31,671 nt of DNA from Clostridia bacterium (GTDB taxonomy: Bacteria; Bacillota; Clostridia; Saccharofermentanales; UBA5734): positions 1-31,671 of the forward strand of contig JAGOFF010000001.1 of NCBI GenBank assembly GCA_017997315.1, read 5' to 3'. A program made the position numbers and the translations under genes. Positions within the stretch are counted from its first letter, which is position 1. Each line of letters starts with the position of its first letter. This document shows positions 1 through 31,671 of the stretch, piece after piece. The notes beneath the pieces were generated by a model. That model was given only the letters and a program-made list of their open reading frames with translations, searched no databases and was not told where the DNA came from.

Positions 1-383
1 TCGCCGGCCTCCTTCGAGGCGCGGGATTTGCGAAGCGCGCTCCGGATCCGCGCCAGCAGTTCTTCGATGGCGAACGGCTTGGCGATGTAGTCGTCCGCTC
101 CGTTGTCCAGACCGGACACTTTGTCCATGACCGCATCCCGCGCCGTCAGCATGATGACCGGGACATCCGTAACGGCACGGAGACGCCGAAGCACCTCCAT
201 GCCGTTCAGTCCCGGCAGCATGATATCCAGCAGCACCAGGTCGTATCCGCCGTCCTTGGCCATCTCGAGGCCGATCCGGCCGTCCGCGGCCTTGTCGGCC
301 CGGTAGCCCTCGTAGTTCAACTCAAGTTCGACGAACCGGGCGATTTTTTCTTCATCCTCCACGATGAGGATCCGCTCTCCCAT
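1..383 (-). CDS. OmpR/PhoB-family response regulator (ArlR-like); 3' part runs off the left edge of the window
   Basis: Translated by hand from ATG at 383 (not in the ORF track): MGERILIVEDEEKIARFVELELNYEGY...DLVLLDIMLPGLNGMEVLRRLR...PVIMLTARDAVMDKVSGLDNGADDYIAKPFAIEELLARIRSALR. All canonical receiver residues (ED, D, T, K-P) are present. Confidence 0.93.
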   Translation of the reverse strand, partial: MGERILIVEDEEKIARFVELELNYEGYRADKAADGRIGLEMAKDGGYDLVLLDIMLPGLNGMEVLRRLRAVTDVPVIMLTARDAVMDKVSGLDNGADDYIAKPFAIEELLARIRSALRKSRASKEAG

Positions 384-427
384 AATGGCCTCCGGAATGG
401 GGTCCGCCCGGTCCGAGGAACCGGCGC

Positions 428-456
428 GGGGCCGGACGGGATCCCCGTCCGGCCCC
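428..456. other. Perfect 13-bp GC-rich inverted repeat (hairpin) without a U-tract
   Basis: GGGGCCGGACGGG-ATC-CCCGTCCGGCCCC lies between the co-directional DUF4342 and response-regulator genes. Confidence 0.75.
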
Positions 457-469
457 GGCTGGTGTTCGG

Positions 470-1087
470 TCAGCGGGCGTCGTTTTTTGCCTGATCCTTG
501 TTGATGGCCGTTCCGACATCGCGCTTCAGGGTCTCGGCCGCTTCGGCCGCTGAATTCATGATGTTGTTCGCGGCGTCCGTGTGGATGTCCGGGCCTTTGA
601 AGGAATACCGGAATCCGGTGAACATCCCGATGACCACCAGCGCCAGGACGGCCCAGAAGAAGCAGATCCCGAGCAGAACGAGCGCGGTGATCGGCAGGGT
701 CAGGACGGTCTGGGTGCCCCGGGTCGCCACAAAGTGGTTGTGGTTGCCGATGTACACCACGCGCTTGATCCATGCCCAGAGCTTGTGGAATCCGGAATCG
801 GCGCCCGTCCGGCGGCACTTGCCGTCGTTCGGTTTCTCCGCGGTTCCGGCCCGACCGGCTTCGGGCGTCCCGGTACCCTGCGCTTCGGCCGGTCCGTCCG
901 TCCGGTCCGCGGAAGCGTCCCGCGCGTTGCGGCCTGCGGCCTTGGGCGGCTTGACCTTGCCCTGGATCTCCAGCAGGACCACTGCGTCGAGCAGGTCGCC
1001 GTTCGCGGCTTCCAGCGCCTGACGCGCTTCCTCATACGTGACGTCCGCCTTGGAGCGAAGCAGTTCGACCTGTTCCAGCGTGATCAT
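470..1087 (-). CDS. DUF4342-domain protein with N-terminal UBA/EF-Ts-like helical domain
   Basis: The N-terminus MITLEQVELLRSKADVTYEEARQALEAANGDLLDAVVLLE and the C-terminal GN.NHFV...VLTLPIT...hydrophobic segment...GFRYSF match the clostridial DUF4342 architecture. AGGAGG lies upstream. Confidence 0.75.
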   Translation of the reverse strand: MITLEQVELLRSKADVTYEEARQALEAANGDLLDAVVLLEIQGKVKPPKAAGRNARDASADRTDGPAEAQGTGTPEAGRAGTAEKPNDGKCRRTGADSGFHKLWAWIKRVVYIGNHNHFVATRGTQTVLTLPITALVLLGICFFWAVLALVVIGMFTGFRYSFKGPDIHTDAANNIMNSAAEAAETLKRDVGTAINKDQAKNDAR

Positions 1088-1218
1088 GTTCCTCTTTCCT
1101 CCTGATATCCGATGTCCGGCATGCCGCCGGTCCGTTGCGGATCGGGATCAGGATATCGCCGCCGGTTGTGAAAGCCGGGATAGGCGGATTAGAATCCCAT
1201 GAGAATGGCGTCTGCGGA

Positions 1219-2622
1219 TCACAGAGTCTCCAGGGACCGGAAGAGCTTGCGCTCGGCGGCCGCGATCTCCGGATCCGCGTCCAGCCGGAACGGAACGGTC
1301 TCCTCGCCGATCCGGAGGCTCAACGGTGCGTCCTCACTGAAGGACGGCCAAGCCGGGAGTCCCGGACCGTTGGGATCGCCGTTCTTCGCAAATCCGGTCC
1401 AGTATCCCGACATCCGCTCCGACAGGACCGCATCGACCGGCTCCCACGGGCGCCAGGCCCGGCTCTGGGTGCCGAAGACGTACCATAATTCCGCGGAGTG
1501 GAACGCACCGCGGTCGTCTCCCGGAGCCTTGCGCGTGAAGTGATAATGCCATGCGGGACGCCCGGTCCTGCGCGGCCAGATCGACGCCAGCGCGCGGGAA
1601 CCCGCGGCCATTCCGATCGTGATGTCGCGGGAGCCCCCGAGCGAGTTGCCTTCGTCCGCAAGGGATCCCGCAAGGATCGGGATGTCGGGCAGCCGTCCGT
1701 CGCGGATCGTCCGCAGCGGTTCCTCGGTCACCAGGTACCCGTCGACGACCGGCCGGAATCCGAAAGGACGCCCCTCGACGCGGGAATTGGCCGCATCGAG
1801 CGCCGCGAAAAGCTCTTCGGGCGTCTTGTCCCGCATCAAACGGACCGAGTCCCAGCCGCAGGCTTTCATCCACCGGTGCCCCAGCTTTTCGCCGGCCTGA
1901 CGCTGCGTGATCCGCCCGAACGTATGCAGGCCTCCGCCGGACTGGAGGATCGCCCCCGCCATCTTGTCCATGGTCAGGGGGGAGGTCAGAAGCATCTGCA
2001 CGCTCATGGCTCCCGCGGACTGCCCGAAAACGGTGATGCGGCCGGGATCCCCGCCGAACGCCGCGATGTTCCGGCGGGTCCAGTCCAGCGCCGCGGCCTG
2101 GTCCAGGAGTCCGTAGTTGCCCGAACTTCCGGTCGGGGATTCGGCCGAGAGTTCCGGATGGGTCAGAAACCCGAGCACGCCGAGACGGTAGTTGAACGTT
2201 ACCAGGATCACTCCCCGCCGCGCCATCGCCTCCCCGTCAAACGGAAATTCGCTGCCCGCGCCGTGGACGAATCCGCCGCCGTGGATCCAGAACAGGACGG
2301 GAAGCCGGTCGGACGCCGCGGATGCAGGCGTCCAGACGTTCAGGTACAGGCAGTCCTCCGACATCGGTGCCCGTGCGAGCGCGTGGTAGAATTCATGCAC
2401 ATAGAACGCGTCCGGATCGAAGTCCGTCTGCGGGCATACCCGGCCGAAGGAGGAGCAATCCCGCACGCCCTCCCAAGGGGCGGCGGGCAGGGGCGCCTTC
2501 CAGCGGTTGTCCCCCACCGGGGGCGCCGCAAACGGGATCCCCCGGAAAACAGTGACATCCGGCGACTCCCCGCGTATGCCGCGGAGCGCTCCGGTATCGA
2601 TGCGGGTTTCGAGCAACGCCAT
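1219..2622 (-). CDS. Carboxylesterase/lipase type B (PnbA-like alpha/beta hydrolase)
   Basis: Motifs FRGIPFAAPPVG.RW, SEDCLYLNVWTP, WIHGGGF, NYRLGVLGF, GNYGLLDQ, GQSAG nucleophile elbow, ADEG (Glu) and AFHSAEL (His). Start moved to MALLETR (ATG at 2622). Confidence 0.92.
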   Translation of the reverse strand: MALLETRIDTGALRGIRGESPDVTVFRGIPFAAPPVGDNRWKAPLPAAPWEGVRDCSSFGRVCPQTDFDPDAFYVHEFYHALARAPMSEDCLYLNVWTPASAASDRLPVLFWIHGGGFVHGAGSEFPFDGEAMARRGVILVTFNYRLGVLGFLTHPELSAESPTGSSGNYGLLDQAAALDWTRRNIAAFGGDPGRITVFGQSAGAMSVQMLLTSPLTMDKMAGAILQSGGGLHTFGRITQRQAGEKLGHRWMKACGWDSVRLMRDKTPEELFAALDAANSRVEGRPFGFRPVVDGYLVTEEPLRTIRDGRLPDIPILAGSLADEGNSLGGSRDITIGMAAGSRALASIWPRRTGRPAWHYHFTRKAPGDDRGAFHSAELWYVFGTQSRAWRPWEPVDAVLSERMSGYWTGFAKNGDPNGPGLPAWPSFSEDAPLSLRIGEETVPFRLDADPEIAAAERKLFRSLETL

Positions 2623-2815
2623 ATTCCAGCCTGCCTTTCTCCGCCGGCGCATATCCGCGCGGCCGGACGTATCGATCGTAGCAAATCATGGAGGGAATCA
2701 CAAACAGTTCATGATGGCGGCGGCGCCTTCGCACCGGCGCGCGGCATGGTATCCTTGATTCAACGCCTGCCGGGGACCGGAAAGGATTCCCCGGCTTGTT
2801 TCGGGAGGACAGGAT

Positions 2816-3415
2816 ATGGATTTGACTGCGATCGCTTCCGCATTGGAGAAAAACGGGTTTCAGGCACGGGTGTTCCGGGATCGGAACGAAGCCGCGGACG
2901 CCGTGATGGCCTATATCGGAAACCGTTCGGTGGGGATCGGCGGTTCCTGGACGATCCAGGAACTCGGCTTGTACGAGAAACTCGCGGCGCAGGGGAACGA
3001 GGTGTCCTGGCACTGGAGAGACGCGGATTCCCAAGCGGCCCGGAGGCGGGCCTCCGCCGCGTCGGTCTATCTGGCGAGCTCGAACGCCGTGACGCGGGAC
3101 GGCAAACTGGTCAACATCGACGGCACCGGGAACCGGGTCGCCGCGATGTGCTGGGGACCGGAAGATGTCATCCTGATCGTCGGACGGAACAAAATCGCGG
3201 ACGATGCCGCGGACGGGTTGCGCCGCGTCCGGGAAGAGGCCTGCGGGAAGAACGCGCGGCGGCTGGGCCTGAAGACGCCCTGCGCGGTGCTGGACCGCTG
3301 CACGGACTGTGATTCGCCGGACCGGATGTGCCGGATCGCCGTAACGCTCGAACGGGCGCCGGGCGGTGTCCGCAGCCTGCAGGTCTGGCTGGTCGACGAG
3401 GATCTCGGATTCTAG
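2816..3415 (+). CDS. LUD-domain (lactate utilisation protein C-like) protein
   Basis: Motifs LEKNGF, VGIGGS.TIQELGL, YLASSNAVT.DG.LVNIDGTGNRVAAM..GP and GRNKI, plus the Cys-rich tail PCA...RC.DC.SP.R.C. RBS GGAGGACAGG. Confidence 0.8.
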   Translation: MDLTAIASALEKNGFQARVFRDRNEAADAVMAYIGNRSVGIGGSWTIQELGLYEKLAAQGNEVSWHWRDADSQAARRRASAASVYLASSNAVTRDGKLVNIDGTGNRVAAMCWGPEDVILIVGRNKIADDAADGLRRVREEACGKNARRLGLKTPCAVLDRCTDCDSPDRMCRIAVTLERAPGGVRSLQVWLVDEDLGF

Positions 3416-3439
3416 CAAAAACCGCTCCGGCGGACCGTG

Positions 3440-4213
3440 TCACCCGGCCAGGAAATCCACCAGCAGCCGGATGAAGAGCAGGATCAGCACGCCGACCAGC
3501 ACGGTCCGGATGAAGCCCGCGCCGCGGCGGATGGCCATGCCCGAGCCGATCCAGTTGCCCGCGACACTGCATAATGCCGCGGGAACCGCCGCCCAGAGCA
3601 CGATTTTCGCGTTCGCCGCAAACAGGGTCACGGCGGCGATATTGGACGCCAGGTTCACGATCTTGGCCGTACCGCCCGCCTTGGCGTAATCGAATCCCAG
3701 CACTCCGGTAAAGGCGAGGATCAGGAAGGTTCCGGTGCCCGGACCGAAGAATCCGTCATAGGCCCCGATCAGAAGGCAGATCCCGGCTGTGACGGCATAC
3801 AGGCGTTTCCCGGATGGGAAACGCCTGTTCGCGTTGTCCGCATCCCCTTTCCGCCGCAGCAGGGTGGTGGCCGCGACGACGGGCAGAAGCACCAGGAGCA
3901 GCATGCGCAGAAAACGGTCGCTCACCGCCAGCGCCAGCCGTGCGCCGGCGAAGGAGCCGGCCAGCGCGGCCGCGCCGCCCGCCAGCCCTGCACGGATGTC
4001 CATGGACCGGCTGCGCGCGTACCGCCAGGTGGCGACGAGCGTGCCGACGGAAGAAGACATCTTGTTCGACCCGAACGCCACGTGCGCCGGAAATCCGCAT
4101 AGCAGATAGGCCGGCAGGGACACCAGTCCGCCGCCGCCCGCGATGGAGTCGATGAATCCCGCGAGAAAGACCAAAGGACACAGGATCGGCAAGGTCTGCA
4201 GGGGATCCGGCAT
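3440..4213 (-). CDS. TauE/SafE (TSUP) family sulfite/anion exporter
   Basis: Two repeats, AGFIDSIAGGGGL..LP and IGAYDGFFGPGTGTF, with about 8 hydrophobic segments. A TATAAT lies on the minus strand at 4253-4258. Confidence 0.9.
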   Translation of the reverse strand: MPDPLQTLPILCPLVFLAGFIDSIAGGGGLVSLPAYLLCGFPAHVAFGSNKMSSSVGTLVATWRYARSRSMDIRAGLAGGAAALAGSFAGARLALAVSDRFLRMLLLVLLPVVAATTLLRRKGDADNANRRFPSGKRLYAVTAGICLLIGAYDGFFGPGTGTFLILAFTGVLGFDYAKAGGTAKIVNLASNIAAVTLFAANAKIVLWAAVPAALCSVAGNWIGSGMAIRRGAGFIRTVLVGVLILLFIRLLVDFLAG

Positions 4214-4397
4214 GGTCGGCCTCCGGTGTTCGGGCTGGGTATCCTGCGACCTATTATATCGTTGCCGCGGCAGGCCGGACAGGCAGGGCGGAAACAGGAC
4301 TTTTGTCGTTCGACTGCCGGAAACCGGCGGCTTCGGCGGCGGTAGAATCCATCCTGTCCGGCGGATGCCGGAACAAAACGGAGGAGGATGGAAGGGA

Positions 4398-5036
4398 GTG
4401 CCGGATGGGAAAGGGAAGAACGGGAGGCGGCGCGTCCGACGGGCTTGTCTGCTGGCGGCCGCGCTGATCGCTGCGGCAGGGCTGATCGCCGCATTGCCGG
4501 AGACCGGTCGTGAGGGAGACGCACTCGGGACGTCGGGAACGCTCCGGTCGGTCGAACTGGATCCGGGGGCGGGAGAGGCGATCGACGGCGGATACAGGAG
4601 GGAGTCGGACCGGGCCCTCCTGGCCGCACTGCAGGAGAAGCAGATGATGGTGACCGATACCGTGTCATCCTATGCCGCTTTCTCCAACGGTGCGGCCGGT
4701 ACCCTGGGCGACTGGGTGGTGGAGAACGTGCCCGGCAACCAGGTGATCCAGCAGGCGGAGATCCATCTGGACGGGCGGTGCGTCGCCCGATCGGCCGCCA
4801 TGCATCCCGGACAGCACGTGCGTCAGGTCCGGCTGCTGGAAGCGGTCCCGGAGGGGAGCCACGTAGCGGTCGCTTATCTGAACTATTTTACGGAAGACAC
4901 GGAGTCGTACATCAGCAAAACGGGATTCCGGATCCGGATCTCCGTCCGTGCCGGGGAAGCGGAAGAAACGGACGGGATCGACTCCCCCGGAGAATCCCGG
5001 AATGGTATGGAGGAGAGAAAGAATGGCAAGAACTAG
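4398..5036 (+). CDS. Hypothetical protein with an N-terminal membrane anchor and a predicted extracellular beta-rich domain
   Basis: An in-frame GTG at 4398 follows GGAGGAGG (4380-4387); the alternative start is ATG 4365. A basic N-terminus (KGKNGRRRVRR) and one hydrophobic helix precede a soluble domain. The gene overlaps the next by 14 nt. Confidence 0.7.
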   Translation: MPDGKGKNGRRRVRRACLLAAALIAAAGLIAALPETGREGDALGTSGTLRSVELDPGAGEAIDGGYRRESDRALLAALQEKQMMVTDTVSSYAAFSNGAAGTLGDWVVENVPGNQVIQQAEIHLDGRCVARSAAMHPGQHVRQVRLLEAVPEGSHVAVAYLNYFTEDTESYISKTGFRIRISVRAGEAEETDGIDSPGESRNGMEERKNGKN

Positions 5037-5634
5037 ACCGATCCGTCTCATCCTGGCCGCAGCGGCGGCACTGCTGGTCGCAACGGCCGGCGCGGCACCT
5101 GCGCAGGCGGCCGACATCGCATTCGGGGAGGGGAGCATCGAGCGGGTCATTCCGGTCACCGGGAGCATCGGAACGCTGACCCTGAGCGTCACGCATCCGG
5201 TCGCCGCGGCCTGGACGATCGATCCGAACAACGAGAATCCGTTTACCGCTCCGGACATCGAGATCACCAACCTCAGCAAGGTCCGTATCCGGGTGGGGAT
5301 CCAGTCGCTGGCCGCAGCGGCCGCTCCGGTCCTGGACGATCCGGACGAAGTGCTGCTGGAGGACGTGGGAGCGGCGGACAAGCCGTGGGACCTGCTGAAC
5401 GCCGAGGATTCCATGCGCTTCATCGCACTCGGCGTGTTCGCCCGGCAGCAGACCGGTTGGGATTCCGGCGCACATGAGTCCGTCGCGTATGCTGCGGACA
5501 TCGACGGAACGCCCATGGGGACCCTGTCCGCGGGCGGATCCGGCTCGATCGGTTTCTCGGCGTGCCACGGATTGGCGGTCGCCCGCCGGTTTGTCGCCGC
5601 CCACACCCTGGTCCTCACCTTTTCGGTGGATTGA
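5023..5634 (+). CDS. Secreted hypothetical protein, paralogue A of a tandem pair
   Basis: ATG 5023 follows GGAGGAG. Sec-type signal MARTRPIRLILAAAAALLVATAGAAPAQA ends in an AxA site. There is no LPxTG or C-terminal transmembrane segment. Clear similarity to 5647-6252. Confidence 0.8.
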   Translation: MARTRPIRLILAAAAALLVATAGAAPAQAADIAFGEGSIERVIPVTGSIGTLTLSVTHPVAAAWTIDPNNENPFTAPDIEITNLSKVRIRVGIQSLAAAAAPVLDDPDEVLLEDVGAADKPWDLLNAEDSMRFIALGVFARQQTGWDSGAHESVAYAADIDGTPMGTLSAGGSGSIGFSACHGLAVARRFVAAHTLVLTFSVD

Positions 5635-5646
5635 AGCGAAAGGAGG

Positions 5647-6252
5647 ATGACAAGCATGATACGTTCCATAGCAATCCGGTTGATTCCCGTGCTGGCCGCG
5701 GCGGCGGCCATCCTGACGGCAGGTTCGGCCGTGCGCGCCGAATCGTTCTCCGGCGCCGGCAGTATCGACTCTTCCACGGTTACGGTCCGGGGCGCCGCGA
5801 CGCCCCTGGTGTTTTCCGTGATGCATCCGACCTCGGCATCCTGGGGAATCGATGCCGACCTGGAAGTCCCCTTTGTTTCTCCCGTGCTGTCCATCCGCAA
5901 CAACTCAACCTGTCCGATCGATGTCAGCCTGACCGGATTCGTCCGGAATCCGTCAAGCACGCTGCCCTTCACCGACGTCATGCCCGACGCGTTCCCCGAT
6001 TGGAGCGCCATCAACCGCGAGCAGACGTTGACGCAGCTGGCTCTGGGCATACGGGTTCATCCGGAGGAGAGCGACTGGCTGTCCGGATATGCGGCAGCCA
6101 CGCGCTGGGCCGCTGAAACCGGATCGTTCCTGTTCGGAACCCTGCCGGGCGGCGGAACCGGCAAGTTTGACCTGGAGGCGCGGCACGGGCTTGCCTTCGA
6201 TGCGGAGTATACCGCGCAGCACGATCTGACGTTCCTGTTCACACTGGACTGA
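5647..6252 (+). CDS. Secreted hypothetical protein, paralogue B of a tandem pair
   Basis: ATG follows AAGGAGG, 12 nt after the previous stop. Signal peptide ...VLAAAAAILTAGSAVRA. Shares SVxHP, WxID, PFxxP, ALG, GTLxxGGxG, HGLA and HxLxxxFxxD with paralogue A. Confidence 0.8.
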   Translation: MTSMIRSIAIRLIPVLAAAAAILTAGSAVRAESFSGAGSIDSSTVTVRGAATPLVFSVMHPTSASWGIDADLEVPFVSPVLSIRNNSTCPIDVSLTGFVRNPSSTLPFTDVMPDAFPDWSAINREQTLTQLALGIRVHPEESDWLSGYAAATRWAAETGSFLFGTLPGGGTGKFDLEARHGLAFDAEYTAQHDLTFLFTLD

Positions 6253-6337
6253 CGGGATTTCGCACCCCCGCGGAATCGCCGCGGGGGCACACCCGCGGAA
6301 CCCTTGCGGCTACCGCCCGCGCACACGGGACATCGCC

Positions 6338-6366
6338 TTGACAGAGGAAAACCCGTGGGATAGAAT
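6338..6366 (+). promoter_or_regulatory. SigA/sigma70 promoter of tRNA-Ala
   Basis: TTGACA (6338-6343), a 17-nt spacer, then TAGAAT (6361-6366), 10 nt upstream of the tRNA. Confidence 0.9.
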
Positions 6367-6376
6367 AAGCGGGCTT

Positions 6377-6452
6377 GGGGCTATAGCGCAGCTGGGAGCG
6401 CACAACACTGGCAGTGTTGGGGTCACGGGTTCGAGTCCCGTTAGCTCCACCA
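6377..6452 (+). tRNA. tRNA-Ala (anticodon GGC), CCA encoded
   Basis: 76-nt cloverleaf: acceptor GGGGCTA/TAGCTCC with the G3:U70 Ala identity pair, D arm GCGC/GCGC, anticodon arm CAACA-CT GGC AG-TGTTG, T arm ACGGG-TTCGAGT-CCCGT and 3' ACCA. Confidence 0.98.
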
Positions 6453-6464
6453 GAACCGTTGAAT

Positions 6465-6504
6465 CCGGGCCGTTTGCCGAGAGGCGAACGGTCCGGTTTT
6501 CTTT
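6465..6504 (+). terminator. Intrinsic terminator after the tRNA
   Basis: CCGGGCCGTTTGCC-GAGA-GGCGAACGGTCCGG (14 bp including G:U pairs) followed by TTTTCTTT. Confidence 0.85.
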
Positions 6505-6535
6505 GTCCGGATCCGTCCGTCCTCCGTGTGGATCG

Positions 6536-7618
6536 CTATTCCGGCAGGGTCTCCAGCCTCCGCAGGATATCCTGGAACTCCTTGTCGTCCGACAGCGAGA
6601 TGAAAGCCGGATTGTCCGACACCATCGAGCGGATGCACCGGTTCAAACGGCTTCTCGACCACGGTGGCGATCCGATGTCCAGACCATGGAAAAAGGGGCT
6701 GTCCGACAACGCCTGAGGATCGCCGACTCTGAATGCGCAGTCGGAGAACATGCGAAGGGCATCCAGTGTTTCACGCGGTTTTCCCTGTTCCGCCCGGCAT
6801 TCGGCCATCATCAGGTACGGACTCAGATCCTGCCCGTAAAGCAGGTCCCTGTCGAACATTCCCGACAGCCGCAGGTTCAGTTTGATCATCCTCAAGGCCT
6901 GCGTATAATCCCGCTTCCGTCGTGCGACCTTGGCGAGCGTCGTCAATGCGGCATCACAGGCGCCGATGTGGGTCACCAGCATGCGGAGCGCCGCGATCCG
7001 CGCTTTCTCGTGCTCGTCCATCGCGTAGTAGACGGATACCCTCATCTGTTCCGGATCGACCACCGAGGCGGGAATTTCATTCAGCGCTTCCAGCGCCTCC
7101 GTGTATCGGGCCTGGCGCAGGAACAGGACACATAAACCTTGCCATGCCGCGTCCCGGATCCAGGCGGCATCGCTTCGAACCGCTTCCCGCAGAAGGCCAG
7201 CCGCGCGTTCCGTCAGATCGTCGGCGTCCGTTTCGGTTCCGACGCAGGAGAGGTGCGTCATCAGCACGTTTGCCAGCCGCAGCATCAGGAGCGGGTTGCC
7301 GGGCTGCTCCCGGACGGCATCCTCGCACAGCCGGACCGCGCTTTCGTACCCGCGCGACTCAAACAGGGCCGAGCAGCGGCTGCATATCTCCATCACCCTC
7401 TCCTCGGACAGGATGGCATCGCAGCCCAGCAATCCATCCACCGAGCACCCGAGGTGCCGGGCGATGGGTGACAACAGCGTGATATCGGGGTACGCACGGC
7501 CGGTTTCCCATTTTGACACCGCGGCGACCGATACCCCGAGAACGTCGGCGAGCCGGCTTTGCGTCATGCCGCGCGATTTCCGCTTCTGCCGGATGATATC
7601 TCCGATCGGATACTCCAT
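6536..7618 (-). CDS. XRE-family HTH transcriptional regulator with helical TPR-like C-terminal region
   Basis: The real start is MEYPIGDIIRQKRKSRGMTQSRLADVLGVSVAAVSKWETGRAYPDITLLSPIARHLGCSVDGLL, a classic HTH_3 motif. About 290 aa of amphipathic helices follow. The ORF-track extension to 8347 is antisense to trxA. Confidence 0.88.
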   Translation of the reverse strand: MEYPIGDIIRQKRKSRGMTQSRLADVLGVSVAAVSKWETGRAYPDITLLSPIARHLGCSVDGLLGCDAILSEERVMEICSRCSALFESRGYESAVRLCEDAVREQPGNPLLMLRLANVLMTHLSCVGTETDADDLTERAAGLLREAVRSDAAWIRDAAWQGLCVLFLRQARYTEALEALNEIPASVVDPEQMRVSVYYAMDEHEKARIAALRMLVTHIGACDAALTTLAKVARRKRDYTQALRMIKLNLRLSGMFDRDLLYGQDLSPYLMMAECRAEQGKPRETLDALRMFSDCAFRVGDPQALSDSPFFHGLDIGSPPWSRSRLNRCIRSMVSDNPAFISLSDDKEFQDILRRLETLPE

Positions 7619-7715
7619 GAACCTGCCCCGCTTTCCGCCGGAAGTCTTTCCTGTCATCAGGTATAGACTTTTCGCTGCCAGTCCGCAATGGAAGGCTACT
7701 TGAGAAAACCACCGC

Positions 7716-7736
7716 TTTTCAACCAATGGTTGAAAA
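7716..7736. promoter_or_regulatory. Perfect operator-like palindrome
   Basis: TTTTCAACC-AAT-GGTTGAAAA (9-3-9) lies in the divergent XRE/trxA intergenic region. Confidence 0.6.
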
Positions 7737-7867
7737 AAGCGGGCGGGATCCGGTCCGGCTGTTTCCGGAATCCTGCCGCGGATCGTGATTTTGTCACTTA
7801 CCCGCGCATCCGTTTTCCCTATACTCCGGTATAGAAAAGCATGACGGACATGGAAAGGGGAATGTAC

Positions 7868-8188
7868 ATGAGCAAGAACGTATTGGATCTGACTGCCGCC
7901 AACTTCGACAACGAGGTCTTGAAATCCGACAAACCGGTACTGATCGATTTCTGGGCGACCTGGTGCATGCCCTGCCGGATGGTGGCGCCGACGATCGAAG
8001 CGCTGGCCGGTGAAATGGGGGACAAGGCGAAGGTCTGCAAGGTCAATGTGGACGAAGAACCGGATCTGGCCGGCAAGTTCGGCATCATGAGCATTCCCAC
8101 GGTCATCGTCATCAAGAACGGCAAGATCACGGCCAAGGGCGTAGGAGCTCAATCGAAACAGGCCTACGTAGACATGCTGGCCCGATAA
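7868..8188 (+). CDS. trxA: Thioredoxin
   Basis: Motifs VLIDFWATWCMPCRMVAP, KVNVDE and GIMSIPTV (cis-Pro). The start ATG 7868 follows GGAAAGGGG. Confidence 0.95.
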   Translation: MSKNVLDLTAANFDNEVLKSDKPVLIDFWATWCMPCRMVAPTIEALAGEMGDKAKVCKVNVDEEPDLAGKFGIMSIPTVIVIKNGKITAKGVGAQSKQAYVDMLAR

Positions 8189-8216
8189 GGGGACAGAGGA
8201 GCGGCTGATCGAAACG

Positions 8217-8251
8217 CCGGACGGATTGCTCAGCGATGCGTCCGGTTTTTT
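8217..8251 (+). terminator. Intrinsic terminator after trxA
   Basis: CCGGACG-G-ATTGC-TCA-GCGAT-G-CGTCCGG followed by TTTTTT. Confidence 0.75.
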
Positions 8252-8255
8252 CTGG

Positions 8256-8270
8256 ATATAATCATAATCA
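8256..8270 (+). promoter_or_regulatory. -10 box (TATAAT 8257-8262) overlapped by a Fur/PerR-box-like 7-1-7 motif
   Basis: ATATAAT-C-ATAATCA matches 11/14 positions of both the Bacillus Fur box (TGATAATnATTATCA) and the PerR box (TTATAATnATTATAA). No clear -35 box. Confidence 0.45.
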
Positions 8271-8304
8271 TAGCGGATCAATCGAAGCAAAGGATGGAAG
8301 CCGT

Positions 8305-10860
8305 ATGTTGAAAGTATTGATCGTGGGAGGCGTCGCGGGCGGCGCAAGCGCGGCTGCCCGGCTCCGGAGACTGGACGAGAACGCGGAGATCATTCTGTTC
8401 GAGCGGGGGGAGCACATCTCCTATGCGAACTGCGGACTGCCGTACTATGTCGGCGACGTCATCCGTGAGCAGGACCGGCTCCTGGTGCAGACCCCGGAAG
8501 CCATGCGCGCCCGGTTCCGGATCGATGTACGGGTGAACAGCGAGGTGACAGCGCTGGACCGCACCGGGAAAAAGGTGCATGTCCGCGAGACGAAGACCGG
8601 CCTTGAATACGATGAGAGTTATGACAAGGTGATCCTGTCGCCCGGCGCGCGTCCGTTTGTGCCGCGTATCGAAGGCCGTGACCTGCCCGGGGTGTTTACG
8701 TTGCGGAACGTCCCCGATACCCTCCGGATCCGTGAATTCGTCGACAGCGGGAAAGTCCGCCGCGCCGTGGTGGTCGGAGGCGGATTCATCGGCATCGAAA
8801 TGGCCGAAAATCTGCGTGAGAGAGGCATCCCGGTCACGCTGGTGGAAGCGCTCGACCAGGTCATGGCTCCGTTCGACTACGAGATGGCGGCCGTCCTGCA
8901 GTCCAGCCTCAAGCAGAACGGCATCGCGCTGTCGCTCGGATCCGCGATCACCGGCATCCGTTCCGCGGGTAACTCCCTCGAGGTCCTGCTCGACAAGGGC
9001 GGACCGGTTCCGGCGGACATGGTAGTCCTGAGCATCGGTGTCCGTCCGGAAAGCGAGCTGGCGCGCGATGCGGGCCTGGAAATCGGCGAGCGCGGCGGCA
9101 TCCGTGTCGACCGGCATCAGAGGACATCCGATCCGGACATCTATGCGGTCGGGGATGCGATCGAAACCTATGACATGATCTCCGGCAAAAACACGCTGCT
9201 GCCGCTTGCCGGCCCCGCCAACCGGCAGGGACGTACCGCCGCGGACAACATCGCCGGCCGGGATGTCCCGTTCGAAGGCGTCATCGGTTCATCCATCATC
9301 AAAGTGTTTGATCTGGCGGCCGCGACCACCGGAAGCAACGAGAAAAACCTGAAGCGCAACGGAATACCGTACGAGAAGACATACATCCATCCGCTCTCCC
9401 ACGCCGGGTACTACCCCGGCGGGACGCAGATGACGCTCAAGCTTCTTTTTTCACCGGAGACCCGCAAGGTTCTGGGTGCTCAGGCGGTCGGCCCGGACGG
9501 GGTGGACAAGCGCATCGACGTGATCGCGACCGCGATCAAGCTGGGTGCGACCGTGGATCAGCTTCAGAATCTGGAACTCGCATACGCCCCGCCGTTCTCC
9601 GCCGCCAAGGATCCGGTCAATATGGCCGGATTCACCGCGGTGAACATCCTCGACGGGTTGACCCGGGTCCTGCACTGGCACGATGTCGACGGGCTCGACC
9701 GCAACCGGTTCGTCATCCTTGATGTCCGGACGCCCGAGGAATTCGAGCTCGGGCATATCGAGGGGGCGCAGAACCTCCCGGTGGACGACCTTCGCGACCG
9801 GCTGGCGGACGTACCGCACGACAAGGAGATCCTGATCTATTGCCGGGTCGGCCTGCGCGGCTACGTCGCGGAACGCATCCTGAGGCAGAACGGCTTCGAC
9901 GCGGTCTACAACCTGAGCGGGGGTTTTCTGCTGTACAGCAGCGTGAAAGAAGCCGAGACCGCTCCGGTCAACGATTCCGGTGTTCCAGCCTGCGGAACCG
10001 ATGCGGTCCTGCCCTCCCCGGTGAACTGCCAGGGGTACCCGGATCATACCGGTGACGGTTCCGAGTCGTTCACCGCTGCCGCCCGGGAATCCGCGGCGCC
10101 CCGCACGGCTTCGCGGCCGGTCGCCGTCAAGTCTGTGGATGCGTCCGGACTGCAGTGCCCCGGTCCGATCCTGAAGCTCAGCGAAGGGCTGAAAACGCTT
10201 ACTCCCGGCGACATCCTGGAAATCGCGGCGACCGATCCCGCGTTCGGAAAAGACGCGGAGGCATGGTGCATGCGCACCGGGAACAATCTGCTCTGGTCGG
10301 AGAAGGAAGGCCGGACCGAGCGATACTGGATCCGCAAGGGATTCATCACCGCCGCCCCCACGGCAGGTGCCGCGGCATCGCCGCGGAACGCACACGATAA
10401 AACCATCGTCGTGTTCAGCGAGGATATGGACAAGGCGCTCGCCGCGTTCATCATCGCCAACGGAGCCGCGGCCATGGGACGCAGGGTGACGCTGTTCTTC
10501 ACGTTCTGGGGGTTGAACATTCTGCGCAAAGAACGCCGCGTACGCGTCCGCAAGGATTTCGTGTCCGGGATGTTCGGGAGGATGATGCCCCGCGGACCGG
10601 CCCGGTTGGGCCTGTCGAAAATGAACATGGCCGGGATCGGAAGCCGGATGATGCGCAGGGTCATGAAGAACAAGAACATCAGCTCCCTGAACGAGCTGAT
10701 CCGGTCGGCGATCGACAGCGGCGTACGCCTGGTGGCCTGCACGATGTCCATGGACGTGATGGGAATCCGCAAGGAAGAGCTGATCGACGGCATCGAGATC
10801 GGCGGTGTGGTCAGCATGCTGAGCACCGCGGAGGAAGGGGATGCGCTCCTGTTCATCTGA
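8305..10860 (+). CDS. CoA-disulfide/persulfide reductase fused to rhodanese, TusA/SirA and DsrE/F domains
   Basis: CoADR part: IVGGVAGGASAAARLRR, SYANCGLPY, GGGFIGIE, ELAYAPPF. Rhodanese: LDVRTPEEF..GHI and YCRVGLRG. TusA: DASGLQCPGP. DsrE: FSEDMDKALAAFIIANGAAAMGRRVTLFFTFWGL and VACTMSMD. Start moved to MLKVLIV. Confidence 0.92.
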   Translation: MLKVLIVGGVAGGASAAARLRRLDENAEIILFERGEHISYANCGLPYYVGDVIREQDRLLVQTPEAMRARFRIDVRVNSEVTALDRTGKKVHVRETKTGLEYDESYDKVILSPGARPFVPRIEGRDLPGVFTLRNVPDTLRIREFVDSGKVRRAVVVGGGFIGIEMAENLRERGIPVTLVEALDQVMAPFDYEMAAVLQSSLKQNGIALSLGSAITGIRSAGNSLEVLLDKGGPVPADMVVLSIGVRPESELARDAGLEIGERGGIRVDRHQRTSDPDIYAVGDAIETYDMISGKNTLLPLAGPANRQGRTAADNIAGRDVPFEGVIGSSIIKVFDLAAATTGSNEKNLKRNGIPYEKTYIHPLSHAGYYPGGTQMTLKLLFSPETRKVLGAQAVGPDGVDKRIDVIATAIKLGATVDQLQNLELAYAPPFSAAKDPVNMAGFTAVNILDGLTRVLHWHDVDGLDRNRFVILDVRTPEEFELGHIEGAQNLPVDDLRDRLADVPHDKEILIYCRVGLRGYVAERILRQNGFDAVYNLSGGFLLYSSVKEAETAPVNDSGVPACGTDAVLPSPVNCQGYPDHTGDGSESFTAAARESAAPRTASRPVAVKSVDASGLQCPGPILKLSEGLKTLTPGDILEIAATDPAFGKDAEAWCMRTGNNLLWSEKEGRTERYWIRKGFITAAPTAGAAASPRNAHDKTIVVFSEDMDKALAAFIIANGAAAMGRRVTLFFTFWGLNILRKERRVRVRKDFVSGMFGRMMPRGPARLGLSKMNMAGIGSRMMRRVMKNKNISSLNELIRSAIDSGVRLVACTMSMDVMGIRKEELIDGIEIGGVVSMLSTAEEGDALLFI

Positions 10861-10897
10861 GCAGGGGCATCGCCGCACGGCCGGTCCGGGCCGGATC

Positions 10898-11644
10898 TTA
10901 TTCGGTCCGGATCGGCGGATACGAGAACATGTAGCCTTTGCTCCACTCCGTCCGGATGAAGTCGAAGCCCGGAAGCGCCGCCGCCAGCCTTTTGCGCAGG
11001 GTGCTGACGTTGACGGCGATCATGTGTCCGTCAAACCCTTCCGAGGTGAGCCATACCCTGCGGAAAAGGCTGGCGCACGGGATCACCTCGTTGGGTGCCC
11101 TCGCAAGGGTGGAAATCAATGAGAACTCCTTGGGTGTCATCGGAACCTCTTTGCCGTCGACCCGGACCTGGCGGAGATCCAGGTCGATCATCAAGGGCGG
11201 GAAGGACAGGCGGCTGATGGTGCGGAACGAAGCGGTCCTCCGCACATGCGCCCCGATGCGGAGCGACAGTTCACGCAGGTTGCAGGGTTTCTCCATGTAA
11301 TCGTCGCCCAGATGGAAACCTCGGGCCATCTGGTCTTCGCCGCCCGCGGCCGCCAGAAACAGGATCGGGGCGGAAGACGTGTCCCGCAGCATGCAGGCAA
11401 GATCGAAGCCCGACATATCGGGCAGGCGGGTATCGAGCACGATGCAGTCCAGATCCGCATGGACCATCTCCAGCGCCGCGGCGCCGGTCTTTGCGTGCAG
11501 GATCCGGTAACCGCTCCTGCGCAGAAAGTGCACGTACCCTCCCGGTTTCTCGCAATCATTGTCGATGATCAGGACCAGCGGCTGGGACGCGGACAGGGAA
11601 GACGATCCGATGCGCCTGCCGGGATGCGTATGCTTCTGCACCAT
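10898..11644 (-). CDS. Orphan OmpR-family response regulator with a degenerate receiver domain
   Basis: Receiver motifs IIDND, IVLD, LFLAA and GDDYMEKP; winged helix MTPKEFSLI..LA..PN...L...VW...V.V..LRKRL...IRTEWSKGY. Start at ATG 11644 or GTG 11641 after GGAGG. Confidence 0.85.
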   Translation of the reverse strand: MVQKHTHPGRRIGSSSLSASQPLVLIIDNDCEKPGGYVHFLRRSGYRILHAKTGAAALEMVHADLDCIVLDTRLPDMSGFDLACMLRDTSSAPILFLAAAGGEDQMARGFHLGDDYMEKPCNLRELSLRIGAHVRRTASFRTISRLSFPPLMIDLDLRQVRVDGKEVPMTPKEFSLISTLARAPNEVIPCASLFRRVWLTSEGFDGHMIAVNVSTLRKRLAAALPGFDFIRTEWSKGYMFSYPPIRTE

Positions 11645-11749
11645 TTCCCTCCATGCATGATAAATGGGTGTGCATTTTAAACAAGAATGCGCCCCCATTA
11701 TCATACAAGGTGAACAGATTGTGAATAAGGAGTCAAAAAAACCTTATAA

Positions 11750-13270
11750 TTAGCCGGATGCCCGATCCCCGTCACCCGGCGTCCAGCGGAGTACCGGCGA
11801 CCGTGCCGCGCGAACCTCGTCGATCCGCCGCACCGGAGTGCCGAACGGAGCGTCCTCAAGCCGTACGGAGCCGGAGACGGCCTCGGCGGCGATCGTTTCC
11901 ATGATGCCGGCGAAATCATCCAGCGTTTCCGGAGACTCGCTTTCGGTCGGCTCGATCATCATGGCTTCCGGAACGATCAGAGGGAAATACACGGTCGGCG
12001 GATGGATCCCGAAATCCAGCATCCTTTTCGCGAACGACAGGGTGGAACCCTGTGCGGGCGGTGCGCCGTCGGCGTTCCGGAGGCCGGACAGGACGAACTC
12101 GTGCATGCAGATCCGGTCATACGGTACGTGGAACATCCCGGCCAGCCTGACCCGCAGGTAGTTTGCGTTGAGGACGGCCATCCGGGAGGCGAACGCCAGC
12201 CCGTCCCCGCCCATGGCGAGGATGTAGGCGTAAGCGCGTACGAGAACGCCGAAATTCCCGTCGTTCTCGCGGACGCGTCCGATGGAGTCCGGCCCGGGGG
12301 ACAGGCGGCGGTATACCGGACCTTCCCGCCCGGGTTCCGTCGTGACGCGGATCACCGGCGAAGGCAGGAATCCGGCCAGCGCCGCTTTCACACCGACCGG
12401 CCCTGCGCCCGGACCGCCGCCGCCGTGCGGTGTGGCGAACGTCTTGTGCAGGTTGAGGTGCACGATGTCGAATCCCATGTCGCCCGGCCGGGCCACTCCC
12501 ATGATCGCGTTCAGGTTCGCGCCGTCGTAGTACAGCAGTCCGCCTGCTCCGTGAACAATGTCCGCGATCTCGCGGATGCGGGTCTCGAACAGCCCGAGGG
12601 TGTTCGGGTTGGTCAGCATCAGACCGGCGATCCGGCCGCTGTCCGGTCCGGTCGCCATCGCCCGGAGCGCTTCGATGTCCACGGTGCCGTCCGGCGCGGA
12701 GGGCACCTGCAGCACTTCGAATCCGGCGGCGGATGCACTCGCGGGATTGGTGCCGTGCGCGCTGTCCGGGACCAGGATACGGTTCCGGGCGGTGTCTCCG
12801 CGTTTTCCGTGCCAGGCCCGGAGGACCAGCAGACCGGTCAGTTCACCATGTGCACCTGCGGCAGGCGCCAGGGAGAACGCGTCCATGCCGGCGATCTCGG
12901 CCAGCATGTCCTGCAGTTCGCCCATCAGCTGCAGCGCGCCCTGCGCGTCTTCGTCCGGGACGTCGGGATGCAGGTCGGCAAAACCGGACAGACGGGACAG
13001 CGACTCGCCGATCCGGGGATTGTGCTTCATGGTGCAGGAACCCAGGGGATAGAAGCCGTCGTCCAGTCCGAAGTTTCTGCGGGAGAGGACGGTATAGTGC
13101 CGGAGTACGTCCGCCTCGGACATCTCGGGCAACAGTGGCGTATCGGAACGCAGCAGTGCGGGGGGAATCATGTCCGAAGCCGCGGGGGCGTCATCCCGGA
13201 TGGAGACCGTGCGGACGCCCTGCCGTCCGGGTCGTGAGCGTTCAAAGAGCAGCGGCGGATCGTTTCTCAT
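11750..13270 (-). CDS. gcvPB: Glycine cleavage system P protein, subunit 2
   Basis: Motifs GFYPLGSCTMKHNP, PAAGAHGE, DSAHGTNPAS, TNPNTLG, YYDGANLNA, the PLP lysine motif HLNLHKTF..PHGGGGPG and MIEPTESE. The start ATG 13270 overlaps the gcvPA stop (ATGA). Confidence 0.96.
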   Translation of the reverse strand: MRNDPPLLFERSRPGRQGVRTVSIRDDAPAASDMIPPALLRSDTPLLPEMSEADVLRHYTVLSRRNFGLDDGFYPLGSCTMKHNPRIGESLSRLSGFADLHPDVPDEDAQGALQLMGELQDMLAEIAGMDAFSLAPAAGAHGELTGLLVLRAWHGKRGDTARNRILVPDSAHGTNPASASAAGFEVLQVPSAPDGTVDIEALRAMATGPDSGRIAGLMLTNPNTLGLFETRIREIADIVHGAGGLLYYDGANLNAIMGVARPGDMGFDIVHLNLHKTFATPHGGGGPGAGPVGVKAALAGFLPSPVIRVTTEPGREGPVYRRLSPGPDSIGRVRENDGNFGVLVRAYAYILAMGGDGLAFASRMAVLNANYLRVRLAGMFHVPYDRICMHEFVLSGLRNADGAPPAQGSTLSFAKRMLDFGIHPPTVYFPLIVPEAMMIEPTESESPETLDDFAGIMETIAAEAVSGSVRLEDAPFGTPVRRIDEVRAARSPVLRWTPGDGDRASG

Positions 13271-14667
13271 ACCGGACCTCCCGTCTGCGGCCGGACCGCG
13301 GCGAATGCCTCCACCGCGTCGGCGAACCGTCCGATATCGGAGTCGGAGGTTTTTTCGGTTGTGCAGAATACCATGCCGCCGCCCGGACATGCCGGATTGT
13401 CCCGACCCACCAGGCGCGAAAGGTCGAATCCCGCCAGATAGCCCCGGGAACGCATGCTGCGCTGGAACGCCTGCGGATCGCCGCGGTACGCCAGCGTGAA
13501 CTCCCGAAAGAACGGGGCGTCCGTGATCCTCTCAAAGAGGCCGGTCCGCAGCAGAGCCGCTTCCAGAAGCCGTGCCTTGCGCATGCAGTCCTCGGCGATG
13601 CGCCGCAGTCCGGCCGGTCCGACCAGCGCCAGATAGGCCGCGGCGCGAAGCGCGTACAACGAGTGGTTGCTGCAGATGTTGGAGTTCGCCTTCTCACGCC
13701 GGATGTGCTGCTCACGGGCCTGGAGAGTCAGAACAAACGCGCGCCGGCCCTCCGCATCCACGGACTGGCCGACGATCCGGCCGGGGAGACGGCGCAGGAG
13801 CTTGTCCGACGCCGTAATGAATCCGAAGGCCGGGCCGCCGAACGACAATCCGCACCCGAACGCCTGCCCGCTGCCGGCGGCGATGTCCGCTCCGGAATCC
13901 CCCGGAGCGCGGAGGACCGCCAGGGACAATGCGTCCATAATCCCCTGGACCGTCAGGGCCCCCGCCTCCCGTGCCAGTCCGGAATACAGCGCGATATCCT
14001 CGACATACCCAAGGAAGTTGGGACTCTGGACCAGTACCGCGGCAACCGGAGAGGAGCCGTTTGCGAGCATCGTGCCGAGCGCATCCGGATCCGTCCGTCC
14101 GGCACGCAGCGGAACGGTGTCGACAACGATGCCGACCGGCTCGAGCGCAGTGCGCATCGCAACGGCCGCCCGGGGGTGGACGCCGCCCGAGACGAGTACA
14201 CGGGACCGTCGGGTCTGGCCTGCCGCCATGCGGACCGCTTCGATCCATGCGGACGACGCGTCGTACAACGATGCATTGGATGCCGGCAGCCCGGTCAGCG
14301 AGCAGATCATGGTCTGATACTCGAACAATGCCTGCAGCGTGCCCTGGCTGATCTCCGGCTGGTACGGCGTATAGGCCGTGAAAAATTCCTGGCGGGACAC
14401 GATCGCATCCAGCGCGGCCGGTACGACGTGGTCGTACGTACCCGCCCCGAGGAACGAAACCGCCCGTACCGCCTGCATGCCGCGCTCGGACAGACGGGTC
14501 AGGCGTTCCGTCAGTTCGAATTCCGACAGGCCTTCAGGCAGGGACAGGGCTCTGTGCAGCCGGACCTCCGCGGGGATGTCCGCGAAAAGCGCGTCGAGAT
14601 CCGGCACCCCGACCGTATCCAGCATGCGCCGGACATCCGGCGCGGTATTGGGCACATAGGGCGGCAT
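13267..14667 (-). CDS. gcvPA: Glycine cleavage system P protein, subunit 1
   Basis: Motifs FLGAGTYDH, EF.TAYTPYQPEISQGTLQALFEYQT, NASLYD and LQAREQHIRREKANSNICSN. Confidence 0.96.
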   Translation of the reverse strand: MPPYVPNTAPDVRRMLDTVGVPDLDALFADIPAEVRLHRALSLPEGLSEFELTERLTRLSERGMQAVRAVSFLGAGTYDHVVPAALDAIVSRQEFFTAYTPYQPEISQGTLQALFEYQTMICSLTGLPASNASLYDASSAWIEAVRMAAGQTRRSRVLVSGGVHPRAAVAMRTALEPVGIVVDTVPLRAGRTDPDALGTMLANGSSPVAAVLVQSPNFLGYVEDIALYSGLAREAGALTVQGIMDALSLAVLRAPGDSGADIAAGSGQAFGCGLSFGGPAFGFITASDKLLRRLPGRIVGQSVDAEGRRAFVLTLQAREQHIRREKANSNICSNHSLYALRAAAYLALVGPAGLRRIAEDCMRKARLLEAALLRTGLFERITDAPFFREFTLAYRGDPQAFQRSMRSRGYLAGFDLSRLVGRDNPACPGGGMVFCTTEKTSDSDIGRFADAVEAFAAVRPQTGGPV

Positions 14668-14669
14668 GG

Positions 14670-15050
14670 CTACTCCTCCGCGCAGAACGCGCGATACGCT
14701 TCCGCATCCATGAAGTCGCCGGGATCCAGGGGTTCGTCGAACGCCACCCGTGCGATCCAGCTTCCGTAGGGGTCTTCGTTGAGCTTTTCCGGGGAGGTCT
14801 CCAGATCGGCGTTGACTTCCAGCACCCGGCCGGATTTCGGCATGAAGACCTCCGAAACCGCTTTTACCGACTCCAGACTGGCCAGTGCGTCACCTGCCGA
14901 TAGGACCGTCCCGACTGCCGGCAGTTCCACGAAGACGACGTCACCCAGATGGTCCTGCGCATAATCGGAAATGCCGACCCGCGCGGTTCCGTCCTCCGGG
15001 AGGATCCATTCATGCTCATTTGTGTAGAGAAGTCCGTCTGGTGTCTTCAT
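14670..15050 (-). CDS. gcvH: Glycine cleavage system H protein
   Basis: Motifs YT.EHEW, VGISDYAQDHLGDVVFVELP, the lipoyl-lysine motif ESVKAVSE and NEDPYGSW. Confidence 0.97.
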   Translation of the reverse strand: MKTPDGLLYTNEHEWILPEDGTARVGISDYAQDHLGDVVFVELPAVGTVLSAGDALASLESVKAVSEVFMPKSGRVLEVNADLETSPEKLNEDPYGSWIARVAFDEPLDPGDFMDAEAYRAFCAEE

Positions 15051-16210
15051 TTTGCTGTCCTTCCTTTCCTATAAAAGAAACGTGAACGGATCATCGCGGG
15101 AATCATTGCGCCGCGGATCTCGACCAGAAGTCCGGCATCCCCGGCGCGGGCGGCCTCCACGAGCGCGGTGCCGACCGCGGCGCCGAGTGTGGGGGAGTGG
15201 TAGCCGGTGGTTACGGAACCGATCCTCCGCGACCCGTCGGCGTCGTAGACCGGATAACCGTGCCGCGCGACACCGCGGCCGGTCATCTCGAATCCGACCA
15301 GCCGGCGCGGCGCTCCGGATTCCGACTGGGACGCGAGCGCTTTCCGGCCGACAAACGCTTCCTTGTCGAGGCGGACGAATCGGTCCAGACCGGCTTCGAG
15401 CGGCGAGATGTCACGGGCAAGTTCGTTCCCGTACAACGGCATCCCCGCTTCGAAACGGAGCGTGTCGCGGCATCCGAGGCCGCAGGGGACCGCATGGACC
15501 GGTCCGTCCGCGTCCGTCACGGTTTCCGCCTGCAGCAGAGCGTCCCAGACCGCCTCCGCGCAGGAAGCGGGCATCATGATCTCGAATCCGTCCTCCCCGG
15601 TGTATCCGGTGCGCGCGACCATGCAGGAGACCCCGGCGACGTCGGTCTCCTCGACGAAACGGTAGTTGCCCAGCGAGCAGGGGCCGTCTCCGGCGGCTGA
15701 CCGCAGGATTCCGGCCGCAAGCGGACCCTGCAGCGCGACCAGCCCGAAGGCGTCGGACTCGTCCCGTACCTCCACTTGCAGCCCCCGCGTCTCCGCCGGG
15801 CCGTGCGGGGAGGCCGCCGCGGCGATCCACCGGAAATCCGCCTCCCGGTTGGCGGCGTTCACAACGAGCAGAAAGGTTCCGTCCCCGCGCCGGTAGACCA
15901 GCAGATCATCCAGTGTCCCGCCGTCTTCCGCGCACATCGGCGAATAGGCGGCCTGACCGGCCGGGAGCCCGGCGATGCGGGCGGTGAGAAGCCGGTCCAG
16001 AAACAAGGCGGCATCGGGGCCGCCGACCACGATTTCACCCATGTGCGAGACGTCGAACAATCCGGCACGTGTCCGGACGGCCCGATGCTCCTCCACCAGT
16101 CCGGCATACTGGACCGGCAGCAGCCATCCGGCGTACTCGACCATGCGGCCGCCGTACCTCCGGTGCGCATCATATAAAGGCGTTTTGCGCGCAGTGACGC
16201 CGTTTTCCAT
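15047..16210 (-). CDS. gcvT: Glycine cleavage system T protein (aminomethyltransferase)
   Basis: Motifs KTPLY..H, GLFDVSHMGE, ARTGYTGEDGFE and GLGCRDTLRFEAGMPLYG. ATGA overlap with gcvH. Confidence 0.97.
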   Translation of the reverse strand: MENGVTARKTPLYDAHRRYGGRMVEYAGWLLPVQYAGLVEEHRAVRTRAGLFDVSHMGEIVVGGPDAALFLDRLLTARIAGLPAGQAAYSPMCAEDGGTLDDLLVYRRGDGTFLLVVNAANREADFRWIAAAASPHGPAETRGLQVEVRDESDAFGLVALQGPLAAGILRSAAGDGPCSLGNYRFVEETDVAGVSCMVARTGYTGEDGFEIMMPASCAEAVWDALLQAETVTDADGPVHAVPCGLGCRDTLRFEAGMPLYGNELARDISPLEAGLDRFVRLDKEAFVGRKALASQSESGAPRRLVGFEMTGRGVARHGYPVYDADGSRRIGSVTTGYHSPTLGAAVGTALVEAARAGDAGLLVEIRGAMIPAMIRSRFFYRKGRTAK

Positions 16211-16245
16211 TCTTCATCCTCCTCGGCCGTCCCAGCGGCCTCAAT

Positions 16246-16284
16246 AACAAAAAAGCGCAAACGGAAAAAATCCGCCTGCACTCT
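16246..16284 (-). terminator. Riboswitch-controlled intrinsic terminator (expression platform)
   Basis: Minus strand AGAGTGCAGGCGGA-TTTTT-TCCGTTTGCGCTTT then TTTGTT. The 5' arm includes the 3' strand of aptamer-2 P1. Confidence 0.75.
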
Positions 16285-16490
16285 GTCATCGACCTGAGAG
16301 TTTGCGCGGCCGCGGATCCGGGCATCCGCAGGATCACACGGCCGTTTGCCCCTTCGGTGTCCCTGATGCGGGACTTTTCAGAGTCTCATCGGACGACGGT
16401 TCTGGTACCTGAGAGATTTCGCGCGAATCGGCTCCTCCGCTGCGTTGCTCCTTCGGCCAGCATTCAAGCTGTCTCCCGCCGCCCTCGTCT
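16280..16490 (-). ncRNA. Tandem glycine riboswitch (two aptamers)
   Basis: Aptamer 1 (about 16391-16490): GGGCGGCGG-GAGA...GCCGAAGGAGCAA...AATCTCTCAGG...CCGTCGTCC. Aptamer 2 (16280-16384): ACTCTG-AAAAG...CACCGAAGGGGCAA...AACTCTCAGG..GACAGAGT. It sits directly upstream of gcvT. Confidence 0.95.
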
Positions 16491-16509
16491 GAGAACGCTG
16501 TCGATTACG

Positions 16510-16538
16510 AGCGTAGCAGGATGCCGCAGCCGCGTCAA
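16510..16538 (-). promoter_or_regulatory. SigA-type promoter of the riboswitch-gcv transcript
   Basis: Minus strand TTGACG (16538-16533), 17 nt, then TACGCT (16515-16510) with an extended -10 TGn. The -35 box overlaps the araC stop codon. Confidence 0.7.
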
Positions 16539-17365
16539 GCGTGCGTTCCGCCGTCGTCCGCATCCGTTCGGGAGGGAGAATGGCCGCGCTCTTTCTTGAA
16601 CACTTTGCTGAAGTAGGAGACATCGTCGAATCCGCAGCGGCGTGCGGCTTCTTCGACCGTGAGCCCGGCCGCGGCGATCAGGGATTCCGCGCGGTTGACC
16701 CGCACACGGTTGATGAACGCCTTGACGGACATGCCCGTGCAGCTTTTGAACAAGGTGCCGAAATAGACCGGGTTCAAACCCGACAGCTCGGACAGGTCCG
16801 ATACGCGGAGCGGTTCCGCGAGATGGAGGAGGATATGGCCGATCGCCTGTTCGACACGCGGATCCTGCGTTTCGTGCGGCTGATGGTGGACCAGCAGAAC
16901 CAGATACCGATGCAGAATCAGCAGGAGCAGCGCCCTGCACTTCGTGGTGTATCCTGGAGCCTGTACCGCCCATTCAAGGCTCAAGTCTGAGAACAGACGG
17001 AGGAGGGTTTCATCCGATCCGGTGCGGCAGATGAGAGGCTGCCGGGGGATGCCGGTGTGCCGCTCCCCCTCCGGGAACCGTACGAGCACCACATGGCAGG
17101 CGGCGTCTTCCCCGGGACGGCCCGAGACGGACCGCAGGCTGCCGGGCGGAATGACCAGAACTTCGCCGGCGGAAACGATGTAGTGAAGACCGTCCGCATG
17201 ACAGGAGTAGCTGCCGTTCAGCACTTGGATGATCTCAACGTGTTTCGACACGCTTTCACGGACGTTCCAGCCCTCCTGCCCCGAAACGGACAGGACGGCG
17301 CGGATCCGGGGATTCGTGTTTTCAATGTCGACGGCACTTAGCCAGCGTGCGATATCCAGGTCCAT
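16535..17365 (-). CDS. AraC/XylS-family transcriptional regulator
   Basis: Cupin-like sensor (HVEIIQVLNGS...GEVLVIPPG) plus C-terminal HTH LSELSGLNPVYFGTLFKSCTG...RVNRA..L...AARRCGFDDVSYFSKVFKKERGHSP. Start moved to MDLDIAR after GGAGG. Confidence 0.92.
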   Translation of the reverse strand: MDLDIARWLSAVDIENTNPRIRAVLSVSGQEGWNVRESVSKHVEIIQVLNGSYSCHADGLHYIVSAGEVLVIPPGSLRSVSGRPGEDAACHVVLVRFPEGERHTGIPRQPLICRTGSDETLLRLFSDLSLEWAVQAPGYTTKCRALLLLILHRYLVLLVHHQPHETQDPRVEQAIGHILLHLAEPLRVSDLSELSGLNPVYFGTLFKSCTGMSVKAFINRVRVNRAESLIAAAGLTVEEAARRCGFDDVSYFSKVFKKERGHSPSRTDADDGGTHA

Positions 17366-17503
17366 CGATCCGGTTCCTCCCCCCCCCTGTCTGACCCCGA
17401 GGATTGCCGGCGCGCGGCGGACTCGGACACGGGGTGAGAAAGAGGGATCCAGCGGGAAGTCGTTTTCTTTAATTATTACAAAACATCTTCGCGAAATCCA
17501 TGC

Positions 17504-17530
17504 TTGACAATATGGCGAATGTGATAAAAT
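17504..17530 (+). promoter_or_regulatory. Candidate promoter for the aguA operon
   Basis: TTGACA (17504-17509) and an extended -10 TGaTAAAAT (17522-17530), but the spacer is only 15 nt. A second TATAAT at 17701-17706 lacks a good -35. Confidence 0.4.
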
Positions 17531-17816
17531 AAAGACGCAAACGTTGTTAATATTCGTGAAAAACACAGCCAGATAGCCACAGAGGAGGGGGGGGTATCTG
17601 AATTTCTTTTGTGCCATTTCTCCCGCAGACTGTTGAATGTCCGATCGTTCTTGTATATAGTTTTTCTTGTCTGCGGCTGCCTTTTCCTACAGAAGTGAAT
17701 TATAATGATTGTCAAGTGCCACAGAAGCGGACGTTTGAACTTTATATTTTTGAACACCCTGTCCATACGCTCCGGACCGATACCGGCCGGGAGCGCTCCG
17801 ATGGAGGACCTGCCCG

Positions 17817-19889
17817 ATGCCGGATCGCGACCTTACGATAACTCCGGATACCTATTCGGAATACGACGCCTGGATGCAGGCGCGTCTTCTGCCGGTCGCC
17901 GGACGGAACGACGAATGTCTTGGCAGGGTCGTCGTCCACGGTTCGGACCGGGTCGTGCTCCGTGCCGCAGACGAACTCGTCCGCGGGCTGGAGTCGGCCA
18001 CGGGAACCCGTCCGGTATGCACATCCGGCGCGCCGGTCTCCTCCGGCGGCATCCACATCATGACCCTCGGCCCCGATGCGCAACTGCCGGACGGAGTCGG
18101 CTCCGAAGCGGCCGCCGGACTTCGGCGCGAGGGCTTCCGGATCTGCCGGGCCGATGCGGGCGGCGCGCTGCTGGTCATCGGGGCGGATCCCAACGGGACG
18201 CTGTACGGGGTCTTCCGGCTCCTTCGGCTGCTGGCCTGCGGCTCCGCCATCGATGACATGGACCGGATCGAGAACCCGGTTTCCGCACTCAGGATGATCA
18301 ATCATTGGGACAACCTGGACGGCTCCATCGAGAGGGGCTACGCGGGTCGTTCCATTTTTTTCGAGAACGACCGGTTCATCCGCGATCTCGGACGCGCACG
18401 GGACTATGCGAGGCTGCTGGCTTCCGTCGGGATCAATACGGTCAGCATCAACAATGTGAATGTGCGCGGTGCGGCCGTCCGGCTGATCACCGAGGATTTC
18501 CTGCCCGATGTCGCGCGCCTGGCGGAAGTGTTCCGGGATTACGGCATCCGTCTGATGCTGTGCGTCAACTTCACCAGCCCGATCCTGGTCGGCGGACTCG
18601 GGACTGCGGATCCGCTGGATCCGGCGGTCATCCGCTTCTGGACGGAGCAGACGGCGCTGGTGTACCGGTATGTCCCTGACCTGCGCGGTTTTCTGGTGAA
18701 AGCCGACTCCGAGTTCCTGCCCGGACCCGCCGCGGACGGACGGACCCATGCGGACGGCGCGGACACGATCGCCCGCGCGCTTCATCCGTTCGGAGGGATC
18801 GTCGTCTGGCGATGCTTCGTGTACAACTGCATGCAGGACTGGCGCGACACCCGGACCGACCGGCCCAAAGCCGCATACGAGAATTTCATGCCCCTGGATG
18901 GGGATTTCGACGACAACGTGCTTCTCCAGATCAAGAACGGGCCGGTCGATTTCCAGATACGGGAGCCGGTCTCCCCCCTGTTCGGCGCTCTTCGGCGCAC
19001 GCGGGAGGTGATGGAACTGCAGATCACCCAGGAGTATACCGGCCAGCAGAAGCACTTGTGCTATCTGGTGCCGCTCTGGAAGGAAATCTTCGATTTCGAC
19101 ATGGGGAATCCGGAACATCCGGGCACGGTCGGCTCCATGATCACCGACGGGACGGTCGAGGGTATCGCGGGCGTCGTGAACGTCGGACTCGACCGCAACT
19201 GGACCGGACATACGCTGGCCCAGGCGAACCTGTTCGGCTACGCCCGGCTGTGCTGGGATCCGCAGCTGGGTTCCGGGGAGATCGCGGACGAGTGGATCCG
19301 CCTCACGCTGGGTTCCGACCCCGAGGTTGTGCTCACCGTCCGGGCGATGCTTCTTTCCTCCCGCAGTACGTATGAGAAGTACAACGCCCCGCTCGGCATC
19401 GGCTGGATGTGCAATCCCTCCTACCATTACGGCCCCAACGTCGACGGATACGAGTACGCATATTGGGGCACATACCACCGTGCGGATCATGAGGCGATCG
19501 GAGTGGACCGCACCCGCCGTCCGGGCGGGACCGCTTTCACCGCGCAGTATCCCGAGCCGACGGCCGCCCTGTTCGATTCCCCTGAGACTTGTCCCGAGGA
19601 GCTCCTCCTCTTTTTCCACCGTTTGCCTTACAGCTATCGCCTCCGGTCCGGATCCACCCTTCTCCAGCACATCTACGACACCCACTTCGAGGGCGTCGAG
19701 GAGGTCGGGGACATGATCCGCGCCTGGCAGGCGATCAAGGGGCGATTGCATCCCGATGCGTTCGGACCGGTCGCGGAACGTCTGGATACCCAGTTCCGCG
19801 ATGCCTGCGAATGGCGGGATGTCATCAATACATATTTTTACCGCAAGACGGGAATAGCGGACAGGAAGGGAAGGAAAATCCACACATGA
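17817..19889 (+). CDS. aguA: Alpha-glucuronidase, glycoside hydrolase family 67
   Basis: Motifs [66 protein letters not shown] and [10 protein letters not shown]. These include the acidic catalytic motifs known from Geobacillus AguA. RBS GGAGG. Confidence 0.96.
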
Positions 19890-19935
19890 TCAGAAGCGGA
19901 AACAACATGACGGAGAATCGGAGGGAGGAAAAGAA

Positions 19936-20865
19936 GTGAACACGAAATCCAAGTCATACCGCACCATGAAGCGGATGCAACGGAACTGGCAGCTGTACCT
20001 CATCGTCGCGCTGCCCGTAGTCTGGCTGCTGCTGTTCAAGTACGGACCGATGTACGGTGTACAGCTGGCATTCAAGAACTTCCGGATCCAGGAAGGCATC
20101 TGGGGGAGCCCCTGGATCGGATTTGACAACTTCAAGCGTTTCTTTGCCTTCAAGGAATTCGGGATGCTCATCAAAAATACGCTCGGCATCAGCATCTACC
20201 AGCTGCTGGCCGGATTCCCGATCCCGATCGTCCTCGCGCTGACGCTCAACGCGACGCTGAATCTCAAGTTCAAGAAAACGGTTCAGTTCGTCACCTATAT
20301 GCCGTACTTCATCTCGACGGTCGTCCTCGTCGGCATGGTCCTCTCGTTCACCAACACCCGCACCGGTATCTTCAACACCCTTCTGGGATTCATCGGCGTC
20401 GAGCCGGTCCATTTCATGGGCAAACCGGAATGGTTCAAGTCCATCTATGTATGGTCCGGAATCTGGCAGCACATGGGCTACAACTCCATCATCTACATCG
20501 CGGCGCTCGCCGGCATCGACATGGATATCCACGAAGCCGCGGTCATCGACGGCGCGTCCCGCTTCCAGCGCGTCCGCTACATCGACTTTCCCGGCATCCT
20601 GCCGACGGTCATCACGCTGCTCATCCTCAACTCCGGTTCGATCATGAGCGTCGGTTTTGAAAAAGTATGGCTGATGCAGTCCACGCTCAACCGCCGCACA
20701 TCTGAAATCATCTCGACCTACGTGTACAAGATCTCCCTTGCGTCGAACGCCCCGCAGTTCGCCTACGCGACCGCCATCGGACTGTTCAACTCGGTGATCA
20801 ACATGATCCTGCTGGTTTCGGTGAACAAGATCGCCAACAAAGTCAGCGAAACCAGTTTGTGGTAA
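19936..20865 (+). CDS. Carbohydrate ABC transporter permease (CUT1, LplB/YteP-like)
   Basis: Motifs YGPMYGVQLAFK, SPWIGFDNF, QFVTYMPYFISTVV, the EAA loop EAAVIDGASRFQR and AIGLFNSVIN. GTG start after GGAGG. Confidence 0.93.
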   Translation: MNTKSKSYRTMKRMQRNWQLYLIVALPVVWLLLFKYGPMYGVQLAFKNFRIQEGIWGSPWIGFDNFKRFFAFKEFGMLIKNTLGISIYQLLAGFPIPIVLALTLNATLNLKFKKTVQFVTYMPYFISTVVLVGMVLSFTNTRTGIFNTLLGFIGVEPVHFMGKPEWFKSIYVWSGIWQHMGYNSIIYIAALAGIDMDIHEAAVIDGASRFQRVRYIDFPGILPTVITLLILNSGSIMSVGFEKVWLMQSTLNRRTSEIISTYVYKISLASNAPQFAYATAIGLFNSVINMILLVSVNKIANKVSETSLW

Positions 20866-20881
20866 GGGAGGGGGAGAGAAA

Positions 20882-21799
20882 ATGAGCGCCATATCGAAAG
20901 CACAGAAAAGCACCATCAAGCTGTCCAGAGACGACCGGATGTACTACATCCTGAACGACGCGTTCCTGCTGCTCGCGCTGCTGGTGGTCGCGTATCCGCT
21001 GATCTACGTCTTCGCCGCCGCGTTCAGCGACAAAAACGCGGTCGTCACCGGCAAGGTCGTCCTGTGGCCGGTGGATTTCTCACTCGAAGGATTCGCGACG
21101 GTCTTCGGATATAAACAGATCATGCAGGGATACGCCAACACCATTTTCTACACGATCGTCGGTACGACCGTCAACGTGACCATGACGATGCTCGCCGCGT
21201 ATCCGTTGACCCGCAAGCAGGACATGCCCGGCCGGAACCTCATCATGGGGCTGTTCACCTTCACCATGATCTTCGGCGGCGGCCTGATCCCGACCTACAT
21301 CCTGATGCAGAACCTCGACCTGATCGACAAACGCGCCGTGCTGATCATCCCGAACGCCATGGGCGTCTTCCACCTCATCATCGCGCGCACGTTCCTGGTC
21401 CAGAGCATCCCGAACGAGCTGTACGAGGCTTCCGCGATCGACGGATGCTCACACTTCAAATATCTGCTCAAGATCGTTCTGCCGCTGTCCAAACCGCTGC
21501 TGGCGGTGCTGGTCCTGTTCTATGCGGTCGGACACTGGAACTCCTTCTTCGATGCGTTCATCTACCTCAAGGATCCCATCCGTTTCCCGCTCCAGCTGAT
21601 CCTGCGCGACATCCTGATCGCGAATACGATCGAACCGTCCGCGATCACGGACCCGGAGACGATGGAGAAGAAGCAAGGCATGGCGGAACTGCTCAAATAC
21701 GCGGTCATCGTGGTGGCGAGCGTTCCGGTCTGGTGTCTCTACCCGTTCATCCAGAAGTACTTTGTAAAGGGTGTCATGATCGGCGCGGTCAAAGGCTGA
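20882..21799 (+). CDS. Carbohydrate ABC transporter permease (CUT1, LplC/YtcP-like)
   Basis: Motifs AAYPL, FTMIFGGGLIPTY, ELYEASAIDG, AVGHWNSFFDA, PLQLILRDIL and YPFIQKYFVKGVMIGAVKG. Confidence 0.93.
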   Translation: MSAISKAQKSTIKLSRDDRMYYILNDAFLLLALLVVAYPLIYVFAAAFSDKNAVVTGKVVLWPVDFSLEGFATVFGYKQIMQGYANTIFYTIVGTTVNVTMTMLAAYPLTRKQDMPGRNLIMGLFTFTMIFGGGLIPTYILMQNLDLIDKRAVLIIPNAMGVFHLIIARTFLVQSIPNELYEASAIDGCSHFKYLLKIVLPLSKPLLAVLVLFYAVGHWNSFFDAFIYLKDPIRFPLQLILRDILIANTIEPSAITDPETMEKKQGMAELLKYAVIVVASVPVWCLYPFIQKYFVKGVMIGAVKG

Positions 21800-21829
21800 C
21801 CGCGTGAGAACCCATCCATGTGTGCCAGA

Positions 21830-21855
21830 GACTCCGGCGGTTTTCCGCCGGAGTC
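21830..21855. other. Perfect 11-bp hairpin at the end of the sugar operon
   Basis: GACTCCGGCGG-TTTT-CCGCCGGAGTC, with no U-tract on either side. Confidence 0.65.
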
Positions 21856-21915
21856 CTTGCATATCAATCCCCGGTCCGACCTGCCGCAGATCGAAGCCAA
21901 TGGAGGATGGAAGTC

Positions 21916-22347
21916 ATGTGGAAGGATCTGAAAGCATTCCTGTTTCGGGGCAATGTCATTGACCTGGCGGTCGCGGTCGTGATCGGCGCCGCGTTCGGCG
22001 CAATCGTCACATCGCTGGTCAAGGACATCATCATGCCGATCGTCGGACAACTCATTTCCGGCATCGACCTGGCCGCGCTCAAGATCGTCCTTGCGCAGGC
22101 TGTAGTCGATCCGGCGACAAAGGAAGTCACCACGCCCGAGGTCGCCATCAACATCGGACTGTTCATCAACGCGATCATCCAGTTCCTGATCATCGGCACC
22201 GTGATTTTCTTCATTGTCCGTGCGATCGGAAAACTTCAGAAGAAGATGTCCAAAAAAACGGAAGAAGCGCCCGCCCCGGCCGCAAAACCGGACGATGTGG
22301 CGTTGCTGGAGGAGATCCGGGATCTCCTGAAGAAGCAAGCGGGATGA
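21916..22347 (+). CDS. mscL: Large-conductance mechanosensitive channel
   Basis: MWKDLKAFLFRGNVIDLAVAVVIGAAFGAIVTSLVKDIIMP...GLFINAIIQFLII...LLEEIRDLL. RBS GGAGG. Confidence 0.97.
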   Translation: MWKDLKAFLFRGNVIDLAVAVVIGAAFGAIVTSLVKDIIMPIVGQLISGIDLAALKIVLAQAVVDPATKEVTTPEVAINIGLFINAIIQFLIIGTVIFFIVRAIGKLQKKMSKKTEEAPAPAAKPDDVALLEEIRDLLKKQAG

Positions 22348-22378
22348 GTTAGGCCTCTCCATCGGATCGGGGATCATT

Positions 22379-22407
22379 GAAAGCGGCCGGTCAGCCGCTT
22401 TCTTTTT
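22379..22407 (+). terminator. Intrinsic terminator after mscL
   Basis: GAAAGCGGC-CGGTCA-GCCGCTTTC followed by TTTTT. Confidence 0.85.
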
Positions 22408-22468
22408 CCCGATGAGAGCGTATAACGAGTTGTATATGATGAATTTAAACGATCTGAACGAAATGCCG

Positions 22469-22498
22469 TTGACGCATGCACGGTTTTTGGACTACCAT
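22469..22498 (+). promoter_or_regulatory. Candidate SigA promoter of the opp operon
   Basis: TTGACG (22469-22474), 18 nt, then TACCAT (22493-22498). Confidence 0.5.
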
Positions 22499-22587
22499 TA
22501 GTAAATTAAGTCGTTCCGGTTGTAAACCGCATGTGCGCCAGCATGCGGAAAAACAGGATTCGACGCTCCAGTTGGAGGGAAGCCGGT

Positions 22588-23505
22588 TTGACAAGTTACA
22601 TTATCAAGCGATTGGGTCTGTCGCTGCTCACCGTGTGGCTGGTAGCCACTATGACTTTTTTCCTGATGAACCTGGTGCCCGGTGGCCCGTTTCTGGCGGA
22701 AAAAGCGCCGTCCGAGGCCGTTCTGCACGCCATGGAAGCGAAGTACGGCTTGGATAAGCCATTGATCATTCAGTATAAAAATTACATGCTTCGACTGGTG
22801 CAAGGGGATCTCGGCGTCTCGATCAAGAAAAAGGGACGCGATATCACCGAGATCATCGGTGAAAAGTTTCCGGTATCCGCCCGGGTCGGAGGGGTCGCCA
22901 TCGCCGTGGCGCTGGTCACCGGAATCCCGTTGGGAGCGGTTTCCGCGCTCAAACGCGGAAAATGGCAGGACAATCTGCTTCGTTTCGTATTCACCCTCGG
23001 TATCGCAGTGCCCGGGTTTGTCGTGGCGACCACGCTGCTGATCGTACTGGGGGTCAAACTGCCGATCTTGCCCACTGTAGGGCTGGTGACACCAGCCCAC
23101 TACATCATGCCCGTCTTCACGCTGGCGTTGTACCCCATGGCCTACATCGCCCGGCTGATGCGCTCCAGCATGCTGGATGTCCTGGGGCAGGACTACATCC
23201 GGACCGCCCGCGCAAAAGGGCTGTCCGGCCGGGTGGTGCTGTTCAAGCATGCGCTCCGCAATTCGCTGATCCCCATCATCACCTATCTGGGTCCCCTGAT
23301 CGCCTATATCCTCACCGGCAGCTTCGTCGTGGAAAAAATCTTCACGATACCCGGACTCGGCGGTGAGTTCATCAGTTCGATATCCAACCGCGATTATCCC
23401 CTGATCATGGGAACCACCATCTTTTTGGCGGCTTTCCTGATCATCATGAACCTGGTGGTCGACATCCTGTACAAAGTGGTCGATCCCCGGATCAAATTTG
23501 ATTAA
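22588..23505 (+). CDS. oppB: Oligopeptide ABC transporter permease
   Basis: TTG start 9 nt after GGAGG. Motifs YIIKRL, TFFLMNLVPGGPF, YGLDKPL..QY, GDLG.S, ARLMRSSMLDVLGQDYIRTARAKGL and GSFVVEKIF.IPGLG. Confidence 0.93.
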   Translation: MTSYIIKRLGLSLLTVWLVATMTFFLMNLVPGGPFLAEKAPSEAVLHAMEAKYGLDKPLIIQYKNYMLRLVQGDLGVSIKKKGRDITEIIGEKFPVSARVGGVAIAVALVTGIPLGAVSALKRGKWQDNLLRFVFTLGIAVPGFVVATTLLIVLGVKLPILPTVGLVTPAHYIMPVFTLALYPMAYIARLMRSSMLDVLGQDYIRTARAKGLSGRVVLFKHALRNSLIPIITYLGPLIAYILTGSFVVEKIFTIPGLGGEFISSISNRDYPLIMGTTIFLAAFLIIMNLVVDILYKVVDPRIKFD

Positions 23506-23519
23506 GGAGCGTGTGGAAC

Positions 23520-24578
23520 ATGCCTGAAAAGCCATTCCACAAGAATCCGCTGAGCCTGCAGCTGGATCCGTCCGATTTTCTCCCCGCGAGCGAGGAGGAA
23601 AAAAAGGAACTGATCGTGATGCGGGAGAGCGTCACCTACTGGAAAGACGCCGGCCGCAGACTGAGCAAGAACAAAGTCGCGATGGGATCCCTGGTCGTCA
23701 TCGTCCTGACCATCATCTTCGCGTTCATCCTGCCGTCCTTCTATCCGTACGCGTATGAGCAGCAGGTGCGCGGCAGCGAGAACCTGCGTCCCATGCAGTA
23801 CTCCGTCGAGGAGACCGCACTCCGTGACGCCGGCGAGTCGGTGTTCCCGCACCTGCTCGGAACGGACTCCCTCGGCCGCGACCTCATGGTGCGGATCATG
23901 ATGGGGACACGAATTTCCCTGCTTGTGGGAATCATCGCCAGCTTCCTGATCCTGGTGATCGGCGCGTTGTACGGCTCCGTATCGGGATTGGCCGGAGGCA
24001 AGGTCGACCTGATCATGATGCGCGTGGTCGAGGTCATCTATACGGTGCCGGACATCCTGATCATCATCATCCTCATGGTTGGCCTGAAAGAACCTCTGAA
24101 ACAGCTGTTCGAGACGTCTACGGTCTTTGACGGGCTCAGTCTGGTCGGCCCCGGCCTCATCAGCATCTTCATCACGTTCAGCCTGCTGTATTGGGTCGGC
24201 ATGGCCCGGATCGTCCGCGGACAGGTCCTCATGCTCAAGGAGCAGGAGTTCGTCACCGCAGCCCGGGCGCTGGGGGGCAGCAACGCGCGCATCATCCGCC
24301 GCCACCTTATCCCCAACACGATCGGGACGATCGTCGTGACAACCTCGCTCCAGATCCCGTCCGCCATCTTTACCGAATCCTTCCTGAGCTTTCTGGGACT
24401 CGGTGTCCAGGCGCCGATGCCCAGCCTCGGTTCGCTGGCAGCGGACGCGATCGGCGGCATCTCCACCTACACCTACCGGCTGTTGGCTCCTGCGCTGACC
24501 ATCAGCATCGTCATCCTCGCGTTCAACCTGTTCGGCGACGGCCTGCGGGACGCGTTGGATCCCAGACTGAAGAAATAG
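23520..24578 (+). CDS. oppC: Oligopeptide ABC transporter permease
   Basis: Motifs YWKDA.RRL.KNKVA, HLLGTDSLGRDL, ARIVRGQVL.LKEQEFV.AARALG and FNLFGDGLRDALDP. ATG 23520 follows AAGGAG. Confidence 0.93.
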   Translation: MPEKPFHKNPLSLQLDPSDFLPASEEEKKELIVMRESVTYWKDAGRRLSKNKVAMGSLVVIVLTIIFAFILPSFYPYAYEQQVRGSENLRPMQYSVEETALRDAGESVFPHLLGTDSLGRDLMVRIMMGTRISLLVGIIASFLILVIGALYGSVSGLAGGKVDLIMMRVVEVIYTVPDILIIIILMVGLKEPLKQLFETSTVFDGLSLVGPGLISIFITFSLLYWVGMARIVRGQVLMLKEQEFVTAARALGGSNARIIRRHLIPNTIGTIVVTTSLQIPSAIFTESFLSFLGLGVQAPMPSLGSLAADAIGGISTYTYRLLAPALTISIVILAFNLFGDGLRDALDPRLKK

Positions 24579-24591
24579 GAGGCGGGGCGAT

Positions 24592-25623
24592 ATGGCAAAT
24601 CCAAACGGAACCCTGCTGGATATCGATTCACTTGACGTTTCATTCTTCACCCCGACCGGGGAAGTGCGTGCGGTCAACCGTCTGTCGCTTTCCCTCGACA
24701 ACGGGGAGGTCCTCGGGATTGTCGGCGAGTCCGGAAGCGGAAAGAGCGTCTCGGCCTACTCGGTGATGCGGCTCATCCCGGATCCCGGCCGGATCAAGAA
24801 CGGTACGATCGAATTCGACGGCCGGCCGATCCAGGAACTGACTGAAGACGATATGCGGAAGATCCGGGGCAACGAGATCAGCATCATCTTCCAGGATCCC
24901 ATGACGTCGCTCAATCCGGTGTTCACCATCGGAAACCAGATCATGGAGGTCATCCTGCTCCATACCGGCGCGGACAAAAAGGCGGCGCGGAAACGGGCGA
25001 TCGAACTGCTGGAGCTGGTCGGCATGAACGAACCGGAACGCCGACTCAGGCAGTATCCCCACGAATTCTCCGGCGGCATGCGCCAGCGTGTCATGATCGC
25101 CATGGCGCTCGCATGCGAGCCGAAACTGCTGATCGCGGATGAACCGACCACCGCGCTCGACGTCACCATCCAGGCGCAGATCCTGGAACTTATGAACGAA
25201 CTCAAGCAAAAACTCGGTATGTCGATCATCCTGATTACGCACGACCTCGGCGTGGTCGCGGACATGTGCCAGAACATTCTTGTCATGTATGCGGGCATGG
25301 TGGTCGAAAAAGGGACGGTGGACGAGATTTTTTACGAACCGAACCATCCGTACACGCTCGGACTTCTTGCCTCGATCCCGAAGCTCAATGTCGAGGAGCA
25401 TGAGAGGCTGGTACCGATCGAAGGCTCCCCGGTCGATTCGATGAATCTGCCGGCCGGCTGTCCTTTCGCACCCCGCTGCAAGTCCTGCATGAAGATCTGC
25501 CTGACCCGCATGCCGGAGTACACCGAATTGTCAGACTCCCATGTCAGCGCATGCTGGCTGAACACCGCACGTGCCGCGGAAGGCATCGACGGAAACGGCT
25601 CCGGCGCCGGGGAGGTGCTGTGA
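24592..25623 (+). CDS. oppD: Oligopeptide ABC transporter ATP-binding protein
   Basis: Walker A GESGSGKS, FQDPMTSLNP, YPHEFSGGMRQR, ADEPTTALD, HPYT and the C-terminal Cys motif GCPFAPRC...C...C. Confidence 0.95.
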   Translation: MANPNGTLLDIDSLDVSFFTPTGEVRAVNRLSLSLDNGEVLGIVGESGSGKSVSAYSVMRLIPDPGRIKNGTIEFDGRPIQELTEDDMRKIRGNEISIIFQDPMTSLNPVFTIGNQIMEVILLHTGADKKAARKRAIELLELVGMNEPERRLRQYPHEFSGGMRQRVMIAMALACEPKLLIADEPTTALDVTIQAQILELMNELKQKLGMSIILITHDLGVVADMCQNILVMYAGMVVEKGTVDEIFYEPNHPYTLGLLASIPKLNVEEHERLVPIEGSPVDSMNLPAGCPFAPRCKSCMKICLTRMPEYTELSDSHVSACWLNTARAAEGIDGNGSGAGEVL

Positions 25624-26594
25624 TGGGCACGCCGCTGCTGGAGGTCCAGGGACTCAAACAGTATTTCAAGGTGCAGGGGCGTCTCTTCACCCCGGCATAT
25701 GTAAAAGCCGTTGACGGGATCAACATGGAGGTCGGCCGCGGGGAGACCATGGGACTGGTCGGCGAGAGCGGCTGCGGCAAGACGACTGTGGGCCGCACGA
25801 TCCTCCGGCTGTACGAACCCACGGCGGGACGGATCGTGTTTGACGGGACGGACATCACGCACGTCGACATGCACCCCTACCGGCGGCGCATGCAGATCGT
25901 GTTCCAGGATCCGTACGCCTCGCTCAATCCGCGCATGACGGTCGGGGACATCGTGGCGGAAGCGATCGATATCCAGAAACTCGCGTCGTCCCGCCAAGAC
26001 CGCAAGGACCGCATCCACGCACTGCTGGAACGGGTCGGGCTCAACAGCGAGCATGCCACGCGCTACCCGCACGAGTTCTCCGGCGGACAGCGCCAGCGAA
26101 TCGGAATCGCGCGCGCCCTGGCGGTGAATCCGGAGTTCATGGTTTGCGACGAACCGGTTTCCGCGCTTGACGTCTCGATCCAGGCGCAGATCGTCAACAT
26201 GTTCGAGGAACTCCAGGCCGAGACCGGCCTGTCCTACCTGTTCATCGCGCATGATCTGTCGGTGGTCCGGCACATCTCCCATCGGATCGGCGTCATGTAT
26301 CTCGGAAAGATGGTCGAACTCGCGTCCTCGGACGACCTTCACTACCGTCCGATCCACCCGTACACCCAATCCCTGCTGTCTGCGATCCCTGTGCCGGATC
26401 CGCGTTCCAGCCGCACCAGAAAGCGCATCATCCTGCAGGGCGACGTGCCCAGTCCGCTCAACCCGCCTTCGGGGTGCAACTTCCGGACGCGCTGCCCGTA
26501 CGCCATGCCGATCTGCGCGGAGCGCGAACCGGAGTTCAAGGACTACGGAGGGAAGCACTTCGCGGCCTGCCATCTGCTGGACAAGAAGGAGTGA
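25623..26594 (+). CDS. oppF: Oligopeptide ABC transporter ATP-binding protein
   Basis: Motifs GESGCGKT, FQDPYASLNPR, RYPHEFSGGQRQR, DEPVSALD, HPYT and GCNFRTRC...C...ACH. The start overlaps the oppD stop (TGATG). Confidence 0.95.
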   Translation: MGTPLLEVQGLKQYFKVQGRLFTPAYVKAVDGINMEVGRGETMGLVGESGCGKTTVGRTILRLYEPTAGRIVFDGTDITHVDMHPYRRRMQIVFQDPYASLNPRMTVGDIVAEAIDIQKLASSRQDRKDRIHALLERVGLNSEHATRYPHEFSGGQRQRIGIARALAVNPEFMVCDEPVSALDVSIQAQIVNMFEELQAETGLSYLFIAHDLSVVRHISHRIGVMYLGKMVELASSDDLHYRPIHPYTQSLLSAIPVPDPRSSRTRKRIILQGDVPSPLNPPSGCNFRTRCPYAMPICAEREPEFKDYGGKHFAACHLLDKKE

Positions 26595-26703
26595 CAAGGC
26601 TTTGTCCCGCCGTCCGGAACCGGTATCGGGAGCAACCGGGACCACCAGCGGGTTTGGAGCATAGAGGAGAAGATCCGTCGAATAAACAAGGAGGAAGACA
26701 CGC

Positions 26704-28332
26704 ATGCGAAAATTCCGTTTACTCAGTCTGGTCCTTGCCCTGCTGATGTGCGTTTCCGTGCTGGCGGCCTGCAACCAGAGCTCGCCGGTCAAGGAACTCA
26801 GCGTCTGCGTCGGCCCGGAACCGGACAGCATCGACCCGGCCTACAACGAGGCGGTTGATGGCGCAACCATGCTGATCCACGCATTTGCGGGTATCTGCAA
26901 ACTCGACAAGGACGGCATGCCGCAGCCCGACATGGCCAAAGAGATCAAGATCAGCGAAGACGGCCTGACCTACACCATCACCCTGCGTGACGGTCTCAAA
27001 TGGTCGGACGGCAAGGATCTGGTCGCCGAGGACTTCATCTATGCCTGGAAGCGCGCGATCGATCCCAAGAACGCGACCTCCTACGGCTACATGCTGGAGA
27101 ACATCACCGGCGTCGCGGAGTGCTATTACGCGGATATCGAGAAGGATACGTATGACGTGGACGCCATCGGCGCCAAAGCGATCGACGCCAAGACCATCGA
27201 GATCACGCTGACCGCTCCTGCCAACTACTTCATGGAGATTCTGGCGTTCCCGACCCTGTTCCCGGTCCGCAAGGATATCGTGGAGGGCAACGAAGCCTGG
27301 GCGACCGACCCGGCGACGTACATCTCCAACGGCCCGTACCGCATGAAGAGCTGGACGCACGACTCCGAGATCGTGATGGAGAAGAACCCGAACTACTACG
27401 ACACGGCAAAGATCGGTCCCGAGACGATCAAGTTCGTGCTGATGGATGACGACAACGCGATCCTGTCCGCTTTCCAGAACGGCACGATCCTGCTGGCGGA
27501 CTCCGTCCCGAACGACACGATCGATTCCCTGCGCGGCACGCCCGAGTTCAACCTCGCGGGCCAGCTCGGCACATACTTTGTCTGCTTCAACACGCAGAAG
27601 GCTCCGTTTGACGATGTGCGTGTCCGCAAGGCGCTCTCCCTTGCCATCGACCGCAACTTCATCTGCGAGCAGATCGGCAAAGCCGGCCAGGTTCCCGCGT
27701 CGGCGTATGTCGCGACCGGCCTCGGCGACAGCGACCCGGCCAAGGAATTCCGCGATGTCGGCGGTGCCTACTACTCCGTCGCCAAGGAAGACTACAAGAA
27801 GAACTGCGACGAAGCGCGCGCGCTGCTGGCTGAAGCCGGCTTCAAAGACGGCAAGGGCTTCCCGAAGTTCGAATACCTGCTCAACACCAGCACGGGCCAC
27901 AAACTGATCGCGGAAGCGCTCCAGAACATGTGGAAGACCGAACTGGGCATCGACTGCACCCTCGCGGAGCAGGAGTGGGGCGTATTCCTCAACACCCGTC
28001 AGAACGGGGAGTATGAAGTCGCCCGTCACGGCTGGCTCGCGGACTACAACGATCCCATCAGCTTCCTCGACATGTGGGTGACCGGCGGCGGCAACAACGA
28101 CGCCAAGTGGTCGAATGCCGAGTACGACGCGCTCATCGCCGGTGTCAAGACCGGTTCCGACCGCGCCAAGAGGTATACCGACATGCATGCGGCGGAAGAC
28201 ATCCTCATGGAAGAGATGCCGATCGCTCCGATCTACTACTATGTCGACATCTTCATGAAGAGCGCGAAGCTCGACGGCTTCTACTCCTCACCGCTCGGAT
28301 ACAAGTACTTCATGTACTGCACCGTGAAATAA
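26704..28332 (+). CDS. oppA: Oligopeptide ABC transporter substrate-binding lipoprotein
   Basis: Lipobox LAAC; family-5 motifs SEDGLTYT.TLR...KWSDG, AEDF.YAWKR, SNGPY, FDD.RVRKALSLAIDR and GWLADYNDP.SFL. RBS AGGAGG. Confidence 0.95.
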   Translation: MRKFRLLSLVLALLMCVSVLAACNQSSPVKELSVCVGPEPDSIDPAYNEAVDGATMLIHAFAGICKLDKDGMPQPDMAKEIKISEDGLTYTITLRDGLKWSDGKDLVAEDFIYAWKRAIDPKNATSYGYMLENITGVAECYYADIEKDTYDVDAIGAKAIDAKTIEITLTAPANYFMEILAFPTLFPVRKDIVEGNEAWATDPATYISNGPYRMKSWTHDSEIVMEKNPNYYDTAKIGPETIKFVLMDDDNAILSAFQNGTILLADSVPNDTIDSLRGTPEFNLAGQLGTYFVCFNTQKAPFDDVRVRKALSLAIDRNFICEQIGKAGQVPASAYVATGLGDSDPAKEFRDVGGAYYSVAKEDYKKNCDEARALLAEAGFKDGKGFPKFEYLLNTSTGHKLIAEALQNMWKTELGIDCTLAEQEWGVFLNTRQNGEYEVARHGWLADYNDPISFLDMWVTGGGNNDAKWSNAEYDALIAGVKTGSDRAKRYTDMHAAEDILMEEMPIAPIYYYVDIFMKSAKLDGFYSSPLGYKYFMYCTVK

Positions 28333-28375
28333 GTCTGACGCCAGACTTGCCGGTGTCCCGGTTCCGATGACGGAT

Positions 28376-28409
28376 GTCCCTCCCGCCTTTTGGCGGGAGG
28401 GACTTTTTT
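28376..28409 (+). terminator. Intrinsic terminator of the opp operon
   Basis: GTCCCTCCCGCC-TTTT-GGCGGGAGGGAC (12 perfect bp) followed by TTTTTT. Confidence 0.9.
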
Positions 28410-28538
28410 ATTCGGATTCACGCCGTCGGATTGGCGGGAGGGACTTTTTTATTCGGATTCACGCCGTCGGATTGGCGGGAGGGACTTTTTTATTCGGATT
28501 CACGCCGTCGGATTGGCGGGAGGGACTTTTTTTTCGGG
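28390..28538 (+). repeat. 41-bp exact tandem repeat, 3 full copies plus a partial fourth
   Basis: Unit TTGGCGGGAGGGACTTTTTTATTCGGATTCACGCCGTCGGA starts at 28390, 28431 and 28472. A partial copy starts at 28513 (T8 in place of T6-A-TT). Confidence 0.95.
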
Positions 28539-28553
28539 TTGTCGCGGAGGGAT

Positions 28554-28562
28554 TGGTATAAT
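28554..28562 (+). promoter_or_regulatory. Extended -10 promoter element of the adenine deaminase gene
   Basis: TGgTATAAT is a perfect TGn-TATAAT, 27 nt before the ATG. There is no consensus -35; that position abuts the last repeat copy. Confidence 0.7.
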
Positions 28563-28589
28563 CGTATCAACCGAGAGGGGGGTATACCC

Positions 28590-30389
28590 ATGCAGGAATC
28601 TTTCTGGAAACATCCCCATCGTCTTGTGACACGCCGCTTGAGTGCGGTGGCCCAAGGACTGGAGCCTGCTGATCTCGTCATCCGCAAGGGGAGACTGGTC
28701 AATGTGTGCACCGGCGAGATCCAGGACGGCATCGACCTGGTCGTCGCGGACGGCCGGATCGCCCGGGTTGGCGACGCGGCCGGATGCGTCGGCCCGGACA
28801 CCCGGGTGATCGAGGCGCGCGGCCGTCTGATGACCCCCGGACTGCTCGACGGGCACGTCCATGTCGAGTCCTCGATGCTGACGGTGTCGAGATATGCGGA
28901 GGCAGTCATCCCCCACGGGACATCCGGGATCTTCATGGATCCCCACGAGATCGCCAATGTGCTCGGTATGGACGGAGTCCGCTGGATGGCGGATGAAGCC
29001 GCCGGAACCCCGCTCAAGGCTTTCCTGACGATCCCGTCCTGCGTGCCGGCGATGGAAGGCTTCGAGGACGCGGGGGCATCGCTGCCGCCGCAGGCGGTAG
29101 CGGAAGCGCTGCGGTGGCCGTCGAGTGTCGGGCTTGGCGAGATGATGGATTTTCCCGGCATCCTCGCCGGCGACGACAGGGCGCATGCCATGCAGTCAGC
29201 GGTACTGTCGGCGGGGGGCATCCCGACCGGGCATTTCCCTGTATCGGACGCGCCGGATGCGCTCAACGCCTATATCGCGGCCGGTGCGCGCTGCTGCCAT
29301 GAATCCGTGCGGGCGGAGGACGCGCTGCAGAAAATGCGGCTGGGCATGTACGCGATGCTTCGCGAGGGGTCCGCTTGGCATGATCTGGTGGAAGTGGCTC
29401 AGGCCCTCACGCGCCATACGGTCGACAGCCGGTTCGCCATGCTGGTTTCGGACGATGCGCACCCCCATACCCTCACCCGGGACGGGCATATGGACCATAT
29501 CCTGCGGCGTGCGGTTCAGGAGGGGATCGATCCGGTCACCGCTCTTCAGATGGCGACCATCAACTGTGCGCAATGTTTCCGACTGGATCACGAGATCGGT
29601 TCGCTGACTCCCGGAAAATGCGCGGATATCGTTCTGACGGACGATCTCGCGGAGTTTGAGGCTTCTCTCGTCGTACTGGACGGCGCGGTCGTCGCGGAGG
29701 ACGGGCGGATGCTTGCCGGGATGGACCGATACGCGTATCCGGCACGCGCGAACGAAACGATGCGGCTGGCCCGGCTCCCCATCCCGGCGGATTTCCGGAT
29801 TCCATCCTCCGCAAGGGACGGGAGGGTGCCCGCCCGCGTGATACGGGTCCATGCCGGCAAGGTCGGTACCGACAACGTGCGCATGGAGGTGCCCGCAAGT
29901 CCGGACGGACTGCAGGCCGACCCAGGGAGGGACATCCTGAAGGCGGCGGTCCTCGAGCGACATCACGCCACCGGTACCATCGGGCGGGGATTCGTTTCCG
30001 GCTTCGGGATCCGCCGGGGCGCGATGGCTTCCACCGTCGCGCACGACGCGCACAACCTCATGGTCGTCGGGACGTATGATTCGGATATGGCGATGGCAGC
30101 CGCGCTGCTGTGCCGGACCGGCGGCGGGTTGGCTGTTGTGGCCGACGGGGAGATCCTTGGATTGGTCGAACTCCCGATCGCGGGGCTGATGGGGGATCTT
30201 GACGCCCATGCGATGGCGGATCGTGTATCCAGGCTCGAGGAAGCCTGGAAGTCGATCGGATGCACCATGCCGTCCCCGTTCATGACCATGGCGCTGCTGT
30301 CCCTGTCATGCCTGCCCGAACTGCGGCTGACCAATCGCGGGCTGGTGGATACGGTGCGGTTCCGGTTCGCCGGACTGGAGGACGGCTGA
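28590..30389 (+). CDS. ade: Adenine deaminase (AdeC, amidohydrolase family)
   Basis: Motifs PGLLDGHVHVESSM, DPHEIANVLG, GLGEMMDFPG, CHE, LREGSAW, VSDD, AVLERH, STVAHDAHN and LPELRLTNRGL. Start moved to MQESFW after GAGAGGGGGG. Confidence 0.95.
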   Translation: MQESFWKHPHRLVTRRLSAVAQGLEPADLVIRKGRLVNVCTGEIQDGIDLVVADGRIARVGDAAGCVGPDTRVIEARGRLMTPGLLDGHVHVESSMLTVSRYAEAVIPHGTSGIFMDPHEIANVLGMDGVRWMADEAAGTPLKAFLTIPSCVPAMEGFEDAGASLPPQAVAEALRWPSSVGLGEMMDFPGILAGDDRAHAMQSAVLSAGGIPTGHFPVSDAPDALNAYIAAGARCCHESVRAEDALQKMRLGMYAMLREGSAWHDLVEVAQALTRHTVDSRFAMLVSDDAHPHTLTRDGHMDHILRRAVQEGIDPVTALQMATINCAQCFRLDHEIGSLTPGKCADIVLTDDLAEFEASLVVLDGAVVAEDGRMLAGMDRYAYPARANETMRLARLPIPADFRIPSSARDGRVPARVIRVHAGKVGTDNVRMEVPASPDGLQADPGRDILKAAVLERHHATGTIGRGFVSGFGIRRGAMASTVAHDAHNLMVVGTYDSDMAMAAALLCRTGGGLAVVADGEILGLVELPIAGLMGDLDAHAMADRVSRLEEAWKSIGCTMPSPFMTMALLSLSCLPELRLTNRGLVDTVRFRFAGLEDG

Positions 30390-30406
30390 ACCTGTCCGCC
30401 CGCCCT

Positions 30407-31138
30407 TTATAAATCAGGCGGATCGGAAGGATGCCCGGCGGTGCCGTTCGCGACTCCGCGCGCGCGCAGATACCGGCGCAGGGCGAAGGCCAGGCCGATG
30501 GACAACAGGTAGGCGCCGGCCGACAGCAGAAACATCGGGGACAACGGATCGAATACGGACTTGCCGATCAGGGTGGTCGCGATCGCTTTGGGCAACATCC
30601 CGAGCAGGGAAGCCGGCAGATAGACCAGCAGCGAGTTTCCCGACGCACCCAGTACCAGGCTGGTGATCCCGTTGTGGAATCCCGGCAGCATCCGCATGAT
30701 GAAGATCACGAACGGATCGCTGCCCTGCATCGTGGCCAGGATGCGGTCCAGCATCGGTTTTCGGCCCTGCAGTTTGCGCAGCAGGTTCCGCATCCGTTTC
30801 CGGCCGATCAGGTACCCCATGGCGAAGCCGATATACAACTCGATCAGCAGACCGATAAAGACGAGGAACAGAGCCTCCTCCAGCGGGAAGAACACGCCGG
30901 CCGCAATATACAGGAACGTCGACTCGACCACGACGACCGTCAGGGACTTCAGGACGAAAAAACCGATCAGGATCAAGGCCATCGTCAGCCGGTTGTCCTG
31001 ATGGGAGAGGATGACGGAAGGATCGGCATACCGGATCAGGAAGAAGCACATGCCCGCGAAAAGGAGCACCGACAAAGCGGTGAGGGCGACCTTGAGGGTC
31101 GGAAACCTGCCGGTTGTCCCACCGGGGCCTGTACGCAT
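30407..31138 (-). CDS. TVP38/TMEM64 (VTT/DedA, SNARE-associated) family membrane protein
   Basis: Hydrophobic protein with LYIAAGVFFP, G..IGR, FIMRMLPG and Y..ASLLGMLP motifs. The start position is uncertain. Confidence 0.8.
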   Translation of the reverse strand: MRTGPGGTTGRFPTLKVALTALSVLLFAGMCFFLIRYADPSVILSHQDNRLTMALILIGFFVLKSLTVVVVESTFLYIAAGVFFPLEEALFLVFIGLLIELYIGFAMGYLIGRKRMRNLLRKLQGRKPMLDRILATMQGSDPFVIFIMRMLPGFHNGITSLVLGASGNSLLVYLPASLLGMLPKAIATTLIGKSVFDPLSPMFLLSAGAYLLSIGLAFALRRYLRARGVANGTAGHPSDPPDL

Positions 31139-31267
31139 CCTGCCGCGCCACCTCCGCCGATCCGCTCTTTGATTCAGTATAATCGATTCGGCAAACAATC
31201 ACGAGCGAATATGAAAGGACCGGACCGCAGAACGGTCCGGTCCCCGTCGGGAATCCCGTTTTGACCG

Positions 31268-31671
31268 TCAGTACCGGCCGTACTCCTGGATGGCCGCCAT
31301 GACGACGCGCATGCTGCTCAGCAAACTGCCGTCGTTGATGGATCCCGCGGTGCTGATGTTGAGCCCGCGCGTTCCGGTCGCCCGGATCCGGTCGCAGTCC
31401 CTGCGGACCTCGGCGATCAGATTGTCCTCCTCGTTGCGCATGAAGGTGAACGGGGCGATGCAGCCGTCGATCCGCGCTCTCGGCATATAGCGGCGGATCT
31501 CGTCCGCCATGACCGTCGGACCGAAGTTGACCCCGTTGAAGTCCAGCCGGCCCAGGATGGGAAGCAGGTGCCCCATCGCGGAGTCCGAATGCTGATACCG
31601 TTTGTCGTCCGGGTCGGGGGAGAACCGCTCGAAGACGTTCTTCAGCACAGGATAGCCGAACATCTCATACA
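31268..31671 (-). CDS. Uroporphyrinogen decarboxylase / MtaA-like family protein, C-terminal part (5' end outside the window)
   Basis: The frame stays open to the window edge. The segment HSDSAMGHLL..L..L...VNFG...IRRYMP...IDGCIAP...V..D...GLNISTAGSI..GS...M.AI..YG fits the C-terminal strands and helices of the URO-D TIM barrel. Confidence 0.6.
   Translation of the reverse strand, partial: YEMFGYPVLKNVFERFSPDPDDKRYQHSDSAMGHLLPILGRLDFNGVNFGPTVMADEIRRYMPRARIDGCIAPFTFMRNEEDNLIAEVRRDCDRIRATGTRGLNISTAGSINDGSLLSSMRVVMAAIQEYGRY

Follow-up and report, generated by a model that had tools for sequence, protein, structure and literature searches.

A three-gene locus of a clostridial bacterium encoding a membrane-anchored partner and two paralogous secreted subunits, a candidate usher-less surface assembly

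Two preprints of 2026 describe donor-strand pili built with membrane-anchored chaperones outside Gram-negative bacteria (bioRxiv 10.64898/2026.10.17.759780; PMC13278184). The WxL (Elr/Csc) pilus is found in Enterococcus faecalis and other Lactobacillales (Sleutel et al., bioRxiv 10.64898/2026.10.17.759780; Csc clusters, PMC1534035; PMC10599100). It combines small pilins, which polymerize, with a large tip adhesin, and a matrix role has been suggested for the Elr operons that lack a tip; the system is essentially confined to Bacilli, with only 2 of 343 Clostridia genera encoding it (bioRxiv 10.64898/2026.10.17.759780). The Pam pilus of CPR bacteria is likewise usher-less, its membrane-anchored chaperones driving donor-strand exchange in cells that have no outer membrane, and its operon encodes tip and terminator subunits (PMC13278184).

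Here, we analyzed a window of 31,671 nucleotides (assembly GCA_017997315.1, contig JAGOFF010000001.1, positions 1 to 31,671) from an Oscillospiraceae bacterium of wastewater, sludge, and digester communities. A first-pass annotation had picked out three of its genes, here called g1, g2, and g3, as a surface module composed of a membrane-anchored partner and two paralogous secreted subunits. Most likely, these proteins form a short surface fiber or complex through a chaperone and strand complementation, by the logic of the WxL pili but without a detectable sequence relationship to them.

Gene structure and synteny of the locus

The three genes are co-directional (forward strand) and tightly linked, as initially described, with an overlap of 14 nt between g1 and g2. 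The partner gene g1 (4398..5036), coding for a candidate chaperone or anchor of 212 aa, has a GTG start codon at 4398, 10 nt downstream of a Shine-Dalgarno sequence read from the DNA (GGAGGAGG, 4380..4387, forward strand), and the database call, also of 212 aa, uses the same codon. The first subunit gene, g2 (5023..5634, 203 aa), starts at ATG 5023 with GAGGAG 7 nt 5' of it; an in-frame ATG at 5002 offers an alternative start. For its paralogue g3 (5656..6252), two starts were compared. The GGAGG at 5642-5646 touches ATG 5647 (201 aa) without any spacer and precedes ATG 5656 (198 aa) by 9 nt, which makes 5656 the more likely start, and the database gene call is of 198 aa, as from ATG 5656. The gap between g2 and g3 is thus more likely 21 nt than the 12 nt given by the first-pass annotation.

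Two G+C-rich hairpins located 3' of g3 (6256..6298, forward strand; -27.2 kcal/mol, z -2.5) probably form the end of the operon, although they were not listed by the terminator scan because they lack a T run. A tRNA-Ala(GGC) gene (6377..6452, forward strand), which has its own promoter-like site at 6338-6366, forms a conserved boundary on the right-hand side of the locus. Neither a consensus sigma-70 promoter 5' of g1 nor an upstream riboswitch or other Rfam element was found. The neighbors of the operon encode TauE, a LUD-domain protein, an esterase, the tRNA-Ala, and an XRE-TPR regulator, and among them there is indeed no adjacent sortase or SipW. The window holds no sortase at all, the single sortase gene found lying on another contig, and the operon has no fourth small LPxTG gene. 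RNA data provided one 158-nt contig, in one true RNA run, identical to 5205-5360 (inside g2), as well as 150-nt pieces of g2 in two further runs of doubtful kind; since this cover, restricted to pieces of g2, is too small, we do not claim transcription, and stretches without cover carry no meaning.

The module is conserved. The order g1-g2-g3 was kept in all four congeneric (sister-species) genomes searched, and g1 followed by one or more subunit genes was found in 11/11 loci, namely, the window, the four congeners, three metagenome contigs (one of which lacks g2), and three relatives of about 40% identity. Throughout the loci examined, g1 lies immediately 5' of a subunit gene, and the g3 type of subunit is always kept. 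Because orthologues in the same order occur in 4/4 congeners and in the three metagenome contigs, g1 to g3 are more than chance open reading frames. A locus search with the g1 alignment gave the four congeners as the sole matches. Among the genomes searched, neither a sample of 400 drawn from the phylum nor a further 36 of the family and order yielded the subunit domain, and a tblastn search of PLSDB plasmids with a subunit returned no match.

Within the genus, the operon is chromosomal and lies between TauE and tRNA-Ala, among housekeeping genes, in all species searched. In the sister genomes, g3 is directly followed, before this tRNA-Ala, by a gene for an RCC1 protein whose C-terminal domain is that of the subunits. 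The operon of the genome studied here is the "tipless" form, and no large protein with the subunit domain was found in this genome, which is 93.7% complete. In the relatives of about 40% identity, the setting is different. One g1-subunit pair (L025) lies between serine recombinases and TnpV, and the two others (L026 and L027) lie within conjugation sets with PrgI, a TraG/VirD4-type coupling protein, TrbL, DUF87, and NlpC/P60. Finally, five domain genes follow one another in a divergent branch that has no g1, and some members are solitary; the domain can therefore function without g1.

The secreted subunits and their domain family

BLASTP aligned g2 and g3 over 205 columns with 34% identity (E 9e-26), in agreement with the paralogy first estimated by hand at about 30%, and all the shared motifs listed at that time were recovered in the alignment, most of them being invariant across orthologues. 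Both proteins begin with a signal peptide of the Sec type, whose AxA site is AQA↓A in g2 (residues 1-29) and VRA↓E in g3. Reading of the sequences revealed no LPxTG, lipobox, or C-terminal hydrophobic segment in either of them, so this part of the initial description stands.

The mature N-termini of g2 and g3 share the pattern G-x-G-x-[IV], then [IV]-[PT]-[IV]-x-G, without a conserved Phe. In the 201-aa form of g3, this conserved extension (G-x-G-x-I ... V-x-V-x-G) spans residues 32-52 (5740..5802, forward strand); G38 and G49 are invariant, and the pLDDT is below 50 in the monomer model, which was built on 8 sequences and reached a pLDDT of 78.5. We infer that residues 32-52 are a candidate exchangeable strand. 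The rest of the chain, residues 53-201 (5803..6249, forward strand), is modeled as a beta-sandwich domain that ends with the final residue of the protein.

A profile search with the g2/g3 domain gave 505 clusters at an E value of ≤1e-3. Among the best 156 of these 505 clusters, 75 were small domain-only proteins and 81 were large, and in 78 of these 81 large proteins the domain ended ≤10 residues from the C-terminus. Their payloads comprise BspA-LRR, RCC1, GLUG, Ig, and F5/8C. One large LRR protein of this family is encoded among plasmid-type partition and toxin-antitoxin genes. The motif of the N-terminal extension is also present inside large proteins, between payload and domain. This speaks against a simple donor-strand scheme, and the extension may therefore instead represent the first strands of the domain itself, folding in cis.

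That no family name could be given to g1, g2, or g3 was borne out, since searches of Pfam, NCBIfam, and PDB sequences yielded nothing meaningful and, when 49 family members were scanned against Pfam, the few scattered matches were due to chance. The WxL family was of particular interest. PF13731 matched neither g2 nor g3 at E ≤10, nor any of the 49 family members at E ≤1, nor any protein of the genome, and an hhalign comparison of the family profile with 8 true WxL proteins aligned the signal peptide only (Prob 12%, falling to 0.2% after trimming). The earlier analogy with WxL proteins holds for the layout, with a domain placed at the C-terminus of large adhesins, but not for family membership.

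The g3 model was also compared with other structures and models. Foldseek returned nothing from the PDB at E ≤0.001; its neighbors in AFDB were a WxL protein (E 1.7e-5), "internalin" and BspA proteins, matched through their C-terminal domains, and, weakly, camelysin (E 1.5e-3). The Atlas comparison gave a score of 0.86 for WxL, to be taken as a lead only, and a TM of 0.51 for camelysin; a resemblance to WxL proteins was seen at the level of the fold alone. With VIA-align, the best PDB match was the archaeal bundling pilin 7ueg (Z 6.4, rmsd 4.8, 124 residues aligned), which is in the noise range, followed by CsuE, FimG, FimA, the PapG pilin domain, and CS20 at Z 4.6-6.0, where unrelated folds score equally; matches to chaperone-usher pilins were weak (Z 5-6). 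All PDB fold matches of g3 and g1 were below Z 8, GOLD domains and viral jelly rolls appearing among those of g3, and scores of this size (≤6.4 for g3 and ≤7.2 for g1) exclude no family. Neither sequence nor fold searches gave a confident match to a non-polymerizing family. Together with the conserved synteny, this settles two of the refuting conditions set by the first-pass annotation in favor of its reading.

A predicted g1-g3 complex and readings of the locus

The AF2 model of g1 agrees with the single N-terminal membrane helix and beta-rich domain noted at first. Residues 8-32 form the transmembrane helix, which is followed by a disordered linker, a second helix, and an eight-strand beta-sandwich at residues 86-183; the extracellular part with the sandwich (residues 84-183; 4647..4946, forward strand) has a pLDDT of 82-95. 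The hydrophobic core of the signal-anchor (residues 16-32; 4443..4493, forward strand) is preceded by an Arg/Lys-rich stretch, and no conserved AxA or lipobox follows the helix in 30 homologues; the anchor is probably uncleaved, with an N-in/C-out orientation. The letters LPETG occur at residues 33-37, directly after the membrane helix, but were rejected as a sorting signal because they are conserved in no homologue and are wrongly placed. The fold neighbors of g1 in VIA-align were generic Ig/FN3/macroglobulin sandwiches (best Z 7.2, in the common range of the tool), and in this search g1 did not specifically resemble chaperones of the PapD type or with DUF916.

We then modeled two copies of g3 together with the g1 ectodomain, scoring the g1 interface alone. 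The g1-g3 prediction scored 0.75, compared to 0.00 for the best of three controls, in support, within the model, of binding between partner and subunit. The mark for this score is reached by 58/80 solved complexes and by 2/110 mismatched pairs, a calibration that applies only roughly here because our own alignments and three chains were used. At least 80% of the contacts agreed between runs, and the pLDDT of the partner was ≥80. In the predicted complex, g3 residues 195-200 pair with g1 residues 174-178, parallel and in register, and g3 residues 55-62 pair with g1 residues 90 down to 84, antiparallel. The docking edge of g3 is thus predicted to comprise its first strand (53-62) and its C-terminal strand (188-200; 6208-6246), while the contact strands of g1 are residues 84-91 (4647-4670) and 172-180 (4911-4937), which hold the invariant V85, T86, S90, G176, and I179. 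In both families, no other part is as strongly conserved as these interface strands. The model therefore supports binding of g1 to the first and last strands of g3. The g3 extension (residues 32-52) lies outside the predicted interface, and so does the conserved g1 motif D-P-x-A-G-E-A-x-x-G-x-Y (residues 55-66), which we had considered as a donor strand and rejected.

On this basis, we give an even chance to the proposal that the three genes specify a chaperone-pilin type of surface assembly that is usher-less and independent of sortase. In this scheme, g2 and g3 would be exported by Sec, each as an N-terminal extension of about 20 residues followed by a beta-sandwich of about 150 residues, and g1 would remain in the membrane through its N-terminal signal-anchor with one Ig-like domain exposed. 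The first and last strands of g1 would dock on the open edge formed by the first and C-terminal strands of the subunit, the pairing with the C-terminal strand being parallel, as in the complementation by Caf1M-type and ElrE-type chaperones. The N-terminal extension of the next subunit might then replace the g1 strands, giving a short non-covalent fiber or stalk whose base would be held by g1. In sister species, the tip would be the RCC1-propeller adhesin that carries the same C-terminal domain and, elsewhere, a protein with an LRR, GLUG, or Ig payload. Polymerization of g2 and g3 and the direction of growth are proposed here by analogy, and a presumed role would be adhesion or aggregation in digester biofilms.

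The contact of g1 with the domain is the sole interaction that has computational support, and many surface proteins that are not otherwise related carry the domain as a tag at the C-terminus. Both facts would also suit a static display without any fiber, where g1 acts as a cohesin-like membrane receptor that holds the domain, a dockerin-like tag, by beta-sheet augmentation, and g2 and g3 serve as small cargo, spacers, or competitors. Retention of the extension in large proteins also speaks for this reading, since a complete domain that includes the extension would keep it, and so does the generic fold of g1. We nevertheless consider this reading rather unlikely, since every species of the genus keeps a payload-free, domain-only paralogue pair that has no obvious use as cargo and since the lack of any large domain protein in the genome studied, as far as it is complete, would leave a g1 receptor without anything else to display here. 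In addition, g1 has a linker of about 50 residues, apparently short for carrying cargo past a Gram-positive wall, and the analogous WxL small proteins polymerize (bioRxiv 10.64898/2026.10.17.759780).

A matrix fiber resembling that of TasA and TapA, in which g2 and g3 are pre-folded, self-complemented, and self-polymerizing and g1 is a nucleator and anchor rather than a chaperone, appears improbable. The weak structural neighbors from the camelysin/TasA family (AFDB E 1.5e-3; Atlas TM 0.51) point to it, as do the best PDB neighbor, 7ueg, a TasA-like archaeal bundling pilin, and the tipless operon of a host from sludge and digester communities, a matrix role having been suggested for tipless operons in the Elr preprint (bioRxiv 10.64898/2026.10.17.759780). 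However, 0/49 family members matched Peptidase_M73 at E ≤1, no SipW-type peptidase is adjacent, the signal peptides resemble ordinary AxA Sec signals, and large adhesins bearing the domain are not a feature of TasA. Least probable is that the g1-subunit pair is conjugative cargo, e.g., a mating-pair adhesin or surface-exclusion factor, with the copy of the genus as a domesticated remnant: the settings of the relatives of about 40% identity and of the large LRR member speak for it, but the operon is chromosomal in all species of the genus searched, the window has neither a recombinase nor a transfer gene close to it, and the idea concerns role rather than mechanism and is compatible with the fiber model.

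Comparison with known systems

Compared to sortase-assembled pili, g2 and g3 end at their last beta-strand without a C-terminal LPxTG, and there is no pilus sortase in the locus. The TasA-TapA-SipW system of Bacillus subtilis and AbpA (7ueg) share with the chaperone-pilin model beta-sandwich fiber subunits, a donated N-terminal strand, and an accessory anchor, TapA, although polymerization here is a proposal. In contrast, TasA has no large adhesins bearing its domain at the C-terminus, whereas these are present here, and Peptidase_M73 (PF12389) matched none of g1, g2, and g3.

With respect to FGL-type chaperones, Zavialov et al. in 2003 reportedly found that the A1 and G1 edge strands of Caf1M pair with the A and F edge strands of the subunit, G1 running parallel to F. 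The geometry predicted for g1 and g3 would follow the same logic as this Caf1M-Caf1 complex (PDB 1P5U). Unlike chaperone-usher systems, the locus has no usher and the cell no periplasm, and g1 is single-domain and membrane-tethered; neither a PapD fold nor a PF00345 (PapD_N) match was found for g1, and the operon contains no usher-sized gene. The Pam pilus is similar in that the model is usher-less and places a membrane-anchored chaperone on a cell without an outer membrane. On the other hand, the pilins of the Pam system are two-domain proteins in which a linker strand is donated, PamC and PamD, also of two domains, are PapD-like and have their helix at the C-terminus, and the phylum differs, a sequence relation not being expected.

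The strongest likeness is to the WxL/Elr system, which also belongs to Bacillota and also has tipless and tipped operon forms. Here too, the small subunits are Sec-exported and domain-only and come in two paralogous copies; the same domain forms the extreme C-terminus of large LRR and other adhesins encoded alongside (RCC1 in the sister genomes); and, in the prediction, the anchored partner complements the subunit by parallel pairing next to the C-terminal strand (score of 0.75 versus 0.00 for the best control). The differences are nevertheless clear. The partner g1 lacks PF06030 (DUF916) and PF11797 (DUF3324), neither of which was found above the cut-off in the genome, and has one domain instead of two; its anchor helix is N-terminal, while that of the WxL chaperone is C-terminal; and its predicted docking involves both its first and its last strand instead of one hairpin strand. 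The extension of g2 and g3 does not fit [S/T]-x-[G/A]-x-[V/I]-x-F, the consensus of Elr donor strands, and has no Phe at the last pocket, and its motif is retained in large proteins, whereas the Elr tip adhesin has no donor strand. There is also no LPxTG terminator, which is optional in the published system, and no link to sortase. The host belongs to a Clostridia lineage, and the Pfam-based screen of the preprint would miss this system.

Taken together, these comparisons suggest that the same assembly logic operates in Clostridia, through families invisible to Pfam-based screens and with a helper that is simpler and differently oriented. If confirmed, this would widen the known range of such fibers, provide names and a testable function both for some 500 clusters of secreted proteins that lack annotation and for the domain at the C-terminus of many LRR, RCC1, and GLUG surface proteins in gut and anaerobic digester Clostridia, with g1 and g3 as a minimal two-gene system to study chaperone-guided strand exchange. 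More tentatively, and with less than an even chance of being correct, the locus may represent a third independently evolved usher-less chaperone-pilin lineage in single-membrane bacteria, beside WxL/Elr and Pam. It would be made of two unnamed families, with a minimal chaperone comprising one Ig-like domain, an N-terminal anchor, and two donated edge strands; patchy in Clostridia and partly carried on conjugative elements, it could serve as an adhesion or mating fiber with exchangeable LRR, RCC1, and GLUG tips.

Gene layout of the operon and the membrane-anchored partner

The operon lies in a region of 62 to 68% G+C and consists, as the first-pass annotation had claimed, of three linked co-directional genes, the first two of which overlap by 14 nt. 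g1, encoding the membrane-anchored partner (4398-5036, plus strand), begins with a GTG, in agreement with the 212-aa database gene call, and GGAGGAGG ends 10 nt ahead of this codon at 4398. The ATG of g2 (5023-5634, plus strand) lies within the end of g1. For g3 (5656-6252, plus strand), the start originally proposed at 5647 is touched by GGAGG (5642-5646) with no spacer. Since the spacer from GGAGG to ATG 5656 is 9 nt, and since the 198-aa database product fits this start, 5656 is probably the better choice from the sequence, and the g2-g3 gap would thus be 21 nt instead of the 12 nt first reported. The left neighbor of the operon is a divergent TauE-family gene (3440-4213, minus strand), and its right boundary is tRNA-Ala(GGC) (6377-6452), which has a promoter-like site of its own; two stable hairpins (-27.2 kcal/mol) lie downstream of g3. 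Expression data amounted to a single short RNA-run contig within g2.

Just past the tRNA, a convergent gene (6536-7650, minus strand) encodes an XRE-type HTH and TPR regulator. The stretch from 8236 to 10860 encodes an 874-aa fusion of a pyridine-nucleotide disulfide oxidoreductase, a rhodanese, TusA, and a DsrE-like domain; this domain set and the adjoining thioredoxin gene suggest an enzyme of the sulfur-trafficking or persulfide-reductase type.

The single N-terminal membrane helix and beta-rich domain ascribed to g1 were both recovered in its model, which comprises a membrane helix (residues 8-32) after Arg/Lys, a disordered linker, a short helix, and an eight-strand sandwich (residues 86-183); the g1 and g3 monomer models were built on 8 to 9 sequences each. 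The g1 homologues (30 aligned) have in common the N-terminal anchor, the sandwich, and a conserved segment after the anchor, and they stop directly after the last beta-strand. A charged tail (4947-5033), about 28 residues long with many E, D, G, and K, is found on g1 of the window genome alone, and its coding sequence overlaps the ribosome-binding site and start codon of g2. The sandwich of g1 is of a generic Ig/FN3/macroglobulin kind, with a best Z of 7.2, and a domain search of g1 gave no DUF916, DUF3324, or PapD signature. The letters LPETG occur at residues 33-37 (4494-4508), directly after the membrane helix. We rejected them as a sorting signal and regard them as probably fortuitous, because they are conserved in none of the 29 homologues and are followed by no sorting-signal tail.

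The subunit domain and its genomic range

The paralogy proposed for g2 and g3 was borne out (34% identity; E, 9e-26), the motifs named for them turned out to be invariant columns of the orthologue alignment, and both products carry ordinary AxA signal peptides and stop exactly at the last beta-strand, again as described. None of the three proteins matched Pfam, NCBIfam, or PDB sequences, in keeping with the initial failure to assign a named family. Searching 1.84 billion representatives with a profile yielded 505 clusters with the subunit domain at an E of ≤1e-3. The best 156 of these 505 comprised 75 small secreted domain-only proteins and 81 large proteins; in 78 of the latter, the domain ends at most 10 residues from the C terminus, and in one it is N-terminal. 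The payloads of the large proteins include BspA-type LRR, RCC1, GLUG, Ig-like, and discoidin domains. The subunit domain is a widespread, unnamed C-terminal module. By sequence, the family is not WxL, since PF13731 had zero matches in 49 members even at an E of ≤1 and hhalign of the family profile with eight true WxL proteins from Bacillota_A genomes aligned the signal peptide alone.

The AF2 model of g3 had a pLDDT of 78.5, with residues 28-45 below 50. Its neighbors among AF2 models were uncharacterized proteins and the C termini of "internalin" and BspA proteins, together with one WxL model (E, 1.7e-5) and, more weakly, camelysin. 7ueg, an archaeal bundling pilin of the donor-strand type, was the best match among PDB structures (Z, 6.4; rmsd, 4.8; 124 aligned) and was followed by CsuE, FimG, and GOLD domains at Z of 5 to 6, all of these scores falling in the range that the fold-search tool calls uninformative.

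All four congeneric genomes contain the module; searches of 36 further genomes from the same family and order and of 400 sampled over the phylum did not find it. Metagenomes from wastewater, sludge, digesters, and sediment contain near-identical DNA; nine rows matched half or more of the sampled words, and one of the nine could be the source sample itself. In one wastewater contig, the 3 nt GAG are inserted after 5568, within g2; this strain variant leaves the reading frame intact. Throughout the genus, the order is fixed as TauE (minus strand), g1, g2, g3, an optional gene, and tRNA-Ala. The optional gene encodes an RCC1 beta-propeller protein with the g2/g3 domain at its C terminus and was found between g3 and tRNA-Ala(GGC) in two congeners (L017, 5177-6958; L018, 5332-7077, minus strand) and one NCBI metagenome contig (L003, 2437-3891). 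It is missing from the window and one congener, where about 120 nt occupy the site (6253-6376 in the window), and this one chromosomal site is thus polymorphic for the presence of the gene. In the window's own genome (93.7% complete), we found the two small copies of the domain and no further one. Two overlapping frames, covering profile positions 14-126 and 138-197, make up the g2 orthologue of L018 (7706-8342, minus strand); the gene is frameshifted or the assembly is in error.

A subunit gene directly follows g1 in 11 of 11 loci examined, and because a single contig has g1 and a g3-type gene alone, these two constitute the minimal core. Pairs of about 40% identity occur in mobile surroundings (L025, 8001-9198; L026, 8001-9212; L027, 8001-9145), some flanked by two serine recombinases and TnpV, others within conjugation gene sets encoding PrgI, DUF87, a TraG-type coupling protein, TrbL, and NlpC/P60. 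The subunit gene of L026 is broken over three frames, perhaps as a pseudogene or through an error in long-read assembly. The converse of this linkage fails, as subunit genes need no neighboring g1: one small member stands alone, an LRR member lies among plasmid-type genes, and a divergent cluster (L050, 465-6600) has five successive subunit-domain genes (small, three large of about 510 to 550 aa, small) and no g1-like gene. The N-terminal G-x-G-x-[IV] motif is missing from the L050 subunits, and the three large proteins have no Pfam payload. The same contig carries Thy1, RNase H, and HTH_17 genes.

Predicted g1-g3 contact and proposed mechanism

A controlled complex prediction combined two mature g3 copies with the g1 ectodomain, using the family alignment of each protein; the g1-g3 complex scored 0.75, a model confidence and not a measurement, and the best of three controls scored 0.00. 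Of 80 solved complexes, 58 pass the mark applied, as do 2 of 110 mismatched pairs; these counts are only approximate here, given our own alignments and three chains. Runs shared at least 80% of contacts, with a partner pLDDT of at least 80. As no solved complex resembles g1-g3 for these sequences, the pass probably does not reflect memorization by the model. In the prediction, g3 residues 195-200, in the C-terminal strand, pair in register with g1 residues 174-178, parallel to the last strand of g1, and g3 residues 55-62 face g1 residues 90 down to 84, the first strands of both being antiparallel. Invariant residues of both families lie in these four strands. The prediction supports binding of g3 by g1.

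We propose that g2 and g3 would be exported by Sec and that g1, tethered by its N-terminal helix, would cap their open hydrophobic edge. The g1 strands could then be displaced by the conserved extension at the N terminus of another subunit (residues 32-52 in g3) to yield a short noncovalent fiber kept at the membrane by g1 and, in some species, tipped by the RCC1 adhesin or another payload with the same domain. We give this chaperone/anchor-plus-fiber reading an even chance. Polymerization is favored by the retention of payload-free domain-only paralogues in every species, by an extension that is conserved but unplaced in the monomer model, and, by analogy, by the polymerization of small WxL proteins. 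Against it stand the retention of the extension motif within large proteins too and the weak fold evidence. A static display system is possible, if less probable. A TasA/TapA-like matrix fiber appears unlikely. An accessory role in mobile elements, the setting of the 40%-identity pairs, is very improbable for a module of fixed position across the genus.

Comparison with known systems

Among known systems, the WxL/Elr pilus (bioRxiv 10.64898/2026.10.17.759780) comes closest to the proposed chaperone and fiber, and the Pam pilus of CPR bacteria (PMC13278184) is next. WxL/Elr is described as nearly confined to Bacilli on the basis of a screen with three Pfam models (bioRxiv 10.64898/2026.10.17.759780); as this screen cannot detect the g2/g3 family, the statement does not cover it. 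In WxL pilins and tip adhesins, the WxL domain sits at the C terminus in 2,867 of 2,871 cases, and in ElrE-ElrD the chaperone strand is aligned in parallel with the strand at the pilin's C terminus (same preprint). The subunit domain likewise lies at the C terminus of small proteins and of large payload proteins, and the last strand of g1 is predicted to lie in parallel with g3's C-terminal strand. Caf1M-Caf1 exemplifies A1+G1 double-strand complementation, which the predicted g1-g3 geometry would also fit. Unlike ElrA, the large subunit-domain proteins retain the extension motif. Overall, the operon resembles WxL/Elr and Pam in its layout and predicted chaperone contact but differs from them in lacking a WxL domain, a DUF916/DUF3324 or PapD-like chaperone, and an LPxTG terminator, in its reversed membrane topology, and in its single chaperone domain instead of two.
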